Origin: Promethearchaeota archaeon
GTDB taxonomy: Archaea > Asgardarchaeota > Thorarchaeia > Thorarchaeales > Thorarchaeaceae
Assembly (NCBI GenBank): GCA_048939765.1
Contig: JBHLPF010000005.1
Coordinates: 1-64,000 of the forward strand
Length of the DNA: 64,000 nucleotides
Reading direction: 5' to 3'
The notes beneath the pieces were generated by a model that worked only from the letters and a program-made list of their open reading frames with translations, did no database searches and had not been told where the DNA came from. Shown here one piece after another: positions 1-64,000 of the stretch. Numbering within the stretch: position 1 is the first letter of the stretch; each line of letters starts with the position of its first letter. A program made the position numbers and the translations under genes.

Positions 1-486
1 TGTGGGATGCAAATAGAGTTTCTTAGTCGCACACTGGAGCATGCCAAGTTTGTAATATGTGTCCGAGATCCCCTCTACCAAGCACAATCCATCTTGCTTG
101 GTAGGAAAGCTATTTTCGGAACCTATGATGCCTGGTTCTCTTTGAAACCCTCTCAATACTCGGATCTAGTCAAGCTCAGTCCCTTCAAGCAGGTTGCAGG
201 TCAGATATATCATATTCTGAGAACAATAGGGCAAGGACTGAAATTGCTGCCTGCAAGCAACTATGTCATAATTGACCAAGAGGACCTCACAAGAGATCCC
301 AAAGGGGCACTCGATTCAATACTATGCCTAGCGAATCTTGATGAACTATCCGAGAAGGAAGCCCCTCAAGGGGTATTCGAGAACCGAAACAAAGTAAAAC
401 TGGACGATGGCGAATGGAGGAATCTCAAACTTGCCATTGAGGAATCCTTCAATGACAAATCCAGCAGTGACATTCTTTTAAGCTGA
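1..486 (+). CDS. Sulfotransferase family protein, C-terminal part (5' end outside window)
   Basis: FVICVRDPLYQAQS resembles the sulfotransferase 3'-phosphate-binding RDP..S motif; glycosylation context. Confidence 0.65.
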   Translation, partial: CGMQIEFLSRTLEHAKFVICVRDPLYQAQSILLGRKAIFGTYDAWFSLKPSQYSDLVKLSPFKQVAGQIYHILRTIGQGLKLLPASNYVIIDQEDLTRDPKGALDSILCLANLDELSEKEAPQGVFENRNKVKLDDGEWRNLKLAIEESFNDKSSSDILLS

Positions 487-539
487 ATCTCGAATCAATA
501 TGGCTCTCTGATTCCATCCTGCTCTCTTCCTTAGTAGCT

Positions 540-789
540 GGGGCGGTCTTCCGACCCAATGCACATTAATTCCTCCGATTTTTCCCCATATTTCCATGTT
601 CTTTCCAGGATATCGATGTTCCACCCATGCGATTGAATCCGATGACAAAGAAATAGCCATTGAGCCGTCCTGATGACGTTCCGGAGGAGGCATGCCGTCA
701 AACTCTTGCTTCAAAGAGAAATTGGGGATGACTACACAGTTTGATCCATTCTGAGCATGTTCTTTCGCTATTGCCTCACTGACTGTTAG
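540..789 (-). pseudogene. Internal fragment of a GT4-like glycosyltransferase, paralog of 18677..19816
   Basis: Translates LTVSEAIAKEHAQNGSNCVVIPNFSLKQE...AISLSSDSIAWVEHRYPG...WVGRPP, closely matching the middle of the 379-aa ORF; N- and C-terminal parts are missing. Confidence 0.85.
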
Positions 790-960
790 AAAAGATAAAG
801 CAAGATTGACAATTGAAGGATTTGCCTGATAATCAGTCGAAAACTCTTTCTACAGGAGTCATTTCCCAGTGCCTGTGAAAATCACACTCAAGAAGCCCAC
901 AGGAGAGAGAACTCCTCATAGTATTGCTATACTAGCCCTCTTGGGAACGGTGACACATAA

Positions 961-2364
961 ATGATTAAACCAGACTCGAATGAGGTTCTAATTCGCCTGG
1001 AAGAGGACCTTGGTCTTTTTAATGCCACAATCAATGGAATTAGGTTTTGGGAACGATTGAGGCTACCAGTGTTCTTTGCGATTCTTGAACATGTAAGGAT
1101 CAAGGCAGAAACTCTCTCTCTCAGGAAAAGACGGCTCAAGCGCTATTTGATTTCTATCTTTAAACTTCACAGAAATGCCATTTTGTCACCCAAGAATCAA
1201 ATCCTTTTCGTATGCAGCGGTCGTAAGGTACTTGAGAAAGACAACCTTTGGTGGGATATTTACACGGATCCTATAATAGCAGCATTGGATTCTCCACCGC
1301 TTGTCATAGAGCCACATTACAAGGAAAATCATTACAAGCCAGCAAAGACACCAGGAATACGCTATCTCGACTTCATTGACTTTCTCACTTTCATTAGGAG
1401 GACATTGCGACTATCCAGGATTACCTTCACCAAGAAGGAATCTTTGCTGTTGCAGAAGATTCGCAAGGAAATATTCAGTAAATTTGAGGTCGATATTGAT
1501 ATTGAATCACTAACGCGAAGAATATTGACAGATCGCAAATCCAGGTTGCCTCTTTTTAGATGGATGCTAAGACGGATACAACCGAAAGTTGTAGTTCTCG
1601 CTCAAGGATATCTGTGGGAAGACCTGGTTGAAGCCTGTAAGTCATTAGGTATAAGAAGTGTGGAATTGCAGCATGGTGCCATCACCCCACTTCATCTAGG
1701 CTATTCATTCGAAGGCGAATTTCGAACCAAAGAAACATTCGCAGATTATTTGCTAGCTTGGGGTGATTACTGGAGAACCTGTGTAGAGTACCCAATACCA
1801 AAGGAGAAGGTAGTGAGTATAGGCTTTCCATACTTCGAAATCAAGAAAGATTCATACTCGACAATCACCAGGAGGCGACAAATCCTCTTTATCTCGCAAG
1901 ATACAGTGGGCAAAACACTCTCGAAGATTGCAGTTGAACTAAGCAAAGCAGACGACTTGGGCTATGATATTCTCTACAAGCTACACCCTGCAGAACAAAG
2001 AGGATGGAGAGAACAATATCCATGGCTTGCGATGAGTAAGATCCAAGTTGTTGCTAAACAAGACGCTGATCTCTATGAGTTGTTCGCAGAATCGTTGATC
2101 CAGGTGGGTGTTTACTCTACAGCACTTTTTGAGGGTCTAGCTTTCGGACTACAGACCTATGTAATCGACGCTCCGGGTATTGAACACGCACGTCCGCTTC
2201 TTGAAACAGGTATGGTGCAGAAAGCATCAAATGTGGAGGAACTAATGCAGCATATCAAGGATGCAAAAGGATCAGAAGCCACAGATCTCGAGCACTTCTT
2301 CAAATCAAATTCATCTCAGAATGCAGCTTCGTTCTTCAGAGAGCTTCTTCAAAATGAGAAATGA
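961..2364 (+). CDS. GT-B-like polysaccharide biosynthesis protein, candidate nonulosonate (sialyl-type) transferase
   Basis: VELQHG, LAWG, YKLHP and YSTALFEG motifs typical of capsule/sialyltransferase-like GT-B proteins; near the neu/leg cluster. Confidence 0.55.
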   Translation: MIKPDSNEVLIRLEEDLGLFNATINGIRFWERLRLPVFFAILEHVRIKAETLSLRKRRLKRYLISIFKLHRNAILSPKNQILFVCSGRKVLEKDNLWWDIYTDPIIAALDSPPLVIEPHYKENHYKPAKTPGIRYLDFIDFLTFIRRTLRLSRITFTKKESLLLQKIRKEIFSKFEVDIDIESLTRRILTDRKSRLPLFRWMLRRIQPKVVVLAQGYLWEDLVEACKSLGIRSVELQHGAITPLHLGYSFEGEFRTKETFADYLLAWGDYWRTCVEYPIPKEKVVSIGFPYFEIKKDSYSTITRRRQILFISQDTVGKTLSKIAVELSKADDLGYDILYKLHPAEQRGWREQYPWLAMSKIQVVAKQDADLYELFAESLIQVGVYSTALFEGLAFGLQTYVIDAPGIEHARPLLETGMVQKASNVEELMQHIKDAKGSEATDLEHFFKSNSSQNAASFFRELLQNEK

Positions 2365-2385
2365 AGGCGAATCAAAGGTGTGAAA

Positions 2386-2892
2386 TCAGGTGTCACCATC
2401 GGAAGCCCAATATTTGTGGCTTGATACAAATTTGTCCCTTAATTCAAGGGCCTTGTCCAAATCCTCTTTCCTTTCTGGTCGTAGACTCTGAAGATGAGAA
2501 TAGTATTCCTTTGCATCGCGAATATCCTTGGTGTCAACATCGAAATTCTGTGCCATCTTCTCAAAGCTATCTAACAATGATGAATAAAGCGGAAACCAGA
2601 AGATGTGGTCCTTTGGACTAGGGACGTATTGATAGGGATTCCTTTCCATTGTGACTTCTTGAGAAGGTGCCCACATTACTAGGACTCTATCATATATGTA
2701 GCCTAAGATTAGAAACACGAAAAGGAGTACCCCAGAAAACACAAACGGTCCAAATGACCCCATCCCGGCGAAGAGAGGAATGTACTCAAAATAGGCAATT
2801 GCTAGTAGCAAAATGCCATAGAATAGACCCCAAATTCCTCTTATCTGAACAATTCGCCATTGTTGTTTCATCAACCATTTTCTAATACGCAT
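2386..2892 (-). CDS. Unknown membrane protein (one copy of a 2-TM + YD..W.P..ERNP domain)
   Basis: Two hydrophobic segments; clear paralog of both halves of 2898..3950. Confidence 0.75.
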   Translation of the reverse strand: MRIRKWLMKQQWRIVQIRGIWGLFYGILLLAIAYFEYIPLFAGMGSFGPFVFSGVLLFVFLILGYIYDRVLVMWAPSQEVTMERNPYQYVPSPKDHIFWFPLYSSLLDSFEKMAQNFDVDTKDIRDAKEYYSHLQSLRPERKEDLDKALELRDKFVSSHKYWASDGDT

Positions 2893-2897
2893 GATGT

Positions 2898-3950
2898 TCA
2901 GTCACTCCTTAATTGAGACTCAAATAGCACTCCAAATGCGTTTCTGAGATGTCTTGCTTCCACCATGTCTTCATCTCTCGATACATCCAAATTGCTGTAA
3001 TCCGCGAGATACTGCAAAATTCGATCGATATCACTGTAGTCTGCACCCGCCGCGCTCATGATCTTCTTCATGGTTCCCAAGACCGTATTGAATAGTGGGA
3101 ACTCCATGATGTGAATTCTGGGCTCCGCCAAGAAAGTGAATGGATTTCTCTCAACCTTAACAATGAGGTCCGGAGTCCAGATGCGTAACTTCCTATCGTA
3201 TAACCAGCCAAGTGCAAGAAGAAGAGTGAACAACGGCAGTGAGATGAAGAACATACCAAGGATAAGGATATCTAGCGGTATAATTGAGCCTACTACTTCT
3301 GACCCCTCGAGATAGATTAGCGTAATGAGGAAGGTTCCGAAAATGAGTACATCCTGAAGGAGTCCAGTTAAGGATTGAATCCAGGTAAGACGAAGCGTCT
3401 GAATCTGGAACGAGAGTTTGGCTCTGGCGCCCAGACCTATTTTACCTGGTGAGTGCTTTTTAGATTCCAGGAAGGGATTGTCTTCCATATACTTCTCCGA
3501 ATTTGGAAGTGCAGTAAAAAGATCCTTCCGAACCACAGATCTATCAAAGAATTTCTGCATGTAGTTCAGAAACTCATTATAATTCTCTGTTTCGATTGAA
3601 GCGCTATCGAGGATGCCTTTCATGGTTTGAAATACAGCATAGAATACAGGATAGTCGATTGCTAGCGATCGATAATCAGGGATGAAATAGTACGGACTCC
3701 TTTCAACACTTGCTTGTTGCTGTGGACTCCACATCTTACCTCTTACATCATAAAGCCAACCAAGTCCCATGAAGAAAACAACCAAGAGCGTACCCAAAAT
3801 GAGTGCTCCAAGAAGGCCCATGTCTTGAAGACCAGGGATGTAAATATAGTAGAGCCTTCCAAGTACAAACATCCCAAGAGCTAAGCTTGAAAGAGCTCGA
3901 ATTGTTCCTACTCGCCAGTATTGCTTCATAATCCATTTCTTAATGGACAA
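2898..3950 (-). CDS. Unknown membrane protein with internal duplication (two copies of the same domain)
   Basis: LGWLYDVRGKMWSP..ERSPY and LGWLYDRKLRIWTP..ERNPF; probable TTG start. Confidence 0.75.
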   Translation of the reverse strand: MSIKKWIMKQYWRVGTIRALSSLALGMFVLGRLYYIYIPGLQDMGLLGALILGTLLVVFFMGLGWLYDVRGKMWSPQQQASVERSPYYFIPDYRSLAIDYPVFYAVFQTMKGILDSASIETENYNEFLNYMQKFFDRSVVRKDLFTALPNSEKYMEDNPFLESKKHSPGKIGLGARAKLSFQIQTLRLTWIQSLTGLLQDVLIFGTFLITLIYLEGSEVVGSIIPLDILILGMFFISLPLFTLLLALGWLYDRKLRIWTPDLIVKVERNPFTFLAEPRIHIMEFPLFNTVLGTMKKIMSAAGADYSDIDRILQYLADYSNLDVSRDEDMVEARHLRNAFGVLFESQLRSD

Positions 3951-4128
3951 AGATTGCTACCTCGTTAGATACTGATTTGGATGGAGCGGCACTACATATA
4001 ACCTATACTGATTTACGGATAATGTACTACACATTTTACTGACGCTAGCTAATCAGTGCAGCTGCATTTGGCGTTCTTCAGAGGATGACTTATTAAACAG
4101 ATTCAGTGTTCGCCAGTTCCGAATAGCA

Positions 4129-5520
4129 ATGAGAGTCTGTTTAATCGTTTACGACAACGATTCCTATATTCACTGGTTTCCTCAGGGCATTGCGTACCTC
4201 GCTTCTGCTTTGCGTAATGCTGGACATGAAATCACCATCTATAATCAGGATGTATATCATTTCCATGAATCTCACTTGACAGAGTATCTGAAAAAGAATC
4301 AATTTGATGTAATTGGTGTCGGTGTTATAGGAGGATACTATCAATATCGGAAACTTCTGAAAATATCTGCGGCCATTGCCTTAGTCCCAGACAGGCCAAA
4401 GTACATTATTGGTGGTCATGGACCCTCCCCTGAACCGGAATATTTCCTAAAGAAGACAGGAGCTGATGTTGTTGTAGTTGGTGAGGGTGAACTAAGCACT
4501 CCTCGGCTCCTTGAGGCATTTGAAAAAGGTGAGGACCTCAGCAATGTAAAAGGCATCGCTTTCCTAGATGACAAAGGTAAGTGCATAGTAACAGAACGAC
4601 AGCCTTTGATTGCAGATTTGGATTCAATTCCATTTCCTGCATATGACTTGTTCCCGATGGACTATTACACTCTTCTCCGAATGCCTCATATAAGGAATAG
4701 TGATCGGTGCCTGCCCATTTTGAGCTCTCGAGGCTGCCCTTATCGTTGTAACTTCTGTTATCGTATGGATGAAGGAATTCGATTGAGAAGTCCTGAAAAT
4801 GTTGTTGAAGAGATGCAACTCCTCAATGAGAAGTATCGGGTCAGTTATTTTGCATTCGCAGATGAGCTTACTATGGTTTCTCGAAAACGGATAACAGAGC
4901 TCTGTCAAGCATTTATCGAAGCAGATTTAGACATTCGATGGGATTGTAATGGCCGCCTCAATTTTGCACAACCGGATATTCTGGAATTGATGAGGAAAGC
5001 AGGCTGTGTGTTCATCAACTATGGAATTGAAAGCGTTGATGACGATTGCCTGAAAGCTATGAACAAAAATCTAACCGTCGAACAGATAACTAATGGAATT
5101 GAAAATACTCTAGCTGCTGGGATATCTCCTGGGTTTAATATCATCTGGGGTAATATCGGAGAGGATGAGAATACTCTGGAAAAAGGAGTGCAGTTTCTAT
5201 TGAAGTATGATGATCACTCTCAGTTGAGAACCATTCGACCCGTTACACCCTATCCTGGATCAGATTTGTATGAATATGCTATTGAGAATAGTTTGCTTAC
5301 TGATGTAGAAGATTTCTATGAAAACAAACATACCAACTCAGATCTTCTAGCTGTGAATTTCACTCCTCTGTCTGATGATGAGTTCTATCAGTACTTATTT
5401 GATGCCAACAGAAGGTTGCTAGAAAATTACTATGACCATTTGAAACAGAGAATGATTGAAACTGCAAGGAAACTATATTTGGAGCGAGATGAAACCTTCC
5501 GAGGCTTTAGAACATCTTGA
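4129..5520 (+). CDS. B12-binding radical SAM protein (class B methyltransferase-like)
   Basis: N-terminal cobalamin-binding domain (IIGGHGPS, VVVGEGE); SRGCPYRCNFC; GIES. Confidence 0.9.
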   Translation: MRVCLIVYDNDSYIHWFPQGIAYLASALRNAGHEITIYNQDVYHFHESHLTEYLKKNQFDVIGVGVIGGYYQYRKLLKISAAIALVPDRPKYIIGGHGPSPEPEYFLKKTGADVVVVGEGELSTPRLLEAFEKGEDLSNVKGIAFLDDKGKCIVTERQPLIADLDSIPFPAYDLFPMDYYTLLRMPHIRNSDRCLPILSSRGCPYRCNFCYRMDEGIRLRSPENVVEEMQLLNEKYRVSYFAFADELTMVSRKRITELCQAFIEADLDIRWDCNGRLNFAQPDILELMRKAGCVFINYGIESVDDDCLKAMNKNLTVEQITNGIENTLAAGISPGFNIIWGNIGEDENTLEKGVQFLLKYDDHSQLRTIRPVTPYPGSDLYEYAIENSLLTDVEDFYENKHTNSDLLAVNFTPLSDDEFYQYLFDANRRLLENYYDHLKQRMIETARKLYLERDETFRGFRTS

Positions 5521-5549
5521 ACTTGGTGCTCTACTTCTCATAAAGAAGA

Positions 5550-5576
5550 ATGACTGTACGTTTCTCGTACAGTCAT
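5550..5576. terminator. Perfect 11-bp inverted repeat between convergent genes
   Basis: ATGACTGTACG-tttct-CGTACAGTCAT. Confidence 0.55.
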
Positions 5577-5591
5577 CTTGGATAGACTTCA

Positions 5592-6014
5592 TTAAACATA
5601 TCTACATTTGATTTGAATGCTTGAGATGTCCAAGCCTTTTGGTGCGGATGCCCTACAGAAGACACGAACAACAACCTTCTCAGAAGCACTAACGTCAGTT
5701 AATCCAAGCGGATACGTGTACCCACCTTTTGCAGTACGAGGTGTACTATCATCTAGAAGCGTTTGGATTTGATTCCACGAAGCGGCATATACAATGATTC
5801 TTTCCACACAGTCGTTGGGATTAGCATCGAAAATATTGACCTTAATGTCTCCAACATGAAGCCTTGTTATGCCCTTACTTGTGGGTAAGGGAAGAATGAA
5901 CAATGCTTGGAAATCGGCATCAGAGGCAGACGTATAGAATGGTCCACCCATATACAATCGTGTATCAATATTCACATCTTCCAGAATGCACGGAACCCAA
6001 AATTCCTCAGTCAT
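5592..6014 (-). CDS. Hypothetical protein (beta-rich)
   Basis: 140-aa ORF with ATG start and a GAGG-type RBS; no recognisable motif. Confidence 0.6.
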   Translation of the reverse strand: MTEEFWVPCILEDVNIDTRLYMGGPFYTSASDADFQALFILPLPTSKGITRLHVGDIKVNIFDANPNDCVERIIVYAASWNQIQTLLDDSTPRTAKGGYTYPLGLTDVSASEKVVVRVFCRASAPKGLDISSIQIKCRYV

Positions 6015-6133
6015 TTTGAAACCTCGAAATAGGTTGCTGGGTTTTTACCTAATAAGACTAATTTGGATTTCTTTGGCTCCGGGTATTTCTGCATTGAAGC
6101 TCTGATATTCAAGCTTGAGCTAGTCTTTTGATT

Positions 6134-7054
6134 TCACCTACTCTCATCTGGCATCCAGCGAATGAAATCATAGCTTGGAGGTCGAATAACTCGTAGAGTT
6201 TCACTTAGAACTTCAATATGTGGTTTTTCTACATCGGTATGTAGCTTTTCGAATAGCTTCTCTCCATATTCAGGAGAGCCAAAAACGATTTCACCCTTCT
6301 TCTCCTGTTCAGAAAGCCACTCCTTTGCTACATCAACAATCTTTCGAGTGTCATCTTCCGTCAAATTGGGAATGAAAATTTCTCCACCCTCCATGAATTC
6401 AAAAGCTTCCATCAGGAATTTAATCGCAGATTCAAGTGGAAGAAAGTACCGAGTCATCTCGGGGTCAGTCACCAGAATCTTTCCGTTCTTCTTTAGCTGC
6501 TTCGGCCAAGCTTCAAAGACATTTCCTCTTGTTTGGATGACATTTGGAAATCTGGCGACACTAAGCTTTGTGGGACGAAGGCCACTGACATATTTCGCAG
6601 CTATGACTAACCGTTCACCAATGAGTTTTGTTGCACCCATCAAGCTCGTTGGATTCACTGCTTTGTCGGTGCTAATATAGAGAAATTTCTCAACTGAACC
6701 GGCGGCTATTGCTGCCCGGATTGTGTTCTGAGTACCAATGACATTGGTTTCCACAGCGTCGAATGGGTTGTACTCACACAATGCAACGTGTTTGTATGCA
6801 GCAGTGTGAAATACATGTTTCACACCATGCATTGCCTCTTCCACACGAGGATAGTCCCTAACACTCCCAAGGAAAAAGCGTACATTGGGATTGCCTTTTA
6901 GACGTTGTTGAAGTTGCCAAACGCCATATTCATCACTGTCAAAGACCCGAACAGTGTATTCTTTTTCCAGTGTTCTCAAAAGGTGTTCTACAAGAGCTGA
7001 GCCAATTGCGCCAGCCCCGCCAGTTACTAGAATCGCAGGTTTCCCTTTCCTCAT
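6134..7054 (-). CDS. NDP-GlcNAc 4,6-dehydratase (Polysacc_synt_2 / PglF-PseB-LegB type)
   Basis: TGGAGAIG, HTAAYKHV, STDKAVNPTSLMGATK. Confidence 0.88.
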   Translation of the reverse strand: MRKGKPAILVTGGAGAIGSALVEHLLRTLEKEYTVRVFDSDEYGVWQLQQRLKGNPNVRFFLGSVRDYPRVEEAMHGVKHVFHTAAYKHVALCEYNPFDAVETNVIGTQNTIRAAIAAGSVEKFLYISTDKAVNPTSLMGATKLIGERLVIAAKYVSGLRPTKLSVARFPNVIQTRGNVFEAWPKQLKKNGKILVTDPEMTRYFLPLESAIKFLMEAFEFMEGGEIFIPNLTEDDTRKIVDVAKEWLSEQEKKGEIVFGSPEYGEKLFEKLHTDVEKPHIEVLSETLRVIRPPSYDFIRWMPDESR

Positions 7055-7117
7055 GTGAATTCATCTCGTTTCCCTTGTACTATACATTTGTTATTTTCGG
7101 TAGCTAGCCTATTTTGA

Positions 7118-8242
7118 TTAAAAGAACTCAATTACAGATTTTGAGATATACTCGAGTTCTTCATCAGTCATATGTGGATACATTGGTAACGTCAAAACTT
7201 GCGACGAAATGCGTTCAGTTGTGGGCAAATCTGCCTTTCCATAACCAAGATTCTGGAATACCGAATACTTGTGAACAGGATCAAAGTATACCTTAGAGTC
7301 GATTCCTTTGCTCTTTAAATGGTCCATAAGTTCATTTCTCTTTCTGGAACCATCTTTAACTCTAATGGTGAACATCTGATAAACTGCATAGAATCTTTTG
7401 CTAGGTGGTGTTGGGGTGATGATGTCTTCAATTTCACTTAAACGTTCTATCAAATATTGCGCATTGTTTCTTCTCATTTCGATTAATTCGTCAACTCTCT
7501 TTAATTGAGAAAGACCCAATCCAGCAAGCAATGTCGAAATGCGTAGATTGTATCCAACCTCGACGTATTCCACCTCAGCTCCTCCAGCGAAGTAGTCCCC
7601 ACTTACTATTCTTCCATAGGATCTGAACCGTCTTACTGCTTCATTCACTTCGCTATTGTCAGTAACCACGCAGCCACCTTCGCTCGTTGTAATGACTTTG
7701 TTTTGACAGAAACTGAAGATAGATGAATCCCCAAAAGATCCAGTTTGCCTACCTTCAAGCATTGCACCAAATGATTCAGCTGCATCTTCAATCAGAATCA
7801 TCCCCTTTTCTTCCGCCAATTCTTTGAGCTCGTCTATCTTACATGGCATACCACCATAATGGATTGGCAGTATAGCCTTTGTACTAGAACTGATTTTGCT
7901 ACTGACATCATCCACATCCAATCCAAACGTCTGCTCTTCAATGTCAGCGAAAACAGGACTGGCACCCGCATATATTGGAGCGTAGGCTGATGCAATGAAG
8001 GTGAAGGACGGTACAATAATTTCATCACCCTTTTTGAAGCCATAGGCGTTCATCAAAGCGTCTAATGCCGACCCTCCTGAGTTGAGAAGGATGCAATGGC
8101 TCAATCCAATGTAATTTGCGATTTTCTTCTCTAGTTCTTCAATCTCACTTCCTATACACCAATACTTCCCTGATCGGATAATTTCACTGATTGCCGTGAT
8201 ATCGTCTTCATCCCATCCAATCTTGAAAAGAGGAATGTCCAC
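7118..8242 (-). CDS. DegT/DnrJ/EryC1/StrS sugar aminotransferase (LegC/PglE-like)
   Basis: IEDAAES, FSFCQNKVITTSEGG (PLP lysine), LTLPMYP. Confidence 0.92.
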   Translation of the reverse strand: MDIPLFKIGWDEDDITAISEIIRSGKYWCIGSEIEELEKKIANYIGLSHCILLNSGGSALDALMNAYGFKKGDEIIVPSFTFIASAYAPIYAGASPVFADIEEQTFGLDVDDVSSKISSSTKAILPIHYGGMPCKIDELKELAEEKGMILIEDAAESFGAMLEGRQTGSFGDSSIFSFCQNKVITTSEGGCVVTDNSEVNEAVRRFRSYGRIVSGDYFAGGAEVEYVEVGYNLRISTLLAGLGLSQLKRVDELIEMRRNNAQYLIERLSEIEDIITPTPPSKRFYAVYQMFTIRVKDGSRKRNELMDHLKSKGIDSKVYFDPVHKYSVFQNLGYGKADLPTTERISSQVLTLPMYPHMTDEELEYISKSVIEFF

Positions 8243-8249
8243 TTGTTGT

Positions 8250-8669
8250 TCACCTTTCCGAACTTACTCCTTCATCTTGCGAGCTTTGAATTTTGGCAGG
8301 AATGCCATAAGCCACTACATTGTCCGGGAGGTCCTGATTAACAAAACTGAATGCTCCAACTACAGTGTTCTCTCCAATCGTGACCCCTGGCATAATAACT
8401 GAATGAGTTCCAATCTTGGCATTCTTCCTAATGACAACTTTGCCTCTCTTGTTATCAATCGTTGATAGTGAGTAGATGGAGCAGTGAGAGCCAACCTCCA
8501 CTCCTTCACCAATAGCTACACCGTATAATGCGTTAATGTATGTGAAGGCACCAATGTCTGTATGATGTCCAAGCTCAAGATTCTCATGATGCTGGCACAT
8601 CCAGTTCCATCTCGTAGTATCCTTGTCATCAAACTCAGGTGCTTTCCAATCTTTGAATCTCTTATTCAT
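8250..8669 (-). CDS. Hexapeptide-repeat acetyltransferase
   Basis: Left-handed beta-helix repeats, IGENTVVGAFSFV, VAYGIPAK. Confidence 0.85.
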   Translation of the reverse strand: MNKRFKDWKAPEFDDKDTTRWNWMCQHHENLELGHHTDIGAFTYINALYGVAIGEGVEVGSHCSIYSLSTIDNKRGKVVIRKNAKIGTHSVIMPGVTIGENTVVGAFSFVNQDLPDNVVAYGIPAKIQSSQDEGVSSER

Positions 8670-8684
8670 GTTCTCTTCTCCATC

Positions 8685-9845
8685 CTAGTAGGTCATCCGT
8701 TTCTGTAGCAACTTGCTATCCTGACTCAAATTCCTCAAAGCCTCAATAATGCGTTGACTAGCTTTCCCATCACCATAGGGTGTTTTTAGTTCTCCCACAA
8801 CTTCCTTGAAACCTTGATCTTTGAGAGCTTTCTCGATTGCAGATTCAATATCTTCCTTATTGTAATCCACATCAATGACATTATGAGCTCTTTCTCTACC
8901 TCTTTGCCTTGTGCCTATACATACATATGGGACGCCAAGTGATGGAGCTTCGATTATTCCACTACTTGAATTGCCTACATATACATCCGCGAGCTTCATC
9001 AAGGTTAGGTAATCAATGTGTGGAAGATTCTTGAAAATGTGAACGGCTGTCTTCTTTGCATATTCATTGGCCACATCAACAATCTTCGTGCCTCCTGGGT
9101 AATCATTTGGATAGATAACAAAGACCTGCAATTGATGCTTTGCTGCAACTTCCACAACTGATTCCAAGACATGATTGAACTGCTTTTCTGCGTCTTTCCA
9201 TTCCGTTGAAACAGGGTGATAGGAAATTAGAATGTACTTCTGAAGATTCAAGCCATATTCCTTTGAGATATCTTCCTTTGTCCGCAATTCACTGCCGAGT
9301 ACTGTATCAAGAGTTAGCGATCCCACATTTTGTACTCTCCAATCCTCCTCGCCTAGCTTCAGGATACGCTTTCTGCTTTCTTCAGTTTGTGCGAAATGGA
9401 GATGTGAGAGCTTTGTAATCGCATGTCTCATGACATGATCGATATCCCCCATGCCCACATCTCCGCCAGCTATGTGAGCCACTGGTATATTCATTGTTGT
9501 TGATGCGATAGCGGCAGCAAATGGTTCTATTCGATCTCCAAAGACAATGATGATATCAGGATGATCTTCCATAAAGACCGTCGAGAAACCAATTACTCCT
9601 TTGCCTATTGATTGTGCCAATTCATAATCATTGGCCATCGCCTTCGAGCCCATATCTATAGTTCTGGCTATCTCAAAACCATCTCTTTCAATTTCACGAA
9701 TAGAATCACCATACTCCTTTAGAAGATGCATTCCAGAAACGTATAGTCGCAACTCCATGGTTGGTTCTTCAACAATGGCATCAAGAAGGGGTCTCAAATA
9801 ACCATATTCAGCTCGAGTTCCCGTGACAACTCCTATTCTCTTCAT
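8685..9845 (-). CDS. neuC: Hydrolysing UDP/GDP-sugar 2-epimerase (NeuC/LegG)
   Basis: VTGTRAEYG, GDRIE, GNSSSGIIEAPS, IGTRQRGRE, PYGDG. Confidence 0.92.
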   Translation of the reverse strand: MKRIGVVTGTRAEYGYLRPLLDAIVEEPTMELRLYVSGMHLLKEYGDSIREIERDGFEIARTIDMGSKAMANDYELAQSIGKGVIGFSTVFMEDHPDIIIVFGDRIEPFAAAIASTTMNIPVAHIAGGDVGMGDIDHVMRHAITKLSHLHFAQTEESRKRILKLGEEDWRVQNVGSLTLDTVLGSELRTKEDISKEYGLNLQKYILISYHPVSTEWKDAEKQFNHVLESVVEVAAKHQLQVFVIYPNDYPGGTKIVDVANEYAKKTAVHIFKNLPHIDYLTLMKLADVYVGNSSSGIIEAPSLGVPYVCIGTRQRGRERAHNVIDVDYNKEDIESAIEKALKDQGFKEVVGELKTPYGDGKASQRIIEALRNLSQDSKLLQKRMTY

Positions 9846-9883
9846 TTAGAGATCCCTCACAAGTACCATAGTCTTCTCTTATC

Positions 9884-10933
9884 CTACTCAAACATATCCT
9901 GCGATAATAATTCATCCTCTTTGATCTCAACTTTCGCTCTCTTTCCAATTATGTCCTGAAGATACTTGGGTTGAATTCCATGGCCTGGTCGTTTTATATC
10001 AATCATCTCTTCGGTGAGTATTGCACCTTTATCTATATCAATTCGGGCTACCAAGCTCTTTCGCGCAACATCCTTGATGCTCACTTCACTTGGTGCTGGT
10101 TTCTTCAAACCATCACCCAGGGCTCTTTCCACACTTCTAATTGTGTCGACTAATTCCTTGAGCTCATGGGGTTCCATAGATGCCTTGTGATCAGGACCTG
10201 GAAGATTTTTATCAAGCGTGAAGTGCTTCTCCAAGACGCAAGCATTTAGAGCAACCGCAGCAACTGCTGCAGCCACACCAATTGAGTGGTCCGAGAAGCC
10301 TATTGGAAGGCTGAAGGTTTCTCTGAGAGTTTCTATAGCTCTCAGATTCAAATGCTTCATATCAGCAGGGTAGTTTGTAACGCAATGGAGCAGGACCAAT
10401 TTGCTGTTACCTTCTTTGAGGATTACATCTACCGCTTCTCTTACCTCCTCAAGCGTTGCCATGCCTGTAGACAAGATAATGGGCTTATCCTTCCTAGCCA
10501 ATATTTTTAGAAATGGAAGATTGGTTAAATCACCGGAACCAATTTTGAAAGCAGGGACTAGAGGATCAAGGAACTCCATTGCTCCCAAAGTATGAGGAGT
10601 TGATAGAAATGTTATCCCTCGTTTCTCACAATGTTCCTTTAATGTAACAAACGCATCATAGCTAAGTTCCAATCCTTTAATCAATGCAAATTGACTCTCT
10701 AATTCCTTGGAATTCTCAATCTGATAATCAGCCATTTTTGCATGCTTCGTTGTCAATTCCTCAGTCTTGAATGTCTGGAATTTTACTGCATCGGCCCCTG
10801 AATTATATGCCTCATCGATGAGCTGGATGGCCAAATCAATGCGGCCGTTGTGATTTACACCTGCTTCTGCAATAATAAAAACCGGCTGGTTCTTTCCAAC
10901 CTGCTTGTTAGCAATTCGGACTATGTCTGTCAT
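9884..10933 (-). CDS. neuB: Nonulosonic acid synthase (NeuB/LegI) with C-terminal SAF domain
   Basis: IIAEAGVNHNG, AVKFQ, GFSDHS, EKHFTLD, KRPG; start moved to MTDIVRI. Confidence 0.93.
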   Translation of the reverse strand: MTDIVRIANKQVGKNQPVFIIAEAGVNHNGRIDLAIQLIDEAYNSGADAVKFQTFKTEELTTKHAKMADYQIENSKELESQFALIKGLELSYDAFVTLKEHCEKRGITFLSTPHTLGAMEFLDPLVPAFKIGSGDLTNLPFLKILARKDKPIILSTGMATLEEVREAVDVILKEGNSKLVLLHCVTNYPADMKHLNLRAIETLRETFSLPIGFSDHSIGVAAAVAAVALNACVLEKHFTLDKNLPGPDHKASMEPHELKELVDTIRSVERALGDGLKKPAPSEVSIKDVARKSLVARIDIDKGAILTEEMIDIKRPGHGIQPKYLQDIIGKRAKVEIKEDELLSQDMFE

Positions 10934-10955
10934 ACAAATCAGTTCCGTTGTTTCT

Positions 10956-11669
10956 TCATTTAAAATCAAATTCAAAGAAGCCTGATGTCAGCAAAAACTC
11001 TGCAAAGCAAAAATCAAGTTCAGTATCGATGTCGACAGACGAAATTTCGTTCATCACATAAACCCGTGCTTTATCACAATGCAGGCTCTTGGTCTTCAGC
11101 AGATGGTTTCTATCATAGATGTAAATGGATCCATTGATAGAATAAACACTTGGAGCGTCTTGCCTTCTAAAATACTCACTATCGAGTGTCTTTGATAAAT
11201 GCGCGTTTCCCTCATCATCAAGCTCAACCATATCGAAATAGGGATTTCTCTCAGCTTTCACAACAGTGTAGAGAACTTTTGCATTGGTAGCTAGGAATTC
11301 ATCAAGAGATTTCTCAATATCATTTGAGGTTCTGAATGGGGAAGTGGGTTGTAGATCAACGACAACATCATATCTTGTCTTGTATTCCTTTTCGCAGAAT
11401 CTCAATGCATGCTGGAGAACTGGTATCTTTGGTGCCGTGTCAATTGCCAATTCAGCAGGCCGTGTGAATGGCGTTTCAGCTCCATATTTATTCGCAATCT
11501 TAGCAATTCTTGGTGAATCAGTAGAAACCACGATTCTATCAGCTTTCCCCCACTTCTTCATAGCATTAATTGTATAGGATAGGAGGGGCTGCCCAGCGAG
11601 ATTTCTGATGTTCTTATCCTTAACACCCTTTGATCCGGCTCTTGCGCAAATGGTACCCAAGATTCTCAT
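10956..11669 (-). CDS. neuA: Acylneuraminate cytidylyltransferase (NeuA/LegF)
   Basis: ARAGSKGVKDKN, VSTDS, LQPTSPFR, RRQD, DIDTELD. Confidence 0.92.
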   Translation of the reverse strand: MRILGTICARAGSKGVKDKNIRNLAGQPLLSYTINAMKKWGKADRIVVSTDSPRIAKIANKYGAETPFTRPAELAIDTAPKIPVLQHALRFCEKEYKTRYDVVVDLQPTSPFRTSNDIEKSLDEFLATNAKVLYTVVKAERNPYFDMVELDDEGNAHLSKTLDSEYFRRQDAPSVYSINGSIYIYDRNHLLKTKSLHCDKARVYVMNEISSVDIDTELDFCFAEFLLTSGFFEFDFK

Positions 11670-11731
11670 ATTGCAATACCCTCCTTACTTAATGACTAAG
11701 GGTGCAATGGTAGTATCAGGTTACTCATTAT

Positions 11732-12823
11732 CTAGTTTGCACCTAAGAGCTTTCGTATCCAAAGGTCAGTCTTATAGTCATCGTGTCGCTTCACTGGAAG
11801 ACTCATTATTCTCTCAAAATCCTCTTCAGACCAGCCAAATTTCTTTCGAACATACTCGGTATCACGTTTCAACTCTTGCTCATCATATAGAGGTTTTTCC
11901 AACTCTTTCAATGCATAAGCCCGATCAATTTGGCCAGAGCATATCATGGTGGAGAGGTGAGCTTTCCGTTTATCGATATTGAATTTTGTTGGAAGAATGA
12001 AGGATTGATAGAATTTTGTGAAAATGGACTCGTGATGTTTTCCGCCGTAATCTTCCCATCCAAGTTTCTCTTTAAGAAACCTCTTAGCTTCTTCGCGGTT
12101 ATAGTCAATGTAATTCAGAAATGGCAGAGTTCGTATGCCTTTGATCTTCCTCAGATATACTAGACCAAGGAAACCAAGCATTGGATAGGTCTTCAGTTTT
12201 CTCTTTCCAAACTTGCTATGGATATCCTTCAGATTTGTGAGGTCATTCTTCGTCCAGACCCAGCTTCTAGGCATGATGCCTTCGGTCGCATAGTTAGTGC
12301 CACCTAGAATGTACTTCATTCCTTTCTTTGCTGTAATATTTCGTATCAAGGCCGCGATTGCATGATCTGAAGCAACTTCAATATCAATGACTGATGATTC
12401 AAAGTAGGCTTGCTGCAAATCCTTAAACTCTTCCCAATCAATAACATGGGTATAGAGGTCAACACCCAATTTGTTCAATACACGTTCTATATTCGTTACA
12501 GCTAACCTGGAGTCCCATCCATTATCCAGATGAACTGCTAGGGGTCTCAAACCATATTCAGTGGCTTTATAGACCATGTAAGAACTATCAGCTCCACCAG
12601 AGATGCCCGCGACACAATCGTACGGCTTGCCCTTCCCATGCTCCTTTATCTCAGCAACCATATGCTCTAGCTTTCTCATCCTGTCTTCTTCGGGTAGTAT
12701 GAACTGGTCCATTTGAGCTAGATACCGAGTGCAATGGTTGCATACTCCATTCTCATCGAATGTTATCAGGGGATCCGTTGTATCCATCACACATCGAGTA
12801 CACATTTGGTAGTCCCTGGCCAT
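11732..12823 (-). CDS. N-acetyl sugar amidotransferase (WbuX/PseA/PtmG family)
   Basis: CTRCVMD..CNHC, PP-loop SGGADS, HLDNGW, KHHES. Confidence 0.9.
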   Translation of the reverse strand: MARDYQMCTRCVMDTTDPLITFDENGVCNHCTRYLAQMDQFILPEEDRMRKLEHMVAEIKEHGKGKPYDCVAGISGGADSSYMVYKATEYGLRPLAVHLDNGWDSRLAVTNIERVLNKLGVDLYTHVIDWEEFKDLQQAYFESSVIDIEVASDHAIAALIRNITAKKGMKYILGGTNYATEGIMPRSWVWTKNDLTNLKDIHSKFGKRKLKTYPMLGFLGLVYLRKIKGIRTLPFLNYIDYNREEAKRFLKEKLGWEDYGGKHHESIFTKFYQSFILPTKFNIDKRKAHLSTMICSGQIDRAYALKELEKPLYDEQELKRDTEYVRKKFGWSEEDFERIMSLPVKRHDDYKTDLWIRKLLGAN

Positions 12824-12838
12824 TGCAATTGCCTCGCA

Positions 12839-13597
12839 TTAGGGAAGATACTGCTTCAATTCTTCCTGAGTCGGATAATTAATGAGAACTGCTCTGTGAG
12901 GTCCATGAAAGACAAACATGCTTCCCGCGGAAACTGCAGAAGCACCACCTTTTAATATTGCTTCTCGGAGGTGCTCAAGTTTCCAGGCACCACCACATGC
13001 TACAACAGGAATGTTCACTGCAGAAGTGACAGATTTCAGTAGTTCAATATCATAGCCTTCCATGGTGCCATCTCTATCAATTGAATTAAGGAATATTTCC
13101 CCTGCACCTGCAGCCTCAACACTCGTAGCGAATTCAACTGGGTTCATTTTGGTATTGACTGTGCCTGAGTGAGTGAAGACTTGATATTTCCCTCTTCTGA
13201 CCCGCGATACATCTATTGATACAACAACGCTTTGGCTCCCAAAAACATCGGCTGCTTCTCGCAAAAAGCCCAAGTCAGTGGCGGCAGAGTTGAAGATTAC
13301 TTTCTCAGATCCCAACTTCAAGATTCTGGCCGCCGTTTCGATATCATGAATGCCTCCTCCATAGCCGAAGGGCATGAAACATTCGGTAGCAATATCCCTT
13401 ATCATTTCATATTTAGGCGACCGTTTTTCCAATGTCGCGCTTATATCAAGAAAAACTAACTCGTCCACTTCTTTGTCATTGAAAATTCGAACTGCATTGA
13501 TTGGGTCCCCAACATATGTGGGATTTTTGAATTTGATAGTCTTCACCAAACCTTGTCCACGGAGAAGCAGACAAGGAATCACTCTTGTTCTTAGCAT
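12839..13597 (-). CDS. HisF-like cyclase paralog (WbuZ/AglZ, glycan acetamidino modification)
   Basis: RVIPCLLL, GDPINAVRIFN, SIDRDGT, C-terminal AVLINYP typical of HisF2. Confidence 0.88.
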   Translation of the reverse strand: MLRTRVIPCLLLRGQGLVKTIKFKNPTYVGDPINAVRIFNDKEVDELVFLDISATLEKRSPKYEMIRDIATECFMPFGYGGGIHDIETAARILKLGSEKVIFNSAATDLGFLREAADVFGSQSVVVSIDVSRVRRGKYQVFTHSGTVNTKMNPVEFATSVEAAGAGEIFLNSIDRDGTMEGYDIELLKSVTSAVNIPVVACGGAWKLEHLREAILKGGASAVSAGSMFVFHGPHRAVLINYPTQEELKQYLP

Positions 13598-14211
13598 CAG
13601 CACAACTCCGCGAAATTCTCCAATACCTTCATTCCGAATTTGTGACTCTTTTCTGGATGAAATTGAACTCCTTTAATATTCTCACGGACAATTGAGGATG
13701 TGAATTTGATTCCATAATTGGTTGTTGCAAGAATATTCTCTTCACTGTGACATTTCACATAATACGAATGTACAAAATAGAAGCGTGGCTCTTCATACAT
13801 TCCCTCAAAAAGGCATGATTCCTGCTTGATTTCTATTGTATTCCATCCCATATGTGGGATTCTCAGGTTTAAGTCAATATCAAATCTAAAGCGGGGTGTG
13901 TCTGCTTCTATCCAGTTGAGGCCCTCAAGCACTCCCTCTTCACTCTTGCTAGACATCAACTGCATACCTAGACAAATCCCTAGAATGGGAACCTTATCCT
14001 TCAGAACCAACTCATTTAGAATCGGAATTAGTCCTTGATTCTTCAGATTGGTCATTGCCATATCAAATGCACCAACGCCCGGTAGGATGAGCTTCTCGGC
14101 ATTTCGAATCGTATCAAGGTCTGATGTAATCTCAGCTTTGTAATTCATCCGTACTAGCATATTCTTGATAGAACCAAGGTTTCCCATTCCAAAGTCGATT
14201 ATCGTTATCAT
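13597..14211 (-). CDS. HisH-like glutamine amidotransferase (WbuY)
   Basis: LPGVGAF, GICLGMQ, QFHPEKS; overlaps the hisF-like start. Confidence 0.9.
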   Translation of the reverse strand: MITIIDFGMGNLGSIKNMLVRMNYKAEITSDLDTIRNAEKLILPGVGAFDMAMTNLKNQGLIPILNELVLKDKVPILGICLGMQLMSSKSEEGVLEGLNWIEADTPRFRFDIDLNLRIPHMGWNTIEIKQESCLFEGMYEEPRFYFVHSYYVKCHSEENILATTNYGIKFTSSIVRENIKGVQFHPEKSHKFGMKVLENFAELC

Positions 14212-14340
14212 TAGAAAGGCCACTTCTCTAGATTTCCCTACAAGTGATTCTTAATTTCTTGGTTAGCACTTTGCTAATAAACAGATTCACTGAACGAAGA
14301 AATCAAAATCATATCGAGACTCTAAACTAACTTATACAGT

Positions 14341-15138
14341 GTGACCCCAATTCTTGTGAGTGACCTGAACATGCAACCGAGAATGATAGACACCCACTGT
14401 CATCTTGAGCAAGATGAATTTAGATCTGATTTGAAAGAAGTTGTCGAGAATGCGAAACAAAAGGGGATCTTCTGCATTCTGTCAGCAATTGCACCAAATG
14501 ATTGGCAGAGAGGCATAGAAATCGCATCAAAATATGACAGTGTCTTTGCCAGCCTCGGCCTTGATCCGATGAGTTCAGAATATATGCATCAACTGCTATC
14601 AGCTGTTGAAGAGAACCAAAACTATCTCGTGGCAATCGGTGAGATAGGATTGGATTTCTATCGAGAGCGGGATCATGCTGAACGGGGAATCCAAGAGGCC
14701 AATTTCCGCAAAGGCATAAAACTATCGAATAAATTGAAAATGCCGCTACAGATACACTCCCGTTCAGCCGGAATGAGAGCCCTTGAAATATTATCAGAGA
14801 TGGATGCCTACGCTGTTCATATGCATGCTTTTGATGGCAAGGCAAGTCTTGCCAGGAAGGCATCCAACGATTTGGGCTATTATTTCTCAATTCCCTCATC
14901 AGTTGTCAGGTCCCCTCAAAAGCAGAAGTTGGTAAAGGCAGTGAATATCGAACGGCTTCTTATTGAAACTGATAGTCCGGTTCTTGGGCCTGAAAGAGGC
15001 ACCAGAAATACCCCCAGTAATTTGCCTGTCGCGCTTTTAGAGGTTTCAAGGATTTTGAGAATGGATGAAGAAGAGCTTCGAAGTATTATCTTAGAGAATA
15101 CTCTTCGTCTCTACACCCGAATTGACGTATCAAGTTAG
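14341..15138 (+). CDS. tatD: TatD family DNase
   Basis: DTHCH, IGEIGLD, HSR, ETDSP. Confidence 0.92.
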   Translation: MTPILVSDLNMQPRMIDTHCHLEQDEFRSDLKEVVENAKQKGIFCILSAIAPNDWQRGIEIASKYDSVFASLGLDPMSSEYMHQLLSAVEENQNYLVAIGEIGLDFYRERDHAERGIQEANFRKGIKLSNKLKMPLQIHSRSAGMRALEILSEMDAYAVHMHAFDGKASLARKASNDLGYYFSIPSSVVRSPQKQKLVKAVNIERLLIETDSPVLGPERGTRNTPSNLPVALLEVSRILRMDEEELRSIILENTLRLYTRIDVSS

Positions 15139-16703
15139 ATGAGCCCAGCTTTCTGAGCGAATTTCCTGTAGCCTTTCATCAGTAGCTTTACTATATTGCG
15201 TCTGAGGTTGAATCTGATCCACTCTTCATCAGTTGGTTCTTTGAAAAACCTACCAAAATTGGCCGCATACTCATCTTCTGATTGGTATGTGATCAGCTGC
15301 TTTACTGCGCCAGGTGAGAATGATAGCTCAACATCAGGGTTCTCTCCTCTTACAGGATATACCTGTATCTCGGACTTCCCAGTAACCTCTACATGAAACC
15401 GACTTCCTTCTATCCCGTAGTCAATCACCGCGCCTGCTTTTAGTCCCTCAAAGATCTTTGGATGGTCTGATAGATAGGACATGAAATGGCTCTTGAGCGG
15501 ATGGTCTTCCATAGATAGCATACGATCACCTGTTTCAGCATTTAGTAGAAATGTAGTGAGCTCAAGAATCTCCAGTTTACTGTCAATCGATCTTGCACCA
15601 TCTCTAAGGCCTCTGAAGCAAAATGGACATGCTGTAATGAGAATGTCAGAACTGGTGTCCTCAGCTTCTCTTACGCGGTCAGCAGCAATTCTTTCAGCCA
15701 ACTCTCCGTGGGAGCTCTTCACTCCGCCACCCGCCCCACAGCAATGCGCGTATCTTCTGTTCGTGACCATCTCAACAAGTTCTACATTACCGACCGATTC
15801 AATGACTCGGCGAGGAGCTTCATAGACCTCTGAATGCCGACCCAGATGACAAGGATCGTGATAGGTCACTCGGATCTTGTCTGCAAATCCAAAGGATACC
15901 TTTCCTTCTCTCACGAGTTGGTCTAGGAATTCTGTTATGTGAAGTACTCGAAAATCGTACTCATGACCCGATTGAGGAATGTCTATTTTCCAAGTCCGGA
16001 AGCAACCTGCACAAGCAGTTACAACTACCTTTGCACCAGTGTTCTTTACAGCTTCTATATTGTGCCTAGTTAGACCTTCAAATGCATCCTTTCTCCCCAG
16101 TCTTAGAAGGACTGAGCCACAGCACCGTTCATCTTGAAGTATTGTATAGTCGATGTTCATCTTGTCAAGTAGCTGCACAGTTGATAGTGCAATCTCCTTC
16201 TCACGTACCGAGCTCGTACAACCTACAAAGAAGACTACCTCTGCGGTCTCCTGAAACTGGCGCTCTCCAAAAACCAGATGGCGCATTTCATGGTCCTCTT
16301 TGTATGGATTGTAATGGCTCATGATTGAGTTTTCAATATCGATGTGCTTCTCGAATCCGTACCCTGCTTCAACAAGGTCATTTCGTAATGCTTCACTCAT
16401 CTCAGGGAGTCTTATCCCCTCTGCAGTCGCTGTGCAGGTTTCCTGGCAGTTTCTGCAAGTCGTGCACGAGTAAGCCCAGCTTACTAAATCCTCATCCACC
16501 TCAAGCTTCCCAGCTAGAAGGTCATTCATAATCATAATTCGGCCTCTTGATGTGTAGGCTTCAAATCCAAGGACATTTTTCACCGCGCAAGGATGAAACA
16601 CATCTCGACCTGACGCAACAGTCTTGTCAGCAAGAGAACAATCGCCGCATCTTGCACACAAGAACAGGTCCTCTGCGTACTTCTCCAGATTCCTGTACTC
16701 CAT
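15135..16703 (-). CDS. Fe-S oxidoreductase (GlpC/HdrD type, 2x[4Fe-4S] + 2 CCG domains) with C-terminal SCP2-like extension
   Basis: CARCGDC, CTTCRNCQETC, CCG, YHDPCHLGR, CCGAGGG, TACPFC; ~125-aa extra C-terminal domain. Confidence 0.85.
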   Translation of the reverse strand: MEYRNLEKYAEDLFLCARCGDCSLADKTVASGRDVFHPCAVKNVLGFEAYTSRGRIMIMNDLLAGKLEVDEDLVSWAYSCTTCRNCQETCTATAEGIRLPEMSEALRNDLVEAGYGFEKHIDIENSIMSHYNPYKEDHEMRHLVFGERQFQETAEVVFFVGCTSSVREKEIALSTVQLLDKMNIDYTILQDERCCGSVLLRLGRKDAFEGLTRHNIEAVKNTGAKVVVTACAGCFRTWKIDIPQSGHEYDFRVLHITEFLDQLVREGKVSFGFADKIRVTYHDPCHLGRHSEVYEAPRRVIESVGNVELVEMVTNRRYAHCCGAGGGVKSSHGELAERIAADRVREAEDTSSDILITACPFCFRGLRDGARSIDSKLEILELTTFLLNAETGDRMLSMEDHPLKSHFMSYLSDHPKIFEGLKAGAVIDYGIEGSRFHVEVTGKSEIQVYPVRGENPDVELSFSPGAVKQLITYQSEDEYAANFGRFFKEPTDEEWIRFNLRRNIVKLLMKGYRKFAQKAGLI

Positions 16704-16706
16704 CTA

Positions 16707-18134
16707 TTAGTCCCCTCCTGTGAACACGGCTGGAGCCAGAATGTTCTCTGGGTCTAGGGCCTTCTTTATCTTCCAATAGGTGTCAAGGAATGCCTTATCG
16801 GTTCTTTTGTGTGCTCTACTCTCCCATAGAATGCCTTGCCAATAGGGACAGCCGCCAGTATCGATGATTGTATCCAGCATCTCGTTCCAAATCTTTGTCG
16901 CTAGTTCCATCTTCTCTCTGTTAGGTGGAAAGAGAGTGATCCATCCAGTGGCATATGCTCTATCAGCCCCCAGGCAGCTGGCAATCCATTTGATTCCATT
17001 CTTCAGCATCTTGTGTTTGTCAAAGATAGCCCAGAGTTTCTTCATGAGATCCGGTATTGTGGTAATCGGTCGCAGGTGACAAGTGTTCAACCAGAATCCA
17101 TTGTTATAGAGTGGTTGAACCAGGTTGAATAACTCTGTCCAGTGCATCTGTGATGCGAAGTTACCCAGATCCTTTCCTCCGTTCTCAAGTGCTATCTCCC
17201 TCACTATCTCCATCTTACGCTGAGCCAATTGTTCATCCGTTTCTTGGACTATGGACGCAAACATAGCATGGATTTCAGGGTGGCTGTCCAGGAATCCTGG
17301 AAAGAATGTATCAGTAGACTGCCTATCTGCAAGGAGGTTGAGTTCCTCGGTCAGACCTCGCTTCTGAACCTCCAGGAAGGTTGCAGTAGCCTCCTCGAGA
17401 GTCTTGAAACCAAAATCCCCGTAAGTGATGTACTCCGCTTTCGGGTAGATCTTGAGGGTGACCTTAGTCTTTATGCCTAATGTACCATGATCTCCAAGGA
17501 ATATCCCAGTAAGATCGTTATATGTTGAGTATCTGCAAAAGAGTTCTGCTCCTTCATTCCATCCAGTGCCTGTCCTTATGACTTCACCATTAGCCAATAC
17601 AACTTCGAGAGAAACCACTCCCTCGGTTGATGGACCGTACTTCGATGCTGCATATCCGATACTATTGATGCTAGTCGAGCCACCAACAGTCCCCACATTT
17701 CCTCCATAGGGACCACGAAAGCCTAGCTTGTAGCCCTTCTCATCAAGGCGATGAATCAGTTCGGCCCATCTTTGTCCTGCTTCGACAGTCACGGTCATGA
17801 CATCCTCATTAATCTCTACGATCTTGTCCATTTTGACCATGTCTAACATCACTGCACTAGGAACTCGTGGGAGGCATGCACCACAGATACCGCTCCTTCC
17901 CCCAGCTGGGATAAGTGGCGTTCTAGACTCCCTGCATAGATTGACAATGGCCTGAATCTCCTCAACAGTTTCAGGCATCACTACTATTCCCGGTCTTTCA
18001 GCTGTGATGTGGCATGCATCCATACTATATGATGAGATAATGAGCTGGTTGTCGTTTACTCGGTCCTCACTGACAATATTCCTAATCCCTTCATAGAGAG
18101 GATGCTTACCTGCAGACTCAACGATTGTCATCAC
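16707..18134 (-). CDS. FAD-binding oxidoreductase (GlcD/D-LDH/ADHAPS superfamily)
   Basis: VVMPETVEEI, PAGGRSG, GDHGTLGI, KKALDPENILAP. Confidence 0.88.
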   Translation of the reverse strand: MMTIVESAGKHPLYEGIRNIVSEDRVNDNQLIISSYSMDACHITAERPGIVVMPETVEEIQAIVNLCRESRTPLIPAGGRSGICGACLPRVPSAVMLDMVKMDKIVEINEDVMTVTVEAGQRWAELIHRLDEKGYKLGFRGPYGGNVGTVGGSTSINSIGYAASKYGPSTEGVVSLEVVLANGEVIRTGTGWNEGAELFCRYSTYNDLTGIFLGDHGTLGIKTKVTLKIYPKAEYITYGDFGFKTLEEATATFLEVQKRGLTEELNLLADRQSTDTFFPGFLDSHPEIHAMFASIVQETDEQLAQRKMEIVREIALENGGKDLGNFASQMHWTELFNLVQPLYNNGFWLNTCHLRPITTIPDLMKKLWAIFDKHKMLKNGIKWIASCLGADRAYATGWITLFPPNREKMELATKIWNEMLDTIIDTGGCPYWQGILWESRAHKRTDKAFLDTYWKIKKALDPENILAPAVFTGGD

Positions 18135-18231
18135 TGAACCTCGCAGCAGGACGGTGGAAATCTACTATATGTAGTCAACGGAAGATTTCCGAGAACTGAA
18201 ACTCTAGAGACTCTATTTGGTGGTTTCTTTA

Positions 18232-18614
18232 CGAAAAGCTATCTTTGGTGATTACCAGAGATGATTCTCTCTCAAACTGAAGGAATATCACGATCTCAAG
18301 AAGCTCGACTTTCTTCACAGGTTGCAGGCCAAATTGACCACATTCCAAGAGCAATTGGTGAAGTTCTGAAATCAGTTTTCCAAGATGATTATATGATTAT
18401 TGACCAAGAAGATGTAGCTAGATGCCCTAGAAGTGCTCTTGATCTAATCTTCCGCCCGGGAAATGTTGACACACTATCCGAACAGGAGCCTTGTCCAAAC
18501 AGCTTCGAAAACCGAAATGTGGTGAAACTAGATGATATTGAACGGACCAAACCAAAACAGGCTATCGAAGAGTTCTTCGGAGATCGAACCAGTGCTGACA
18601 TAATTCTAGGCTAA
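18232..18614 (+). pseudogene. Degraded copy of the sulfotransferase at 1..486
   Basis: RKAIFGDYQR*FSLK (TGA at 18262 where the paralog has W), then a frameshift into QVAGQ...IIDQED...FENRN.VKLDD...AIEE.F. Confidence 0.85.
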
Positions 18615-18676
18615 ATGTGAGAATAATAGTATGAAATGACTTGAACTCAAACTAGCCCCAGTCAATCATATTGCTC

Positions 18677-19816
18677 TTACTCTCCATCCTGAGTACTGAA
18701 TATTGCAGCTCTGAGAGCATCAGTATACTTGTCCAGAACTACTTCTTCTTTCGCCCATCTCTGGAGTCGCTTTCGTATGGAAACAATCTCCTCAGGGGAC
18801 ATCTTCTGAAGTGATTTCATGACTTGCTTCAAATCTTCATCTCCTCCAAAGATGAAACGACCCCAATTGGGAAGTAGACCCAGCATGGTTTCAAAATCAT
18901 CAGTGAGCAGTATGATCAGCCCTGAGTGCGAGTAGGAAACAAGCTTGTTGGATAGGACGTATCTATGAAACCAACAACGCGTCCAGGGAATCAATCCTAG
19001 TTGGTAGTTTCTGGTTAGCACCTCATAGAGGTCAGCTGGGGGAATACGGTTTCTATGTTGAATCCACTTCCACTCTTTCGGCGGCGGTCTGCCAACCCAA
19101 TCGACATTGATACCACCTTCTTTCTCCCACATCTCCATATGATTACCAGGATATCGATGTTCTACCCATGCAATAGAATCCGAAGACAAAGAGATTGCTT
19201 TTAGGTTGCCTTGATGAAGTTCTGGAGTAGGTATGTGCTCAGACTCTTGTTTCAATGGAAAGTTGGGGATGACCGAGCAATTTGCCCCGTTTCTACGATG
19301 TTCTTTTGCAATTGCCTCGCTAACAGTAACAGTGGCACTGGCTGCTGGTAGTACTTCCTTCTCCCAAATCAAGTACCTTTGAGGCACCCAATATCGACGA
19401 ATTCTGTTCTTCATCCTCTTGGGGATAGAGCTCACACCTATGCGTTTCAATTTCATCTCTCGAGACCAATATTCATGATCGTCGTAGACAAAAGGCAAGC
19501 CTAGGTCTCTGGCAACTTTGCCAGTGATGATATTGTGAGCATAGATTAGGTCTGGTTCTACAACTTTGACGTGTTCCTTAACTTCATCAAGCAGCCGCTT
19601 ATAGAAAAAAGGCAGCCCAAGCTTGCTTGCAGTCGTAAATGCATCAATGCACCTCACTTCACTGAATGCTTCCTGATGCAATCGATGACTACTACTCGGA
19701 GGGCCAAGGAAAATTGACTTGGCATATGACTGTGACATCATAGCTAGACGTTCAACTCTTGGGTCTGGAAGCCCTGAATGAGAGAGGTGAAGGACATTTA
19801 ACGTCACAGTGATCAC
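18677..19816 (-). CDS. GT4-like glycosyltransferase
   Basis: DPRV, YAHN, VYDDHEYW, TVSEAIA, VIPNFP, SNKL. Confidence 0.8.
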   Translation of the reverse strand: MITVTLNVLHLSHSGLPDPRVERLAMMSQSYAKSIFLGPPSSSHRLHQEAFSEVRCIDAFTTASKLGLPFFYKRLLDEVKEHVKVVEPDLIYAHNIITGKVARDLGLPFVYDDHEYWSREMKLKRIGVSSIPKRMKNRIRRYWVPQRYLIWEKEVLPAASATVTVSEAIAKEHRRNGANCSVIPNFPLKQESEHIPTPELHQGNLKAISLSSDSIAWVEHRYPGNHMEMWEKEGGINVDWVGRPPPKEWKWIQHRNRIPPADLYEVLTRNYQLGLIPWTRCWFHRYVLSNKLVSYSHSGLIILLTDDFETMLGLLPNWGRFIFGGDEDLKQVMKSLQKMSPEEIVSIRKRLQRWAKEEVVLDKYTDALRAAIFSTQDGE

Positions 19817-19877
19817 ACCTGAGTAAGCTTGATAGCTCTGGCAATTTGCAGGCTCTTTTAATCCTTCCAGTTGCTCA

Positions 19878-20765
19878 TTATGAGTCCTGTACTATCTGTG
19901 TTCTCTTTCCTCTCTCATCCAGAAGCTGCTTGATCATCTCAACAGCCAATCCAACTGGATTTCTTCCGCTCCCGAAGAATTCCAGCACGTCAGGATCATC
20001 ACATCTCCACGTCCCTCGAGTCCATTCTGAGAAATAGCCTCTGAGCATATCGCCACCATGCAGTCCAAGCAAAGCACGTCGTAGTGCTCTCAAGAGCACC
20101 GCCCAAAATGGGCGGCCTCCGTAATATGCAACTCTTCCCATTCTTAGTGCTCCACGCGGAGTTATGTTCGTAGAAGGTCGAACTTGATGAACTGGAAAGT
20201 GCAATACATCAACGTCATAGCCCTGTGCCAATGCTTTAATGTTGTAAAATGTGTCCGGGCAGAAGTCCCAGAACTGTTGAATTTCCCTCACGATACTCCA
20301 TCGTATCATCTTACCACTGTTCATTGGTTGTGCAACAAGACTTTCTTTCCACTCACCGATTATATAGCCTGAGATTGCACCGAGGTTGGGATTGTTATCC
20401 AAAATCCAACATGAACGTTTGAAGTAGTTGGAACATGGTTCCGAATCAACGTCGAGGATTGCCATATAGTCAATCCCCATTGCATCAATTCGCTCTCTAA
20501 CTCTCCTCAACACCTTTTCGTGAGTCTTACCTAGGGTGAAGAAATTGGCCTGAGCTTTCGTAGGCATTCTTTCAACGATGACATTCAAATCAGGATGTGC
20601 CCCAGCTTGCTCGATTATCGTATCGTATGTGCTATCTGTGGAACCATCCTCCATCCAAAGCCAAGCAGCTGGTCTTTTTGTCTGTCTGCTGACATTCCTA
20701 AAGGCAATCGGAATCCTCTCTGCCTCATTCCACACATTAGTCACTAAGATATAGTTCGATGTCAT
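19878..20765 (-). CDS. GT2 family glycosyltransferase
   Basis: VTNVWNE, EDGSTD, LDVD (DxD); start probably MTSNYILV. Confidence 0.85.
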   Translation of the reverse strand: MTSNYILVTNVWNEAERIPIAFRNVSRQTKRPAAWLWMEDGSTDSTYDTIIEQAGAHPDLNVIVERMPTKAQANFFTLGKTHEKVLRRVRERIDAMGIDYMAILDVDSEPCSNYFKRSCWILDNNPNLGAISGYIIGEWKESLVAQPMNSGKMIRWSIVREIQQFWDFCPDTFYNIKALAQGYDVDVLHFPVHQVRPSTNITPRGALRMGRVAYYGGRPFWAVLLRALRRALLGLHGGDMLRGYFSEWTRGTWRCDDPDVLEFFGSGRNPVGLAVEMIKQLLDERGKRTQIVQDS

Positions 20766-21065
20766 TCCTTCCGGAGATGTACATAGGTCGCTGCAGAAAT
20801 CGCAGTATTTGGCATAGAGCTGATTTCGTTTACTGTGGCTCATATCAGATAGCATCTCGGTCAGTGCTCTGTCTTGCGACGCACAGCCATATGAGGATGA
20901 CTATTATTCAATAGAACATTCCTCGATTGTGCCGCCCGTGACATTGAGTACTACTATCCTCTTACAGCTCTCACTTGAGATACCAAGTGCATTCTTCTTG
21001 GGACAATTCTGCGACCTACACGAGCTTTATGTGGGAGCATAGTAGCCCACAATCTGGGAAGAGTC

Positions 21066-21548
21066 TTGAAGCGATTTGCTGCTGTGTTAGGTGGAGGTGG
21101 TCACTCATCCGAAACCCTTTCTCTAGTAGACCTCCTAGGTGGGAGCTATGCCTATTTCTATCTCATTAACGTGCTTGACCGGTTGACTCCCAAGAAGATT
21201 CGTATTCCTGGTATGATTCTTCCAGTCTTTGCTCCTCGTCTTCTCCCTCAAGACTCAAGAATCATGTCAGTTATTCGAACCTTGATAACATTCTTGCTAT
21301 CAATCATTTACTTCCTAATCTATCGACCAGTGGCTGTCGTTAGCTGCGGAGGAGGAATCACAGTACCAGTGTTTTTTGCTGCACGAGCTACAGGTGTGAA
21401 GACAGTGTTCATCGAGAGCATGGCTCGTGTTGATACTCTTTCAATTACTGGAAGGATGCTATTGCACAAGACCGATCTATTCTTTGTACAATGGGAAGCA
21501 TTAGCAACTAGGACGCCGGGAACCATATATGGAGGGCAGCTTCTTTGA
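21066..21548 (+). CDS. Alg14/PssD-like glycosyltransferase acceptor subunit
   Basis: LGGGGHSSE, VFIESMARV..LSITGR, FFVQWE; TTG start. Confidence 0.88.
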   Translation: MKRFAAVLGGGGHSSETLSLVDLLGGSYAYFYLINVLDRLTPKKIRIPGMILPVFAPRLLPQDSRIMSVIRTLITFLLSIIYFLIYRPVAVVSCGGGITVPVFFAARATGVKTVFIESMARVDTLSITGRMLLHKTDLFFVQWEALATRTPGTIYGGQLL

Positions 21549-22000
21549 TCTTCGTAACAGTGGGATCCGCTCGTTTTGATCCCCTAATACAACGAATGGA
21601 TGAATTGGTTGGTGAGGGGGCACTTGCCGACTCTGTGATTGCCCAAATAGGTAGAGGATCTTATGTCCCAGTGAATATTCGGTATTTTCGTTTCCTAAAA
21701 TCACTGGTACCAGCCTATGATGTTGCTGAAGTGATAGTCAGTACTGGGGGGGTGGGTACAACAATCGAATGCATAAAGAGAGGGCTTCGATTTGTAGTTG
21801 TTGAGAATACCACTCTCATGGAAGGCCATCAAGTAGAGCTCATTAGAGAAATTGCTCGAAGAGGTCATCTCGTCTGGTGTCAAGATCTAGACAATCTTCC
21901 GCATTGCATTGAAGAAGCTAAAACTAGAGAATTCAGACCATATAAGCCCGATACTCCTCGTGTTCATCTGGTGATACAAGATTTGCTGGATAATACATGA
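21545..22000 (+). CDS. Alg13/PssE-like glycosyltransferase catalytic subunit (GT28 C-terminal domain)
   Basis: MIFVTVGS..FD.L, AQIG, GGVGT, EGHQVE; overlaps the alg14-like stop. Confidence 0.88.
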   Translation: MIFVTVGSARFDPLIQRMDELVGEGALADSVIAQIGRGSYVPVNIRYFRFLKSLVPAYDVAEVIVSTGGVGTTIECIKRGLRFVVVENTTLMEGHQVELIREIARRGHLVWCQDLDNLPHCIEEAKTREFRPYKPDTPRVHLVIQDLLDNT

Positions 22001-22248
22001 TTTTGACTTATCCTCCATAGTATTCCATTAATTGGCGCCAAACACAGATATGATGCCCTCCTCCTATGGATGAATTTCCGCAATTTCATACCGGGGTATA
22101 TATGAAAGTCATACGCCAGCTACATGGGAATATTGCCTGGATTTAATGTTCTCTTTATATTGAAAACCATACCCTTATTTCCATCGGAAACGAAGGTCAG
22201 TTGATACTAATTCCTTAGACAACATGAAAAACACTGAGATGAGACATC

Positions 22249-23010
22249 TTGAGCACGACAACACAGAAGAAGAAAAAGAAAAAGCCGGAACTACTGAGGC
22301 CCACTGGTGTGGGACTTTCAGTGAAGCTCTACAAATACGAAGGGACCAAGAGTAATGCCGCTCAGATCGCGACTGCGCTAAAGAAGGTCAAATATGCGCC
22401 AGAGAGCAAGCAACATGCTGGAGCAGGGTTTACCAAAGTGAGTGCGACAGGCAAGACTGTTCAGGGCGAGATTATTGCGGGATTCAAAGTGCCTATTCTG
22501 ACCTATGGTTCAGGCGGCAGATTGGAAACAGTACATTACATAAGTGTCAGCAAAGCACAGGTACTAGTCAAGACCGGAAAGGGCACTGTTGAAGTAAGAG
22601 GCTCAGAGCGTATCGCTAGGAAGTTCCAAATGTTATTGGAGGAACATACGGGTGCCAAGCTTACTCCTCTGAATCTCAATTCTGAGGCAGTGAAAGAGGT
22701 CTATGGTGCTGCTACTGATATCGCGTCAGTCATGCTTTCTGGTGTCGAGAGAGGAAATCTCACACAAGCGGAGTTCCGCGGCATTTCTATCAAGAACGAG
22801 GCTGAGATTGGTCTTTACACTCGCAAGTATAGAGGAGAGATTTCACGTTTCCGTGGCACATTTCCATATCCAAGCGGTGCCCAGCATACGACGACTGTCA
22901 ATGCTGACCTTGGTTCGTTGATGATCTATCGCAGCGGTGAAGGCATAGCAGAAAAGGATCTGAATTGGATTGTAGGTTTGATGGAGGACGCCGCTCTAAA
23001 CCACGGCTAA
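22249..23010 (+). CDS. Hypothetical basic protein
   Basis: 253-aa ORF, N-terminal KKKKKK run. Confidence 0.7.
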   Translation: MSTTTQKKKKKKPELLRPTGVGLSVKLYKYEGTKSNAAQIATALKKVKYAPESKQHAGAGFTKVSATGKTVQGEIIAGFKVPILTYGSGGRLETVHYISVSKAQVLVKTGKGTVEVRGSERIARKFQMLLEEHTGAKLTPLNLNSEAVKEVYGAATDIASVMLSGVERGNLTQAEFRGISIKNEAEIGLYTRKYRGEISRFRGTFPYPSGAQHTTTVNADLGSLMIYRSGEGIAEKDLNWIVGLMEDAALNHG

Positions 23011-23070
23011 TCTGGGTAGGCCTAGATCGCCTTCCCGATTCTTGCTTTCCAACCCAGAAGCTATCTCTAG

Positions 23071-23367
23071 CTATAACCATTCATCTGTATCTCTCTTGAC
23101 ACCGATGATGGTCCGCGTGTTGTCTAGATAGAATCGCGTCTTGTCTCGGAACTTAGGCCAAAACTCAAAGAATCGCTCAGGGTTCTCGACTTCTATGAGA
23201 AGAAATCCATTCCAATCACTTCCCCATGCATGTCGATAATCCCCCAAGATTCTGATGTCGCTTGGCCAGTCATCCTTTGAAAAGATGGTCCAGAATTTCT
23301 TGGCCTTCTTTGCTTTTTCTTCATCCATTAACTGAAATCTGTAGAACACAATGAACGCATACGTCAT
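23071..23367 (-). CDS. Small hypothetical protein, probable dimeric alpha-beta barrel (ferredoxin-like) fold
   Basis: beta-alpha-beta-beta-alpha-beta pattern, AWGSDWNGFLLIE. Confidence 0.55.
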   Translation of the reverse strand: MTYAFIVFYRFQLMDEEKAKKAKKFWTIFSKDDWPSDIRILGDYRHAWGSDWNGFLLIEVENPERFFEFWPKFRDKTRFYLDNTRTIIGVKRDTDEWL

Positions 23368-23437
23368 CCTAGTCCCCGAAAATCACATGCGTTCGGTGAA
23401 TTAAAAAGATTGAGCACTGGCAAGAATTCGGTGAGTC

Positions 23438-24169
23438 ATGTCTTCTAGAGAGCCTGATATTGTCGGACGCGAATTCAAGCATGGAAAAGTTGCATATGGC
23501 TTTCGGTGGAATAAGACTCATCATGAGCGAATGGGAAAGGACGAGGGGGATCTTGCTTCCTTATGGGCTCACATGACAAATATCACCTCCGGGAGAGTTC
23601 CCTCTGCACCATTCTCCGATCCATTTTACGAGAGGGCTTCTTCCCTGAAGTTGACAAAGATGAACGCTGCAAAGAAGGCAGCTATGAAGAGCCGCCTATT
23701 CAGAATAGGATCTGTGAAGAGTTTCATGGATAGTGATCTCATTAGCAAGCTAAGGAACTATCATCGAGCAACCAATAATCTAAGTTACAATGCTGACCAC
23801 GGAATAATGACAGAATTCCTGCATCAAGACCCTAATACTATAGCAATCGAAGTACCCGTATGGTCTGACCGATATCGTCTATCAGGGCATATAGACCTCC
23901 TTAGATTCGTAGGATCTACCGTTGAGGTGTGTGATTACAAACCAGGGCCTATGCATTCCACCAGCAATCGATTCTTGGAATCAATACCGCAAATTGCGGC
24001 ATACGGCGAGATGATGGCTCATCATCTGGCAGGCACTCTGAGAAGCGCCTTTGATGCGCCACTTCTCCCCAAAATCCGCTGCTGTATCTTTGACACACAT
24101 GCTTGTTGGGAGTTCGGTGCTGAAATGTTTGTGACTCTATTGGAATCTGACAAGATATCTGGCTTTTAA
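23438..24169 (+). CDS. PD-(D/E)XK (RecB-like) nuclease family protein
   Basis: IEVPV..GHIDLL..VCDYKP..PQIAAYG. Confidence 0.8.
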   Translation: MSSREPDIVGREFKHGKVAYGFRWNKTHHERMGKDEGDLASLWAHMTNITSGRVPSAPFSDPFYERASSLKLTKMNAAKKAAMKSRLFRIGSVKSFMDSDLISKLRNYHRATNNLSYNADHGIMTEFLHQDPNTIAIEVPVWSDRYRLSGHIDLLRFVGSTVEVCDYKPGPMHSTSNRFLESIPQIAAYGEMMAHHLAGTLRSAFDAPLLPKIRCCIFDTHACWEFGAEMFVTLLESDKISGF

Positions 24170-25002
24170 TTCTGGCTGTTCTTGACAATCGCCATAGTCA
24201 CATTTTCTTCTATGCTAAGCGATCCTGTATCAGGATTCTTGGTCTTCAGTAGGATTGTGGGCCTCTGTGAAACAAGTCCTTCTCGAACTCGTGAGAAGTA
24301 GTTCTCGCTCAGAACACCAAAACGACCTAGCGCAGGGTCAACCGGAACCCATCCTCTTCTCTCCAGGAAAATCTCGCACCATGCATGTGGTTCTGGCATG
24401 GTTTGCTTCTTGAAGAAGTGTCCAATGACTCGTCTAGAGGGAATCTTGACTGCTCTCGCAAGTGCGATGAATAGGTCAGCATGCTCATCACAATCGCCCT
24501 CCTTTTCCATCGCTGCCCTCGCTGCTCCTATTCTCTCATCTAGATGAGTCTTTAGCTTCACGCGCTCTCGAACCACTTGAAATGCAAGCCTACCATATGA
24601 GAGATCTCCATCACTCTTCTCTGCGATGCTCTGAGACAATGTCTGAATGATCGGGCTTTCCACTTCCCAGTATTTCTGCATAGAGCTGTACATACCGACA
24701 GTCTGCTTCCTGATTGATTCGGGTATCGACTGTTGCTCAATCAGCCAATCTCTAGTCGTGGTGTCTATTCGCAAAATCGCAGTGGGAGAGAATGCTTCAC
24801 CAGGGCTAATCTCCGGAACCTTCATGACTGCAACAATATTCTTCTCTGCTCGCTCCATCACCCTAGCTGGAGGAAAGACATCAATCATCTCAACAAATTG
24901 ATTGTCCATGTCAGTAAAGAGATGCCAAATAAGCCGGCCATTACGAATCTTGGATTTTCCGCGATTTAGTATATCGGCTTGCATCTCAATACGTAATCTC
25001 AC
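24166..25002 (-). CDS. Transglutaminase-like (Cys-His-Asp) domain protein
   Basis: GDCDEHA, HAWCE, WVPVDP. Confidence 0.88.
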   Translation of the reverse strand: MRLRIEMQADILNRGKSKIRNGRLIWHLFTDMDNQFVEMIDVFPPARVMERAEKNIVAVMKVPEISPGEAFSPTAILRIDTTTRDWLIEQQSIPESIRKQTVGMYSSMQKYWEVESPIIQTLSQSIAEKSDGDLSYGRLAFQVVRERVKLKTHLDERIGAARAAMEKEGDCDEHADLFIALARAVKIPSRRVIGHFFKKQTMPEPHAWCEIFLERRGWVPVDPALGRFGVLSENYFSRVREGLVSQRPTILLKTKNPDTGSLSIEENVTMAIVKNSQN

Positions 25003-25114
25003 TACCTGGCCTCGCTTAATTCGAACAAGTCGTTCCTACTGCGAATAGATTTATGTGTTGTCTGCTACTCCAGTCCTATTGCCTCAATGATTGATAGGTT
25101 AGCGAGGTTCGTTT

Positions 25115-26572
25115 ATGAGCAAAGATCCTAAGGACTCCCCTGACCGAACAGGAGTGGTCGACGAATTACTTGAGGAACTTGGTGTCGATGACAGTTTGAA
25201 AAAGGAGCTCATCGATTCAGGACGACTACAGACTGATGTATTCATGGTAGAGTCTGCAGAACAAGTTCGACGGCGTTTGGAGATAGAACGAAGCGCTGAA
25301 AGGCTCAGAGATAGTCTTGTTCTCCTAGAACGCAGCATGATGAAGGTCGATGCTACAGTTGACAGAGTCGAACGTGATTTGGTACCAGTTGTCCTCTCAT
25401 TCTTGGTCGGGCTAAAAGGGAACCTTGTGAATCTCAGGACGACGATTATCGGCCGGAGCAAACGTAGAGCTAAGACGAACTTGCAGGCCTCATATGTTGA
25501 AACAGAGGTAAAGTCCATCGTAGAGGAAGAGTTTGAGAGAGTTGAGGAAACACTCACCACAGGAATGTCTGCCCCAATAATGGAGAAGGTGAAAGACATC
25601 ACTGATGGCCTTAAGGGTTCCATGAAGACTACGTTTGAGGAAATGACCACTCTGAAGTCAAGTGTGGATGGTTTTACACAGCGTGCAACAACGGAGCTTG
25701 AGTTCCTCTCTAAGGAACTACTGATGAAGCCAAAGGAAATCACTTCTGCCGAACTCACTAGCAAGGTCAAGGAACTCGAAAGACAAGTGGAGGAGCTCAC
25801 ACGTGATCTTGGCGTCGCTGAGGAGCGCCTGAAGAACAGAGAAGAGGAGATTGCCAGAGTTCAGAGTGATTTCATTGAGGCCAAAGCCAAAGAGGACTTG
25901 CTTGAAGAGACCATTGCGAAGATGAGAGCTGCTCCGCAGGTTGATGCAGATGTTCTTGTTGACCTCCGACAAAAGGTGAAGTCTCTGGAAACCGAACGTG
26001 ATCTCCTGACAAAGAGAGTGGGAGAGGAAGAGACTCGTGCTACCACTGCAGAGAAGGCGGCGGCTGAACACAGATCAATCGTTTCAAAGAAGGAGATTGA
26101 GATTGGTGACTTAAAGGCTCAAGCAGCTGGACTTCAGACTCAAATCGATTCTACTAGAGAACAACTGCTTGAGGTGGATGAACTTCGAGCCCGCCTTCGT
26201 TCATATGAGTCGGGAGATAAAATGCGAGAGCTTGAACGACTACACAGTGACTACGATCGAATCAATGCCACCTTTGAACGACTGAAGAAGGACCATAACA
26301 AGACCCTTGCAAGATTGCGATATACACAGCTACGTTTGGATGGATATCTCGGGCTGATGGAATCAACTGACAAAACAAAGGGCTTTCTAATGGTTGAAGA
26401 GAATAATGAGATGTCCGTGAAAGCGATAGCTAATTCATTAGGTGTGTCCCAACCCATAGTCAGGAAATGGGCTGAGGACTACCAGAAGCTTGGTATTGCA
26501 CAAATCAAGGGTGACGGAGAAACAATAGTCCTAGACAAGATGCTAGTAGTGTTGGAAGAGGATGAAGAGTAG
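25115..26572 (+). CDS. Long coiled-coil protein with C-terminal winged helix
   Basis: ~250 aa of heptad-rich E/K/R/L sequence; MSVKAIANSLGVSQPIVRKWAEDYQKLGIA. Confidence 0.75.
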   Translation: MSKDPKDSPDRTGVVDELLEELGVDDSLKKELIDSGRLQTDVFMVESAEQVRRRLEIERSAERLRDSLVLLERSMMKVDATVDRVERDLVPVVLSFLVGLKGNLVNLRTTIIGRSKRRAKTNLQASYVETEVKSIVEEEFERVEETLTTGMSAPIMEKVKDITDGLKGSMKTTFEEMTTLKSSVDGFTQRATTELEFLSKELLMKPKEITSAELTSKVKELERQVEELTRDLGVAEERLKNREEEIARVQSDFIEAKAKEDLLEETIAKMRAAPQVDADVLVDLRQKVKSLETERDLLTKRVGEEETRATTAEKAAAEHRSIVSKKEIEIGDLKAQAAGLQTQIDSTREQLLEVDELRARLRSYESGDKMRELERLHSDYDRINATFERLKKDHNKTLARLRYTQLRLDGYLGLMESTDKTKGFLMVEENNEMSVKAIANSLGVSQPIVRKWAEDYQKLGIAQIKGDGETIVLDKMLVVLEEDEE

Positions 26573-26576
26573 TACT

Positions 26577-27032
26577 CTACGCTTTCTGCACCTTTCCAAA
26601 AAACTGGACTATCTCTAGGAGTCCATCTATCTGTAACACGCTTTCGTAGAGTTTCTCAATCCCTTCCGAGCTGATTGAACTAGTCATGTATTGCTTCATA
26701 GCGGGTTTCAGGACATCCTGCACGAAGGCCCTTCTTAGACATTCAAGGGCGTTAATTAGCTGAGAGCTGAGTTGACCAGATTCAAGAGCATTCTTGACAG
26801 TAAGATACTGCTCTCTACATTTCTTGGATGCAACGTGCTTTTTCCTCGGTCCTTCCAAAGCTTGCCTTGCAAGAGAGAAATATTGATCCGTGGCTTTGTT
26901 GAAGTCGGTTACTGCCAGATATTTGGTTTCTGAACACCGACTAAGGAACAGTCTGGTTCTATCTGTAACTGATCCAAATAGACCGCTGAGTGTTTCGAGC
27001 TCCCTAGGCGTCTTCAACAGAAGGACCATCAA
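26577..27032 (-). CDS. Hypothetical helical protein
   Basis: 151-aa ORF filling the gap between neighbours. Confidence 0.6.
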   Translation of the reverse strand: MMVLLLKTPRELETLSGLFGSVTDRTRLFLSRCSETKYLAVTDFNKATDQYFSLARQALEGPRKKHVASKKCREQYLTVKNALESGQLSSQLINALECLRRAFVQDVLKPAMKQYMTSSISSEGIEKLYESVLQIDGLLEIVQFFGKVQKA

Positions 27033-27125
27033 TAAATAGGCCAGAACTCATTTTAATTTTCACTCGCGATTTTGTGCTCACACACCATAAGACGAATAAG
27101 AGTCGACGGGAATGAAACCTTGATT

Positions 27126-28172
27126 ATGAAAGAAGCGGTGCTCTATTCCAGCCTTAAGGAAGGAGTCAGATGTGATCTATGCGCCCGGAGGTGTGTCATA
27201 CATGAGGGCGAGACCGGATTTTGTAGAGTAAGAAGTCTGAAGGAATCCAAGCTATACACATCCGTCTATGGGCTGATTGATGGAATGGCAGCTGATCCAA
27301 TAGAGAAGAAACCGCTGTTTCACTTTGCACCTGGTTCTAGAACGTTTTCTATTAGTACCTCTTCGTGTAATTTCAGATGTCAATTCTGCTTGAACTATCA
27401 TTCCTCACACCGTGAGAGTCCAGTAGGTCACCAAATGAGTCCTGAAGCAATTGTCACTCAGGCTGAACGAACAGACTGCGCTGGAATAACGTACACATAT
27501 ACTGAGCCCACAATCTTCATGGAGCTTGCACATGATACTGCAAAGATAGCAAACTCGAAGGGAATGTTCAACACATTTGTCACAAATGGCTACATGACAG
27601 AAGAGGCGGTAGATTACATAGCACCGTATCTTGATGCAGCATCTGTGAACCTCAAGGGGAGTGCCAACAAGGAGTTCATGCAACAATACATGGAAGTTCC
27701 TAAGCCTGAACCTATCTATAATTCAATGGCCCGTATGAGAGAGAAGGGCATCTTCATAGAAATCACAAATCTGATTATTCCCGAGATTGGCGATCATGAA
27801 GACGACACAAGAGCATTAGCAGAGTGGGTGGTGGATATTCTTGGCCCTAGAACTCCACTTCACATCATTGCATTCTCTCCCACTTTTAAGATTACGAACA
27901 TTCCCCGAACTCCAGCAAGAATGTTGGAGAAACACATCAAGATAGCAAAAGAGGTAGGATTGACTTTTGTATACTCTGGAAACATTGGTGGACATGACTA
28001 TGAGAATACCTACTGTCCAGAATGCGGCTTTAGGGCTGTAGAACGCTATGGAGTCTATTTGAAAAAGAACCATCTGAATGAACAGGGTCATTGTCCGAAA
28101 TGCAATGCAGACCTGAATATTCAGGGAGTGCAATGGATGGGCGAAGGTACTCCACGTTTGACATTTTTCTAG
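27126..28172 (+). CDS. amrS: AmmeMemoRadiSam system radical SAM enzyme
   Basis: CDLCARRC, DPIEKKPLFHF, CNFRCQFC, YTYTEP, TYCPECG. Confidence 0.9.
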   Translation: MKEAVLYSSLKEGVRCDLCARRCVIHEGETGFCRVRSLKESKLYTSVYGLIDGMAADPIEKKPLFHFAPGSRTFSISTSSCNFRCQFCLNYHSSHRESPVGHQMSPEAIVTQAERTDCAGITYTYTEPTIFMELAHDTAKIANSKGMFNTFVTNGYMTEEAVDYIAPYLDAASVNLKGSANKEFMQQYMEVPKPEPIYNSMARMREKGIFIEITNLIIPEIGDHEDDTRALAEWVVDILGPRTPLHIIAFSPTFKITNIPRTPARMLEKHIKIAKEVGLTFVYSGNIGGHDYENTYCPECGFRAVERYGVYLKKNHLNEQGHCPKCNADLNIQGVQWMGEGTPRLTFF

Positions 28173-28183
28173 GAGTCTTCGAA

Positions 28184-29077
28184 ATGCAGGTGATGAATGT
28201 TCTCTGGCGACCTACAGGTCAGGACACCTTCGAATCCGGCATCAGGGTTTGGCCAGATGAATCAGACACCCCAATATTCCTGGCCCTACCCTCAGAGTAC
28301 GATGTGGAGTGGACCATCCTAGGGCCCAAGCGCTGTATTGGTCATTTGGATTCACAAGGCACGCCGGTGAGATGCCCTGAGAACAGTCTAGTTCGCAGAG
28401 GTATGCGTCGATGTGGTCCGTGTTCCGCAATGGACGAAATAGACCAATGCATTCGTTGTGATGGTAGCTACTGTAATGCGAGTGAAGAGCGAAAGGAGCG
28501 GTGCTTTTCAAGCGAATATGCCGTCTATCTTGCCGTCTTCAATGATGGTACTCTAAAGATTGGTGTTTCTTCGAGGTCTAGGGTAGAGACCAGATGGGTT
28601 GAACAGGGTGCAGACTATGGTGGAGTGATTGGGATCATCGAAGGAGGTTTGAGGGCCCGTCAGATTGAGCACAAACTGGGTGCTAGATCTGCTGTAAAGA
28701 AACAGGTCAGAGCTGAACGCAAGGCTATGCACCTCTTGAAGCCTATTGGTGGGGAAATAGCTCAAGAAATCGCTCAAGGATTTCTTGACACTGTCAAGGA
28801 GAAAGAGATTGAATCTGAAATCGCACTTCAGGACTTATCAGACCACTATCATATCGATTCATTGAACGCAGAACCTCAGAGATGGAGGTCGGGAAGAACT
28901 CCGGTCGAGGAACTGCAGTTAGCAGGACGGGTTGTAGGCATGAAAGGGTCATTGCTTGTAACCCGAATTGGTTCAGCTTTCACAGTTGCAAATCTGTCAG
29001 AGCTAATCGGCTACTCCATAGATGATGCTTCTGAGGTGCGAATTACTTCTCAAACAGGCCTTCTTGATTTCTTATGA
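28184..29077 (+). CDS. DUF2797-like Cys-rich protein
   Basis: Cys clusters, VYLA..KIGVS..RWVEQGA, GRVVGMKG. Confidence 0.75.
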   Translation: MQVMNVLWRPTGQDTFESGIRVWPDESDTPIFLALPSEYDVEWTILGPKRCIGHLDSQGTPVRCPENSLVRRGMRRCGPCSAMDEIDQCIRCDGSYCNASEERKERCFSSEYAVYLAVFNDGTLKIGVSSRSRVETRWVEQGADYGGVIGIIEGGLRARQIEHKLGARSAVKKQVRAERKAMHLLKPIGGEIAQEIAQGFLDTVKEKEIESEIALQDLSDHYHIDSLNAEPQRWRSGRTPVEELQLAGRVVGMKGSLLVTRIGSAFTVANLSELIGYSIDDASEVRITSQTGLLDFL

Positions 29078-29123
29078 TGTTCAGATAAGTTATATCTGGT
29101 CAATTGTCATGCCAGTAATTACG

Positions 29124-29981
29124 ATGAGTGAGTCAAAAGACCAAGGTGCAAAGGTCCGCTATCTCTCCTTAGTGAGAAGAGAGGGTGGTGAGCCAATAAT
29201 AGGCATCCCCTATCGTGAGATGTCTGTGGACCCGGATTTGGTCGCGAGTTTTGTGTTAGCTATCATCATTTTTGAGAACCGGCAATTGAAAACGTTCACC
29301 AAAGAAGGCTATGTGGTTGTCATCGAAGAAGGGAAATATGTGGTCGGACTACTCATCATTGACAAAGTCGAGGACGACACTGAATACCGACGAGCTTTGA
29401 TCAGACTCATTGAGCAATTTGAATCCGAATACGAAGTGCATCTGCAGAACTGGAAGGGTGACATACGTCCTTTCAGGGAGTATGCACTTACTATTCTCGG
29501 GATTTTCCCGTACCGAAGGCTCGATTGGGACTTGGTACCTCGAATGGTCACGAAGTCCGAGGCAACTCCTGATCTTCAGGCGGCCATACCTTGGAGTGTT
29601 GGAGAAACTGATGAGAAATTGCAGCTTATTTCAGGCTACATCAATGGCAAGCGAACAATCGGTGAGATAGTTGATCAGTCAGAAATACCTGAGGCCGAGG
29701 CATTGGCGCTTTTGTCAATGCTTGATCGGTATAAATGGATCACAATGAGTAGACGTTTGGAGGAGAAGAGTGTACTAGTGAAGGTAATGGAGCCACCCCT
29801 TCTACTACGAGGAGTATATGGGGACCAATTAACGGCTCTTGTGGAACTTTGTGATGGTACTAGGACTCTTCTCGAAATCTGTGAGTTGCTGCCGTATAAT
29901 ATGGAAGCAGTCAAAACAGTAGCAAAGAACCTGATAGATGCGGGGGTGCTGGGTTACTATGATTTGGAATTGGCCAAATAG
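29124..29981 (+). CDS. Longin-domain protein with two C-terminal winged-helix domains (NPRL2/3-like architecture)
   Basis: DPDLVASFVLAI...FESEY..LQNWKGDIRPF (Asgard-type longin); YINGKRTIGEI and CDGTRTLLEI wHTHs. Confidence 0.7.
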   Translation: MSESKDQGAKVRYLSLVRREGGEPIIGIPYREMSVDPDLVASFVLAIIIFENRQLKTFTKEGYVVVIEEGKYVVGLLIIDKVEDDTEYRRALIRLIEQFESEYEVHLQNWKGDIRPFREYALTILGIFPYRRLDWDLVPRMVTKSEATPDLQAAIPWSVGETDEKLQLISGYINGKRTIGEIVDQSEIPEAEALALLSMLDRYKWITMSRRLEEKSVLVKVMEPPLLLRGVYGDQLTALVELCDGTRTLLEICELLPYNMEAVKTVAKNLIDAGVLGYYDLELAK

Positions 29982-30076
29982 CAACCGTACTCACTCACCA
30001 ACAATTGCCATCAATACAGCATCGCCGCTCCAAGATGACTCTACGAATGAATACTGGATAGGAGGCATGACCTGCT

Positions 30077-30907
30077 TTGTCCATTGATACAACAAAGGTC
30101 AGATACATCTCTCTTATCCGAATGGAAGGCGGAGAGTCAGTTCTCAACGTTCCCTACGCTGAGATGACCGTTGATCCGGACCTTATTGCAGGCTTTGTGA
30201 CGGCGGTGATCATCTTTGCCAAGACTCCAATTCGAACAATAAGAAAAGCTGCGTATGATATTCTAATTGAAGTTGGAGAAACTGTGTTGGTGCTTCTTGT
30301 CGTTGACCCAGTTCCGGATGAATCTCCATATCGTGAGAAGCTCAAGAAGATTCTACAGAATGTTGAATCAACGCATGGCAGGAAACTGAGGGATTTTGAG
30401 GGCGATGTCAGAATATTCAGGGATTTTGCTCTAAACATTATCAAAGAGTTTCCATACATGGAGATCGACCTTGATTTGGTGCCTATACGCAGGTCTGGAG
30501 GATCTCGAATAGGCTTTCGTGTTGGCGATGTTGATAAGAAGCTCGAACAGGTTGAAGCCTTCATCAATGGAAAACGCACTGTTGCAGAGATACTTGATTT
30601 GATTGGTCTGCCAGAAGAAGAGGTTCTCGCGGCTATCTCTGCTCTTGCCAAGTATAAATGGATAGGCTTCAAACGCAGGCTTACCGAGAATGATATTCTT
30701 GTACGCAATGACTGTCACGACGTAGATATTGACAAGCTTCGAATCCAATACGAAGCCAATGCAGTAGATGGTTTGATTGCTAGTTTTGATGGTGTGAAAT
30801 CGATTACCGAAGTCTTTCAATCATTGCAAAATGATCGCTATGATCGCAATGCACTTTGGTTTTTAATTCACAAGCTTGTAGAATACGGTTGCCTCACTCC
30901 TGCCTAA
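30077..30907 (+). CDS. Paralogous longin + double winged-helix protein
   Basis: VRYISLIR.EGGE, DPDLIAGFVTAV, FEGDVRIF, FINGKRTVAEI, FDGVKSITEV. Confidence 0.7.
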   Translation: MSIDTTKVRYISLIRMEGGESVLNVPYAEMTVDPDLIAGFVTAVIIFAKTPIRTIRKAAYDILIEVGETVLVLLVVDPVPDESPYREKLKKILQNVESTHGRKLRDFEGDVRIFRDFALNIIKEFPYMEIDLDLVPIRRSGGSRIGFRVGDVDKKLEQVEAFINGKRTVAEILDLIGLPEEEVLAAISALAKYKWIGFKRRLTENDILVRNDCHDVDIDKLRIQYEANAVDGLIASFDGVKSITEVFQSLQNDRYDRNALWFLIHKLVEYGCLTPA

Positions 30908-30913
30908 TGTGAG

Positions 30914-31738
30914 TCAAAGCGGAGTATCATTTCCGGGTATTCCAACAACATCGCTTCTACATTGCTGACAATGATGAAACTGTTCAATATAGGCGGAAGC
31001 AGTCTTTCTTGCCATTGCTATTTCATGCTCCGAAGGTGCTTGCATCTGTATCATATTGGCGTTTGGGACCAGTGGTACGATATTATGAAGAGTAGCTCCA
31101 GCTTTCGAGATGCTTCTAGCCAAGGAGCCAATGTCGCCCCCGTTTATGGATGGAATAAGAATTGAATTCACCTTTACACGAATGCCAACGCTACTTGCTC
31201 TGCAGATTCCATCCAATTGTTTCTCAATCACGCGTTCACCCATCTTCTCGCCCCGCATCAGATTCCCATCTACTATTGCCCACTCATAGATTCTCGCCGC
31301 AGAGTGAGGATTGACTGTGCTTATTGAAACTGACACTGTTTCAACATTGAGTCGCAGAAGGTTCGGAACATGTTCAGCTAGTAAAACTCCATTTGTGCTT
31401 ATGCAGAAGTGGATGGCAGGAAACGCCATTTTGACTCGCTGAAGAGTGCAGAGTGTTTCATCATTTGCCAATGGCTCTCCAGGGCCTGAGACAGCCACGA
31501 TCTTAAGGTTGGGTCTTTTCTCGATTTCCTCAACAGCTCTGCCTGCAGCATCTTCAGGTGCCATTAGGATTCGAGAAGTACCAGGCATGCTAGTATGGCA
31601 GGCAGAAGCGAGCGCTCTATCACAGAAAGCACATTTCACATTGCACACTCTTGCCACCGGTAGATGAATCCGCTCCCAGATATTGTGCCTGGATTGAGAC
31701 CAACACGGATGGAATTCTGAGGGATAGGCTTGCTGCAT
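30914..31738 (-). CDS. NifB-like radical SAM protein (no NifX domain)
   Basis: HPC, RIHLPVA..CNVKCAFC, SGPGEPLAN, CISTNG, CQQCRSD. Confidence 0.85.
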   Translation of the reverse strand: MQQAYPSEFHPCWSQSRHNIWERIHLPVARVCNVKCAFCDRALASACHTSMPGTSRILMAPEDAAGRAVEEIEKRPNLKIVAVSGPGEPLANDETLCTLQRVKMAFPAIHFCISTNGVLLAEHVPNLLRLNVETVSVSISTVNPHSAARIYEWAIVDGNLMRGEKMGERVIEKQLDGICRASSVGIRVKVNSILIPSINGGDIGSLARSISKAGATLHNIVPLVPNANMIQMQAPSEHEIAMARKTASAYIEQFHHCQQCRSDVVGIPGNDTPL

Positions 31739-31749
31739 TGCTTTGTCAC

Positions 31750-32142
31750 TCAGGTAAGGTCTCGAAGAATCTTGCTTGCCTCCCTCGCCGTGCGCTTCGC
31801 ATCATTGAAGATTAGCCCTAAACTCGCATTTTCAGGGGCAGTTACGGCAAGGAGGTATTCTGAGGGCATTGCAATTACGAGTGTAGAGCCTCGGCTTCCC
31901 TGGATTATTATGGATTTGAGATTCCCCTGACGTAGTTCCCGTACTGCTTGTTCTCCCGCGGAATGAATGCCTGCCACCATTGCAGCCACCGCAACCTCTT
32001 CAGTTCTTCCATGAAAATGGCTCACGAGCGGCAGTCCTTCCACAGAAAGGATGGCGGCACCCAGTATTGGCGAATTATTTGAGAGTTTCTTCAGAACCTC
32101 TTTGAGAATGCTAGGCATATCTTCCGCGACAGGCTTTGCCAA
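31750..32142 (-). CDS. Roadblock/LC7 (MglB/LAMTOR-like) protein
   Basis: AAILSVEGLPL, VAAMVA, IIIQGSRG, ASLGLIF. Confidence 0.88.
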   Translation of the reverse strand: MAKPVAEDMPSILKEVLKKLSNNSPILGAAILSVEGLPLVSHFHGRTEEVAVAAMVAGIHSAGEQAVRELRQGNLKSIIIQGSRGSTLVIAMPSEYLLAVTAPENASLGLIFNDAKRTAREASKILRDLT

Positions 32143-32253
32143 CTTCCATCCCTCGAAATGAATAAATCATCTCTCAAACGGCACTACTATGTCTTTTGGG
32201 AGGCTGGCAGCAAATAAAGCTTGGGAGCATATGTCCTGCAGCCTGGTTTCAGT

Positions 32254-33255
32254 CTATCCTATGAGTCTGACTGATGTCACAGTGTCACTGTATATCAAAC
32301 GAGCGGGAGTCTTCATGATTCTCAGAACATTGTCTGCATGTTTCGCCATTCCGACATCGCGCAACATATCAACGAAATCTAGACCTGTCGTTACTGCTAA
32401 TCCCTTCAGGGGCTTACCTACTCTGCAAGACTCGAGGAGGTCATCAGCAGAAACAATTTTGCATCGTAAGCCATCACCAACATGCTTCTGCAAATGAGAA
32501 ATTCCTTTTCTTGCTATTCCCTTGTTTTCCTTTTGTTCAGTAGTATAGACTCTTCTCTTTGCAATATTGCGGAGTCTTGCCAGTCCTCTTTCGATGACTT
32601 CTTCTGATGTTATTGTGGCTCCATAGAGATAGCTTACATCTTTGGTAGTTGAGGTCACGAGCCACGCCGTACCATAAACCGCTTGGTATCGCATTCCTTT
32701 GAGTATCTCCGACTCACTGAGAAGTGTAATGGAACGATATCCCTTGTACTCAACTGAGATTGTCCAATCTGGGTCCTTGTGTTTCACCATGAGATCTGGA
32801 CTCAGACCCTCCCCAGTCGAGGGGACACTCGTTTCTACGTCAGGAAATAAATGAGTGATATATCCATGAAATGCCTCGTGAAACAGGTTGTGCCTGAGAT
32901 TCCGCGCTTCCTGAGGATGGCGAAGACCGGCCTCCTGATAGAGAACCGGCATCTCCATCTTTTGGCCAGTCTTAAGCCGAACTTCGCTCTTTGTGGTCTG
33001 TTTTCCTCGGGCGTGATTCTCTTGTACAAGGCGAATCGCTGCAGTTCTTCCAAGAAGACGAAACATAGACTTTCCAAGTTCTATACCCTGGGGTGGCTTT
33101 TTTCCATCCTGCTTTCTTTTCGCTTCTTTATAGGCCCAGTCCACTACTTCCTGAGCATCTTCATTGAGCAGATAGAAAATCGAGCTAAGTTTCTCTCCCA
33201 GATTGTACCTCCTCACATACTTCTTCAATTCTGGAGCATACTTAATTCTTCCCAA
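32254..33255 (-). CDS. Hypothetical protein with restriction-endonuclease-like PD-(D/E)XK domain
   Basis: SPDLMV...VEYKG followed by AWLVTS. Confidence 0.55.
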   Translation of the reverse strand: MGRIKYAPELKKYVRRYNLGEKLSSIFYLLNEDAQEVVDWAYKEAKRKQDGKKPPQGIELGKSMFRLLGRTAAIRLVQENHARGKQTTKSEVRLKTGQKMEMPVLYQEAGLRHPQEARNLRHNLFHEAFHGYITHLFPDVETSVPSTGEGLSPDLMVKHKDPDWTISVEYKGYRSITLLSESEILKGMRYQAVYGTAWLVTSTTKDVSYLYGATITSEEVIERGLARLRNIAKRRVYTTEQKENKGIARKGISHLQKHVGDGLRCKIVSADDLLESCRVGKPLKGLAVTTGLDFVDMLRDVGMAKHADNVLRIMKTPARLIYSDTVTSVRLIG

Positions 33256-33298
33256 AGATTCACACTCTCAAGGTCATTTACCAGATGCTTCTCCGGAC

Positions 33299-33955
33299 CT
33301 ACATTATTTCCTTTATCAGCTTGACCTCTTGTGTTTCCTCATCGTAGGACACTAAATCCGCGTTCCTCAGGTCATGGATTGCCTTCATGACCGCAGTAGC
33401 CATAATTCCAGTACTGGATTCAATATTTTTCCTTGTAATAGCTGTCTTTGTGTTGTGCAATGTATATAGCACCCTGGCGTGAGGCTTGCCTCCAAATATG
33501 TTCTCAATAAGAATAATGTAGATTGCTAGCAGATCACTCACATCTACTTTCTCTTGGAGTTTCTCTTTCTCTGCTGATGTTTCGCGGTAGAGTTCAGATA
33601 CTCTTTCCAGTTTCGAATTGATTTCATCCATCTCAGCTCTGAGTTCATCTCTTTCTTTTCGAAGTTCATCAATCTCAGAATCCTTCGTTGTGTCCGACCT
33701 CAGTGTCTCCAATTCTTCGGTTGAACTCTGGAGGGACTCTTTTGTTGACTCAAGTTCAGACTCCACCTTGTTTGCTCTCTCCTCTGCTGCCCACGATTTC
33801 TCCTCAGCTTCCCTCTTGGCAGCGCGGAGTTCTTCTGCCTCACTTGCATATCTATCAATGTCGCCAGACAGCCTATCATGCTCTTCCAACAGTTTGACGA
33901 CTGTGTTCCTCAACTCATCGAATTCTTCGAGAGTCTTCTCTTTATCCAAAGACAT
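33299..33955 (-). CDS. Coiled-coil protein with C-terminal winged helix
   Basis: Acidic heptad region; HARVLYTL..ITRKNIESSTGI..VMKAIHDLRNADLVSYD; start probably MSLDKE. Confidence 0.75.
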   Translation of the reverse strand: MSLDKEKTLEEFDELRNTVVKLLEEHDRLSGDIDRYASEAEELRAAKREAEEKSWAAEERANKVESELESTKESLQSSTEELETLRSDTTKDSEIDELRKERDELRAEMDEINSKLERVSELYRETSAEKEKLQEKVDVSDLLAIYIILIENIFGGKPHARVLYTLHNTKTAITRKNIESSTGIMATAVMKAIHDLRNADLVSYDEETQEVKLIKEIM

Positions 33956-33991
33956 AGTATCTCCACCAATCATGCCTGACTATTCAGTGTC

Positions 33992-34201
33992 TTATATCAG
34001 TTTCACATCATAGTCAAGTGCTTTCGCTTGAATGTACTTCATACATGCTGTTTTCAATTGATTTAGTGGCAACCAAAAAGCCTGAAACTCCTCCAGCTCT
34101 CCTTTCGTCGTCTTTCTCAGCATGGTATTATTCACGCGAATGAGCATTTCATCCTGACCTATCGCCTGAATCGGATTGATTCTGGCGCGGGCATTTGACA
34201 T
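33992..34201 (-). CDS. Small hypothetical protein
   Basis: 69 aa, GAGGTGA RBS, co-oriented within a gene run. Confidence 0.55.
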   Translation of the reverse strand: MSNARARINPIQAIGQDEMLIRVNNTMLRKTTKGELEEFQAFWLPLNQLKTACMKYIQAKALDYDVKLI

Positions 34202-34244
34202 CCGAGTTGCTCATCACCTCTAGGGAAACATACTGTATCTAATA

Positions 34245-35144
34245 CTATAGCATTGGAACCACGAAGTAGCCTGCAAGAAGTGTGGATAAAAGCGAGACCG
34301 TCAACAGTACCCAAATCGGTCTGCTCCATCGAAATATGGTGCTTCCATCAAAACCAGGAATGGGTATCATGTTGAATAGGCCCAGGAATGAATTCAATAG
34401 CATTCCATAGAATATTATGAACTGAACCGCGGAGGCCAAAGGTCCTGTTGTGATTACAATTATCTCTGCAATGATAAAGAGCAGTCCTGCGATTATTATG
34501 TTGGAGAAAGGACCCGCGACAGTTGATTTTGCATAGTCTTCAACGTCCCTCACGCCTCCAACAGCCATCACTCCAGTACCGAAGATGGGGATTGCAAACA
34601 GGATGGCAACTGCAGATAGATAATATCCCTGCATTGTCATCCGGAAGTGTGCGTACATTCCATATCTTTGTGCTACGAATTTGTGGGCAAATTCATGAAT
34701 CATGAATGACAGCCAAAAGATCAAGATCATCGCAATAGGAAACCACCACAATGACGAGAGTAGAAGAGCTGGCATCAATAGGAACCCATTAACAATTGCG
34801 ATTGGTGATACTGGATTGTTGATTCCGAAAATCGCTATGCTAACAAGAATCGTCAAAACAGTGGCAATCCCTAGATCCCTAATCTCGGTATCCGTGAATC
34901 TTTGCTTTCTTGGTTTCTTCACTTTCACTTGACGGTGCTGCATGAATACGTCTTCATCATAGTCTTCGTCATCATATTGGCCTGTAAAGGAGTCAGCAAT
35001 TTTCTGGCGTGCGCCATCCTTGACCTTTTGCATTGCAGTGCAGCCATGTCCCTCAGGAAGTCTGTGATCAGAGCAATAGACTCCTCTGCAATAAGGACAC
35101 ACAAACACTAGATCTTCCTTGCCGCATAAGGAGCAGTTGGCCAT
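34245..35144 (-). CDS. AN1-type zinc finger fused to M50 (site-2) intramembrane metalloprotease
   Basis: CSLC..CPYCRGVYCSDHRLPEGHGC; HEFAH, AGPFSN, FNMIPIPGFDG. Confidence 0.9.
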   Translation of the reverse strand: MANCSLCGKEDLVFVCPYCRGVYCSDHRLPEGHGCTAMQKVKDGARQKIADSFTGQYDDEDYDEDVFMQHRQVKVKKPRKQRFTDTEIRDLGIATVLTILVSIAIFGINNPVSPIAIVNGFLLMPALLLSSLWWFPIAMILIFWLSFMIHEFAHKFVAQRYGMYAHFRMTMQGYYLSAVAILFAIPIFGTGVMAVGGVRDVEDYAKSTVAGPFSNIIIAGLLFIIAEIIVITTGPLASAVQFIIFYGMLLNSFLGLFNMIPIPGFDGSTIFRWSRPIWVLLTVSLLSTLLAGYFVVPML

Positions 35145-35327
35145 AGTTATTGCCTCTCAGAGTTCAGTTTCACACCGAATACAGTCTTTCTTAAGGGTAT
35201 TCGTAGTGGAATTCGATTGTCTTCTTGAGTTGGAATCATGTGCGTTTCCAAAGTTATTAAGAAAATCGTGCATCTTAGTAAAGGTTCATATACTTTCTAA
35301 TGTAACTTTCCAACATACGCTTGAAAT

Positions 35328-35404
35328 CTAGGCTTGTCGAGAGCGGCAATGGCCCATCTTTCAGACGGCCACGCGTGAAGCCTAGCTTCCTGGAAAGCGG
35401 GAGG
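35328..35404 (+). promoter_or_regulatory. Structured 5' leader of hsp20-cdc48 with SD-sequestering hairpin (RNA-thermometer-like)
   Basis: CTAGGCTT/AAGCCTAG, GCG/CGC and TGGCC/GGCCA stems; then CTTCCTG-gaaag-CGGGAGG pairing over GGAGG. Confidence 0.45.
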
Positions 35405-35415
35405 AACCAAGTTTA

Positions 35416-35847
35416 ATGATTGACGATGACGAATTTCAGAAGATTTTCCGCAGAATGATAGAGCAATTCTTTGGCACCTTCGGGATGCAGCCCGGAGGAA
35501 GCGGGATGGACGGATTGTGGGACGGTGGTTTTGATGAATTGGATGAGATACCACTAGATATGCCTCGTGAAGATGCCAGAGTCGAGCGCATAGACCTTGG
35601 AGATACCGTCATCCTAGTTATGGACGACTGTGCTCTTGAAGAGGGCCTCCAAGTGATTGTCAAAGGGAGAGTCGCAACAATTTCCTACGGTCCTGACAAC
35701 CCTGTTCAGACAATCGAGGCTCCCTTTGTCATTGATGCGAATCGTTCCTTTGTTTCGTGCCGAAATGGAGTTGCTGAGATTCGACTGCAGAAGGATGAGA
35801 ATAATAAGGAATCTGATGACGTAGAGAGATTGTTGAGATTCGAATAG
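35416..35847 (+). CDS. Small heat-shock (Hsp20/alpha-crystallin-like) protein, divergent
   Basis: F/M-rich N-terminus, RNGVAEIRLQK; archaeal hsp20-cdc48 gene order. Confidence 0.65.
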   Translation: MIDDDEFQKIFRRMIEQFFGTFGMQPGGSGMDGLWDGGFDELDEIPLDMPREDARVERIDLGDTVILVMDDCALEEGLQVIVKGRVATISYGPDNPVQTIEAPFVIDANRSFVSCRNGVAEIRLQKDENNKESDDVERLLRFE

Positions 35848-35860
35848 AGGGTGTGTTTGG

Positions 35861-38089
35861 ATGGCGGAAAGCACAGACAATTCAATTAGATTGAAGGTCG
35901 CGGCCGCAATGCCGAAGGATCAAGGTCGCGGGATAGTTCGATTGAACACAGAGGTGCGTGATCTTCTCAAGGTACGTTCGGGTGACTATGTCCTGCTAAA
36001 AGGAACAAAAGAAACCGTTGCAGTTTGTTGGCCCAGCCTCAAGGAGGATGAAGTGCTTGATATGGTCAGAATGGATGGCCTCATTCGCGCAAATGCAGGA
36101 GTGAAACTTGGTGAAATGGTGGAGGTTGGGACAATTACCATCCCTGATGCAACCAGGGTTGTTCTAGCACCGAGTCAGCCAGTAAGATTCCAGCCTGGAT
36201 TTGAGGAATACATTAAGCAACAGATAATGAACCGGCCCATGACGAGAGGAGATATCATCCTAATAGCATCCATAGGACAAGGTCTTCAGTTCACTGCGAC
36301 CTCTGTTGGTCCAACCAAGCATGTTAGAGTTACTGCTTCAACCAAACTCGAGGTTCTCACTAGACCTGCAAAGCCTGAGGAGATTACTATCCCACAGGTC
36401 ACTTACGAAGATATAGGCGGTCTGAGCAAGGAGATACAGAAAATCCGAGAAATGGTGGAGCTCCCCATAAAGTCGCCCGAGCTCTTTAGACGTCTCGGAA
36501 TATCACCTCCAAAAGGCGTCTTGTTACATGGTCCGCCTGGAACAGGCAAGACACTTATCGCGAAGGCTGTTGCAAATGAGTCAGGCGCGAACTTCAAGAC
36601 GATTAATGGACCAGAGATAATGTCCAAATTCTATGGCGAATCTGAACAGAAATTGAGGGAGGCTTTTGAGGAAGCCGAGAAGAATGCCCCAAGCATTATC
36701 TTCATCGATGAACTTGACAGCATTGCACCAAAGAGGGCTGAGGTAACGGGAGAAGTTGAGAGAAGGGTCGTTGCCCAACTACTTGCTCTGATGGATGGAC
36801 TGGCCGGCAGAGGACAGGTCATAGTAATTGGAGCCACAAACCGGGTGGATGATGTTGATGAAGCTCTAAGAAGGCCAGGTCGATTTGACCGCGAGATTGA
36901 GATTGGAGTGCCTGATCGACAGGGGCGTCTTGAGATACTTCAGATTCATACCAGATCCATGCCTCTCGAGGAAGGGCTTGACCTTCAACGGTTGGCTTCA
37001 GTCACTCATGGATTCGTGGGTGCGGACCTGGCGGCCCTAGCTAGAGAGGCCGCGATGGAAGCACTCCGCAGAGCACTGCCGCATGTGGACCCTGAAACTG
37101 GAGATATTCCTCCAGATGTGCTTCGTGATCTCTTTGTCACACAGAATGATTTCGATATTGCACTCTCCGGTATCTCACCTTCTGCTCTGAGGGAGGTGCT
37201 TGTGGAAAAACCCAATGTGCAATGGGAGGATATTGGCGGACTGGAAAATGCGAAAAAGGCGCTGTTGGAGTCCGTAGAAGGGCCTCTCAAGTTTCCGGAT
37301 GTTTTCACAGAAATGAAGATTAGGACGCCAAAGGGGATTCTTCTCTACGGTCCGCCAGGCACTGGAAAGACTCTACTCGCTAAGGCAGTCGCCACTACGA
37401 GTGAGGCCAACTTCATCTCAATCAAGGGACCTGAGATATTCAACAAATATGTGGGAGAATCAGAAAAAGCTGTGAGGGAGATCTTCAAGAAAGCTCGACA
37501 GGTTGCTCCATGCGTAATCTTCTTTGATGAGATAGATGCGCTGCTCAGCCAGCGAGGGCAGCAAGATGACACCGGAGTGACACAGAGGATTGTGAACCAG
37601 TTCCTAGCTGAGGTTGATGGACTTCAGACTCTGCAGAATGTCCTTGTTATTGGCGCTACAAATCGTCCAGACATTATGGATCCAGCAATGCTTCGTCCAG
37701 GTCGGTTCGATATTCTATTGCATGTGGAAGCACCAGACAAGAATGCAAGATTGGAAATACTCAAGGTACACACAGTTGCAAGAGGCATTCCTGGTTCCGA
37801 GAATCTCGATTTGGAGAAACTCGCAGAAAAGACAGCCAATTTCTCTGGAGCGGACATTGAGGGCTTGGTAAGAGTGGCGGTGATGATTGCTGTCACTGAA
37901 GGTTCAACGCCCACGAATATTAAGATGAAGGCCAGGAAAATTGAAATGAAGCATTTCGAGGAAGCTCTGAAGACAGTACGACCCACTTTGACACCGAAAG
38001 TGCTGGAATATTATGAGAAGATTTCTGCAGCTCTAGAAGGCCGTCAGATTGAACCAGAGAGATCGGCGCGATCTGATCTTTATGTATAG
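35861..38089 (+). CDS. cdc48: CDC48/VCP (VAT) AAA+ ATPase
   Basis: N-domain; two GPPGTGKT Walker A motifs; FIDE/FFDE; RPGRFD. Confidence 0.97.
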
Positions 38090-38101
38090 TTCATCAATTC
38101 G

Positions 38102-38124
38102 GAGGGTCATTCGCCCCGACCCTC
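38102..38124 (+). terminator. Hairpin after cdc48
   Basis: GAGGGTC-N9-GACCCTC. Confidence 0.35.
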
Positions 38125-38192
38125 TAGCATTTCACTAGGGTCGTAACACTTTTGGCATCCATCTTACACAACACATTGATGTGTGACCTACA

Positions 38193-40685
38193 ATGGGGCA
38201 ACGCTGGATAGTTAATCTATGCCCATTTCTGCATTTTGACAACTCAAGAGTACAGACGTATGAGCATAACATCAGCATAGTTTCTTGGAACGTCAAAAGC
38301 ATTCTGGACTATCTTGAAGTGAATCCAAGTCACAAATTTAGCGTTGACCAAGTGACACTTCTTGATGGGTTCAAGCGGCTCTTTCCTAATTACTGGGACT
38401 CCCTTCATCAACGGGTTTTGGAAGGGAGGATTGAGATTGTGGGTGGCACATATGTGATGCCTGACTTCATCATCCCGGATGGAGAATCCATAGTCCGCCA
38501 GTTTATGTTTGGCACTCGCTTCATCAGAGAGGAATTAGGAGTTGAAGTGAAGACAGGATGGGCAATAGATTCCTCCGGTCATTGCTCTCAAATGCCCCAG
38601 ATTCTCCGGCAATGTGGGATTGATTCCTATGTGTTTTGGAGGGGAATGCCCTACGACTCACCAACTGAGTTTGTATGGAAAGGGCTCGATGGCAGTCGAG
38701 TAAATGCGGCATGGCTTTCAAATGGCTATGACAGCTCCGCATGGCTATCGGAGAATCTTAGGGAGGCATTCAGTAATCTGCTAAAAGTCGCAGAACTAAC
38801 TGGAGCGAAGGCTTCCTCCCAGAATGTGCTTGTGCCCGTTGGCGGCGAGCTTGTGCCTCCGCTGCCTCACTTAGCTGACATTGTTTCCCAATGGAATGTT
38901 ACTTTTCCAGACATGCGGATGTCGATTGTAACTCCAAGAGAGTTCACTGAGAAGATCAAGGCAGTACAAGCCTCTCTACCCATGATGTCTGGAGAATTGG
39001 CATCTGGCCGCTTCTCATCTGTGAGATCTGGCGGTTTGAGCGCTAGAGTGAAGCTGAAGCAGATGAATCGCCAGCTGGAATCTATGCTGTATCTCACTGA
39101 GCTATATCTATCATTAACAGGTGATCTAGAGAATACAAGGGCATTGGAAAGCCTCTGGCTAATACTTCTCTTCAATCAAGATCACAATATTATTAGAGGC
39201 ACAATTGCCGATGAACCCTATCAGCTCGCCGAGCGTAGATTCAAACAAGCATTAGACCAAGCTGGCGAGATTCTTGAAGATGCCATAAGTGGTATCGCGT
39301 CACAGATTCCCTCTGACCCATCCAAGGCTTCATTTGTGGTATTCAATCCTCTTCCATGGCGCAGGGATGATGTGACTCGGCTTTCCCTAGATCTCTCCAA
39401 GATTCACACGCAGTTCTTCAGAATCCATGATTCAAATGGAAACAGTGTCCCGTATCAAGTAATTGGGGAAATTGTTGAGGGAAGCCCCGCAGATGTTCTT
39501 CTTCTTGCACGAGATATGCCGAGTCTTGGATATAGAGTCTACACTATTGAGCCCTCAGAAAAGCCTCCAGAGTTTGAGTCTTCTTTGCGCACTGGCAACA
39601 ATTGGGTGGAGTCAGATGATTTCATCGTCGAGTTTGATGATTTCAGTGGTGCAATGACTAGAGTGTTTGATAAACGCAATCAGTTTGAAGCTCTACGCGG
39701 TCCAAGCAACTATCTCACAATGGAAAGCGATGTTGGAGACCTCTACAGATATGCGAGATCCACACTTTCTGATGAGGAATCGGATCTTACGACATTGCGC
39801 CATTCAGGCAAGCTCTCGGTTGCTGAGTCTGGTCCACTCAGAGCCACAGTACAGGTCGAGGGAGATTTCAAGAACTCTAAGATGATACAACGGGTTGTGC
39901 TGTACGAGAGCCTTCATAGAATCGACCTTGAAACGGAACTGAATTTCAAGGGTCATAGTAAGCGTGTCAGAGCCAATTTCCCTCTAACAGTACTAGCAGA
40001 CAAAGTCGTAGTGGGTTCTCAATTTGGTGCGGAGTCCAGGACAGCCACACCGAATGATCCTGAGGGATGGGCTGACGCCAACCAGGGGCTATTTTCTGGA
40101 CTTGACTGGGTGGATTGCCCCGGACCGGAGTTTGGGATAGGATTGTCTGCATTTGGCCTGCACGAGTTTCAATTCAGAGATGGAATGCTCAGCGTAACTC
40201 TGCTGCGGAGTGTGGAACACCTGTCACATGGACGAGATGATGATGTTCTAGAGTCGAAGACTGCAAATGAAAAGGGTGACCATTCATTTCGGATGTCCAT
40301 TATTCCACACAAGGGATCTTGGAAGAACGCTGCAGTCTGGAGAACAGCCGCAGAGCATAGGCTTCCATTAATCGGCTATCCGCTGGAGGTTTCTGGGGGG
40401 TCATTGCCTGCTGAGAGATCATTTCTGAAAATTGAGGGAATGGAACTTGGTCTTTCCTGTTTTAAGATCGGCTCTTCTGATCAGGAGGTCGTCATTCGAC
40501 TCTATGAGATGGCCGGCGAGGAGGGACGTGCAACTCTTGAATTTCCTTTTGGAGTATCCAAGGTCAGTCTATTAGATCTCCGTGAGAATGCCATTGGAGA
40601 CCTGCCAACATCTGGTTCAACTGTAACATTTCCAATTGATGCTCACTCGATAATCACTCTCAAAGTCACAAAAGCTTCCGGGTAG
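38193..40685 (+). CDS. Glycoside hydrolase family 38 (alpha-mannosidase-like)
   Basis: GGTYVMPD, GESIVRQ, WAIDSSGH..QMPQI, FVWKGLDGS, VFNPLPW, TLLRS, RLYE; no signal peptide. Confidence 0.9.
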   Translation: MGQRWIVNLCPFLHFDNSRVQTYEHNISIVSWNVKSILDYLEVNPSHKFSVDQVTLLDGFKRLFPNYWDSLHQRVLEGRIEIVGGTYVMPDFIIPDGESIVRQFMFGTRFIREELGVEVKTGWAIDSSGHCSQMPQILRQCGIDSYVFWRGMPYDSPTEFVWKGLDGSRVNAAWLSNGYDSSAWLSENLREAFSNLLKVAELTGAKASSQNVLVPVGGELVPPLPHLADIVSQWNVTFPDMRMSIVTPREFTEKIKAVQASLPMMSGELASGRFSSVRSGGLSARVKLKQMNRQLESMLYLTELYLSLTGDLENTRALESLWLILLFNQDHNIIRGTIADEPYQLAERRFKQALDQAGEILEDAISGIASQIPSDPSKASFVVFNPLPWRRDDVTRLSLDLSKIHTQFFRIHDSNGNSVPYQVIGEIVEGSPADVLLLARDMPSLGYRVYTIEPSEKPPEFESSLRTGNNWVESDDFIVEFDDFSGAMTRVFDKRNQFEALRGPSNYLTMESDVGDLYRYARSTLSDEESDLTTLRHSGKLSVAESGPLRATVQVEGDFKNSKMIQRVVLYESLHRIDLETELNFKGHSKRVRANFPLTVLADKVVVGSQFGAESRTATPNDPEGWADANQGLFSGLDWVDCPGPEFGIGLSAFGLHEFQFRDGMLSVTLLRSVEHLSHGRDDDVLESKTANEKGDHSFRMSIIPHKGSWKNAAVWRTAAEHRLPLIGYPLEVSGGSLPAERSFLKIEGMELGLSCFKIGSSDQEVVIRLYEMAGEEGRATLEFPFGVSKVSLLDLRENAIGDLPTSGSTVTFPIDAHSIITLKVTKASG

Positions 40686-40764
40686 ACTATTTCGTACATT
40701 CAAGATAGCCTTTTGAAGCCAAGAAAAAAGACTCATAGGACCAAGACATCAGTGAGGTCTGATA

Positions 40765-41631
40765 TTGAGCGACTTCTATCCTATCTCACCATTGGTTGGT
40801 ATCACCAACACAAGCTATGCGGCTCAAGCTGGAGTTATGGATGAAAAGTGGGCATGCCGGGTGGTCAGAGGCAAGAAGATTCTTGTCGAGAAGACAGTCC
40901 ATGAATTGGATTTGGATTCCTTTGTGGGAGTGATCTATGGTCACATAAGACTTGAAGGCCTCAGCAGACATGCAGTGGCTCAATGCGCTGGCCGACTGAT
41001 GCAGTTCTCCCGGAAGTATCAGACTGCTGGAGTATGTCCGAACTACGAGCTTTCAGACCTTGTATATGATGACGGCAGCTCGCCCACAGCTCCTTCTGAG
41101 GGAGAATCTGAGGTTCAGGCCGAGGCTTCTACAAGTATCGATGATATCTCTTTGACTGGCGTCGGTGCCATTCCCAAGCTCGAGTCCCTGAACGGCAACG
41201 AGCTCTGGAAGCACGCAATCCATTCCTATGGTGCAATGCTATCTGAAATGGCAGCATATGGTGGAAATCTTCCTTCTGGCCATCTTGATGTCATGTTCGA
41301 GAATGTAGCAAATGAATTGGTCAGAATATGGAGTGCATCTGGTGAAGGAGTTGATGTCCTTTCGAGTTTTGGAAACATGATTCTCAGTTGCTCAAAAGAA
41401 GCGCAGCTCCCTGCAGCTCCAGTGCACAGGATGAAGATAGAAACAGGACGTTGTGAGCTTCTGGCAATGGCCAGGCAGATTGATCCCGATGGGAAGAAAC
41501 TTCCAGCGGGCTATCCATGTGCATTCCATGAAAAGGTCGCAGAGAAGGTTAGCAAACTTATCGGAGCCAAAATCGAAGTCAATACCTCCTCAACTGGGTG
41601 CATTGTTCAAATCACTCTAGACCTAGGCTAG
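40765..41631 (+). CDS. Hypothetical two-domain protein, C-terminus possibly V4R/HNOB-like
   Basis: Acidic linker; C-terminal C..PC..GC.V.I pattern. Confidence 0.5.
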   Translation: MSDFYPISPLVGITNTSYAAQAGVMDEKWACRVVRGKKILVEKTVHELDLDSFVGVIYGHIRLEGLSRHAVAQCAGRLMQFSRKYQTAGVCPNYELSDLVYDDGSSPTAPSEGESEVQAEASTSIDDISLTGVGAIPKLESLNGNELWKHAIHSYGAMLSEMAAYGGNLPSGHLDVMFENVANELVRIWSASGEGVDVLSSFGNMILSCSKEAQLPAAPVHRMKIETGRCELLAMARQIDPDGKKLPAGYPCAFHEKVAEKVSKLIGAKIEVNTSSTGCIVQITLDLG

Positions 41632-41722
41632 AATATCGCCGACAGCCTTAAATCGCTCCTCCCGCCTGAGGTAGAATTAGACGAGACCGCGTGGTAAGAG
41701 TCTCGATTAGGAGCTAACTCAA

Positions 41723-42004
41723 TTGGCTTATCTTACATGGCGTTCATATGTCCGTTCAGGGCCGGTATGTCTTGGAGCACTCCTGGTTATAGCAGGGGCA
41801 ATTATCGCACTACTCCCATCTATTGACGCACAATACGCTTTCTTCGGTGAAATGACAGTGCTCATTGGTGCAGGTGTTGCAGTGCTAGGGCTTATCTTTA
41901 TCCTGGTCGGATTCTTCTTCACAAAGAAGAAGCGCGATTCAGTTTTGGCACCAGTGGATACTAAGGTCGACGACACACCACCTCCACCACCGCCGATGGA
42001 TTGA
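41723..42004 (+). CDS. Small 2-TM membrane protein with C-terminal polyproline tail
   Basis: Two hydrophobic helices, KKKR, DDTPPPPPPMD; AGGAG RBS, TTG start. Confidence 0.75.
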   Translation: MAYLTWRSYVRSGPVCLGALLVIAGAIIALLPSIDAQYAFFGEMTVLIGAGVAVLGLIFILVGFFFTKKKRDSVLAPVDTKVDDTPPPPPPMD

Positions 42005-42032
42005 ATCGAATTCATCGAACCACTCTATAATC

Positions 42033-42099
42033 TGGGTCTGTGGGCCGTCACTGGTCCATAGCCCCATTTTGTCTCTTTTTCATTTCATCTTTATTTTTT
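42033..42099 (+). terminator. Hairpin plus T-rich tract
   Basis: TGGGTCTGTGGGCC-gtcact-GGTCCATAGCCCCA followed by T runs. Confidence 0.55.
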
Positions 42100-42174
42100 A
42101 GTTCACCTCCATCCAGCAAATCCCTATATGTAACCGAGCCAGTCTGAGTTTAGAATTGACAAAGGTAGGGAACT

Positions 42175-42465
42175 ATGACATTCCTAGAATACAGAGACAA
42201 CCAGTTTCATGAGTGTTCAGGCACGCCATCTTCTGAGATCACATTGAAGGTTGACGATGCCCAAAAGAAATTGATACTCACCGTTCCTGGTGGTGTGGGA
42301 ATGATTGCGAAGCGTTCAGCAGAACGCGGAGCGCGATCAATTCAGAAGTCAGGCTTTCAGACTGCTAGGAAAGGCCGCATTGGGGCTGGCTACGAGCTTG
42401 TCATTGAGGGTCATGGTGGGTCTCTGCCTGATAGGCTGAAACACTCTCCGAGAGAAGTATACTAG
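42175..42465 (+). CDS. Small protein, possible divergent single gelsolin-like domain
   Basis: LKVDDAQKKLILTVPGGVGMIAKRSAERGARSI parallels VVDDETKSIYLWKGTQAGIRRKFIGARVATNL of 46937..47860. Confidence 0.45.
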   Translation: MTFLEYRDNQFHECSGTPSSEITLKVDDAQKKLILTVPGGVGMIAKRSAERGARSIQKSGFQTARKGRIGAGYELVIEGHGGSLPDRLKHSPREVY

Positions 42466-42536
42466 AGCATGACTAATAGCTATGACGTACTTGACTGAGA
42501 ACCAATGGTTCAGAGGGAGCTGGAGGTCGAGGAACC

Positions 42537-44315
42537 GTGTCAGATGAAGATGTAAGACGTATGATTGAGGAAGCAACAAAGGAGTCTCTAAGACAGTCCT
42601 TTACTGAAGCTGGACGGAAATTCATTGAGGCCGCTGAAACCTCAGAGCGAAGAGGTGACTACGAGGGGGCAGATAAGCTATATCGTCAGGCCGCTGATGC
42701 CTATGAAAAAGCTGCGGACAAATATAGAACTGGCAAGGGATTCAAGAATTCCGCCCTGAATATGTGTGCTGCTGGGGATGTCTATTCAGAGCTGGGAGAG
42801 TCGCAGAAAGCTGTTGATTCCTATGGCCATGCCGCAGAGGATCTATTTGCAGCAGCAGGAGAACACCTACTCTGGGGCGAAGACGCAGAAACCGCCAAGG
42901 GTACCGCCCTTGCAATGGCAGCCTGCATGCTCCTTCTAATGATTGGAAGGGAGGCTGATTCTTTCTATCGAGCCCGTACATTCTCAGCTGAAAATGCCTC
43001 GAAGCTTAGATTCCCTGCTATCGTGCGTCTAAGTCAAATCCCCCAGATGATTGAAACCTCGATTCAAGCGATGGACCTTGAGGGTTTTGCGACTGCAGAA
43101 ACCGCTGCTGTGACAGAGTTGAAAGCAGCCCTGGCCAACGCCAATGCTCAGGAGTTCACCAAGTATGTGGATAAAGGACTGGATATGGTCAGAGAGATTC
43201 TTAGGGGCAAGCTCAAGGTTCCTAGGCTTGTTCCCCAGTTGGCCCTGCCAAATGACATGACATTTTCAGAGGAATTCCCAATTCGTGTCTTAATCCAAAA
43301 TGCAGGTGATGGTGAAGCTACAAACCTGAACCTAGAATGGCATATCGATGAAGATCTTGTAGTCATGTCCGGTGAACAGAAGAAATCGATTCCAATGCTT
43401 CCACCTGGTGAATCCCTTGACATAGCTGTTGTTGTGAAGGCGAAAGAAGGCATAATGGGTGTAAAGGAATACACCATCATGATGAAGGGTGTCTATAGCG
43501 ACAAGCTGAAGACTGAATACTCACTTCAAGCGGGGCCCGGAACGCTGGTACTCAAAGACTTCAAAGAAACAGAGAAACTTCAGCAAGCTCTTGATGTCAC
43601 AGACACTCGATTAGGACTTCTTGCTTCCACAATTGAGGACTCGCCATTTGAAAAGGAAGTATTGCATGGCGTTGTTTCATCCATTAGCAACTCAGCAAAG
43701 CAGGCACGCACCTACCTCGAAGAAGGAGATATCCCCTCTGCTCGTGGCTGCGTTCACGTAGTAAACCAGATGGTTGACAGGATTGATGCAATCCTTGGTG
43801 ATGAAGAGCTTATCACAAGAGTTTCTGAAGCCAAGGAGGCTAGGAAACGATCCTATGCTAAAGTAATGCTTCAATCAGCCAAGGAAGAGATTGATTCTAC
43901 ACTAAAAGGTAAGCAAGCTAAGATTGAGGCAGCCTCTCTTGAAGCCAAGGTTGAGTGGGGCAACGAAGCTGAATCCAAGAAAGGGCTAGCTGCGTTAATT
44001 TCTGGTGCACGCGATAAGGCATCCGATCTGATGGGCGACCTGGAGGTTCTGAAAAGCGAACTGCCCTCCGCTGCTGATTCAGTAGATCCAACTGAAGGTG
44101 CTTTGAGAACCAAACATCGTGCCATGGTAGAAACTGCAGCTAGTAGACTATCTGGGATACGAGCCGAGCTTGAACGTATATCGAGTGACAGAGTACTTTC
44201 AGTGGGCGTAGCGCCGGACACTCCGGAGAAAGTGGCGCTGGCGAAGAAGCTAGTAGACGAGCTGATCTCCGACATTGGTGCAATAATTGAATCAAAGAAG
44301 ACAGAAACTGGGTAG
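42537..44315 (+). CDS. TPR/alpha-SNAP-like solenoid + Ig-like (CARDB) domain + helical/coiled-coil C-terminus
   Basis: A..Y..AA repeats; IRVLIQNAGDGEATNL...LPPGES Ig motif. Confidence 0.65.
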   Translation: MSDEDVRRMIEEATKESLRQSFTEAGRKFIEAAETSERRGDYEGADKLYRQAADAYEKAADKYRTGKGFKNSALNMCAAGDVYSELGESQKAVDSYGHAAEDLFAAAGEHLLWGEDAETAKGTALAMAACMLLLMIGREADSFYRARTFSAENASKLRFPAIVRLSQIPQMIETSIQAMDLEGFATAETAAVTELKAALANANAQEFTKYVDKGLDMVREILRGKLKVPRLVPQLALPNDMTFSEEFPIRVLIQNAGDGEATNLNLEWHIDEDLVVMSGEQKKSIPMLPPGESLDIAVVVKAKEGIMGVKEYTIMMKGVYSDKLKTEYSLQAGPGTLVLKDFKETEKLQQALDVTDTRLGLLASTIEDSPFEKEVLHGVVSSISNSAKQARTYLEEGDIPSARGCVHVVNQMVDRIDAILGDEELITRVSEAKEARKRSYAKVMLQSAKEEIDSTLKGKQAKIEAASLEAKVEWGNEAESKKGLAALISGARDKASDLMGDLEVLKSELPSAADSVDPTEGALRTKHRAMVETAASRLSGIRAELERISSDRVLSVGVAPDTPEKVALAKKLVDELISDIGAIIESKKTETG

Positions 44316-44325
44316 ATATCTCTGG

Positions 44326-45531
44326 TCACATTCTTCTCTTGTCCATGAATTGTTCTAGCCTGTTCATTGCCTCCTCTATCATATCAGGTGGAGGAAGGAA
44401 TACGCTCCTGAAATGTGCGGAGCCATATATCGGATCAAAGCCAGAACCGGGGACAAACACGACGCCTGTGTTTTTGAGAACATCGAGCACAAACTCCGTG
44501 TCATTTGCCCATCGGCCCATCAGCTCAATCCTCGGCATGATGTAGAATGCGGCTTGAGGCAACCGTGTTGAAATTGAATCAATCTCATTCAGCCTTTTCC
44601 ATATCAGATCTCTTCTCCCTCTCAATCTAGCTATTACGTCTTTCAGATGACTGCCATCACTTCTGAGGGCGGCTGCAGTGGCTAGTTGTGCCGGGGCATT
44701 TGAGCAGATTCTGACTCTGGCTTGCCTTACCATCGCATCGCGAAGCGGCTCGAGTTCTCCATCTTGGTCATGATAGTACACATACCCCACTCTCCACCCG
44801 GGAGCGAGGTAGACCTTGCTGACACCATTAAAGCCCATGACTGGATTCTCTCCTGCTGCATTGGCCATTGGAGTCTGATCCTTGTCGAAGGTGAGTTGGT
44901 CGTAGATCTCGTCGGCGATAAGTGGAAGTCCGTATTCTCCTGCTATTCCCGCTATATCCTTGAGTGTCTTCTCATCATAGACTGCTCCTGTTGGATTATT
45001 CGGATTGATGACGAGGATTCCTACGGTCCTCTCATTGATTTTCTTCCTAAGGTCATCGGTATCTGGAGCCCAGTCTTCATCCTCTATTGTACGATATGTC
45101 TTTGGAACTCCACCAAAGAAGCTGACATAACCGATATACGGCGGATATGAGGGACCCGGAACCAGAAGCTCGGACCCATCATTCACGAGTGCTCCCGCTA
45201 GAAACTGGATTGCCTCTGAAACCCCAGTCGTGGCAATGATTCGAGCAGGATCAACATCGATTCCGTTAACTCGCTTTTCCTTCTCAGCTGCTGCTTCCTT
45301 AAGTTCATCAAGCCCTTCTGACGGAGAGTAACCATTAACGCCATCACGTGTAGCCTTACACATGGCATCAACCATGAAATCAGGCGTCTTCCAGTCATAC
45401 TTGATTGGATCGCCGATGTTGAGATAGAGTGGGGGTTCTCCACTCTCTTTCTCATACTGCCTGGCAGCCACTACCACATCTCTAATGGCATATTTCAGGT
45501 TTGCAGCTCTGGATGTGATTCTCAATTTCAA
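44326..45531 (-). CDS. Class I/II aminotransferase (AlaA-like alanine aminotransferase)
   Basis: LNIGDP, INPNNPTG, ADEIYD, GVSKVYLAPGWRVG. Confidence 0.9.
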   Translation of the reverse strand: MKLRITSRAANLKYAIRDVVVAARQYEKESGEPPLYLNIGDPIKYDWKTPDFMVDAMCKATRDGVNGYSPSEGLDELKEAAAEKEKRVNGIDVDPARIIATTGVSEAIQFLAGALVNDGSELLVPGPSYPPYIGYVSFFGGVPKTYRTIEDEDWAPDTDDLRKKINERTVGILVINPNNPTGAVYDEKTLKDIAGIAGEYGLPLIADEIYDQLTFDKDQTPMANAAGENPVMGFNGVSKVYLAPGWRVGYVYYHDQDGELEPLRDAMVRQARVRICSNAPAQLATAAALRSDGSHLKDVIARLRGRRDLIWKRLNEIDSISTRLPQAAFYIMPRIELMGRWANDTEFVLDVLKNTGVVFVPGSGFDPIYGSAHFRSVFLPPPDMIEEAMNRLEQFMDKRRM

Positions 45532-45596
45532 ATGAATCCACTCGAGTCTGTCGACTCGAGGCCTCCGTATATTATTTCCGATGCTTCTAGTAAGGG

Positions 45597-46415
45597 CTAG
45601 GACCTTCTCCTCATAATGATGACAATTACCACTAAAGCAACAAGAGCTCCTCCACCAATCACTGCAATCATGACGACGTCAATCGGCGGCGGGGGGGGTA
45701 TAATCTCGTCATCAACCACAATATTGTCAATCGCAGGACCTCCTTGACTATAGATCTTGAAGCATTCAGGGGTGTCGTAGGAAGTATCTACCGCTGACAT
45801 TCGAAGCACGCCATTGAGATAGACTTCGAATTGTCCAGAGGAGTTCCTCGTGATGTCGATATGGTGCCAACCTATCATTTCAGGTGGCCTATATCGATCC
45901 AATGTGGTGATAGACCCTGTCCCTGGAGTGCGCCGGTACAAGACAAACTCGTCGCTCCAATCATAAAAACTACCTGTGAATGGTATTATCCCATACTCAT
46001 ACGGTACTGAACTCAGCCAATCTGGCCAATCAATACTGTCATTGTCCCAATAGCCACTGAAGAATGATACATAGAAATGATGCCTGTATTGATCTTGCAC
46101 ATCAAGATCAAAGCTCCACGTGCCTGTACCCTGAGTGTAATTGTACATTGCAATAGTCCAATGATTATTTCCTCCTAGGAATCGTAGCATGCCTTCGGAC
46201 ACAGAATAGTTGGCAGGGAGAGGAAATCCATCTTCATAATGCATTCCCCAAAACTCCCAACCGGATATATCATTGAAGTCTTCTGACCACACAACGTCAC
46301 TAGGCGAGTAGCTCTTCTGTATACTAGGAGTGTTATTATGAGGACTGATAGCCAAGACCGTGATCAGCAAACATGAAATGAGGAGCATCACAGTAGCTAA
46401 TCTTCTCATTTCCAA
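45597..46415 (-). CDS. Secreted beta-sandwich (LamG/ConA-like) protein with C-terminal membrane anchor
   Basis: Signal peptide; WHHIDITR..FEVYLNG; PPPPP linker; TM + RRRS. Confidence 0.65.
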   Translation of the reverse strand: MEMRRLATVMLLISCLLITVLAISPHNNTPSIQKSYSPSDVVWSEDFNDISGWEFWGMHYEDGFPLPANYSVSEGMLRFLGGNNHWTIAMYNYTQGTGTWSFDLDVQDQYRHHFYVSFFSGYWDNDSIDWPDWLSSVPYEYGIIPFTGSFYDWSDEFVLYRRTPGTGSITTLDRYRPPEMIGWHHIDITRNSSGQFEVYLNGVLRMSAVDTSYDTPECFKIYSQGGPAIDNIVVDDEIIPPPPPIDVVMIAVIGGGALVALVVIVIIMRRRS

Positions 46416-46520
46416 TTCAATCTCTCCTCCATTCAGCTTTCCTTAGCTGAATGTCGGAAAGATATGCTCTAGCTTTAACAAAAATCTGCCGGTTTGAATC
46501 GAGGGTGAATCCGCTCTATG

Positions 46521-46916
46521 TCACGTCGAGAGCAAGTCGCCAACTTCTTTGGCATACTTCCTCATCTGAGTTGTAGCCAGACCCATGGATGTCAAGTCCT
46601 TGGCAGCACCCATGAGTAGAAACTCTCCGGCTTGCGAGAGAACTGCAAATCCCTTCGCTCCTCTGACCGTCACCTCGAAGAGGTCCCCCAAGTCCAGTTT
46701 CTCAGGGGATGCAGCCATTTCTCCTGTCATCAATAATGCGGCGCTTACAGCTGCCATGAGGTCCGGATCTGCTTCAGATTCTTCTGTGGCGAAGTACGCC
46801 AATTTGACACCTTGTTTGCTGACCACTGCAATTGCGTCAAGGTCTGCATAGTTAGTCAATCCCATCAGGAGTTCTACCAATTCTCTCTCTTTTTCTGGGT
46901 CGAGATGTTGCGACAT
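46521..46916 (-). CDS. Roadblock/LC7 protein
   Basis: IAVVSKQG, DLMAAVSAALL, VTVRGAKG, SMGLA. Confidence 0.85.
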   Translation of the reverse strand: MSQHLDPEKERELVELLMGLTNYADLDAIAVVSKQGVKLAYFATEESEADPDLMAAVSAALLMTGEMAASPEKLDLGDLFEVTVRGAKGFAVLSQAGEFLLMGAAKDLTSMGLATTQMRKYAKEVGDLLST

Positions 46917-46936
46917 TGTATTTTGCTCCCTATTGA

Positions 46937-47860
46937 TTATTTTGCGACAAGCTTCTTCTTCTTTTTAGCGGTCTTGGCCTTTTCATCCTCGTCTGGTAAG
47001 ACGGGTGTTTCCGTTTCGGAACGGAAGAATGTGATGAGGTCTCCCAGGCGCTCCCTCATCTCCTGTTTGATCGGGCTCAGGATGGCTTCGGGGGTGCCTT
47101 TCAGCAGTTCGATACCTAGGACCTTTCCCTCTTTCACAATGACACGAGGTATAAATCCCTCCGCCATAAAGGTACCTTCCGGAGGATCTTTGACCTTCTC
47201 GAATTTCCTCTCAACTTTCTCTTGACCGAAGACTGCTACTTTGTGTTCTGCAACTGTAAACAACTCGTTATACACTATTAGCAATTCTCTCTGATAGCCT
47301 TCGGGAGGATCCGTTTTCTGTAGCTCCTCAATCATTGCGCTGATTTCACCTGAAATTGGAGCCGATGGCCTAGGAGCTGCCCTTGGAACTGCAGCTGGTG
47401 TTGATGGCGCTGCAGTGGTGGCAGGCGGCTTTGGAGGTGGTACAGTCGACTTTGGTGCCGGCTTTGGAGGTGGTACAGATGCGGTCCTCGGTGTTGGCGC
47501 TTCTGCGGCAGGTGCCTTTGGTTTGGGCGTTGGTGGAGCTGTAGGTGGAGCCTTCTCCCCTGGCTTAAGGACACGGGTTGCAGCAGTGGTCCCGTCCAAG
47601 GCGGTGAAGAATGTGGGTGGCTCTTCTCCTTCATCAACCGCCCTTACCTTGAAATGGAAACCATATTCAGTTCTAAGATTGGTCGCTACTCTTGCACCAA
47701 TGAACTTCCTTCTGATTCCTGCTTGAGTGCCTTTCCAAAGGTAAATAGACTTGGTTTCGTCATCAACTACACAGACTACCATTTGAGAATCCAAGTCTGC
47801 TTTGGAGATCTCAACCTCGTTGAGAGTTCCATCCTCCATCACCTCATAACCTACGACCAT
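46937..47860 (-). CDS. Asgard gelsolin-domain protein (1DGelX-like: gelsolin domain, Pro/Ala linker, C-terminal X domain)
   Basis: IYLWKG..A..RKF, VDEGEEPPTF; PAP-rich linker; PPEGYQRELLIV domain. Confidence 0.8.
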   Translation of the reverse strand: MVVGYEVMEDGTLNEVEISKADLDSQMVVCVVDDETKSIYLWKGTQAGIRRKFIGARVATNLRTEYGFHFKVRAVDEGEEPPTFFTALDGTTAATRVLKPGEKAPPTAPPTPKPKAPAAEAPTPRTASVPPPKPAPKSTVPPPKPPATTAAPSTPAAVPRAAPRPSAPISGEISAMIEELQKTDPPEGYQRELLIVYNELFTVAEHKVAVFGQEKVERKFEKVKDPPEGTFMAEGFIPRVIVKEGKVLGIELLKGTPEAILSPIKQEMRERLGDLITFFRSETETPVLPDEDEKAKTAKKKKKLVAK

Positions 47861-48074
47861 GATTATTCACTAACTTGCAGTTTTTGTCTTCTTGCTCCTA
47901 TGCACCCAAATTGGGCAACTGAAGACTAGTTGAGATATGGTCATCTCTGTGGACAGCTGGATATCTCTGTTTGGGATATAAGATTGTTATTGTGGTGGAT
48001 GTTTCGTGTGTAAATCCCAAAACTGAGGGTGGTCAACAAGCCTTATGTAGAAGGGGAGCTAACAGCCTTAGTCG

Positions 48075-49106
48075 GTGCCAATGACTGAACAGTCGGCTGA
48101 AGCATTCTACGCTGAACAATTTGGTAAGAGCAAGGATCTCACGGTGAGAGAGCTCATCTTGGGTTTCATCTTGTCAACGCTGATAATGATAGGGTCAACA
48201 TGGGGACTAATTTACGTCTATGATGTTCTAACGCCATTCGATATCTCACCTTCGAATCTAGGTCTATACACATTGGCAATGCTGGTCGGGTCTCTTGTTG
48301 CCACGATTATTGGAGCTGCAATATGTTTCATTATTCTGAGGTTTCCACGTGCAGGAACACTATTGCTTAGAGTCCATCGGTTCTTCAAGCGTGGAACAGG
48401 CGAGTATTTCCTATGGCCTGAGCCAAAGAATCAGAGTTTGAGGCTTGCCTTTCGACGGTCATTGTACGGGTCGATTCTAATTGTGGGCATTGGCATGACA
48501 GTGGTCAGTTTTGAACTGATGGGTGTCGCACAGACTGCAGATCTTGCTGCTTTTGGTCTTTGGGTCGTCATAATCTCAGCTGCCATTCTCCCGATAACGG
48601 TCATGGTACTATATTATGGTCCGTGGCTCATCAAGGATGCAGGGCTCTTTCACCTGGATCTTGTAGACCGTTCGCTGAGTAATGTAGGTGATGACCTAGA
48701 AGACATACTCGAGTTCTTTGCGGGGGCAGACCTCTTTCTGGTTTGGATTGAGCTGACTTTGACTGCTGGGTTTGAACAGCCATGGTTCTCCATTTTCGTC
48801 ATAATGGTCGCTGTGGGTCCACTACTCTCTATAGTGTTCAATTTCACCCTTGTATTCATGTATGTAAAGACCCGGGCAACCTTGCAGACAATTGATCTTA
48901 TCGTTACCCGACTTGATCCTCCTGATATGTTTGATTCATCAGACGCAATTCGACAAAAGGTTCTAGCACTAATTGATCGGGACATTCTTGCATCATTAGA
49001 GCATGAGCAGGCTGAACAAGAGAACTCAGACGTTACCAAATCAGACGCTCTTCAGACTGAGTCAGACGATATTCCTGTCCCAATTGACGAAGATGGTTAT
49101 GAATAG
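48075..49106 (+). CDS. Hypothetical multi-pass membrane protein
   Basis: About six hydrophobic segments, acidic tail. Confidence 0.7.
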   Translation: MPMTEQSAEAFYAEQFGKSKDLTVRELILGFILSTLIMIGSTWGLIYVYDVLTPFDISPSNLGLYTLAMLVGSLVATIIGAAICFIILRFPRAGTLLLRVHRFFKRGTGEYFLWPEPKNQSLRLAFRRSLYGSILIVGIGMTVVSFELMGVAQTADLAAFGLWVVIISAAILPITVMVLYYGPWLIKDAGLFHLDLVDRSLSNVGDDLEDILEFFAGADLFLVWIELTLTAGFEQPWFSIFVIMVAVGPLLSIVFNFTLVFMYVKTRATLQTIDLIVTRLDPPDMFDSSDAIRQKVLALIDRDILASLEHEQAEQENSDVTKSDALQTESDDIPVPIDEDGYE

Positions 49107-49113
49107 GCACTGA

Positions 49114-50172
49114 CTATCCAATCAGCGTCACTCCGCCATCTACAAAGCTAAAGCCAACCTCAGGTTCCTTCATTGAACGGAGCTTTCTCGCAAGTGATTC
49201 ATCTGGGACCGATGCCACTAGTATCTGGCCTTTGAAATCTAACGTGATTCTAAAGATGCCAATCCTAGGAACTACCGAGAGGACAATTGCGGTAGGAACG
49301 CCTCTCTCGGGATGTACATGTAGGGAAATATCTTCAGGCTTGACGGTGAATTTCACTTGTTCCCCCAATTTCGCAACGCCTTTCACTGTAAATTGAGCAC
49401 CGTTTGTATCTATGATGATGCCTCTCTCATTCTCCTGTATCACTTCTCCGGTGAGAACATTTCCGCTACCCAAAAACTTGGCAACAAACTCGTTAGCAGG
49501 CCTTTCGTATAGCTCCTCCGGCCTACCCACTTGGTTGACTACTCCATCACTTAGAATTGCAACACGGTCAGAGATTGCAAATGCCTCATCTTGACTATGT
49601 GTGACATAGATGGTTGTAATCCTCAGTTCATTCTGTATTCTCCGGATTTCCGTCTGGAGCCGTTCTCTTAATTGCGGGTCCAAGGCAGAAAGCGGTTCAT
49701 CAAGAAGCAAGAGATTGGGCCTCTTTGCAAGAGCCCTAGCTAGTGCAATCCTTTGTGCCTCGCCCCCGCTGATCTCATTACTCCGCCTCATCAGGAGGCC
49801 TCGAATACTGAGTAGGTCCGCCAGAGATTCCACACGTTCAACCGTTTCTTCCCGGCTCCATCCTGCCATCTCAAGTGCAAATGCTATATTCTGATAGACA
49901 TTCATGTTTGGAAATAAGGCCACAGATTGAAACACCATTCCGATGTTCCTATCTCTCGGAGGAGCGAATGTCACATCTTGACCATCGAACAGAAGTCTGC
50001 CTGCCTGTGGCCTAAAGAAACCTGCAATCATTCTGAGTGTAGTTGTCTTTCCCGATCCACTTGGCCCTAGAAGGGTCATCAGCTCGCCGTCATTGACTGC
50101 TAGATCGATAGGACCAATGCTTGTCCCATCAATGAATCTTCGCATGAGTCCATCCAATTCGACATTGACCAT
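49114..50172 (-). CDS. ABC transporter ATP-binding subunit (thiamine, ThiQ-like)
   Basis: GPSGSGKT, ISGGE, LLLDEP, VTH. Confidence 0.9.
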   Translation of the reverse strand: MVNVELDGLMRRFIDGTSIGPIDLAVNDGELMTLLGPSGSGKTTTLRMIAGFFRPQAGRLLFDGQDVTFAPPRDRNIGMVFQSVALFPNMNVYQNIAFALEMAGWSREETVERVESLADLLSIRGLLMRRSNEISGGEAQRIALARALAKRPNLLLLDEPLSALDPQLRERLQTEIRRIQNELRITTIYVTHSQDEAFAISDRVAILSDGVVNQVGRPEELYERPANEFVAKFLGSGNVLTGEVIQENERGIIIDTNGAQFTVKGVAKLGEQVKFTVKPEDISLHVHPERGVPTAIVLSVVPRIGIFRITLDFKGQILVASVPDESLARKLRSMKEPEVGFSFVDGGVTLIG

Positions 50173-51815
50173 TACAATGTGCCTCCTGAAGTTTCGTCTG
50201 AAAGTCTGCCAATTACAAGAAAAGCGATGAAGCAGATTGCTACCAGGACAAAAGCAGCCGCTCCCGCATCCACCATTCTCCTAACACCCAGATACTGATA
50301 GATTACAACTGCCAACGTAGTATTCTGCTCAAGTGCAATGAACAATGTCGCTGACATCTCGCCAATGGCCATAGCAAATGCGAACACTCCTCCCGCAAGG
50401 ATTCCAGGCCCGAGCAGAGGGAGCTCAACGTAGAACAATCTCTGTAGGCGCGATGCACCTAACGATTCCGCTTGCTCAATGACTTCACTGTCAATATTCC
50501 TAAGAGATAACTCGATCGCTCTGGCGCTGAAAGGCAGTCCAATGAGTGTCTGAGCTATAACAATCAGAATCCATGGATTCGTTGTCAGCCCCAACGGGAC
50601 CGCAATAATTCGCATGAGTCCGTAGGCTACAGTGATTGCAGAAACTCCCAGTGGCAGAAGCGTCATTGCTGATGCTATTGTTGGCAAGCCCCTTTGTCGA
50701 GTACGATGTAAGTATGCCAAGGGTATACCAAGCAGGACAGCTAGGATAGTTGCTAGGACCGCATACAGTAGAGAGTTGGCAAATGGTATTAGGCCGCCTC
50801 CTGCACCTGAGCTAAGTAGATTAGCAAATCCCTCCAATGTGTATTGGCCACTGAAGGGATTGTAGATAGATGCTTGCACGATTGCAAGGATGGGCCCCGC
50901 AACTAGAATTGAGATTAACAAAAGATAGCCGACAGCACACGATTTCCAGAACAAGCTGATCTCATCAAACGACAGTGTCTTGATTACGCCAGTCCTTCCA
51001 CCCTCATCCTCAATCCTACCTAGTCTGACATACGAATAGGCGAGTGCCAAGGTGATTAGGATTTGAATCATCGCCAGGGAACTGGCCTCACCAAAGTCAA
51101 AGGTCCGAAAAGCATACCAGATTCGCACCTCGAGTGTCATGTATCTGCCCTCGCCTAGGGCTAGCACGATAGGGAAGGACATGAAGCAGAATAGGAATGT
51201 AAGAAGCGCCGCAGCCAAAAGCGAAGCCCGAATGTGAGGTAGAATGATGTGTCTGAATTTCTGTAAAGTCGTGGCTCCAAGAATCTCTGCGGTCTCCTCA
51301 ATCTCTGGATTCAACCTTTCAAGGGCAGATGAAACCATCACAATGACTAGAGGTATATTATAGAACGTATGCGCTAAGATTATTCCAACGAATCCATTTG
51401 CCAAGTTCAGAATACTATCAGAGGTTCCAGCCAAGGCCATAAGGAATGTATCTAGGATTCCAAACTCTCCAAAAACACGAAGGAAGCCCACCACCACCAC
51501 AATGGGCGGCAATACGAAGGGAACAATGAGCGAAGCTCTCAGCAGAGATTTCCCTCTCATTCTCAGTCTGGCTAGAAGAAATGCGCCAGGCAACCCGAGA
51601 ATCACAACGAGTACCGTGCTAATTAAGGCTTGAACTACAGTGAAATTGAGGACAGACTGTGTCACTGTGGAGGAGATGGCTTCGATGAATGATGTGCCAG
51701 GTCCATAGATGAGGCCTTCAACCAGAACTGAAACGACAGGGAAGACTAGGAATGCTCCCAAAAGCACTAGCGGAGAAGCGATGGCGGCCCATCTGATCGA
51801 AGTTCTCCAATCCAT
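50172..51815 (-). CDS. thiP: ABC transporter permease (ThiP-like, duplicated)
   Basis: Two EAA-like loops; operon with the thiamine-binding protein. Confidence 0.8.
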   Translation of the reverse strand: MDWRTSIRWAAIASPLVLLGAFLVFPVVSVLVEGLIYGPGTSFIEAISSTVTQSVLNFTVVQALISTVLVVILGLPGAFLLARLRMRGKSLLRASLIVPFVLPPIVVVVGFLRVFGEFGILDTFLMALAGTSDSILNLANGFVGIILAHTFYNIPLVIVMVSSALERLNPEIEETAEILGATTLQKFRHIILPHIRASLLAAALLTFLFCFMSFPIVLALGEGRYMTLEVRIWYAFRTFDFGEASSLAMIQILITLALAYSYVRLGRIEDEGGRTGVIKTLSFDEISLFWKSCAVGYLLLISILVAGPILAIVQASIYNPFSGQYTLEGFANLLSSGAGGGLIPFANSLLYAVLATILAVLLGIPLAYLHRTRQRGLPTIASAMTLLPLGVSAITVAYGLMRIIAVPLGLTTNPWILIVIAQTLIGLPFSARAIELSLRNIDSEVIEQAESLGASRLQRLFYVELPLLGPGILAGGVFAFAMAIGEMSATLFIALEQNTTLAVVIYQYLGVRRMVDAGAAAFVLVAICFIAFLVIGRLSDETSGGTL

Positions 51816-51830
51816 GAATTCGCACCCAAA

Positions 51831-52970
51831 CTAGGCTATTCTAATCTCGTCAAACGTGTCAAGCCAGGTGGTTAGATTGGCTGCAATCTCTGTTCTTGGG
51901 AGGAGTTCGTTCAACAATGACACATCACTAGGATGCAATGCATATTCAAAGGCAGGATCCAGTGCTATTCCAGTTCTTACAGGAAACATCCACTGGTTTG
52001 TGGCTATTAGAGATTGAACTGTTTCATTCAAACAATAGTCAATGAATAATTTCGCAAGTTCTGGATTGGGTCCGTTCTTGACTAGTCCCATTCCTTCAAC
52101 CTGCATCCACGCATAATGGTCGCCATCATGATAGATGGGAGCAATTCCGGTTTCTGGCTCTCCTCCGTAGAAATACACAGAGTATGCACCATCTGTTCCA
52201 TAGCTGTTCATGATATGTTTGCTTGGAGAATCGTACCAGACACTCCACGATTCAGACCATCCTGGCTGCACATCAATATATTCATTGACATCCATCCACC
52301 AGTCCGTCCAGTTTACATGTAGAATCTTCTCATGAACAGCAATCTCTGTCAATAGAAACGCAAGTCCTGGGCTGCTGAATTTAGGATCTTGAGTCACAAA
52401 GCCACTTGCCAAGGCTGGGCTGGCCAAATCGGCGAAAGTTAGGTTATTCAACTCAGGAAACAACTCAAGACTGCTGTTCTTGTATATCAAAGTCACTAAA
52501 CCGAAATCAAATGGAACGACATAGTGGTCAGGATCCAAAGCATCAATGAAGGTAGAGTTTACGACATCTAGGTTGGAGGGTTCATATGGAGTAAGGAGGT
52601 CTGTGACTCCTGATTGCAGAATGAGGATGTTATCTATTCCAATGACTACATCAGCGACTGGATTGCTCTTCTCAGTACCAAGTCTTGAAACAATACCATT
52701 GGCATCAGTCTGAAGCCTTTCTATGGTCACGTTGCAATCGTATCGCTCTTCAAATGCACCAAATGCCCGTTCGAAAATTGTGTCCGGGTCATCACCCCAC
52801 CACATGAAACTGTCATAAGTGTAAACCAAGAGAGTAGGCCTCTCAGTTGCGGGTGGAGTGGAGATGATGACAATTGAAGCAATTGCGATAACAACTACGA
52901 CAGCCAATCCAAGTACAACGAGTCTGGGGTCTCTTCTTTCAGGATACTCTGACATCGCAGACACAACCAT
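51831..52970 (-). CDS. thiB: Thiamine ABC transporter substrate-binding protein
   Basis: LVYTYDSF, ADVVIGIDN, SSPGLAFL, QVEG, NQWMFP. Confidence 0.88.
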   Translation of the reverse strand: MVVSAMSEYPERRDPRLVVLGLAVVVVIAIASIVIISTPPATERPTLLVYTYDSFMWWGDDPDTIFERAFGAFEERYDCNVTIERLQTDANGIVSRLGTEKSNPVADVVIGIDNILILQSGVTDLLTPYEPSNLDVVNSTFIDALDPDHYVVPFDFGLVTLIYKNSSLELFPELNNLTFADLASPALASGFVTQDPKFSSPGLAFLLTEIAVHEKILHVNWTDWWMDVNEYIDVQPGWSESWSVWYDSPSKHIMNSYGTDGAYSVYFYGGEPETGIAPIYHDGDHYAWMQVEGMGLVKNGPNPELAKLFIDYCLNETVQSLIATNQWMFPVRTGIALDPAFEYALHPSDVSLLNELLPRTEIAANLTTWLDTFDEIRIA

Positions 52971-52973
52971 CCT

Positions 52974-53001
52974 TATATCTTAGTTATACAACTAAGTTAT
53001 A
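52974..53001. promoter_or_regulatory. Candidate ThiR operator: two overlapping near-palindromes
   Basis: TATATCTTAGTTATA and TACAACTAAGTTATA (consensus TATAACTnAGTTATA) between divergent thiB and thiR. Confidence 0.65.
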
Positions 53002-53032
53002 GAACTGGATGAAATAAATAGTTTGCCCCGGA

Positions 53033-53968
53033 GTGATTATGATGAGACCCCCATGTGAACTCGTTCAGAAGGAGTATTTGCCAAATTTGAGAGCCAATCT
53101 TGCTCAGAGGCTTCGCGAATCCGGCCAGTCACAGATTGAAATTGCGAGAACAATGAATATCACCCAAGCAGCAGTGAGCAAATACCTTAGTCAAGGAAGC
53201 AAGAAAGGCTCATTGCAGAAAGAAGTGGACATTCTCGCAGAGAAGCTCACCAGCATGATTCTTTCGGACACTCCTCGACAAGACATTATGGTGAAAGAGA
53301 TCTGCAGGACATGCATGTATCTTCGAATTGGCTCCACTATCTGCAAAATGCACAGGGACTCCGTATCTGCTTTGGGTGATGTAAAATGTCAGATTTGCAC
53401 CGGCCTCCTCGCGGGGGAAGAAAAGGAGTTCGCAGGGAGAGGAAGAATACTGAGGGACCTTCAAGACGCCCTGGCGCAAATATCGAACGCCTCACGGTTC
53501 TCACTCCTAATCCCTCAGGTGAGAGCCAACCTTGTGGCATGCGGGTCTGATGCCAGGACACACATGGATGTAGCCGGAGTTCCTGGAAGAATCACGCTTG
53601 TCAACAACCAAGCAGTTGCTCTCACATCTCCTCAATTTGGGGCATCGCGGCATACTGCCAACCTACTTCTTTGGGCACGATCCAAATGGCCATCTATTCA
53701 AGCCTGCCTCGGTATAAGCGGAACTGAGGAGATAGTCGCGGCGGCAGAAGAGAGCGGTTTCAGAGTGATTAGTCTTTCAATGCCAGCCAGTGATCCTGAT
53801 GCAATATCTAACGCGGCTCAGAAAATCGCAGGGGGCTTGAAGAAGACACTCCAGTTTGTCGCGATTCATGTCCCTGGTGGCTTTGGTGTTGAGCCCATTC
53901 TCTACCTATTTGGTCCGAGTGCGATGGGCCTAGCAACTGAATCAATAGCCTTGAGCATGAAGCTGTGA
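53033..53968 (+). CDS. thiR: ThiR-type regulator (XRE HTH + ThiN-like thiamine-phosphate sensor domain)
   Basis: PCE, SQIEIA..ITQAAVSKY, LIPQVRAN, VAGVPGRIT, FGASRH, GFGVEP. Confidence 0.82.
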   Translation: MIMMRPPCELVQKEYLPNLRANLAQRLRESGQSQIEIARTMNITQAAVSKYLSQGSKKGSLQKEVDILAEKLTSMILSDTPRQDIMVKEICRTCMYLRIGSTICKMHRDSVSALGDVKCQICTGLLAGEEKEFAGRGRILRDLQDALAQISNASRFSLLIPQVRANLVACGSDARTHMDVAGVPGRITLVNNQAVALTSPQFGASRHTANLLLWARSKWPSIQACLGISGTEEIVAAAEESGFRVISLSMPASDPDAISNAAQKIAGGLKKTLQFVAIHVPGGFGVEPILYLFGPSAMGLATESIALSMKL

Positions 53969-54013
53969 GGCCCCGTCATACACATCCTTATTTCTGCTTA
54001 GAACGAGCATCAG

Positions 54014-54889
54014 GTGACACGGCAATCTGGGCGATCCGCGATGGTCAAGATTAGAAATGGATTGTTAAAGGACTGCAGAGACCTCTTGGAAGTATATATG
54101 GGCACTCGTTGGTCAGAGGGCTTTACAACTGTTGAGCAGGTGAAACTAGAACACAAGGGTGTGGCCTTCGAGAAATGGGGCTGGCTCGTGGCTGAGGTAA
54201 GAGGCAAAGTAGTCGGTGAAATCCTGTGTCGCATTGAAAAGAACCCAATTGCCGGAAGAATCGGAATCATCCGGAACCTCGGCATAGATGTTCGGCATCA
54301 GAAGAAAGCAATCGGGACTAAACTGACCAAAGCAGCAGAAAAGGTGCTACGCCTGAAGAGGGCTGGAAGGTTTGTTGGTACCACTACACCAGAGGCCTAC
54401 AACTACTGGATGAAGGTTGACTATCACAAGCGATACTGGCTGATGAGAGTTGAAGCGCCACTCTCGAAGATACCTTCAAAAAGCTCAAGGAGGTTGCATC
54501 GAGAACTCCTCTCAAGCCCAAAAGGACTTCCAAAAAGCATGCGTTTTTCTAACATTGCCTACCCCGGAGAACTGGCGGAAGTCGTGAGAGAAATCATCAC
54601 CTATGGAAAATCAGGACTAATGATGGAGTTCCACTCAGATGATGTATTGGCGGGTGTGGGTGCTGTTGTTATGCAGGATGACAAGACAGCGAAGTTCATA
54701 GCAGATGTGACTCCAAAAGGCAATGATTACGCTAATCTCGTAGTATTGCAGACCGCAAAGGCAGCGGCTAAATTGAAACCCAAATCTGTCTGGACTCTAA
54801 TTCCTGAGGACAGACTACCTTGGTACCAGAGTCTGGCCAAATGGAAGTCCGAGATGTATCGGAACTTTCCTATTACCAAGTTGGCCTAG
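54014..54889 (+). CDS. GNAT family acetyltransferase
   Basis: LGIDVRHQKKAIGTKL acetyl-CoA motif. Confidence 0.7.
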   Translation: MTRQSGRSAMVKIRNGLLKDCRDLLEVYMGTRWSEGFTTVEQVKLEHKGVAFEKWGWLVAEVRGKVVGEILCRIEKNPIAGRIGIIRNLGIDVRHQKKAIGTKLTKAAEKVLRLKRAGRFVGTTTPEAYNYWMKVDYHKRYWLMRVEAPLSKIPSKSSRRLHRELLSSPKGLPKSMRFSNIAYPGELAEVVREIITYGKSGLMMEFHSDDVLAGVGAVVMQDDKTAKFIADVTPKGNDYANLVVLQTAKAAAKLKPKSVWTLIPEDRLPWYQSLAKWKSEMYRNFPITKLA

Positions 54890-57084
54890 GCTTCTTCTTC
54901 TGATTCCATTGCTAGAGGTACAGCAATATTAGTGAAGATCAACGCGGCTCCCAATGCCCATATACTTGCCATATTGATGTGCCATATTAGAAATGGAATC
55001 GAGTTTACCCCCAATGCAAAGAAAAGTCCTGCAGCTACTACGACAAATAGGAGGTCTGCAATGAGCACAGCCCTAGTAGAGCCTCCGGCTCTCCTTCTCC
55101 GAAGTGGGAAGCCGAACGCAATAGCAAGAATGACGATTATGCTGACGATCTCTTCAATCTTGAAGTTTGCGAAACCATAGTTCTTTTCGCTGAATCCTTC
55201 AAGCCCTTCATCTGTTACAATTAGGACTTTCACAACATGCTCCCATTTGCTGTACTGGTTTGTATCAATTTCGAACGTGACTTCTCCGACATTTACCCGG
55301 AGTCCTTCAAGAGCAGGCACAACTTCATCATCCACAAATACAGTCATGTTAACAGTATCCCAATTGCTGTCAATATCTACGGTGTATGTTGTGACACCGA
55401 CAACAACATCACCTAGTGGAGTAACGAAACTCACAGATGGTGCGCCATGATTGTCAACTTCAAGTATTATCTTGTAGGCGTATACGAATCCACCAATGGC
55501 ATACGCCCTGAATGTGAAATTATGCTCTCCTTCAGTGTATCTAGAAGTGTCAATCTTGAACGTTGCAATTCCGGTCTGTAGAGTTATGTTCACAACTTCA
55601 GGAGCAAGTGCGCCATCAACATAGGCAGATAGTGTCACATTGGGATAGGGAGATGCAATACGGAGCATGATAGTTGCGTTGCCTGAGACTTTGTCATAAG
55701 CGGTGAGTTCTAATATTTGTAGCCTCACATGATCAAGGAAATTGTAGACCCTTGATGCTGTGCTCTGAAGTCCTTCTTCAGTTTCAACAATCGCCACAAT
55801 CGTTTGGTCGCCATTTTCGTAGCGGCTTCCATTAATTGTGTAGATACCGACTCCTCTCGCAACAAGAGTATGATTATACTCCGGAGTGATTTCGTCATCT
55901 ACAGTAATTGTCAGGTACACGAATTCGTAATCTGAAGTTATATTCAATGTAAACTCGTCAAGTCCTGTGAAATCTGAACCTGCATCTGGCGTTAGAAACA
56001 CGACAGCTGGCGTCCCATGATTGTTGACTGAGAAGATATACAAATAGATGATGCGAGCGTTTTCCCCAGTCACATTGTACTCCAACAATAATGTGAAGTT
56101 CAGAGCGCCCTCTGCGAGGATTGTTGTATTCAGCTCCAAATCGTGTTCGCCATTGGCAATATATGTCGAATTGAATTGGGGATATTTGATCGCTCCCTCG
56201 ACAAATATGGTTAGATTTGCACCACCGTAGTCTGAGCCAAGCTCCACTGTGAGGTTGAAGGCGTCACTCACTTGGCTCTGGTTAGTCGGAGAAATCAGGG
56301 AGAGCGCTATAGGCTGCCCATCATTATCCACGATGAAAACAAGGTATAATTGATGCGTTTCCTGAACATCAGCAACATCATACTCAAACATGAGGGTGAA
56401 GTTAAGCAGTCCCTCTCTCATCGTGGTCGTGTCAACCTGAATTACCTGCGGCTCACCAACTATTGTGACACCATCATATGCAGGATAGATCTCACCTTCT
56501 ATGTAGAGCGTGAGGTTAATGAACGCAAAGTCTGAAGTGATATTCAGCAGTAGACTTTCTGTTCCTGTGAGCGTGCTCTCATTTGCCGGACTTGTGAGGC
56601 CTACCTCGAAATTCACGTGGTCGTTGTCAACGAAATACTCCAAATAGAAGGACTCCTTCTCATCCCAGGTCGCATCCTTGTATTCTAGGAGTATAGTGAA
56701 GTTTAGATTGCCTTCTGGAATAGACGCCAAAGTTGTGTCCACTGACAGTACCTGATTCCCAGTTCCAATCAGGGTCTTGTTGTATGCTGAGTAGATTGCA
56801 CCCTCAATGAACAGTGTGACATTCAGATTACCGAAGTCAGATGTGATGTCAATTGTGATATTCAATGTGCCCGAAGTTCCGCTCCTATTTGTGGGGCTGA
56901 CCAGACTAACAGAGATGTTCTGAGAGTCGAAGCCACCAGTAGCAAAATGATTAGAATCCTCAAGGCTGGCTGCCATGGAGCCATCATTTGTGGTCATAGC
57001 AAGCGGTTGAATATGGGCAACTCCAGCCAGCATCATGGCCAGGAGCAGTATTGATAGCAGTCTACTCGTTGACTTCATAGTCAA
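54886..57084 (-). CDS. Cell-surface glycoprotein with six tandem Ig-like repeats and a 3-TM C-terminus
   Basis: Signal peptide; ~98-aa repeats (SP..NITSD..N.T..EG..DT..EG..NFT..VDN); many N-x-S/T sequons. Confidence 0.8.
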   Translation of the reverse strand: MTMKSTSRLLSILLLAMMLAGVAHIQPLAMTTNDGSMAASLEDSNHFATGGFDSQNISVSLVSPTNRSGTSGTLNITIDITSDFGNLNVTLFIEGAIYSAYNKTLIGTGNQVLSVDTTLASIPEGNLNFTILLEYKDATWDEKESFYLEYFVDNDHVNFEVGLTSPANESTLTGTESLLLNITSDFAFINLTLYIEGEIYPAYDGVTIVGEPQVIQVDTTTMREGLLNFTLMFEYDVADVQETHQLYLVFIVDNDGQPIALSLISPTNQSQVSDAFNLTVELGSDYGGANLTIFVEGAIKYPQFNSTYIANGEHDLELNTTILAEGALNFTLLLEYNVTGENARIIYLYIFSVNNHGTPAVVFLTPDAGSDFTGLDEFTLNITSDYEFVYLTITVDDEITPEYNHTLVARGVGIYTINGSRYENGDQTIVAIVETEEGLQSTASRVYNFLDHVRLQILELTAYDKVSGNATIMLRIASPYPNVTLSAYVDGALAPEVVNITLQTGIATFKIDTSRYTEGEHNFTFRAYAIGGFVYAYKIILEVDNHGAPSVSFVTPLGDVVVGVTTYTVDIDSNWDTVNMTVFVDDEVVPALEGLRVNVGEVTFEIDTNQYSKWEHVVKVLIVTDEGLEGFSEKNYGFANFKIEEIVSIIVILAIAFGFPLRRRRAGGSTRAVLIADLLFVVVAAGLFFALGVNSIPFLIWHINMASIWALGAALIFTNIAVPLAMESEEEA

Positions 57085-57232
57085 GCCTTCCTGATACCCA
57101 GTGACCAGTGGTCAGGCTGGGGCGACAGGATTGAGCCCGTTTTTAAAGCTAGCGCCAGTTTGATATTCGTACGACTATTGATGTTGAACCGCATTCAATT
57201 CCCTTATATTGGATTACGGAGCACAGCCTCTG

Positions 57233-58162
57233 ATGACTCAGACCGGACTAATAACAAACATCCAACGATGTTCAACCGAGGATGGACCAGGCATACGCAC
57301 GACTGTCTTCATGAAAGGTTGCCCTATGAGTTGCACTTGGTGCCACAATATCGAGACTATTGATTCTCATCCACGAACAGTCTGGTACTCTACAAAATGC
57401 ATCGGTGACAAGGCCTGCATCGAAGCCTGCCCCGAGGGTGCCCTTGCGCTTCTCGAAGAGGGCATGCGGATTGACCTGGAGAAATGTACGACATGTGGAA
57501 AATGTGAGGATGTCTGTCCAACGGGAGCCATTAAGGTCATGGGAAAAGAATGGGATTCGAAGGCTCTTGTTGAGGAGCTGCTTCGCGATCGAGTCTTCTT
57601 CACAACATCTGGCGGTGGAGTCACTCTCTCCGGAGGAGAGGCAACCTATCAGTCCGATTTCATGGTCGAGGTTGCTGAGGGCCTACGTGCCAAAGGAGTT
57701 CATGTCGCACTAGATACCTGTGGTTACTGCAGTGAGTCTGTTATCAAGAGAGCCTTGGCAGTAGTAAGCATGGTTCTCTACGATTTGAAGGTGATGGACG
57801 CCAAGAAGCATTTGGAATACACTGGAGTTCCGTTGGACCTAGTCTTGACGAATGCCAAGATTGTTGCTGAAAGCGGGTTGCCCGTTTGGATCAGGACGCC
57901 GATAATTCCCGGATATACGGACGAAGAAGAGAATATCAGGGCAATCTCACGATTTGTGGTCGATAATATGCCCAATGTTGAGAGATTCGACCTGCTAGCA
58001 TTCAACAAGATGTGCATCGACAAGTATGCTCTTTTTGGATTGGAGTATCCTCTCAAAGATAAAGATCTTATGACATCAGAGAGAATGGAGCATCTAGCCT
58101 CGATCGCTAGGGTGGAAGGCGTATCGAATGTTGTATGGTCTGGAATGACTAAAGTGAGTTGA
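57233..58162 (+). CDS. Glycyl-radical enzyme activating protein with ferredoxin insertion
   Basis: DGPGIRTTVFMKGCPMSCTWCHN, CTTCGKCEDVCP, GGVTLSGGE. Confidence 0.9.
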   Translation: MTQTGLITNIQRCSTEDGPGIRTTVFMKGCPMSCTWCHNIETIDSHPRTVWYSTKCIGDKACIEACPEGALALLEEGMRIDLEKCTTCGKCEDVCPTGAIKVMGKEWDSKALVEELLRDRVFFTTSGGGVTLSGGEATYQSDFMVEVAEGLRAKGVHVALDTCGYCSESVIKRALAVVSMVLYDLKVMDAKKHLEYTGVPLDLVLTNAKIVAESGLPVWIRTPIIPGYTDEEENIRAISRFVVDNMPNVERFDLLAFNKMCIDKYALFGLEYPLKDKDLMTSERMEHLASIARVEGVSNVVWSGMTKVS

Positions 58163-58250
58163 TTAACTTGCCTAGACATACTCCATGATAGGAAATGCCA
58201 CACCACAATCCTTTTTGTTCACATTATTCAGCAATTCGTTCGAGCCATCG

Positions 58251-58781
58251 ATGAGGACCTGGGAATATTCGACGAAGGACGGAGTCAGCTTAACAGTGCG
58301 CCATGCAGTACCGGCTGATGCCAGGAAACTTCACGCTGGATTTGATGAGGTCATCCAAGAGGGAATTTGGCTTCCAACATTCAATGCGAACAGCAACATT
58401 GCTGACTGGGTGAACTGGATTCAACGGACCAATCAATGTCGTGATGTGATGTTGGTTGCGGAGATTGATGATGAATACACGGGCCATCTCACGCTTCAGA
58501 CGGAGGAATGGATGGCATCCAGACATGTTGCCAAGCTGGGCATTATTGTAGCCAAGAAGGATAGAGGAAGGGGTATTGGCCGGGCTTTGATGAGAGCAGC
58601 TGAAAAGGCAGCCCTGGACTCTGGTTTTGAGAAGATTGTGCTCAGCACTTTTGAAGACAACGCTATCGCTAAATCATTATACCTGGCTATGGACTACCGC
58701 CAAGTCGGCATCAGGAAGCGTCATTTCAAGATGCCGAAGGGCTATATAGACGAAGTACTATTTGAAAAGCAACTAGTCTAA
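58251..58781 (+). CDS. GNAT family acetyltransferase
   Basis: RGRGIGRALM, N..AKSLY; start probably MRTWEY. Confidence 0.85.
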   Translation: MRTWEYSTKDGVSLTVRHAVPADARKLHAGFDEVIQEGIWLPTFNANSNIADWVNWIQRTNQCRDVMLVAEIDDEYTGHLTLQTEEWMASRHVAKLGIIVAKKDRGRGIGRALMRAAEKAALDSGFEKIVLSTFEDNAIAKSLYLAMDYRQVGIRKRHFKMPKGYIDEVLFEKQLV

Positions 58782-58796
58782 TGATTCAAGCATAGG

Positions 58797-59318
58797 GTGG
58801 TCACATGGATGTGGCGAGACATTGTAGAGTATTTTCATGAATCACCTCAAAGGTTGAAGGTGGCCCAGGCGATAGTTCGCCATGGTTTCCATATTGAACA
58901 GCCAGGTCTGGTACGCTGTGGTCCTATTCGTATTCCGTTGAAAGCGATTGGTGACGCACTTGGTATCGATAGGCGAACAGTCCGAGCAACCACGGAAGAC
59001 ATCTGTCAGAACGAACGACTCTGTGAATTCTTCAAACGTTTGCAGCCAGCGGGTCCTTCATTGGAGAAGGTACGCGAGGTTTTAGGTTATGGCGTATTGA
59101 CTATTTATGTAGACTCTCCAGAAAATGCAGGAATTCTTTCTGATGTGACATCAATAATAGCTGGATATGGCATTTCCATCCGTCAAGTTTTGGCTGAGGA
59201 CATTGAGATTTACGAACAACCTTGTTTGAAAGTCATTACTCATGAGCCTCTTCCAGGCAGGGTCATTGAAACACTCACTGCGATTAAGGGTGTGAATCGA
59301 GTCATAATTGAGAAGTAG
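58797..59318 (+). CDS. Archaeal ACT-domain regulator of amino-acid metabolism
   Basis: HTH (GIDRRTV) plus ACT domain (AGILSDV..GISIRQ). Confidence 0.8.
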   Translation: MVTWMWRDIVEYFHESPQRLKVAQAIVRHGFHIEQPGLVRCGPIRIPLKAIGDALGIDRRTVRATTEDICQNERLCEFFKRLQPAGPSLEKVREVLGYGVLTIYVDSPENAGILSDVTSIIAGYGISIRQVLAEDIEIYEQPCLKVITHEPLPGRVIETLTAIKGVNRVIIEK

Positions 59319-59366
59319 CAGAAACACCACTTAGGAACACTGAAAAGGCTGCACCAATGCCCCGCT

Positions 59367-60656
59367 TTGAGCGATTCTCACATGGATGACTTAAAGGGAC
59401 AACCAACAGTGGAGCATGCCTGGAGTCAAGATAGCGTACATGATCGGAGATCCGGGATGAACCAAGTCTGGATGTTGGCTCTGTCCCTGAGTATCCTCCA
59501 AGTGGGCTTCGGTATTGTGACACCAATTTTCCCATTCTATATCGTAGAATTGGGAGTTGGCGCGACGGAGCTTGGCGTGTTGGCGGCATCATTTGCGCTA
59601 ACAAGAATTCTCCTAGCAGGTCCGTTGGGAGGGCTGTCGGATAGAGTAGGAAGAAAGAGAGTCCTTCTTGCGGCTCTTGCTGGCTTCGCTGTTTCGAATG
59701 TAATCTATGCGCTAGCTAACGGCATCTTAGTGATGATTATCGCTAGAGCGCTGGAAGGCGGCATTTCTGCGGGATTCTATCCAGCGGCAAATGCATTCGT
59801 TTCGGACATGACAACACCTGAGAATAGGGGAACAGCCATGGGCTATCTTAGCATGGGCAATATGGTCGGATTCGTTGTGGGCCCATCACTCGGAGGGGTA
59901 TTGGCTGAATTCCTCGGTATCCGTCTTCCCTTTGTTGCTGCAGCCGCAGCCAGTCTTGTGACTCTCGCTGTAATGAACCACATTGTACGCGAGCCCGAAC
60001 ACCAAACTTTCCGCTCAGAGTTGGAAAGGCACAGAGTCCCCGTAAGAGAGGTTCTCTCAAAGAATGCAAAAGCATACTCTGCGCTTGGCGTCACAATGTT
60101 CTCCAACATGTTTGCCATTGGCATCCTTGAAGTCGCCTTCATGCTTGACGCTGTCCAGAGGTATGCCTTTACTCCCCTCGAGATAGGATCGTTCTTTGGC
60201 ATTCTTGGATTAATTGTCATAATTGGAAACCTCGGTTTTGGAAAAATATCGGATAGGATTGGCAGAAAATGGCTTATCACGACCGGGTCGGTAGTCGCCG
60301 CATTATCCCTTTACATGTTCATGAATGCAACAGGTACGATGGATTTCTACCTAGCAGGTGCAATTCTGGGAATTGCTGTTTCCATGAGAGGCCCTACAAC
60401 ACAGGCAATGATTGCTGATCTCTCGGATGTAAGAGCATATGGAAGCGTAATGGGTACGTTTGGTGCAATAAGCAACTCTGCATATGTCATTGGACCGATA
60501 TTGGGTGGTGTGATGTTCGATACTAGTGGTGATTCAATCAGTGCGCTAGGACTGACTGTGGTGGTGTCCATCAGTTCTGCGGCAGTAGCAGGAATTGGTC
60601 TACCCAGCTATCGGCCCGTGGAAGCGTCTTCCGAACTCGAAACAGTTGGCGATTAG
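59367..60656 (+). CDS. MFS transporter (DHA1-like)
   Basis: GGLSDRVGRK and GKISDRIGRK motif A; 12 TM pattern. Confidence 0.9.
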   Translation: MSDSHMDDLKGQPTVEHAWSQDSVHDRRSGMNQVWMLALSLSILQVGFGIVTPIFPFYIVELGVGATELGVLAASFALTRILLAGPLGGLSDRVGRKRVLLAALAGFAVSNVIYALANGILVMIIARALEGGISAGFYPAANAFVSDMTTPENRGTAMGYLSMGNMVGFVVGPSLGGVLAEFLGIRLPFVAAAAASLVTLAVMNHIVREPEHQTFRSELERHRVPVREVLSKNAKAYSALGVTMFSNMFAIGILEVAFMLDAVQRYAFTPLEIGSFFGILGLIVIIGNLGFGKISDRIGRKWLITTGSVVAALSLYMFMNATGTMDFYLAGAILGIAVSMRGPTTQAMIADLSDVRAYGSVMGTFGAISNSAYVIGPILGGVMFDTSGDSISALGLTVVVSISSAAVAGIGLPSYRPVEASSELETVGD

Positions 60657-61510
60657 ATAATCTCAGCTGAGACATATGCGACAACATCATTGTAGTTGCC
60701 AGTCATATCTCCAGAGTTGGCATATTTCAAGACTCCAAATCTGGTCGCGCCGCGCTCCTTTGCATATACCATTGCAGTGGCAATAGGACCGGCACCACAT
60801 ATGCTTACACGATGACCTCGTACAAAGTCGATGAAGCCCTTAGGATCTAAAAACTCCAAGTACTCCATAGCTTGATTGTCCTTCTTTTTGGCACTCTCTG
60901 CCGACTCGAAGTGAGTGAAATCTGAACTAGCAATCACTAGAATATCCATATCATCAGCTAGCGATGCAATTGTCTTCCCAATTGACTCACATAGTTCAAA
61001 GGTGGGCTCCCTGATACAAATCGGAACGATGCTAAAGTTCTCCTCAAACATGAATTGAAGAAATGGAAGCTGCACTTCGATTGAGTGCTCGCTACTATGT
61101 GCAACACAATCATATGATGCGTACTCATTTTCATCAACCATAGCCGAGCCCAACTCTGTGTCATACCGAACGACACCAAGCGGTGTTTCCCAGTCTTCGT
61201 TGCAGACTGCCGCGCGAGCCCCAACACCATAGTGATTAGGGCCAATGACCACAATATGGTCTGGCTTGCCATCTTCCCAAAGCCGCAGAAAGCTATGCGC
61301 AGCAGGCATTCCCGAGTACATATATCCTGCGTGGGGAGTGATGACTGCCTTCAGTTCTCGTGTTGTCCCTGGATCTCCTTCGGGGAGACGTCCGGGCCCA
61401 AGTCCCGTCAGAAAGGAGTTCCGAATTCTCTCTGTGAGAAGCTTCACCTCTCCTTCATAGAATCTACCTGCAACCACGGGCATACGAACCATATCAATCA
61501 CAGAGTACAT
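60653..61510 (-). CDS. amrB: AmmeMemoRadiSam system protein B (MEMO1 family)
   Basis: VAGRFY, PHAGYMYSG, GPNH, EHSIEVQLPFLQ, ASSDFTH, SICG. Confidence 0.92.
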   Translation of the reverse strand: MYSVIDMVRMPVVAGRFYEGEVKLLTERIRNSFLTGLGPGRLPEGDPGTTRELKAVITPHAGYMYSGMPAAHSFLRLWEDGKPDHIVVIGPNHYGVGARAAVCNEDWETPLGVVRYDTELGSAMVDENEYASYDCVAHSSEHSIEVQLPFLQFMFEENFSIVPICIREPTFELCESIGKTIASLADDMDILVIASSDFTHFESAESAKKKDNQAMEYLEFLDPKGFIDFVRGHRVSICGAGPIATAMVYAKERGATRFGVLKYANSGDMTGNYNDVVAYVSAEII

Positions 61511-61563
61511 TGGACATGGTGTGAGAAAAGCATTACCTTCGCAGGCTAACTTGCCTAAGTTGT

Positions 61564-62868
61564 CTAAAGACGGCCCTTGATTACCTGAATCAGGTCCTCA
61601 ATCTTCACTTGTGAGGTGTCCTTTGTCGTCATATCTCTTAGACTGACTTGGCCTTTTTGGAAATCTCGTTTGCCCACTATAACCACGAATCTAGCCTTCT
61701 TGGAGTCCGCCTGGTCAAACAGCTTCTTCAGAGGTCTGTCCATTATATCGCACGTTCCTGAGATTCCCTCTCTTGCAAGGTCCGCGAGAATTCTCATGCC
61801 ATGCTTCAACATAGGTTTCCTGATTGGAGCTACGTACACCTCAATCCCCTCATCCAATTTCTCACCAAAACCACGTGCCATGAGGATGTCAATTAAGCGA
61901 TCAATCCCCATAGAGATGCCTGTCGCAGGAGTGGGTTGTCCTCCGAATTGTTCGATAAGATTGTCATATCGGCCTCCTCCGCCGATTGACCCAACCCTAG
62001 GCTCTCCTAGATATGCAACTTCGAACACAGGTCCAGTGTAATAATCAAGTCCACGAGCCAAAGACATATCGAATTCTGTGAATTCTTCTGCTCCACTCTG
62101 AGCGAAGATCTCGGCCATGAGCTTGAGTTCATCGACACCAGCAACCCCAGTAGCGGATCCATCGAGTAGAGAACTGAATCTGTCGAGAGTTTCTAAACCC
62201 GGACCTCTAACCTGAATCGCATTTAGCAGGAAATCACTCTCTTCTATCCCAATTCCTCTATTCTTCAGTTCCTCTTGAACTCCTGCTCTGCCAATCTTGT
62301 CGAGCTTGTCAATTGCTCTGAAGCATTCGAATGCCAGGTCATCCGAAACTCCAGCTTTCTCCACCATGCCCTTGAGCACTTTTCGATTGTTGATTCTTAT
62401 GACATAGGAATCTCCAAGTACACGCCTCAGAAACTCTAGAGCAACAAGAACCACCTCGGCGTCGGCAGCCGGGCTGCTTGCGCCCACTATGTCGACATCT
62501 GCCTGGCTGAATTCTCGATATCGCCCTGGCTGGGGTCTATCATATCTCCATGCCTTGCCAATCGCATATCGCCTAAAGGGCTTTGGCAGATGCGGATTTG
62601 TTGCTGAGATACGTGCCAATGGAATTGTGAGATCGAAAATAAGTCCAACCTCTCGGTCGCCCTTGTCCTTGAATTTGAACGTTTCAGCCTCTATTTCTTC
62701 GCCGCCCTTCGCTGAGATTGTTTCCCAAAGTTCCATCACTGGAGAATCCAATGGTTCATAGCCAAAATACCTGAAGACCTCAATCGCAGTTGAAGTCAAA
62801 TACTCCCGTATTCTCATCTCAGGGCCCATCAGGTCCCTCATACCTCGTACTCGTCTCAACTCTGACAA
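61564..62868 (-). CDS. hisS: Histidine--tRNA ligase
   Basis: RGMRD, GRYREFSQ, LARGLDYYTG, GGGRYD; TTG start with GGAGG RBS. Confidence 0.96.
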   Translation of the reverse strand: MSELRRVRGMRDLMGPEMRIREYLTSTAIEVFRYFGYEPLDSPVMELWETISAKGGEEIEAETFKFKDKGDREVGLIFDLTIPLARISATNPHLPKPFRRYAIGKAWRYDRPQPGRYREFSQADVDIVGASSPAADAEVVLVALEFLRRVLGDSYVIRINNRKVLKGMVEKAGVSDDLAFECFRAIDKLDKIGRAGVQEELKNRGIGIEESDFLLNAIQVRGPGLETLDRFSSLLDGSATGVAGVDELKLMAEIFAQSGAEEFTEFDMSLARGLDYYTGPVFEVAYLGEPRVGSIGGGGRYDNLIEQFGGQPTPATGISMGIDRLIDILMARGFGEKLDEGIEVYVAPIRKPMLKHGMRILADLAREGISGTCDIMDRPLKKLFDQADSKKARFVVIVGKRDFQKGQVSLRDMTTKDTSQVKIEDLIQVIKGRL

Positions 62869-63024
62869 TTGAATGTCCTCCGTAAAATCCCCGCAGCGGC
62901 AACTTCTGAGCTGGCGAAATAGAGTCCACTAGAAAGGTCATCGTTGCAGATGAACTAAGCCACCAACATTCAATGTTGTCACCAAAGTCGAGTCTGAGGA
63001 GTTGGACTTTAAGTCTTGCGCTTC

Positions 63025-64000
63025 TCATGTTAGTGGAAGAATCCCGAAGACGAGAAGGAGAATGAAAATCACTACTCCAGCAGCCATTATCAATGAATCC
63101 CTAGCCACCATCTTGAGCAAGGTGGTTTCACGGTCTGAAGTATAGACATAGACCATCTTGTTCAGCACCGAGGTTGTGGTGGCAATTATCACCGCGTATA
63201 CGGCAGTAGAGATTGACATGGTTGCGCCAGCAAATCCAATTCCAACTATTGCAACGATTGCTCCAGCTGAGGCAAAACCTCCAATGAATGCTGCCACGAG
63301 AACTCCAAAATCGGCATAGACATTTTGCAGGAACAGCGACAAGATTGACACGCCTGCAAAAACAAGAGCAAATCGAATGGCCGCTCCAAACTCAAAGGGA
63401 GACGCTAATGCGCCTTCAAGTAGGTCATCTTCAACTTCCTTGGTCTTCTTACTCACCCTAAGCATTCGATAGATTCCAACAAGGAGTAGAATTGCCAAGG
63501 GGATTGTGTAGTGTATGAAAATCTGAAGCGATGGATCTAGTATGATAAGAATAACTCCATTTCTTAGGACCATCGCCACATTGGCAAGTATCGCTCCTGC
63601 GGCAGTCCTATTCGGAAAAGCCCGCCCAGTACGAACATGGAAATCTGTTAGGCTCGAAACAGTCGCTTCGCTGTTGGCGAATCCTCCAAAAAAGCCAAAG
63701 AAGTAAGGACCCCTTCCTTTGAACTTCTTGATCAAGAGGTAGTTTACAAAGCTGATACTCAAGAGAAGAATCGCGAGTTGATAGATTTGGAATGCGGGAA
63801 CAGTAATTGCCCACAGCTGGACGGTCTGAGGCATCAGCGGCCATAGAAACAATATCAGTACTCCAAGCTCTGCCGCACTGATCATTTCTTCTCGAGTGAT
63901 GACCTCCACAGCTGCTCTGAATTCCTGTTTAAAGCCCAGCACCAGGAATACAAGAAATGACACAGTCATCGCAAACACCTGCAAAGGTCCAATCAGCTGT
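63025..64000 (-). CDS. DUF4010/MgtC-SapB-like membrane protein (5' end outside window)
   Basis: Multi-TM; FGGFANSEAT, SPFEF..A..FA pattern. Confidence 0.7.
   Translation of the reverse strand, partial: QLIGPLQVFAMTVSFLVFLVLGFKQEFRAAVEVITREEMISAAELGVLILFLWPLMPQTVQLWAITVPAFQIYQLAILLLSISFVNYLLIKKFKGRGPYFFGFFGGFANSEATVSSLTDFHVRTGRAFPNRTAAGAILANVAMVLRNGVILIILDPSLQIFIHYTIPLAILLLVGIYRMLRVSKKTKEVEDDLLEGALASPFEFGAAIRFALVFAGVSILSLFLQNVYADFGVLVAAFIGGFASAGAIVAIVGIGFAGATMSISTAVYAVIIATTTSVLNKMVYVYTSDRETTLLKMVARDSLIMAAGVVIFILLLVFGILPLT

Follow-up and report, generated by a model that had tools for sequence, protein, structure and literature searches.

Known longin-based regulators of small GTPases

Several eukaryotic regulators of small GTPases, namely NPRL2–NPRL3, Mon1–Ccz1, FLCN–FNIP and C9orf72–SMCR8, work as longin dimers (PMC3747258, PMC8534245). 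NPRL2 and NPRL3 are defined by a longin domain together with at least two winged helix–turn–helix (HTH) repeats (Levine 2013, PMC3747258). FLCN–FNIP, C9orf72–SMCR8 and the GP-motif longins of Asgard archaea (FLCN/SMCR8-type) also contain a longin domain and are proposed to act as dimers on Arf or Rag GTPases, C9orf72–SMCR8 being an Arf GAP (PMC12290439).

Within the Asgard archaea, an ‘NPRL2-like’ asCOG family, composed of a longin domain and an NPRL2-type C-terminal domain, is reported from most Thorarchaeota MAGs (Liu et al., bioRxiv 10.1101/2020.10.19.343400; Nature 2021). Asgard NPRL2-like proteins were thus already published in 2020/21, and the two genes described here, designated A and B, add no new family. 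A and B match the asCOG family in architecture and in their spread over Thorarchaeota; a conserved tandem pair, a missing finger arginine, a GTPase fusion or operons are not mentioned in the text of that study examined here.

The A/B locus touches on the origin of the eukaryotic longin GTPase regulators (GATOR1, folliculin, C9orf72–SMCR8), as well as on the roles of the many longin, Roadblock and small-GTPase genes of Asgard archaea. Our reading, held with moderate confidence, is that A and B are Asgard NPRL2-like proteins with a longin domain and two winged helices, that they are tandem duplicates, and that they are predicted to form a longin heterodimer regulating a small GTPase.

A tandem pair of longin and double winged-helix genes

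The window, i.e. the whole stretch of 64,000 nucleotides that was analysed, contains A and B side by side with the following features:

29124..29981, + strand: gene A, NPRL2/3-like, 285 aa; the ATG at 29124 is the start shared with orthologs (MSE/MTE position)
29148..29513, + strand: longin domain of gene A, residues 9–130 (secondary structure of the model; Sec22b; conservation over 120 orthologs)
29598..29789, + strand: winged helix 1 of gene A, residues 159–222 (YINGKRTIGEI...YKWI motif; pI 5.0)
29790..29978, + strand: winged helix 2 of gene A, residues 223–285 (AlphaFold2 model; Pfam HTH_47, E 3e-4, below the cut-off; pI 4.3)
30077..30907, + strand: gene B, paralog of A, 276 aa, TTG start
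30092..30457, + strand: longin domain of gene B, residues 6–127 (AlphaFold2 model; conservation)
30521..30904, + strand: winged helices 1 and 2 of gene B, residues 149–276 (AlphaFold2 model; wHTH-PRTase_assc, E 9e-3, below the cut-off; pI 5.1 and 4.8)

The reading frame of gene A is open from 29022, with further ATG starts at 29109 and 29124, and the TTG start of gene B is preceded at a distance of 11 nt by AGGAGG (30060–30065). The two genes encode full-length paralogs (BLASTP: 39% identity over 275 columns, E 4e-58), and all six motifs by which a first-pass annotation of the window had recognized them as adjacent paralogs (VRY.SL.R.EGGE, DPDL.A.FV.A, GD.R.F, DLVP, D.KL..[YF]INGKRT..EI and L..YKWI) are found in the A–B alignment.

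In the AlphaFold2 models of both proteins (A: pLDDT 84, pTM 0.78; B: pLDDT 89, pTM 0.81), the succession beta-beta-alpha-beta-beta-beta-alpha-alpha corresponds to the order of a longin domain; a short strand comes next, and then two winged-helix units of the helix/hairpin type. The longin domain superposes on Sec22b with a VIA Z of 15.5 and an rmsd of 2.2 Å over 119 residues, so that the N-terminal longin assignment, as predicted from the models, is firm. The architecture previously proposed for each paralog, a longin domain and two winged HTH domains, is consequently upheld by the models and by the Sec22b match.

Relationship to NPRL2 and NPRL3

A and B are homologs of NPRL2/3, which are their closest matches both by structure and by profile-to-sequence search. 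In Foldseek searches against the PDB, the top nine matches of A and the top 12 of B were all Npr2, NPRL2 or NPRL3 chains of GATOR1/SEACIT, with full-length alignments of 320–380 columns (E 2.5e-8 to 3e-5), and generic longins started after these chains, at approximately 1e-4. The resemblance to NPRL2/NPRL3 suspected by the first-pass annotation is real at the level of homology. FLCN, SMCR8 and C9orf72 were absent from the 50 best structural matches of A and B; FLCN–FNIP and C9orf72–SMCR8 carry DENN lobes where A and B carry winged helices.

Two family profiles (A1 and A5) searched against PDB sequences had human NPRL2 as best match (E 1.1–1.6e-4), along with yeast Npr2 (E 6.5–7.5e-3). The match to NPRL2 covers the strand and the first winged helix (VP...D...YI[DN]G.R.I..I...Y): the segment YINGKRTIGEI...YKWI of gene A aligns with YIDGFRHIQKI...YYGV of NPRL2, and the human NPRL2 segment quoted in the first-pass annotation agrees with the actual NPRL2 sequence. 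A broader profile (A4) was dominated by the GTPase domain of fused paralogs, and the profile was rebuilt without them.

Other searches returned nothing of NPRL2/3. A comparison with the Pfam NPR2 and NPR3 models had been proposed as a check, and these models fail to reach A or B, in the Pfam scan as in the whole-genome search; the sole NPR2 match of the genome lies on another contig, is full of stop codons and is irrelevant. No match to A or B was obtained with phmmer against PDB sequences, and a longin-only profile retrieved coiled-coil noise from the PDB and not NPRL2. Taken alone, the longin domain resembles NPRL2 no more than it does Sec22b, VAMP7 or Fuzzy, and generic longins prevailed in a VIA rigid re-alignment, which is thus uninformative on the C-terminal half.

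Like the eukaryotic NPRL2/NPRL3 (yeast Npr2/Npr3), A and B combine an N-terminal longin domain with at least two winged HTH units and form a paralogous pair. However, they are approximately 100–300 residues shorter and devoid of the eukaryotic inserts, no Iml1/DEPDC5 partner was found for them, and the GTPases linked to the archaeal family are Arf/Ras-like and not Rag.

Distribution and duplication

Orthologs of both genes were found across Thorarchaeota MAGs, and the profile matched 76 of the 76 genomes scored in family f1. Adjacency of A and B was observed in at least 50 genomes of this family, the two genes being neighbours in every f1 genome with coordinates listed. In public MAGs, the orthologs have adjacent locus tags, and just 2 nt separate the two genes in a relative whose gene A is 70% identical. 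Conservation across family f1 is comparable for both (approx. 70% identity for A, likewise for B). Single-copy homologs occur in families f2, f8, f15 and f19, and at least 10 further relatives of A/B are present in the genome under study.

The A/B duplication is specific to Thorarchaeota, and is thus parallel to the eukaryotic NPRL2/NPRL3 duplication rather than common to both. The first-pass annotation had left room for either case in archaea; the parallel, lineage-specific duplication stands, and the one shared with eukaryotes does not. A tandem duplication within the Thorarchaeota lineage gave rise to A and B, which stay side by side in the family and are probably carried on one transcript.

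The persistence of this order could also be a mere remnant of the duplication, A and B being subfunctionalized paralogs that act separately, as homodimers or monomers, on different GTPases or with different partners. Such a division of labour would be in line with the single copies that suffice in f2, f8, f15 and f19, with the further relatives in the same genome and with a paralog (C, described below) that works as one fused chain. We nevertheless consider it unlikely, given that both copies are adjacent in every f1 genome with listed coordinates and comparably conserved, and that the known eukaryotic longin GTPase regulators are longin dimers. Pairing of A with B through their longin domains, as in NPRL2–NPRL3, Mon1–Ccz1, FLCN–FNIP and C9orf72–SMCR8, appears the most likely arrangement.

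Winged helices

When A and B were scanned with Pfam, the matches were to winged-HTH domains alone, all of them below threshold. These weak matches, together with the public annotation (‘winged helix-turn-helix domain-containing protein’) and Atlas neighbours bearing TrmB or HTH_47 domains, would suit transcription regulators that sense a ligand or partner through the longin-like domain and bind DNA through the winged helices. The protein Atlas itself yielded unnamed Asgard clusters alone and no structure.

The composition of the domains makes such regulators very unlikely. All winged helices of A and B are acidic (pI 4.3–5.1), because of which ordinary DNA binding would be unlikely for them, and the third helix of winged helix 1 (EAEALALLSMLDRYKW) holds a single basic residue ahead of the conserved YKW. 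Moreover, the best structure and sequence matches are the C-terminal domains of NPRL2/3, which mediate protein contacts (PMC8534245). If A and B do pair, their winged helices would accordingly be expected to provide protein–protein contacts rather than to bind DNA.

Links to small GTPases and proposed role

As had been noted for the window, no small GTPase gene accompanies A and B; this holds for the whole contig, in which own-genome Arf and Gtr1/RagA scans detected none. It is paralogs and distant homologs, rather than A and B themselves, that supply the GTPase context, and these copies fused to or located beside small GTPases make the likely job of the family testable:

Paralog C (648 aa), conserved in f1 and f2, comprises in order an N-terminal segment, an Arf-like GTPase (Pfam Arf 1.3e-17 versus Gtr1_RagA 2e-4) and an A/B-like module (E 5e-70). 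The N-terminal segment is longin-like by eye; Pfam gave no match on the N-terminal 125 residues or on the linker.

In family f8, a homolog and an Arf-like GTPase bearing an N-terminal extension belong to one tight cluster of same-strand genes. The small proteins of this operon had no Pfam match, and comparing the f8 neighbours with the family profile by hhalign gave a weak winged-helix match only.

In family f30, two Ras/Rab-like GTPases come directly after a homolog in the gene order, and in the genome under study a GTPase gene follows paralog I.

Judging by the fusion in paralog C, the clients are likely to be Arf-like GTPases that bear an N-terminal extension. An A–B pair would then serve as a docking and regulatory platform, be it as GAP, GEF or adaptor, for one of the many small GTPases of the genome, the best client candidates being stand-alone proteins, encoded on contigs C8 (11633–12568) and C64 (68089–68967), that share with paralog C the N-terminal extension and the Arf-like GTPase. 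An Arf-like client would recall C9orf72–SMCR8, which acts on Arf. With approximately 280 residues each and soluble, A and B could reveal whether NPRL2-type modules regulated GTPases before eukaryotes, Arf-like rather than Rag-like ones.

The MglA/MglB system of bacteria and archaea offers a further point of comparison. Its platform fold is related, MglB being among the weaker Foldseek matches of A and B, and, as in some lineages of the A/B family, the genes for GTPase and regulator go together. Unlike MglB, A and B follow the longin and not the Roadblock order of strands, and they have two extra winged helices.

Candidate catalytic residues

The catalytic arginine finger of NPRL2 (human R78, yeast R84-N85) is located on a longin loop. 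Its equivalent in A and B lies presumably at the beta4–beta5 turn. Among the orthologs compared, this turn is variable and has no arginine (EEGKY in A, EVGET in B). Two other arginines of gene A, R31 and R53, are invariant among A orthologs (n = 120) and lie on loops other than beta4–beta5. Gene B lacks both of these A-specific residues, so that the pair is asymmetric, like NPRL2/NPRL3.

In GAP longins (FLCN, SMCR8, C9orf72, NPRL2), the GP motif is a Gly-Pro ending the beta1–beta2 loop (PMC12290439). The strict motif is absent from both proteins, the loop reading EGGEP in A (G-G-E-P) and EGGES in B (G-G-E-S), and the second glycine (G22) alone is nearly invariant in the family. A and B differ in this respect from the Asgard GP-motif longins.

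Another regulator can dispense with an arginine finger: MglB has no need of one, since MglA supplies its own catalytic residue. One may speculate, though we deem it rather unlikely, that A–B is a minimal archaeal longin heterodimer acting as GAP or GEF, without the canonical NPRL2-type finger, on an Arf-like GTPase with a longin-like N-terminal domain. Here R53 of gene A might take the role of the finger, or the GTPase might supply its own catalytic residue; the asymmetry would be one of catalytic and non-catalytic partners, parallel to NPRL2/NPRL3; the neighbouring Roadblock protein would be the third component; and the GATOR1 core would derive from an Arf-directed module. Whatever the chemistry, the locus provides a compact, well-conserved test set, with stand-alone paralogs A and B, a natural GTPase fusion and clear candidate residues, R53 of gene A among them.

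Genomic neighbourhood and the Roadblock gene

Three genes flank the A/B pair:

28091..29077, + strand: DUF2797 gene, directly upstream of A (Pfam; synteny)
30914..31738, − strand: radical-SAM gene filling the gap from B to the Roadblock gene, same strand as the latter, outside the A/B unit (Pfam)
31750..32142, − strand: Roadblock/LC7 gene, convergent with A/B, a possible partner (Pfam Robl_LC7, E 3e-15)

The converging Roadblock gene, previously put approximately 850 bp away, indeed has its 3′ end 843 bp downstream of gene B. Together with A and B, it had been interpreted as a candidate proto-GATOR1/Ragulator unit, a GAP for Roadblock-anchored Rag-like GTPases. Several observations go in this direction. 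The Roadblock adjacency is retained in families f1 and f2, which belong to one order; chance proximity can be estimated at roughly 2%, from approximately 14 Roadblock matches in the 3.4 Mb of the genome; and several weak Pfam Gtr1/RagA matches exist in this genome.

However, the 15-kb region around A/B is collinear within the order, so that the adjacency is not independent evidence. In addition, the Roadblock gene runs on the strand opposite to A and B and is probably cotranscribed with the radical-SAM gene (11-nt spacer), which is missing at the corresponding spot in the sister family f2. No recognizable Roadblock gene is found beside the homologs of f8, f15, f19 and f30, two small f8 neighbours having no Pfam match. 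Synteny in other Asgard genomes, put forward earlier as a check, is thereby split: f1 and f2 keep the adjacency, the other four families examined are without it. We rejected the adjacency as proof of a Ragulator-like link on account of this collinearity within the order and of its loss outside. Furthermore, no Pfam IML1 match (Iml1/DEPDC5) was detected at E <= 1 in the genome (88.5% complete), the presumed finger position has no conserved arginine, and the family is linked to GTPases of the Arf/Ras-like and not of the Rag-like type, as the Pfam scores of paralog C illustrate. With the Roadblock link reduced to order-level synteny and the strict GP motif lacking as well, the proto-GATOR/Ragulator module is not borne out, and a true unit of this kind seems highly improbable. 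At the other end of the locus, synteny of the DUF2797 gene with A, or with the homolog present as a single copy, extends over the whole order.

Gene pair and genomic context

The locus lies on contig C55 of a Thorarchaeota (Asgard) assembly of 3.37 Mb (88.5% complete), the taxon being read from the labels of its closest public proteins, and comprises five genes:

28091-29077, + strand: DUF2797 gene, directly upstream of gene A and on the same strand
29124-29981, + strand: gene A, 285 aa; the ORF opens at 29022, the start of the orthologs being the MSE codon at 29124
30077-30907, + strand: gene B, 276 aa; TTG start, with AGGAGG 11 nt before it
30914-31738, - strand: radical-SAM gene, downstream of A and B and on the opposite strand
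31750-32142, - strand: Roadblock/LC7 gene (Pfam E 3e-15), 11 nt beyond the radical-SAM gene

The proteins encoded by A and B align over their full length (39% identity, E 4e-58), and this alignment, in which every motif listed by the first-pass annotation is present, bears out its description of two adjacent paralogs. That annotation had also placed a Roadblock gene about 850 bp away on the converging strand; its coordinates are right, and the interval between gene B and the Roadblock gene is occupied by the radical-SAM gene, with which the Roadblock gene probably shares a transcript. In the sister family of the same order (f2), the radical-SAM gene is absent from this position and the Roadblock gene adjoins a single NPRL2-like gene. 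A second Roadblock/LC7 gene is found in the window at 46521-46916 (- strand, Pfam E 4e-8), flanked on one side by a protein that weakly matches Laminin_G_3 and on the other by an unassigned 306-aa protein.

Relation to NPRL2 and NPRL3

AlphaFold2 models of A and B, built from 30- and 32-sequence alignments, were both confident (pLDDT 84 and pTM 0.78 for A; pLDDT 89 and pTM 0.81 for B), and both display the predicted architecture of an N-terminal longin domain and two winged helices per protein. Residues approximately 10-128 follow the longin order β-β-α-β-β-β-α-α, after which a short strand leads into a pair of winged-helix units. In these models, the identification of the N-terminal domain as a longin is solid: the best VIA match was Sec22b (Z 15.5, rmsd 2.2 Å over 119 residues), with VAMP7, Ykt6 and Fuzzy just behind. 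An N-terminal longin domain followed by at least two winged HTH repeats is the published definition of NPRL2/3 (Levine et al. 2013, PMC3747258).

Foldseek searches against the PDB returned only GATOR1/SEACIT chains among the best 9 matches of A and the best 12 of B (top entries 8adl, 9h4q, 9o5a, 9o5d, 9v0j, 8fw5, 7t3a and 7t3b; E 2.5e-8 to 3e-5), with alignments of 320-380 columns that cover the protein from end to end. Generic single-domain longins (AP sigma, zeta-COP) ranked lower, from E ~1e-4. Chain 8adl_S is Npr2 and 8fw5_B is NPRL2, the remaining chains being presumably NPRL2 or NPRL3 according to their modelled lengths; for both A and B, NPRL2 ranks ahead of NPRL3. The rmsd to these chains is high (9-15 Å), indicating that domain orientations differ and that the proteins resemble them in architecture and local structure, not as rigid bodies.

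A family profile searched against all PDB sequences likewise retrieved human NPRL2 as its best match (E 1.6e-4; a broader profile of 41 sequences gave E 1.1e-4), and yeast Npr2 was reached by the family profiles at E 6.5-7.5e-3. The alignment with NPRL2 covers the connecting strand to the first winged helix (NPRL2 residues 152-244) and shares the motif VP...D...L.YI[DN]G.R.I..I...Y, exactly the stretch that the first-pass annotation had set beside the human protein. However, neither the Pfam NPR2 nor the Pfam NPR3 model detected A or B, and a longin-only profile carried no NPRL2-specific signal against PDB sequences. A and B are thus true but distant NPRL2/3-like proteins, and their homology to the NPRL2-like family is highly probable.

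At the family level this is already known, an NPRL2-like Asgard family having been in the literature since 2020 (Liu et al., bioRxiv 10.1101/2020.10.19.343400), and later work uses 'NPRL2-like longin domain' as a standard ESP category (PMC9834061). The main text of Liu et al. makes no mention of the tandem pair. In public records, A and B orthologs are labelled 'hypothetical protein', and a Baldrarchaeia homolog cluster 'winged helix-turn-helix domain-containing protein'.

A duplication inside Thorarchaeota

The family profile matches 289 of 301 sampled Asgard genomes (E ≤ 1e-5), with many matches per genome. It is mainly in the window's own family (f1) that strong full-length orthologs occur, and many of the matches listed outside f1 reach no further than the longin portion of the profile. 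Within f1, at least 50 genomes have A and B side by side on one strand, with 36-150 nt between them; in a relative with a gene A of 70% identity, 2 nt separate the two, and in public MAGs the two orthologs carry neighbouring locus tags. The sister family f2 has one full-length copy in the syntenic position, in the order DUF2797, single copy, convergent Roadblock gene; DUF2797 holds this upstream position on metagenome contig L003 as well. One strong copy each was found in three other Asgard families: f8, f15 (Baldrarchaeia by its P0139 cluster, with which its copy groups at near-zero branch lengths) and f19 (Lokiarchaeia by its P0156 cluster).

In a maximum-likelihood tree, the A and B clades (each 100% SH-aLRT) join a third Thorarchaeota clade (support 86), which includes a 207-aa copy from the same assembly, and these three clades together have the single copy of f2 as their sister (92). 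This topology, the single copies elsewhere and the NPRL2-first matches place the A/B split inside Thorarchaeota. Of the two possibilities raised at first, a shared or a parallel archaeal duplication, the parallel one is therefore retained: we infer, from a tree of archaeal sequences, that the A/B split parallels the eukaryotic NPRL2/NPRL3 split and is not common to both.

In the Thorarchaeota MAG BAJATHOR (L004, 5168-6792, + strand), a protein of 162 aa whose match to the family profile is confined to the longin part lies just upstream of the full-length B-like P0131, with an 87-aa ORF, itself a weak longin-part match, between them.

Comparison with GATOR1 and Ragulator

Whereas eukaryotic GATOR1 has Iml1/DEPDC5, this third subunit was not found in the 88.5% complete genome. 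The arginine finger of NPRL2 (human R78, yeast R84-N85) is on a longin loop (PMC8534245, PMC12999518). Its position is tentatively assigned here to the β4-β5 turn, which reads EEGKY in A and EVGET in B, is variable among 120 orthologs of each and contains no arginine. The GP motif that marks GAP longins (PMC12290439) is absent in its strict form, the β1-β2 loop of A reading GGEP and that of B GGES. R31 and R53 are invariant in A and missing from B, which makes the pair asymmetric. R53, the arginine of ENRQ in the α1-β3 loop of A, should lie near the β1-β2 loop by longin topology and is, with low confidence, a candidate catalytic residue. A finger-type GAP is unlikely, and the putative A-B heterodimer may equally well form or not.

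The winged helices could instead belong to ordinary DNA-binding regulators. All of them are acidic in both proteins (pI 4.3-5.1), and in the first winged helix, helix 3 has a single basic residue ahead of the conserved YKW. These features argue against such a role and are in keeping with the C-terminal domains of NPRL2/3, which make protein contacts.

Both f1 and f2 preserve the adjacency to the Roadblock gene, which agrees with the proposed proto-GATOR/Ragulator module. However, the entire 15-kb order (transglutaminase, coiled-coil protein, radical-SAM gene, DUF2797, the A/B position, Roadblock and two further genes) is kept there too, so that the link is weak, and no recognisable Roadblock gene accompanies the homologs in f8, f15, f19 and f30 (two small f8 neighbours having no recognisable family). 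A functional Roadblock link is doubtful, and a proto-GATOR1/Ragulator module is not demonstrated.

Small GTPases linked to relatives

No small GTPase gene occurs in the window, as the first-pass annotation had stated and as Arf and Gtr1/RagA scans of the genome uphold. The evidence for a GTPase link, from fusions and neighbourhoods, concerns relatives of A and B, not the two genes themselves. One case is a 648-aa protein of the same genome, paralog C (C73:8231-10174, - strand; locus L018:4232-6175). Its residues 1-120 resemble, by eye only, a further longin or Roadblock domain; residues 122-254 form an Arf-like GTPase with switch II WDFAGQ (Pfam Arf 1.3e-17, Gtr1_RagA only 2e-4), followed by a low-complexity linker and an A/B-like module (residues 369-647, E 5e-70). 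With a profile that included this type of GTPase domain, the best PDB sequences were Arf6 and Arf1 (~1e-14). The same fusion is found throughout f1 in ORFs of 650-676 aa, and f2 has it in a protein of 644 aa; one of these proteins is labelled 'ADP-ribosylation factor-like protein' at NCBI. At 1.9 kb from the paralog C gene, a 580-aa protein (C73:12038-13798, - strand; L018:8039-9778) ends in a divergent A/B-like module (E 1.4e-20), and no Pfam model matches its first 320 residues.

GTPase genes also neighbour unfused homologs in two families:

L027 (f8, genome G007), 7594-11358, - strand: five contiguous genes of 351, 276, 180, 303 and 157 aa
L029 (f30, genome G297), 7630-9731, + strand: NPRL2-like gene (347 aa), then two small GTPase genes

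In the tight same-strand f8 cluster, the NPRL2-like 303-aa product is encoded directly downstream of the 276-aa GTPase (an N-terminal extension, then an Arf-like domain), and the 351-aa protein weakly matches the family motif in a winged helix. The f30 GTPases are Ras-like (176 aa), then Ras/Rab (167 aa; Ras E 1.6e-54). In the genome under study, a GTPase gene comes next after another relative, paralog I (C46:16245-17891), and stand-alone GTPases of 293 and 312 aa with the N-terminal extension of paralog C are natural candidate clients of the A/B pair.

A GTPase-related function of A and B is thus somewhat favoured. A and B are NPRL2/3-like proteins in the true sense, duplicated in parallel to the eukaryotic pair, and are probably small-GTPase regulators or platforms; as a test system the locus is compact, conserved and soluble, and a natural fusion points to the likely class of client. 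Elsewhere in the genome (C26:25265-29316), four Roadblock matches cluster around a GTPase gene of Arf type, in an arrangement like that of MglA/MglB.

Follow-up and report, generated by a model that had tools for sequence, protein, structure and literature searches.

The window, by which we mean the whole stretch of 64,000 nucleotides that was analysed, contains a group of four genes that encode a site-2 protease of the membrane that carries an AN1 zinc finger (AN1-S2P), a small chaperone (sHSP), a Cdc48 ATPase and a GH38 mannosidase. These genes, the regions between them and a more distant transglutaminase-like gene are as follows:

34245..35144, minus strand: AN1-S2P gene (299 aa), in which a charged, disordered linker (about 45 residues) joins an AN1 finger to an M50 core
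35028..35135, minus strand: AN1 zinc finger (PF01428), residues 4-39 of AN1-S2P
35145..35415, no strand: divergent intergenic region, containing the leader hairpin of the sHSP gene and two distinct promoter areas
35416..35847, plus strand: sHSP gene (143 aa), assigned with an ortholog profile against solved structures
35861..38089, plus strand: Cdc48 gene (742 aa), assigned by TIGR01243 and domain matches
38090..38192, plus strand: Cdc48-GH38 spacer, with the hairpin GGAGGGTC/GACCCTC read in the sequence
38193..40685, plus strand: GH38 gene (830 aa), with four GH38 Pfam domains
24166-25002, minus strand: transglutaminase-like gene (Transglut_core, E=1.3e-16)

By these coordinates, the divergent starts of the AN1-S2P and sHSP genes are 271 nt apart, the sHSP and Cdc48 genes are separated by 13 nt, and the Cdc48 and GH38 genes by 103 nt. 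Open reading frames and family matches confirmed that the four genes are real and that an AN1-M50 fusion is encoded divergently from hsp20-cdc48, as a sequence-only reading of this DNA had described. That reading went on to propose that the four genes form a proto-ERAD cluster for glycoprotein quality control, with the transglutaminase-like gene as a PNGase-like partner.

AN1-S2P matched both zf-AN1 (residues 4-39, 39.9 bits against a cut-off of 27.9) and Peptidase_M50 (30.6 bits against 27.2) in Pfam, and it contains the motifs HEFAH and NMIPIPGFDG. In 46 homologs the eight zinc ligands and the HExxH, AGP and FNxxPxxxxDG motifs were all invariant or nearly so, the conserved residues of the finger being C4, C7, C16, C19, C24, H27, H33 and C35. 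A search of the whole genome with PF01428 yielded one AN1 domain only (45 bits), which is the AN1-S2P finger. The AF2 model had a mean pLDDT of 86.7, with linker residues 56-76 below 50, and the top Foldseek matches of its core were mjS2P (3b4r) and SpoIVFB (8vjl). AN1-S2P shares HExxH, NxxPxxxxDG and a multi-helix core with mjS2P, SpoIVFB and RseP. However, where SpoIVFB has a CBS domain and RseP a PDZ domain, AN1-S2P has an N-terminal AN1 finger on a disordered charged linker, an architecture for which our literature searches found no published description. The rhomboid RhoII of Haloferax volcanii, a control genome in which PF01428 also had a match, likewise combines an AN1 finger at the N-terminus with an archaeal intramembrane protease in one protein, although RhoII is a serine rhomboid from another phylum and AN1-S2P a zinc S2P; the RhoII phenotype affects S-layer N-glycosylation and motility (PMC4343526).

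The closest solved structure to the finger found by Foldseek was the AN1 domain of Cuz1 (5ij4; 38% identity over 40 residues, TM 0.70, rmsd 1.3 A), and its C6H2 fold is that of Cuz1/ZFAND1 and AIRAP/AIRAP-L (ZFAND2A/B). Unlike these soluble eukaryotic adaptors, the AN1-S2P finger is part of a membrane protease, lacks the Ubl domain of Cuz1 and has EDLVF in place of the LDFLP motif of the Cuz1-type AN1 subfamily. In yeast Cuz1 it is this C-terminal Ubl domain that accounts for the binding of Cdc48, and not the AN1 finger. The argument from homology for an AN1-Cdc48 link is therefore weaker than had been proposed. The cytosolic finger on its flexible linker stands where other S2Ps have a PDZ or CBS domain. 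It is most likely a protein-binding module that chooses substrates or partners on the cytoplasmic side, with the cleavage of transmembrane helices left to the core.

The sHSP had no Pfam match and only a weak match to archaeal Hsp20 in NCBIfam (E=0.013). A profile of 15 orthologs matched the alpha-crystallin domain of an archaeal Hsp20 (4rzk, E=6e-8) and of HSP16.5 (1shs, E=0.0025), which shows that the earlier label 'hsp20' was correct for this divergent protein with a short alpha-crystallin domain. The adjoining gene encodes a CDC48-family ATPase (TIGR01243, 1029.8 bits against a cut-off of 802.65) of the VAT-type double-ring AAA+ kind, with CDC48_N, CDC48_2, two AAA and two lid domains (N, D1, D2) and a C-terminus, SDLYV, that forms an HbYX motif (L-Y-V). 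The genome encodes two Cdc48 paralogs, of which this is one. In the Cdc48 tree, the locus copy and the Baldr Cdc48s that are adjacent to AN1-S2P formed a clade (support 87/89) that excluded the second Thor paralog.

The sHSP gene adjoins cdc48 across the set of Thor loci, and this linkage is a known archaeal pair, as had been stated: in Pyrococcus furiosus, the gene for HSP20 adjoins that for VAT1, a Cdc48 homolog, and both are regulated by Phr and induced by heat shock (PMC10746257), with a Phr binding site preceding each gene (PMC10746257; PMC9133787). Both the P. furiosus Phr regulon and the Archaeoglobus fulgidus HSR1 operon place an sHSP gene directly beside a Cdc48/VAT AAA+ gene, as here, and the Thor sHSP promoter has repeats just past the TATA box, where a repressor site is expected. 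Unlike the archaeal hsp20-cdc48/VAT units compared, the Thor sHSP has diverged too far to be matched by Pfam HSP20, and the operator-like GGTCCCTAG-type repeats differ from the Phr and HSR1 motifs as quoted in publications. As the known heat-shock and proteostasis pair, the operon would supply a small chaperone that holds unfolding proteins and a Cdc48 hexamer that unfolds them. The HbYX tail could then dock on the 20S proteasome, a step taken from other archaea, in which Cdc48 caps this particle (PMC13328587).

All four Pfam domains of GH38 enzymes are present in the GH38 protein, and inspection by eye showed the H-x-D and GWxxD motifs. Its catalytic domain begins at residue 7, which leaves no space for a signal peptide, in agreement with the original description of a GH38 without one directly 3' of cdc48. 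Its best solved relatives were Ams1 (6lz1, 8e-31) and SpGH38 (2wyh, 4e-28). The four-domain form without a signal peptide is shared with Ams1/MAN2C1, Streptococcus SpGH38, the ManA enzymes of Saccharolobus and Picrophilus, and Escherichia coli MngB; intracellular archaeal GH38 enzymes have already been characterised (PMC7469102). The Thor protein differs from these in forming a Thor-specific clade: orthologs with at least 47% identity were nearly all labelled Thorarchaeota (two were labelled Lokiarchaeota), and beyond them identity fell to about 29%, the nearest being bacterial-labelled GH38 proteins. This cytosolic alpha-mannosidase is probably transcribed mostly on its own and is expected to act in mannoside or oligosaccharide catabolism, apart from the other two units.

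Promoters and terminators were called by eye on aligned sequences. The divergent intergenic region, aligned over 10 same-genus genomes, showed two conserved blocks. The regions upstream of the sHSP gene had in common a TATA box, repeats similar to GGTCCCTAG and a hairpin conserved in the leader, and those upstream of AN1-S2P shared a different element, ACGAATAC/CTTAAG; across 12 Thor loci no 6-8-mer was common to the two. In most other genera, the GH38 spacer contained a hairpin with a T-run, and the start of GH38 was preceded at 50-60 nt by a TATA-like CTATAAG. No clear TATA was visible in this spacer in the window's own genus, so transcription might read through from cdc48 into the GH38 gene there.

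The genes lie within a block of 11 genes, from a 333-aa ORF upstream to a 592-aa ORF downstream, that is syntenic across Thor genera. As the entire block is syntenic, the four genes together are conserved no better than their unrelated neighbours, and conservation within Thorarchaeaceae is uninformative on function. A GH38 gene 3' of Cdc48 was found only in this family. In G018, G020 and L065 the space between cdc48 and the following gene holds no GH38. Genome-wide searches of the genera G018 (96% complete) and G020 (93% complete), in which all the other genes of the block are kept, also failed to find an ortholog. These two genera nest among GH38-bearing genera in the Cdc48 tree, which implies that GH38 was lost twice. 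We favour, with some reserve, the explanation that the locus comprises three independent transcription units (AN1-S2P, sHSP-Cdc48 and GH38), whose adjacency reflects conserved gene order inside Thorarchaeaceae and not a pathway.

An ERAD-like glycoprotein pathway is not demonstrable at this locus. The full route, in which the S2P would clip, Cdc48 extract, a transglutaminase-fold PNGase deglycosylate and the cytosolic GH38 trim the freed oligomannose, is extremely improbable, even though the GH38 falls in the cytosolic/bacterial branch with Ams1 and MAN2C1, one STT3/AglB gene implies that N-glycoproteins exist, and deletion of RhoII altered S-layer N-glycosylation (PMC4343526). SpGH38 comes close to Ams1 in score, and outside Thor the nearest homologs are bacterial-labelled, so the GH38 has no specific eukaryotic affinity, and no GH85 ENGase was found. 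The transglutaminase-like gene exists where it had been placed, but 9 kb and 11 genes away. Its product resembles bacterial cysteine-protease-like proteins, its best solved relative being the transglutaminase-like putative cysteine protease 3isr (E=0.002); no PNGase matched among solved structures, no Cys-rich zinc-binding module accompanied the only two cysteines seen, those of the catalytic motif, and the family was present in 10 of 14 control prokaryote genomes. It therefore does not resemble a PNGase, and with this gene distant and GH38 confined to one family, behind its own promoter-like spacer in most genera, the four-gene cluster does not survive the comparison of neighbourhoods. Alternatively, the GH38 could hydrolyse a mannosylated compatible solute of the mannosylglycerate type in connection with stress, and owe its place beside heat-shock genes to a shared role in thermal or osmotic adaptation. 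Its sole NCBIfam match was mannosylglycerate hydrolase MngB (E=2.7e-71, nearly full-length), but its 240 bits fall well short of the 1138-bit equivalog threshold. A search of this genome (88.5% complete) for mannosyl-3-phosphoglycerate synthase (PF09488) yielded none, and the genomes are sediment MAGs, for which a thermophilic life would be an assumption; we consider this reading highly improbable.

What recurs outside the family is the protease beside Cdc48. AN1-S2P was matched in 167 of the 201 Asgard genomes sampled, and in about 60 Bathyarchaeia/Nitrososphaeria loci, where its neighbours were ribosomal protein S10, Mre11/Rad50, FttA and a HAD hydrolase. Among 18 fusion-bearing Asgard families examined, Cdc48 was adjacent in only three (f1, f8 and f16), namely Thorarchaeaceae and two Baldrarchaeia families; in the latter two, no other query gene from the window was found nearby. 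The two genes occur in divergent, co-directional and convergent orientations. Two different Cdc48 sub-paralogs adjoin the protease in the Baldr families, and as both share the gene order deacetylase, AN1-S2P, Cdc48, they represent one lineage, not two. Adjacency across two Asgard classes and in three orientations exceeds a purely neutral prediction and counts against the lineage-synteny reading; it is the sole part of the proposed neighbourhood with some support beyond family-level synteny.

Membrane proteins cleaved by AN1-S2P may pass to Cdc48, as hinted by this proximity in the Thor and Baldr lineages, though not as a general rule, and a loose cooperation of protease and Cdc48 in the quality control of membrane proteins is possible but unproven. 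A stricter two-part version, in which AN1-S2P clips damaged or orphan membrane proteins, the finger recruits Cdc48 (or Cdc48-20S) for extraction and degradation, the sHSP buffers hydrophobic pieces and GH38 stays outside, seems unlikely to us. The single clade of protease-adjacent Cdc48s, the HbYX tail, the resemblance of the finger to that of the Cdc48- and proteasome-associated Cuz1, and the recurrence of AN1 fingers on archaeal intramembrane proteases, as in RhoII (PMC4343526), all speak for it. However, the Cdc48-binding Ubl domain and LDFLP are not kept, no shared promoter motif was detected, the Baldr families amount to one lineage, and adjacency was absent in representatives of the 15 other Asgard families and in the Bathyarchaeia/Nitrososphaeria loci. 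Within Thor loci, too, AN1-S2P is not tightly attached to sHSP-cdc48. About half have an insert of 1.7-2.9 kb with unrelated genes between the protease and sHSP genes; in L040 the inserted gene encodes an FAD-dependent oxidoreductase and the other flank topoisomerase VI subunit B, and in G019 an inversion affects only the protease gene.

The four genes that the sequence-only reading had joined, together with a transglutaminase-like gene, into a proto-ERAD pathway for glycoprotein quality control are all present, as confirmed by their ORFs and family matches. They and the ORFs downstream of the first gene are arranged as follows:

32254–33255, minus strand, 333-aa ORF without a Pfam family
33299–33973, minus strand, 224-aa ORF (coiled-coil) without a Pfam family
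33992–34201, minus strand, 69-aa ORF without a Pfam family
34245–35144, minus strand, AN1-S2P, 299 aa, N-terminal AN1 zinc finger fused to an M50 site-2 protease (Pfam)
35416–35847, plus strand, putative small heat-shock protein (sHSP), 143 aa, divergent alpha-crystallin domain by ortholog profile
35861–38089, plus strand, Cdc48 (TIGR01243), starting 13 nt past the sHSP stop
38193–40685, plus strand, GH38 mannosidase, four GH38 domains, 103 nt after cdc48

The assembly of this genome comprises 3.37 Mb and is 88.5% complete, and close homologs carry the label Thorarchaeota. The 69-, 224- and 333-aa ORFs are kept in all Thorarchaeaceae genera, and in several of these genera topoisomerase VI genes are wedged between them and AN1-S2P.

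To compare relatives, we searched up to 10 kb on either side of AN1-S2P with twelve proteins of the window. Across the Thorarchaeaceae genera, an eleven-gene block is syntenic, from the 333-aa ORF upstream to a 592-aa TPR protein downstream. This means that the four genes are no better conserved together than functionally unrelated neighbours, and conservation within the family is therefore unusable as evidence for a pathway. In about half of the Thorarchaeaceae loci, AN1-S2P and the sHSP gene are parted by an insert of 1.7–2.9 kb (in locus L040 an FAD-dependent oxidoreductase gene, with topoisomerase VI subunit B on the other side), and in one genome (G019) the AN1-S2P gene is inverted by itself and runs in the same direction as sHSP-cdc48. 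In two genomes (G004 and G011) the locus only seems split, as contigs or scaffolds end within the genes. We favour the explanation that the locus consists of three separate transcription units whose order is a trait of the lineage.

A k-mer comparison of 12 Thorarchaeaceae loci found nothing in common between the regions upstream of AN1-S2P and sHSP. Common to the sHSP promoters are a TATA box, GGTCCCTAG-like repeats and a hairpin in the leader; the AN1-S2P promoters have another element in common, ACGAATAC/CTTAAG. A candidate shared operator, TTAAG-N(2-5)-TCG, was rejected, as it occurs in both upstream regions in the window's genus only and is absent upstream of sHSP in other genera. From one Thorarchaeaceae genus to the next, the sHSP promoter and leader show strong conservation (window 35285–35415; L040, 8067–8166, minus strand; L041, 11063–11162, plus strand; and ten other loci). 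The TATA box (CTTATATACC) is followed by two of the GGTCCCTAG-like repeats, which are likely a repressor site, and then by the leader. Directly 5' of the Shine-Dalgarno sequence, the leader contains an inner GGGCGG/CCGCCC stem and an outer GAAGCCC/GGGCTTC stem; a consensus fold recovered the inner stem alone, with little covariation. In the window's genus, the hairpin differs in sequence and occupies the same place (35328–35385). Upstream of AN1-S2P, a nearly invariant CTTAAGGGTATTCGTAGTGGAA block lies about 45–70 nt before the start codon (35190–35212). This block is also found in nine genomes of the same genus and in locus L043, and it is kept even where the proteases are only 57% identical. 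In other genera, the related elements ACGAATAC and GGAATAC precede the TATA-like boxes of AN1-S2P and GH38. The block may be a promoter element typical of the lineage or the site of a regulator. The spacer between cdc48 and GH38 contains a hairpin and a T-run, and in most genera a TATA-like CTATAAG element is found 50–60 nt before the GH38 start. Together these point to a separate GH38 transcript in most genera; a TATA box in this spacer is not obvious in the window's genus.

The only operon at the locus is sHSP-cdc48. Pfam HSP20 does not match the first ORF, and the NCBIfam Hsp20 model NF041800 matches it weakly (15 bits; cut-off 140). A profile of 15 orthologs aligned with the alpha-crystallin domain of the solved archaeal Hsp20 4rzk (E = 6e-8), including an NGVLEI strand, and also with HSP16.5. 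By this profile, the product is probably a divergent small heat-shock protein. Cdc48 scored 1029.8 bits against TIGR01243 (cut-off 802.65) and contains CDC48_N, CDC48_2, two AAA and two lid domains, corresponding to N, D1 and D2. Its C-terminal tail, SDLYV, is an HbYX-type motif and would allow docking to the 20S proteasome, and the protein is the counterpart of the Cdc48-20S machine of archaea (PMC13328587). The gene pair matches the HSP20/VAT heat-shock unit already described in archaea (PMC10746257). In Thorarchaeota, sHSP-Cdc48 is a heat-shock unit of the ordinary kind whose promoter and leader are well conserved.

GH38 was correctly described as following cdc48 by 103 nt and lacking a signal peptide, as its catalytic domain begins at residue 7. 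All four of its domains score above their cut-offs (PF01074 with 138.5 bits, PF09261, PF07748 and PF17677), and LHFD (13–16) and GWAIDSSGH (122–130) were seen by eye at the places expected for the metal-binding H-x-D and the nucleophile Asp. Identification as the mannosylglycerate hydrolase MngB was rejected, as the equivalog model NF007331 scored 240.6 bits against a cut-off of 1138. Among solved proteins, GH38 is closest to Ams1 (8e-31) and Streptococcus SpGH38 (4e-28), which places it in the general cytosolic/bacterial GH38 branch without special eukaryotic affinity. In a search of 5.8 billion proteins, orthologs ranged from 94% down to 47% identity, and the named ones were nearly all labelled Thorarchaeota, with two labelled Lokiarchaeota. 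Below this, identity falls to about 29% and the named matches are bacterial. Among the relatives searched, one Asgard genome outside Thorarchaeaceae (G029) encoded a GH38 of 33% identity, and no Cdc48 lay close to it. Within the family, most genera have GH38 between cdc48 and the gene that follows; G018, G020 and L065 lack it at this place. No ortholog was found anywhere in G018 (96% complete) or G020 (93% complete), which contain only a distant paralog of 26–29% identity. On the Cdc48 tree, both are nested within GH38-bearing genera, implying that GH38 was lost twice. GH38 is a lineage-specific neighbour. A second GH38 paralog of 974 aa, about 31% identical, was seen on contig 54 of the window's genome (L143, 8285–13381, minus strand). 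It lies in a same-strand run with galactokinase and galactose-1-phosphate uridylyltransferase genes, a plain sugar-catabolic setting.

The transglutaminase-like gene, proposed as a PNGase, is separated from the locus by 9 kb and eleven ORFs, among them longin-like paralogs, a radical SAM gene and a roadblock gene. PNGases are characterised by a Cys-rich zinc-binding module. The encoded protein has by eye only two cysteines, those of the catalytic motifs, and its sole solved relative is 3isr, a bacterial transglutaminase-like putative cysteine protease (E = 0.002). Its Pfam family was also found among control prokaryotes, in 10 of 14 genomes. Nothing here is specific to PNGase, and the gene is unrelated to the locus. 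For an ERAD-like system, searches of the 88.5%-complete genome for a Derlin/Hrd1-type retrotranslocon (DER1, PF04511), the Ufd1-Npl4 adaptor (UFD1, PF03152) and ubiquitin tagging (ubiquitin, PF00240) gave no match; as the controls were equally empty, these negatives prove nothing. Mannosyl-3-phosphoglycerate synthase and GH85 ENGase were likewise without a match in the same 88.5%-complete genome in searches whose controls worked, which does not imply absence; STT3/AglB is encoded by one gene. The proposed pathway failed the comparison of gene order: the GH38 link is found in one family only and was lost in two of its genera, and the transglutaminase-like gene is not linked. What lies behind the four-gene proto-ERAD picture is synteny at the level of the family, and the picture should not be carried further.

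The AN1-S2P protein itself has a wide distribution. Its AN1 finger scored 39.9 bits against PF01428 (cut-off 27.9) and is the sole AN1 domain detected in the genome. In 46 homologs, all eight zinc ligands of the C6H2 pattern are invariant or nearly so. The protease motifs read HEFAH and NMIPIPGFDG; in the same homologs H150, E151 and H154 of the HExxH zinc site are invariant, as are F257, N258, P261, D266 and G267 of the NxxPxxxxDG motif, which supplies the third zinc ligand. The M50 profile PF02163 matched residues 228–272 only, with 30.6 bits (cut-off 27.2). In the AlphaFold model (mean pLDDT 86.7), the finger is confidently predicted, the charged linker (residues 56–76) is disordered and the membrane core is helical. 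The finger matches the AN1 domain of Cuz1 (5ij4; rmsd 1.3 Å), and the top Foldseek matches of the core are the site-2 protease mjS2P (3b4r; E = 7.7e-3, probability 1.00) and SpoIVFB, with low TM scores of 0.32–0.41. Both motifs, the profile score and the core fold assign the protein to the predicted site-2 proteases (MEROPS M50). With a profile of the 46 members, the fusion was found in 167 of 201 sampled Asgard genomes, and a scan of species-representative genomes added some 60 matches over the full length, from Bathyarchaeia and Nitrososphaeria. No match was seen in the four sampled genomes of an Asgard family with small genomes (about 1.4 Mb), perhaps Odinarchaeia. The fusion is an old, common and broadly conserved intramembrane protease, separate from the sHSP-cdc48 unit, and represents a large, widely distributed archaeal protease family. 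Our literature searches turned up no paper that treats AN1 together with S2P in archaea, nor any on AN1 domains of Asgard. In haloarchaea, rhomboids bearing AN1 at the N-terminus have been described; one is RhoII of H. volcanii, and its deletion alters S-layer N-glycosylation (PMC4343526, PMC9263693). An intramembrane protease carrying AN1 is thus a design that recurs in archaea, and AN1-S2P is its S2P version.

Does AN1-S2P work with Cdc48? Outside Thorarchaeaceae, a true Cdc48 adjoins AN1-S2P only in two families of Baldrarchaeia. The genes are co-directional and 141 nt apart in family f8 (G031/L089) and convergent in family f16 (G055/L070, L075, L079), with a gap of 36 nt in L070. In both families the genes run polysaccharide deacetylase, AN1-S2P, Cdc48, with the first of them at these positions:

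L070, 9146–9943, plus strand, polysaccharide deacetylase directly upstream of AN1-S2P
L089, 6059–6805, plus strand, polysaccharide deacetylase directly upstream of AN1-S2P

As the order is shared, the two families count as one lineage rather than two. No Cdc48 was found within 10 kb of AN1-S2P in representatives of 15 other Asgard families or in any of the roughly 60 loci from Bathyarchaeia and Nitrososphaeria, where the neighbours are ribosomal protein S10, Mre11/Rad50, FttA and a HAD hydrolase. In the Cdc48 tree, the AN1-S2P-adjacent Thorarchaeaceae copy and both Baldrarchaeia copies form one clade (support 87/89), although the two Baldrarchaeia copies are different sub-paralogs; the second Thorarchaeaceae paralog (contig 35) falls outside it. 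The adjacency persists beyond chance, yet it is limited to two classes. An 88-aa ORF just upstream of the Baldrarchaeia Cdc48 was rejected as an sHSP (profile comparison probability 0.35%).

The sequence-only reading had also drawn on the eukaryotic AN1 proteins, and this homology is a weaker link to Cdc48 than claimed. In Cuz1, the Cdc48-binding part is a Ubl domain (PMC5035049), whereas AN1-S2P lacks a Ubl and has past its finger only the disordered linker and the membrane core. The LDFLP motif that defines the Cuz1/ZFAND1/ZFAND2 subfamily after the first Cys pair (PMC5035049) is not kept in AN1-S2P, which reads GKEDLVF at that position. A complex prediction of the AN1 region (residues 1–90, 46-row alignment) with the Cdc48 N domain (residues 1–200, 23-row alignment) scored 0.09 against a mark of 0.32 and speaks neither way. 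The recurring closeness of AN1-S2P to Cdc48 in two Asgard classes is a lead; we regard a true functional link between them as unlikely. If it existed, such a partnership would be a prokaryotic precedent for intramembrane proteolysis coupled to AAA+ extraction and proteasomal degradation, the logic that underlies ERAD and related eukaryotic pathways, and it would explain the ties of eukaryotic AN1 proteins to Cdc48 and the proteasome. Somewhat more doubtful still is a specific 'clip and extract' scheme for archaea, in which AN1-S2P would be the point of entry in the membrane and its cytosolic finger would hand cleaved membrane proteins to Cdc48-20S. Were this scheme true, the tie between AN1 and the degradation machinery seen in Cuz1/ZFAND would be older than eukaryotes and would have arisen on intramembrane proteases, on S2P in Asgard/TACK and on rhomboids in haloarchaea.

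One of the Baldrarchaeia loci, L075 (isolate AUK032), carries the record label Odinarchaeota. A Baldrarchaeota MAG encodes nearly the same AN1-S2P and Cdc48 as this contig, and we counted L075 with Baldrarchaeia because the genome of L075 (G044) belongs to the same GTDB genus as the Baldrarchaeia MAG G055. The label looks unreliable. In the large Asgard family f9 (L054, 8623–9576, minus strand), AN1-S2P has after it a second gene that encodes another AN1 finger with a multi-pass membrane domain, and similar tandems were seen in L169–L172. Apart from the finger, Pfam recognised in the L054 protein only a faint resemblance to rhomboids (E = 0.23), and a GxSG motif was not seen by eye; the protein may be a rhomboid-like or pseudoprotease partner of AN1-S2P.

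Follow-up and report, generated by a model that had tools for sequence, protein, structure and literature searches.

Genes and operon at the locus

The window, the whole stretch of 64,000 nucleotides that was analysed from a genome of the family Thorarchaeaceae, contains a 271-bp gap (35145-35415) that forms the spacer between a gene for an AN1-zinc-finger/M50 protease and a divergently oriented 143-codon gene, the latter being followed closely by a gene for an AAA ATPase.

34245-35144, minus strand: AN1-zinc-finger/M50 protease gene
35416-35847, plus strand: gene for a diverged small heat-shock protein (sHSP), 143 aa, recognized by matches of its ortholog profile to sHSP structures
35861-38089, plus strand: gene for a Cdc48 AAA ATPase (TIGR01243), starting 13 nt past the sHSP stop codon

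The 143-aa protein, whose start codon is the ATG at 35416, has no Pfam match by itself; as a single sequence it stays under the Pfam and NCBIfam cut-offs, and its match to the NCBIfam archaeal Hsp20 family is weak. A profile built from 21 of its orthologs matched the solved sHSP structures 4rzk (1e-6) and 1shs (1.4e-3), and some of its relatives are labelled 'HSP20 family' in public sources, so that the first gene can be assigned to a diverged sHSP, with the alpha-crystallin-domain similarity of its product indicated at the level of the ortholog profile. The product of the second gene scored 1029.8 bits against TIGR01243 (cut-off 802.65) and contained CDC48_N, CDC48_2, and two AAA domains, which identifies it by homology as a Cdc48/VAT AAA ATPase. 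The adjacency of sHSP and cdc48 is retained at every orthologous locus with sufficient flank, and the two genes appear to constitute one operon. The AN1-zinc-finger/M50 gene is divergently linked to this pair throughout the genus and in some other genera as well (L015 and L017). Across the family, identity is 80-97% for Cdc48 and just 27-92% for the sHSP.

Promoter and probable transcript start

The part of the gap nearest to the presumed start of the operon transcript contains the following elements.

35280-35292, plus strand: BRE-like AAAGG and TATA box TTCATATA of the sHSP-cdc48 promoter, conserved in the genus
35293-35313, plus strand: promoter-proximal direct repeat CTTTCTAA-N5-CTTTCCAA, nearly invariant in L001-L007
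~35315 (+/-3), plus strand: inferred transcription start, from TATA geometry and the constant TATA-to-CGCUU spacing

The TATA box TTCATATA occupies 35285-35292, and the element A(A/G)GTT(C/A)ATAT(A/G) is present in 18/18 orthologous leaders of the genus, lying 25-26 nt before an invariant CGCUU in all 18 and 128-131 nt before the ATG; other genera carry CTTATATAC at the position that matches the TATA box. Archaeal TATA boxes are centred near -26, and given this rule together with the fixed TATA-to-CGCUU distance, the transcript would start at ~35315, upstream of all the hairpins, leaving a leader of ~100 nt. A promoter upstream of the hairpins had already been proposed in a sequence-only reading of this DNA, and the conserved geometry agrees with it.

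The direct repeat just past the TATA box is nearly invariant in L001-L007, in which the encoded proteins are just 65-92% identical, and together with TTAGTAAAG (35275-35283) it makes up an imperfect inverted repeat flanking the TATA box. A genome-wide pattern search found no further copy of the repeat pattern, and the repeat at 35293-35313 is a candidate transcription-factor site. The larger block 35250-35313 is likewise nearly invariant in L001-L007, with a conservation that exceeds that of the coding sequence; it includes both the imperfect inverted repeat that flanks the TATA box (TTAGTAAAG/CTTTCTAA) and CTTTCYAA x2 as a direct repeat, and it opens with a second TATA-like sequence, AAGTTATTAAGAAA (35250-35263), which may serve the divergent AN1/M50 gene as its promoter. 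Being conserved and unique in the genome, the repeats on either side of the TATA box suggest a transcriptional repressor of the Phr/HSR1 kind as a further regulator, and transcriptional control at these repeats (35275-35313) probably also acts on the operon. At other loci (L016-L019, L040-L048, and others) two copies of TGGTCCCTAG lie 5-50 nt past the operon TATA box, and in genus g5 palindromes of the ACCAAATGGTA type lie just downstream of it; these copies and palindromes resemble an operator at which a repressor would cover the transcript start.

A covarying helix at the base of the long hairpin

Downstream of the inferred start, the leader contains a long hairpin, the base of which is termed P1.

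35316-35406, plus strand: genus-specific leader RNA motif (covariance model R2), 76 bits, E 1.7e-14
35328-35335, plus strand: 5' strand of P1, CUAGGCUU, 94% of cells paired, with compensatory changes
35378-35385, plus strand: 3' strand of P1, AAGCCUAG, as for the 5' strand
35336-35377, plus strand: variable apical part of the long hairpin, from the minimum-energy fold

In P1, CTAGGCTT (35328-35335) stands opposite AAGCCTAG (35378-35385), and the apical helices above it are GCG (35343-35345)/CGC (35372-35374) and UGGCC (35350-35354)/GGCCA (35367-35371). The sequence-only reading had listed the TATA-like element, this long hairpin, a second hairpin containing the Shine-Dalgarno (SD) sequence, and the GGAGG itself; all of them lie at the positions that it gave, and the minimum-energy fold of RNAfold at 37 C consists of exactly its helices. 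An apical mini-hairpin, GUCG-AGAG-CGGC (35336-35347), is an alternative to this fold. The consensus of the window's subgroup retains the GCG/CGC and GGCC/GGCC apical helices, and the apical sequence is unalignable between the two subgroups of the genus. The long hairpin also encloses a 9-codon upstream ORF (MAHLSDGHA, 35349-35378), which was considered as a leader peptide (ATG 35349 to TGA 35376-35378) and set aside as probably meaningless, since the closest relative has ACG for ATG and has lost the ORF.

By energy the long hairpin does not stand out (-21.0 kcal/mol, z -1.80, 11/200 shuffles equally good), and the folding energy of the whole leader is ordinary too (z -0.9 to -1.5); comparison with relatives is better evidence against chance than folding energy. 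Covariation of P1 was counted on an alignment made by MAFFT without reference to a fold, comprising 17 distinct orthologous leaders of the genus, from 13 other species and from metagenomes. In these leaders 94% of cells are paired and 5/8 pairs change on both sides (UA/CG, GC/AU, CG/UA, and AU/UA/GC), with several G-U pairs also present. The covariation score of 0.320, against 0.135 in shuffles, was reached by 0/500 shuffles, and controls slid along the alignment gave 29-55% paired and scores of 0.029-0.113. Given this degree of pairing and the compensatory changes in five of the eight pairs, the alignment argues that P1 is a real and conserved RNA structure, and the covariation that the sequence-only reading had proposed to look for in orthologous leaders is thus found at the base of the long hairpin. 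The G-U pairs, in turn, indicate a helix in the plus-strand RNA rather than a DNA palindrome.

The GA-containing internal loop above P1 had been put forward as a possible K-turn for L7Ae binding. The loop, GUCGAGA opposite GUG, lacks the canonical register, and in relatives it becomes GUCAGGAGA, GUAUAUCGG, or CUGACAAUU; it is unconserved among orthologs, and the candidate was rejected.

The SD hairpin and its predicted response to temperature

Immediately past P1 lie the two segments that form or overlap the SD hairpin.

35386-35392, plus strand: pyrimidine-rich anti-SD CUUCCUG, pairs with the SD and varies among orthologs
35395-35405, plus strand: block AAGCGGGAGGA, invariant in all 17 aligned genus leaders

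The SD, GGGAGG at 35399-35404, is complementary to the 3' end of this genome's 16S rRNA (...GAUCACCUCCU), and its GGAGG (35400-35404) precedes the start codon at 35416 by 11 nt. The SD is included in the hairpin 35386-35404, in which CTTCCTG (35386-35392) pairs with CGGGAGG (35398-35404) through a helix with two G-U pairs. This hairpin was first taken to be weak and labile; its computed energy of -8.4 kcal/mol at 37 C (z -2.65, 1/200 shuffles equally good) makes it stable instead. The predicted pairing of the SD in this species holds up, with an unpaired probability of ~0. Compared with 310 other GGAGG-led ORFs of the same genome, for which the median unpaired probability is 0.31, the mean of 0.0025 at the window's SD falls in the lowest 1.3%; by the stricter measure of the opening energy of all six SD bases, the window is just in the top 16% of the controls. 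The 310 ORFs, each of at least 120 codons with GGAGG 5-11 nt before ATG, come from a genome of 3.4 Mb (G000), and strong SD-led initiation seems to be used by a minority of its genes.

The SD hairpin is retained only in the window's species and three close relatives. Across the 17-leader alignment 51.7% of its cells are paired, with zero compensatory changes: the SD strand is invariant, and the anti-SD strand drifts and loses complementarity, so that the structural conservation expected of it in orthologs did not materialize. In single-sequence folding the SD has an unpaired probability of ~0 in the window and L002, of ~0.25 in L003 and L004, and of 0.55-0.80 in L008-L013, which make up half of the genus. 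In L008-L013, the start-codon region also reads CUGA-AUGAU-UGAUGA, placing the AUG in the loop of a box D'/C' K-loop-like motif; the likeness may be a coincidence, since UGAUGA derives from conserved Met-Ile-Asp-Asp codons.

Folding across temperatures gave little sign of the thermal gating proposed for this leader. Opening the window's SD costs 7.9 kcal/mol at 4 C; this cost is down to 7.5 by 25 C and to 6.7 by 45 C, so that it barely drops over this range, and at 65 C it stands at 4.5 kcal/mol. Between 10 and 50 C, GGGAGG stays at 0.00-0.02 in unpaired probability; all these figures rest on nearest-neighbour models, which are crude. In silico, the SD of the window's species is accordingly occluded at low temperature, as predicted by these models. 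The proxies for growth temperature are ambiguous (IVYWREL 0.413, 16S G+C 57.6%). Searching 34500-36500 with Rfam cmscan at E up to 10 returned two chance-level matches in the coding region and no thermometer family, and no Rfam family reached its gathering score over the whole window. In the ROSE family the partner of the SD is a conserved anti-SD, U(U/C)GCU, and a G bulges out across from the SD; here CUUCCUG is fully paired and without a bulge, so it does not fit that pattern, and 35386-35392 contains no U run of the fourU kind. No validated archaeal RNA thermometer was found in the literature searched. Of the thermometer-like 5' UTR that the sequence-only reading had proposed, what stands is a structured leader with a predicted masking of the SD; what finds no support in these comparisons and predictions is the mask as a conserved and heat-labile element.

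The putative P0 helix and two predicted states

The consensus fold of the genus contains a further helix, P0, through which the transcript's 5' end would be joined to the position immediately ahead of the SD.

35318-35322, plus strand: 5' strand of P0, CGCUU, at ~+4 of the inferred transcript, from the RNAalifold genus consensus
35395-35399, plus strand: 3' strand of P0, AAGCG, part of the invariant block AAGCGGGAGGA

The genus-wide RNAalifold consensus consists of P0 (CGCUU/AAGCG) and P1, and that of the window's subgroup of P0, P1, P0b, and the GGCC helix, without the SD hairpin. In the 5' strand of P0 the CGC is invariant and the UU nearly so; as the sequence is invariant, P0 never covaries, and L007, L032, and L020 have an uncompensated change in its last two pairs. 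P0 is a putative helix on these grounds, and its strands may be two independently conserved blocks, the initiator region and the SD, rather than a helix. Single-sequence minimum-energy folding gives an alternative closing helix, GCUUG (35319-35323)/CAAGU (35408-35412), and in an alternative fold UUC (35387-35389) pairs with GAA (35323-35325).

P0 and the SD hairpin overlap by two bases and are thus mutually exclusive. In the window, the closed state (SD hairpin) comes out 4.1-4.8 kcal/mol more stable than the open state (P0) over 4 to 55 C; for L003 and L004 the margin is 1.1-3.2 kcal/mol. As modelled, the other half of the genus has no closed state, so that switching cannot be the conserved function of the leader.

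Leader RNAs across the family

Model R2, built on the genus leader, has a single match in this genome; of the 16 other genomes in the genus, 13 have one match each, in every case ahead of the sHSP gene, and 69 genomes of other genera yielded 0 matches. The orthologous locus was also collected from ~60 species in the 15 other genera of the family, and these have a different leader at the same place, a three-way junction (model R1) composed of the helix GGAGCCCC/GGGGCUUC, a mini-hairpin NNGG-UGAC-UCNN, and the helix GGGCGG/CCGCCC. Within it 90.7% of cells are paired and 13/19 pairs change on both sides, a score reached by 0/500 shuffles. R1 is single-copy and tied to this gene in 62/69 genomes, covering all 15 genera, and a sample of the phylum showed it in 23/26 genomes of the family and 0/125 genomes of 26 other families. 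Neither model points to a regulon-wide motif, as R1 and R2 each have one match per genome, solely at this gene, and neither leader matches Rfam. The three-way junction is present in L015-L022 and L037-L091 (e.g. L017:1419-1491 and L062:220-292), with GG-UGAC-UC nearly invariant.

The two leader types share the promoter, the gene, the place before the SD, and the occurrence as one copy per genome, and they are alike in having ~60 nt closed by an 8-bp covarying helix. The leader of the window's genus differs in that it is without the GG-UGAC-UC hairpin and GGGCGG/CCGCCC and instead has the invariant ACGCUUG and AAGCG. With E allowed up to 1, R1 matched neither the window nor any leader of the genus; a genome-wide search of G000 gave no match either, and homology of the two leader types, which was considered, is undetectable with this model. 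Since covarying, gene-specific leaders occur both in the genus and in the other 15 genera, the comparisons argue that a structured leader is a family-wide conserved trait of this operon.

In most of the other genera the SD is masked no more than background, with a median unpaired probability of ~0.3 versus 0.31 in controls. Genus g5 (L015, L052-L054, L058, and L063) has a mask of its own between SD and ATG, GGGAGG-UAU-UUUUCC, which contains three G-U pairs and is fourU-like; the motif was located in the g5 leaders L015, L053, L054, and L058 and is absent from the window. The cost of opening this mask drops steeply with temperature, in L015 from 8.0 to 3.3 kcal/mol between 4 and 45 C. The T5 run of g5 could be an archaeal oligo-T terminator just before the start codon. 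Masking of the SD is a lineage-specific addition that has arisen at least twice.

Possible functions of the leader

Taken together, the comparative data point to a leader that is a gene-specific and evolutionarily conserved folded RNA, the core of which is a long compound hairpin with a compensated P1. It is a new conserved leader RNA of the sHSP-cdc48 operon and likely works as a two-state translational or stability element. The fuller explanation built on the modelled folds, a leader for post-transcriptional control and stability with closed and open states, is put only slightly on the favourable side of even. According to this explanation, the 5'-terminal ACGCUUG would pair with AAGCGGGAGGA to form P0 and tie the 5' end to the base just before the SD, so that the leader would become one long rod with the SD exposed at its foot. 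For the window's species and the three relatives nearest to it, the CUUCCUG located after P1 and ahead of the SD would fold onto the SD instead; this would exclude P0, and for the window's species plus its closest relative the GAA/UUC extension of P0 as well. The closed state, with the SD paired, would give low translation, and the open state, with P0 formed, would leave the SD free; the leader would in this way serve the sHSP-cdc48 operon as an element of post-transcriptional control and stability. The trigger would most likely be a trans-acting factor or RNA processing and not simple thermal melting, with the chaperone itself (cf. E. coli IbpA) or an endonuclease (cf. the Methanolobus thermosome leaders) as candidates.

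It is also possible, although we hold it only tentatively, that the leader is a translational switch for heat or proteotoxic stress, either as a direct thermometer or as an operator bound by the sHSP and freed when unfolded proteins titrate the chaperone away, with the three-way junction as the ancestral sensor or platform.

Somewhat unlikely is a leader that only stabilises the mRNA and presents the SD, with no switch at all: the P0-P1 rod would block 5'-to-3' decay and display a strong SD, resulting in a long-lived and well-translated heat-shock mRNA, and the SD hairpin of this species would be a neutral, lineage-specific accident. The predicted fold in L008-L013 is exactly such a rod, with the SD 55-80% unpaired, P0 begins at ~+4 of the inferred transcript, the SD hairpin is unconserved, and 5'-terminal stem-loops are known to stabilise bacterial mRNAs such as ompA. 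Nevertheless, a hairpin of -8.4 kcal/mol that brings SD accessibility to the lowest 1.3% would probably not be neutral for a stress gene that is strongly expressed, and the other genera, which have no 5'-terminal closing helix, keep sequence-conserved loops such as GGUGACUC; conserved loops of this kind suggest specific recognition over mere bulk structure.

A true RNA thermometer, in which CUUCCUG/CGGGAGG blocks the 30S subunit until heat melts it and sHSP-cdc48 translation rises without any other factor, the upstream hairpin being merely a scaffold as in ROSE elements, is unlikely. In its favour, the leader precedes a heat-shock gene, folding predicts a paired SD for this species as well as for L002-L004, and the hairpin that contains the SD has two G-U pairs, with an internal mismatch in L003 and L004; furthermore, g5 has independently acquired its different, G-U-rich mask, and such a second mask suggests recurrent selection for SD masking on this mRNA. 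However, the mask is unconserved in the genus, being 51.7% paired without compensation, and in L008-L013 the SD is for the most part unpaired; temperature hardly changes the opening cost in the window, where the closed state is ahead by 4.1-4.8 kcal/mol at all temperatures tested. The thermometer families of Rfam have no match, and melting of the SD hairpin would leave the invariant 5' block and the conserved loops of the family-wide junction unexplained.

Very improbable is a DNA-level element, with the 8-bp inverted repeat as an operator for a heat-shock transcription factor and not an RNA helix: the arms are perfectly palindromic in this species, the minus strand folds equally well, and repressors of archaeal heat-shock genes, Phr for one, bind close to where transcripts start, but 42 bp separate the arms, better candidates for an operator exist in the sequence-conserved repeats at the TATA box, and P1 as a DNA palindrome is rejected on account of arms that vary freely in sequence with pairing kept and of G-U pairs in several orthologs, which are mismatches in DNA and on the opposite strand.

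The preferred explanation, a post-transcriptional leader with closed and open states, bears on a subject of which little is known: to our knowledge, only Phr and HSR1 of some Euryarchaeota have been described as regulators of archaeal heat-shock genes. Our results add two uncatalogued leader RNAs, supported by covariation, both at the core sHSP-Cdc48 stress operon and together spanning all of the Thorarchaeaceae, which belong to the Asgard archaea and are close to eukaryotes. As the RNAs are short and the informative mutations clear, post-transcriptional control of archaeal proteostasis genes becomes directly testable, and a direct RNA thermometer here, if true, would be the first shown in archaea. 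They also teach that an SD-masking hairpin in a single genome is insufficient for calling a thermometer.

Comparison with known systems

The leader shares with the ROSE and fourU thermometers (ibpA, hspA, and agsA) its place in an sHSP 5' UTR, the order of a stable upstream hairpin and then an SD-pairing hairpin, and G-U pairs in the latter. It is unlike them in having no covariance-model match, no U(U/C)GCU with a bulged G, and no four-U run; its SD hairpin is unconserved and predicted to be thermostable, the conserved part being the upstream hairpin instead, and its host is an archaeon.

E. coli IbpA represses its own translation via the ibpA 5' UTR and is titrated off by aggregates (PMC10474464), and the likeness to the present case lies in a structured leader on an sHSP mRNA (PMC10474464). 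Self-repression of this kind would account for a structure that is conserved when a thermolabile helix is not. The systems differ in that the Thorarchaeota sHSP is a very diverged alpha-crystallin-domain protein and the leaders are unrelated, RNA binding being only hypothetical here.

In Methanolobus psychrophilus, processing of the long 5' UTRs of the thermosome genes cpn60 and tap raises stability and translation, and in the primary rpsO transcript an embedded ribosome-binding site blocked translation (PMC5499594). The cpn60 and tap transcripts are likewise archaeal chaperone mRNAs with long leaders (PMC5499594); they belong to another phylum and differ in genes and sequence, and processing is only hypothetical in the window.

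The pair of sHSP and AAA+ ATPase forms the core of the archaeal heat-shock regulon, as in that of Phr/HSR1 in Euryarchaeota (PMC10653856), and the same gene pair is found here. Control in the Phr/HSR1 regulon is transcriptional, and a structured leader has not been described for those operons, unlike the one at the Thorarchaeaceae locus. By analogy, the conserved repeats at and after the TATA box suggest that a repressor could act here too, as in the Phr/HSR1 regulon.
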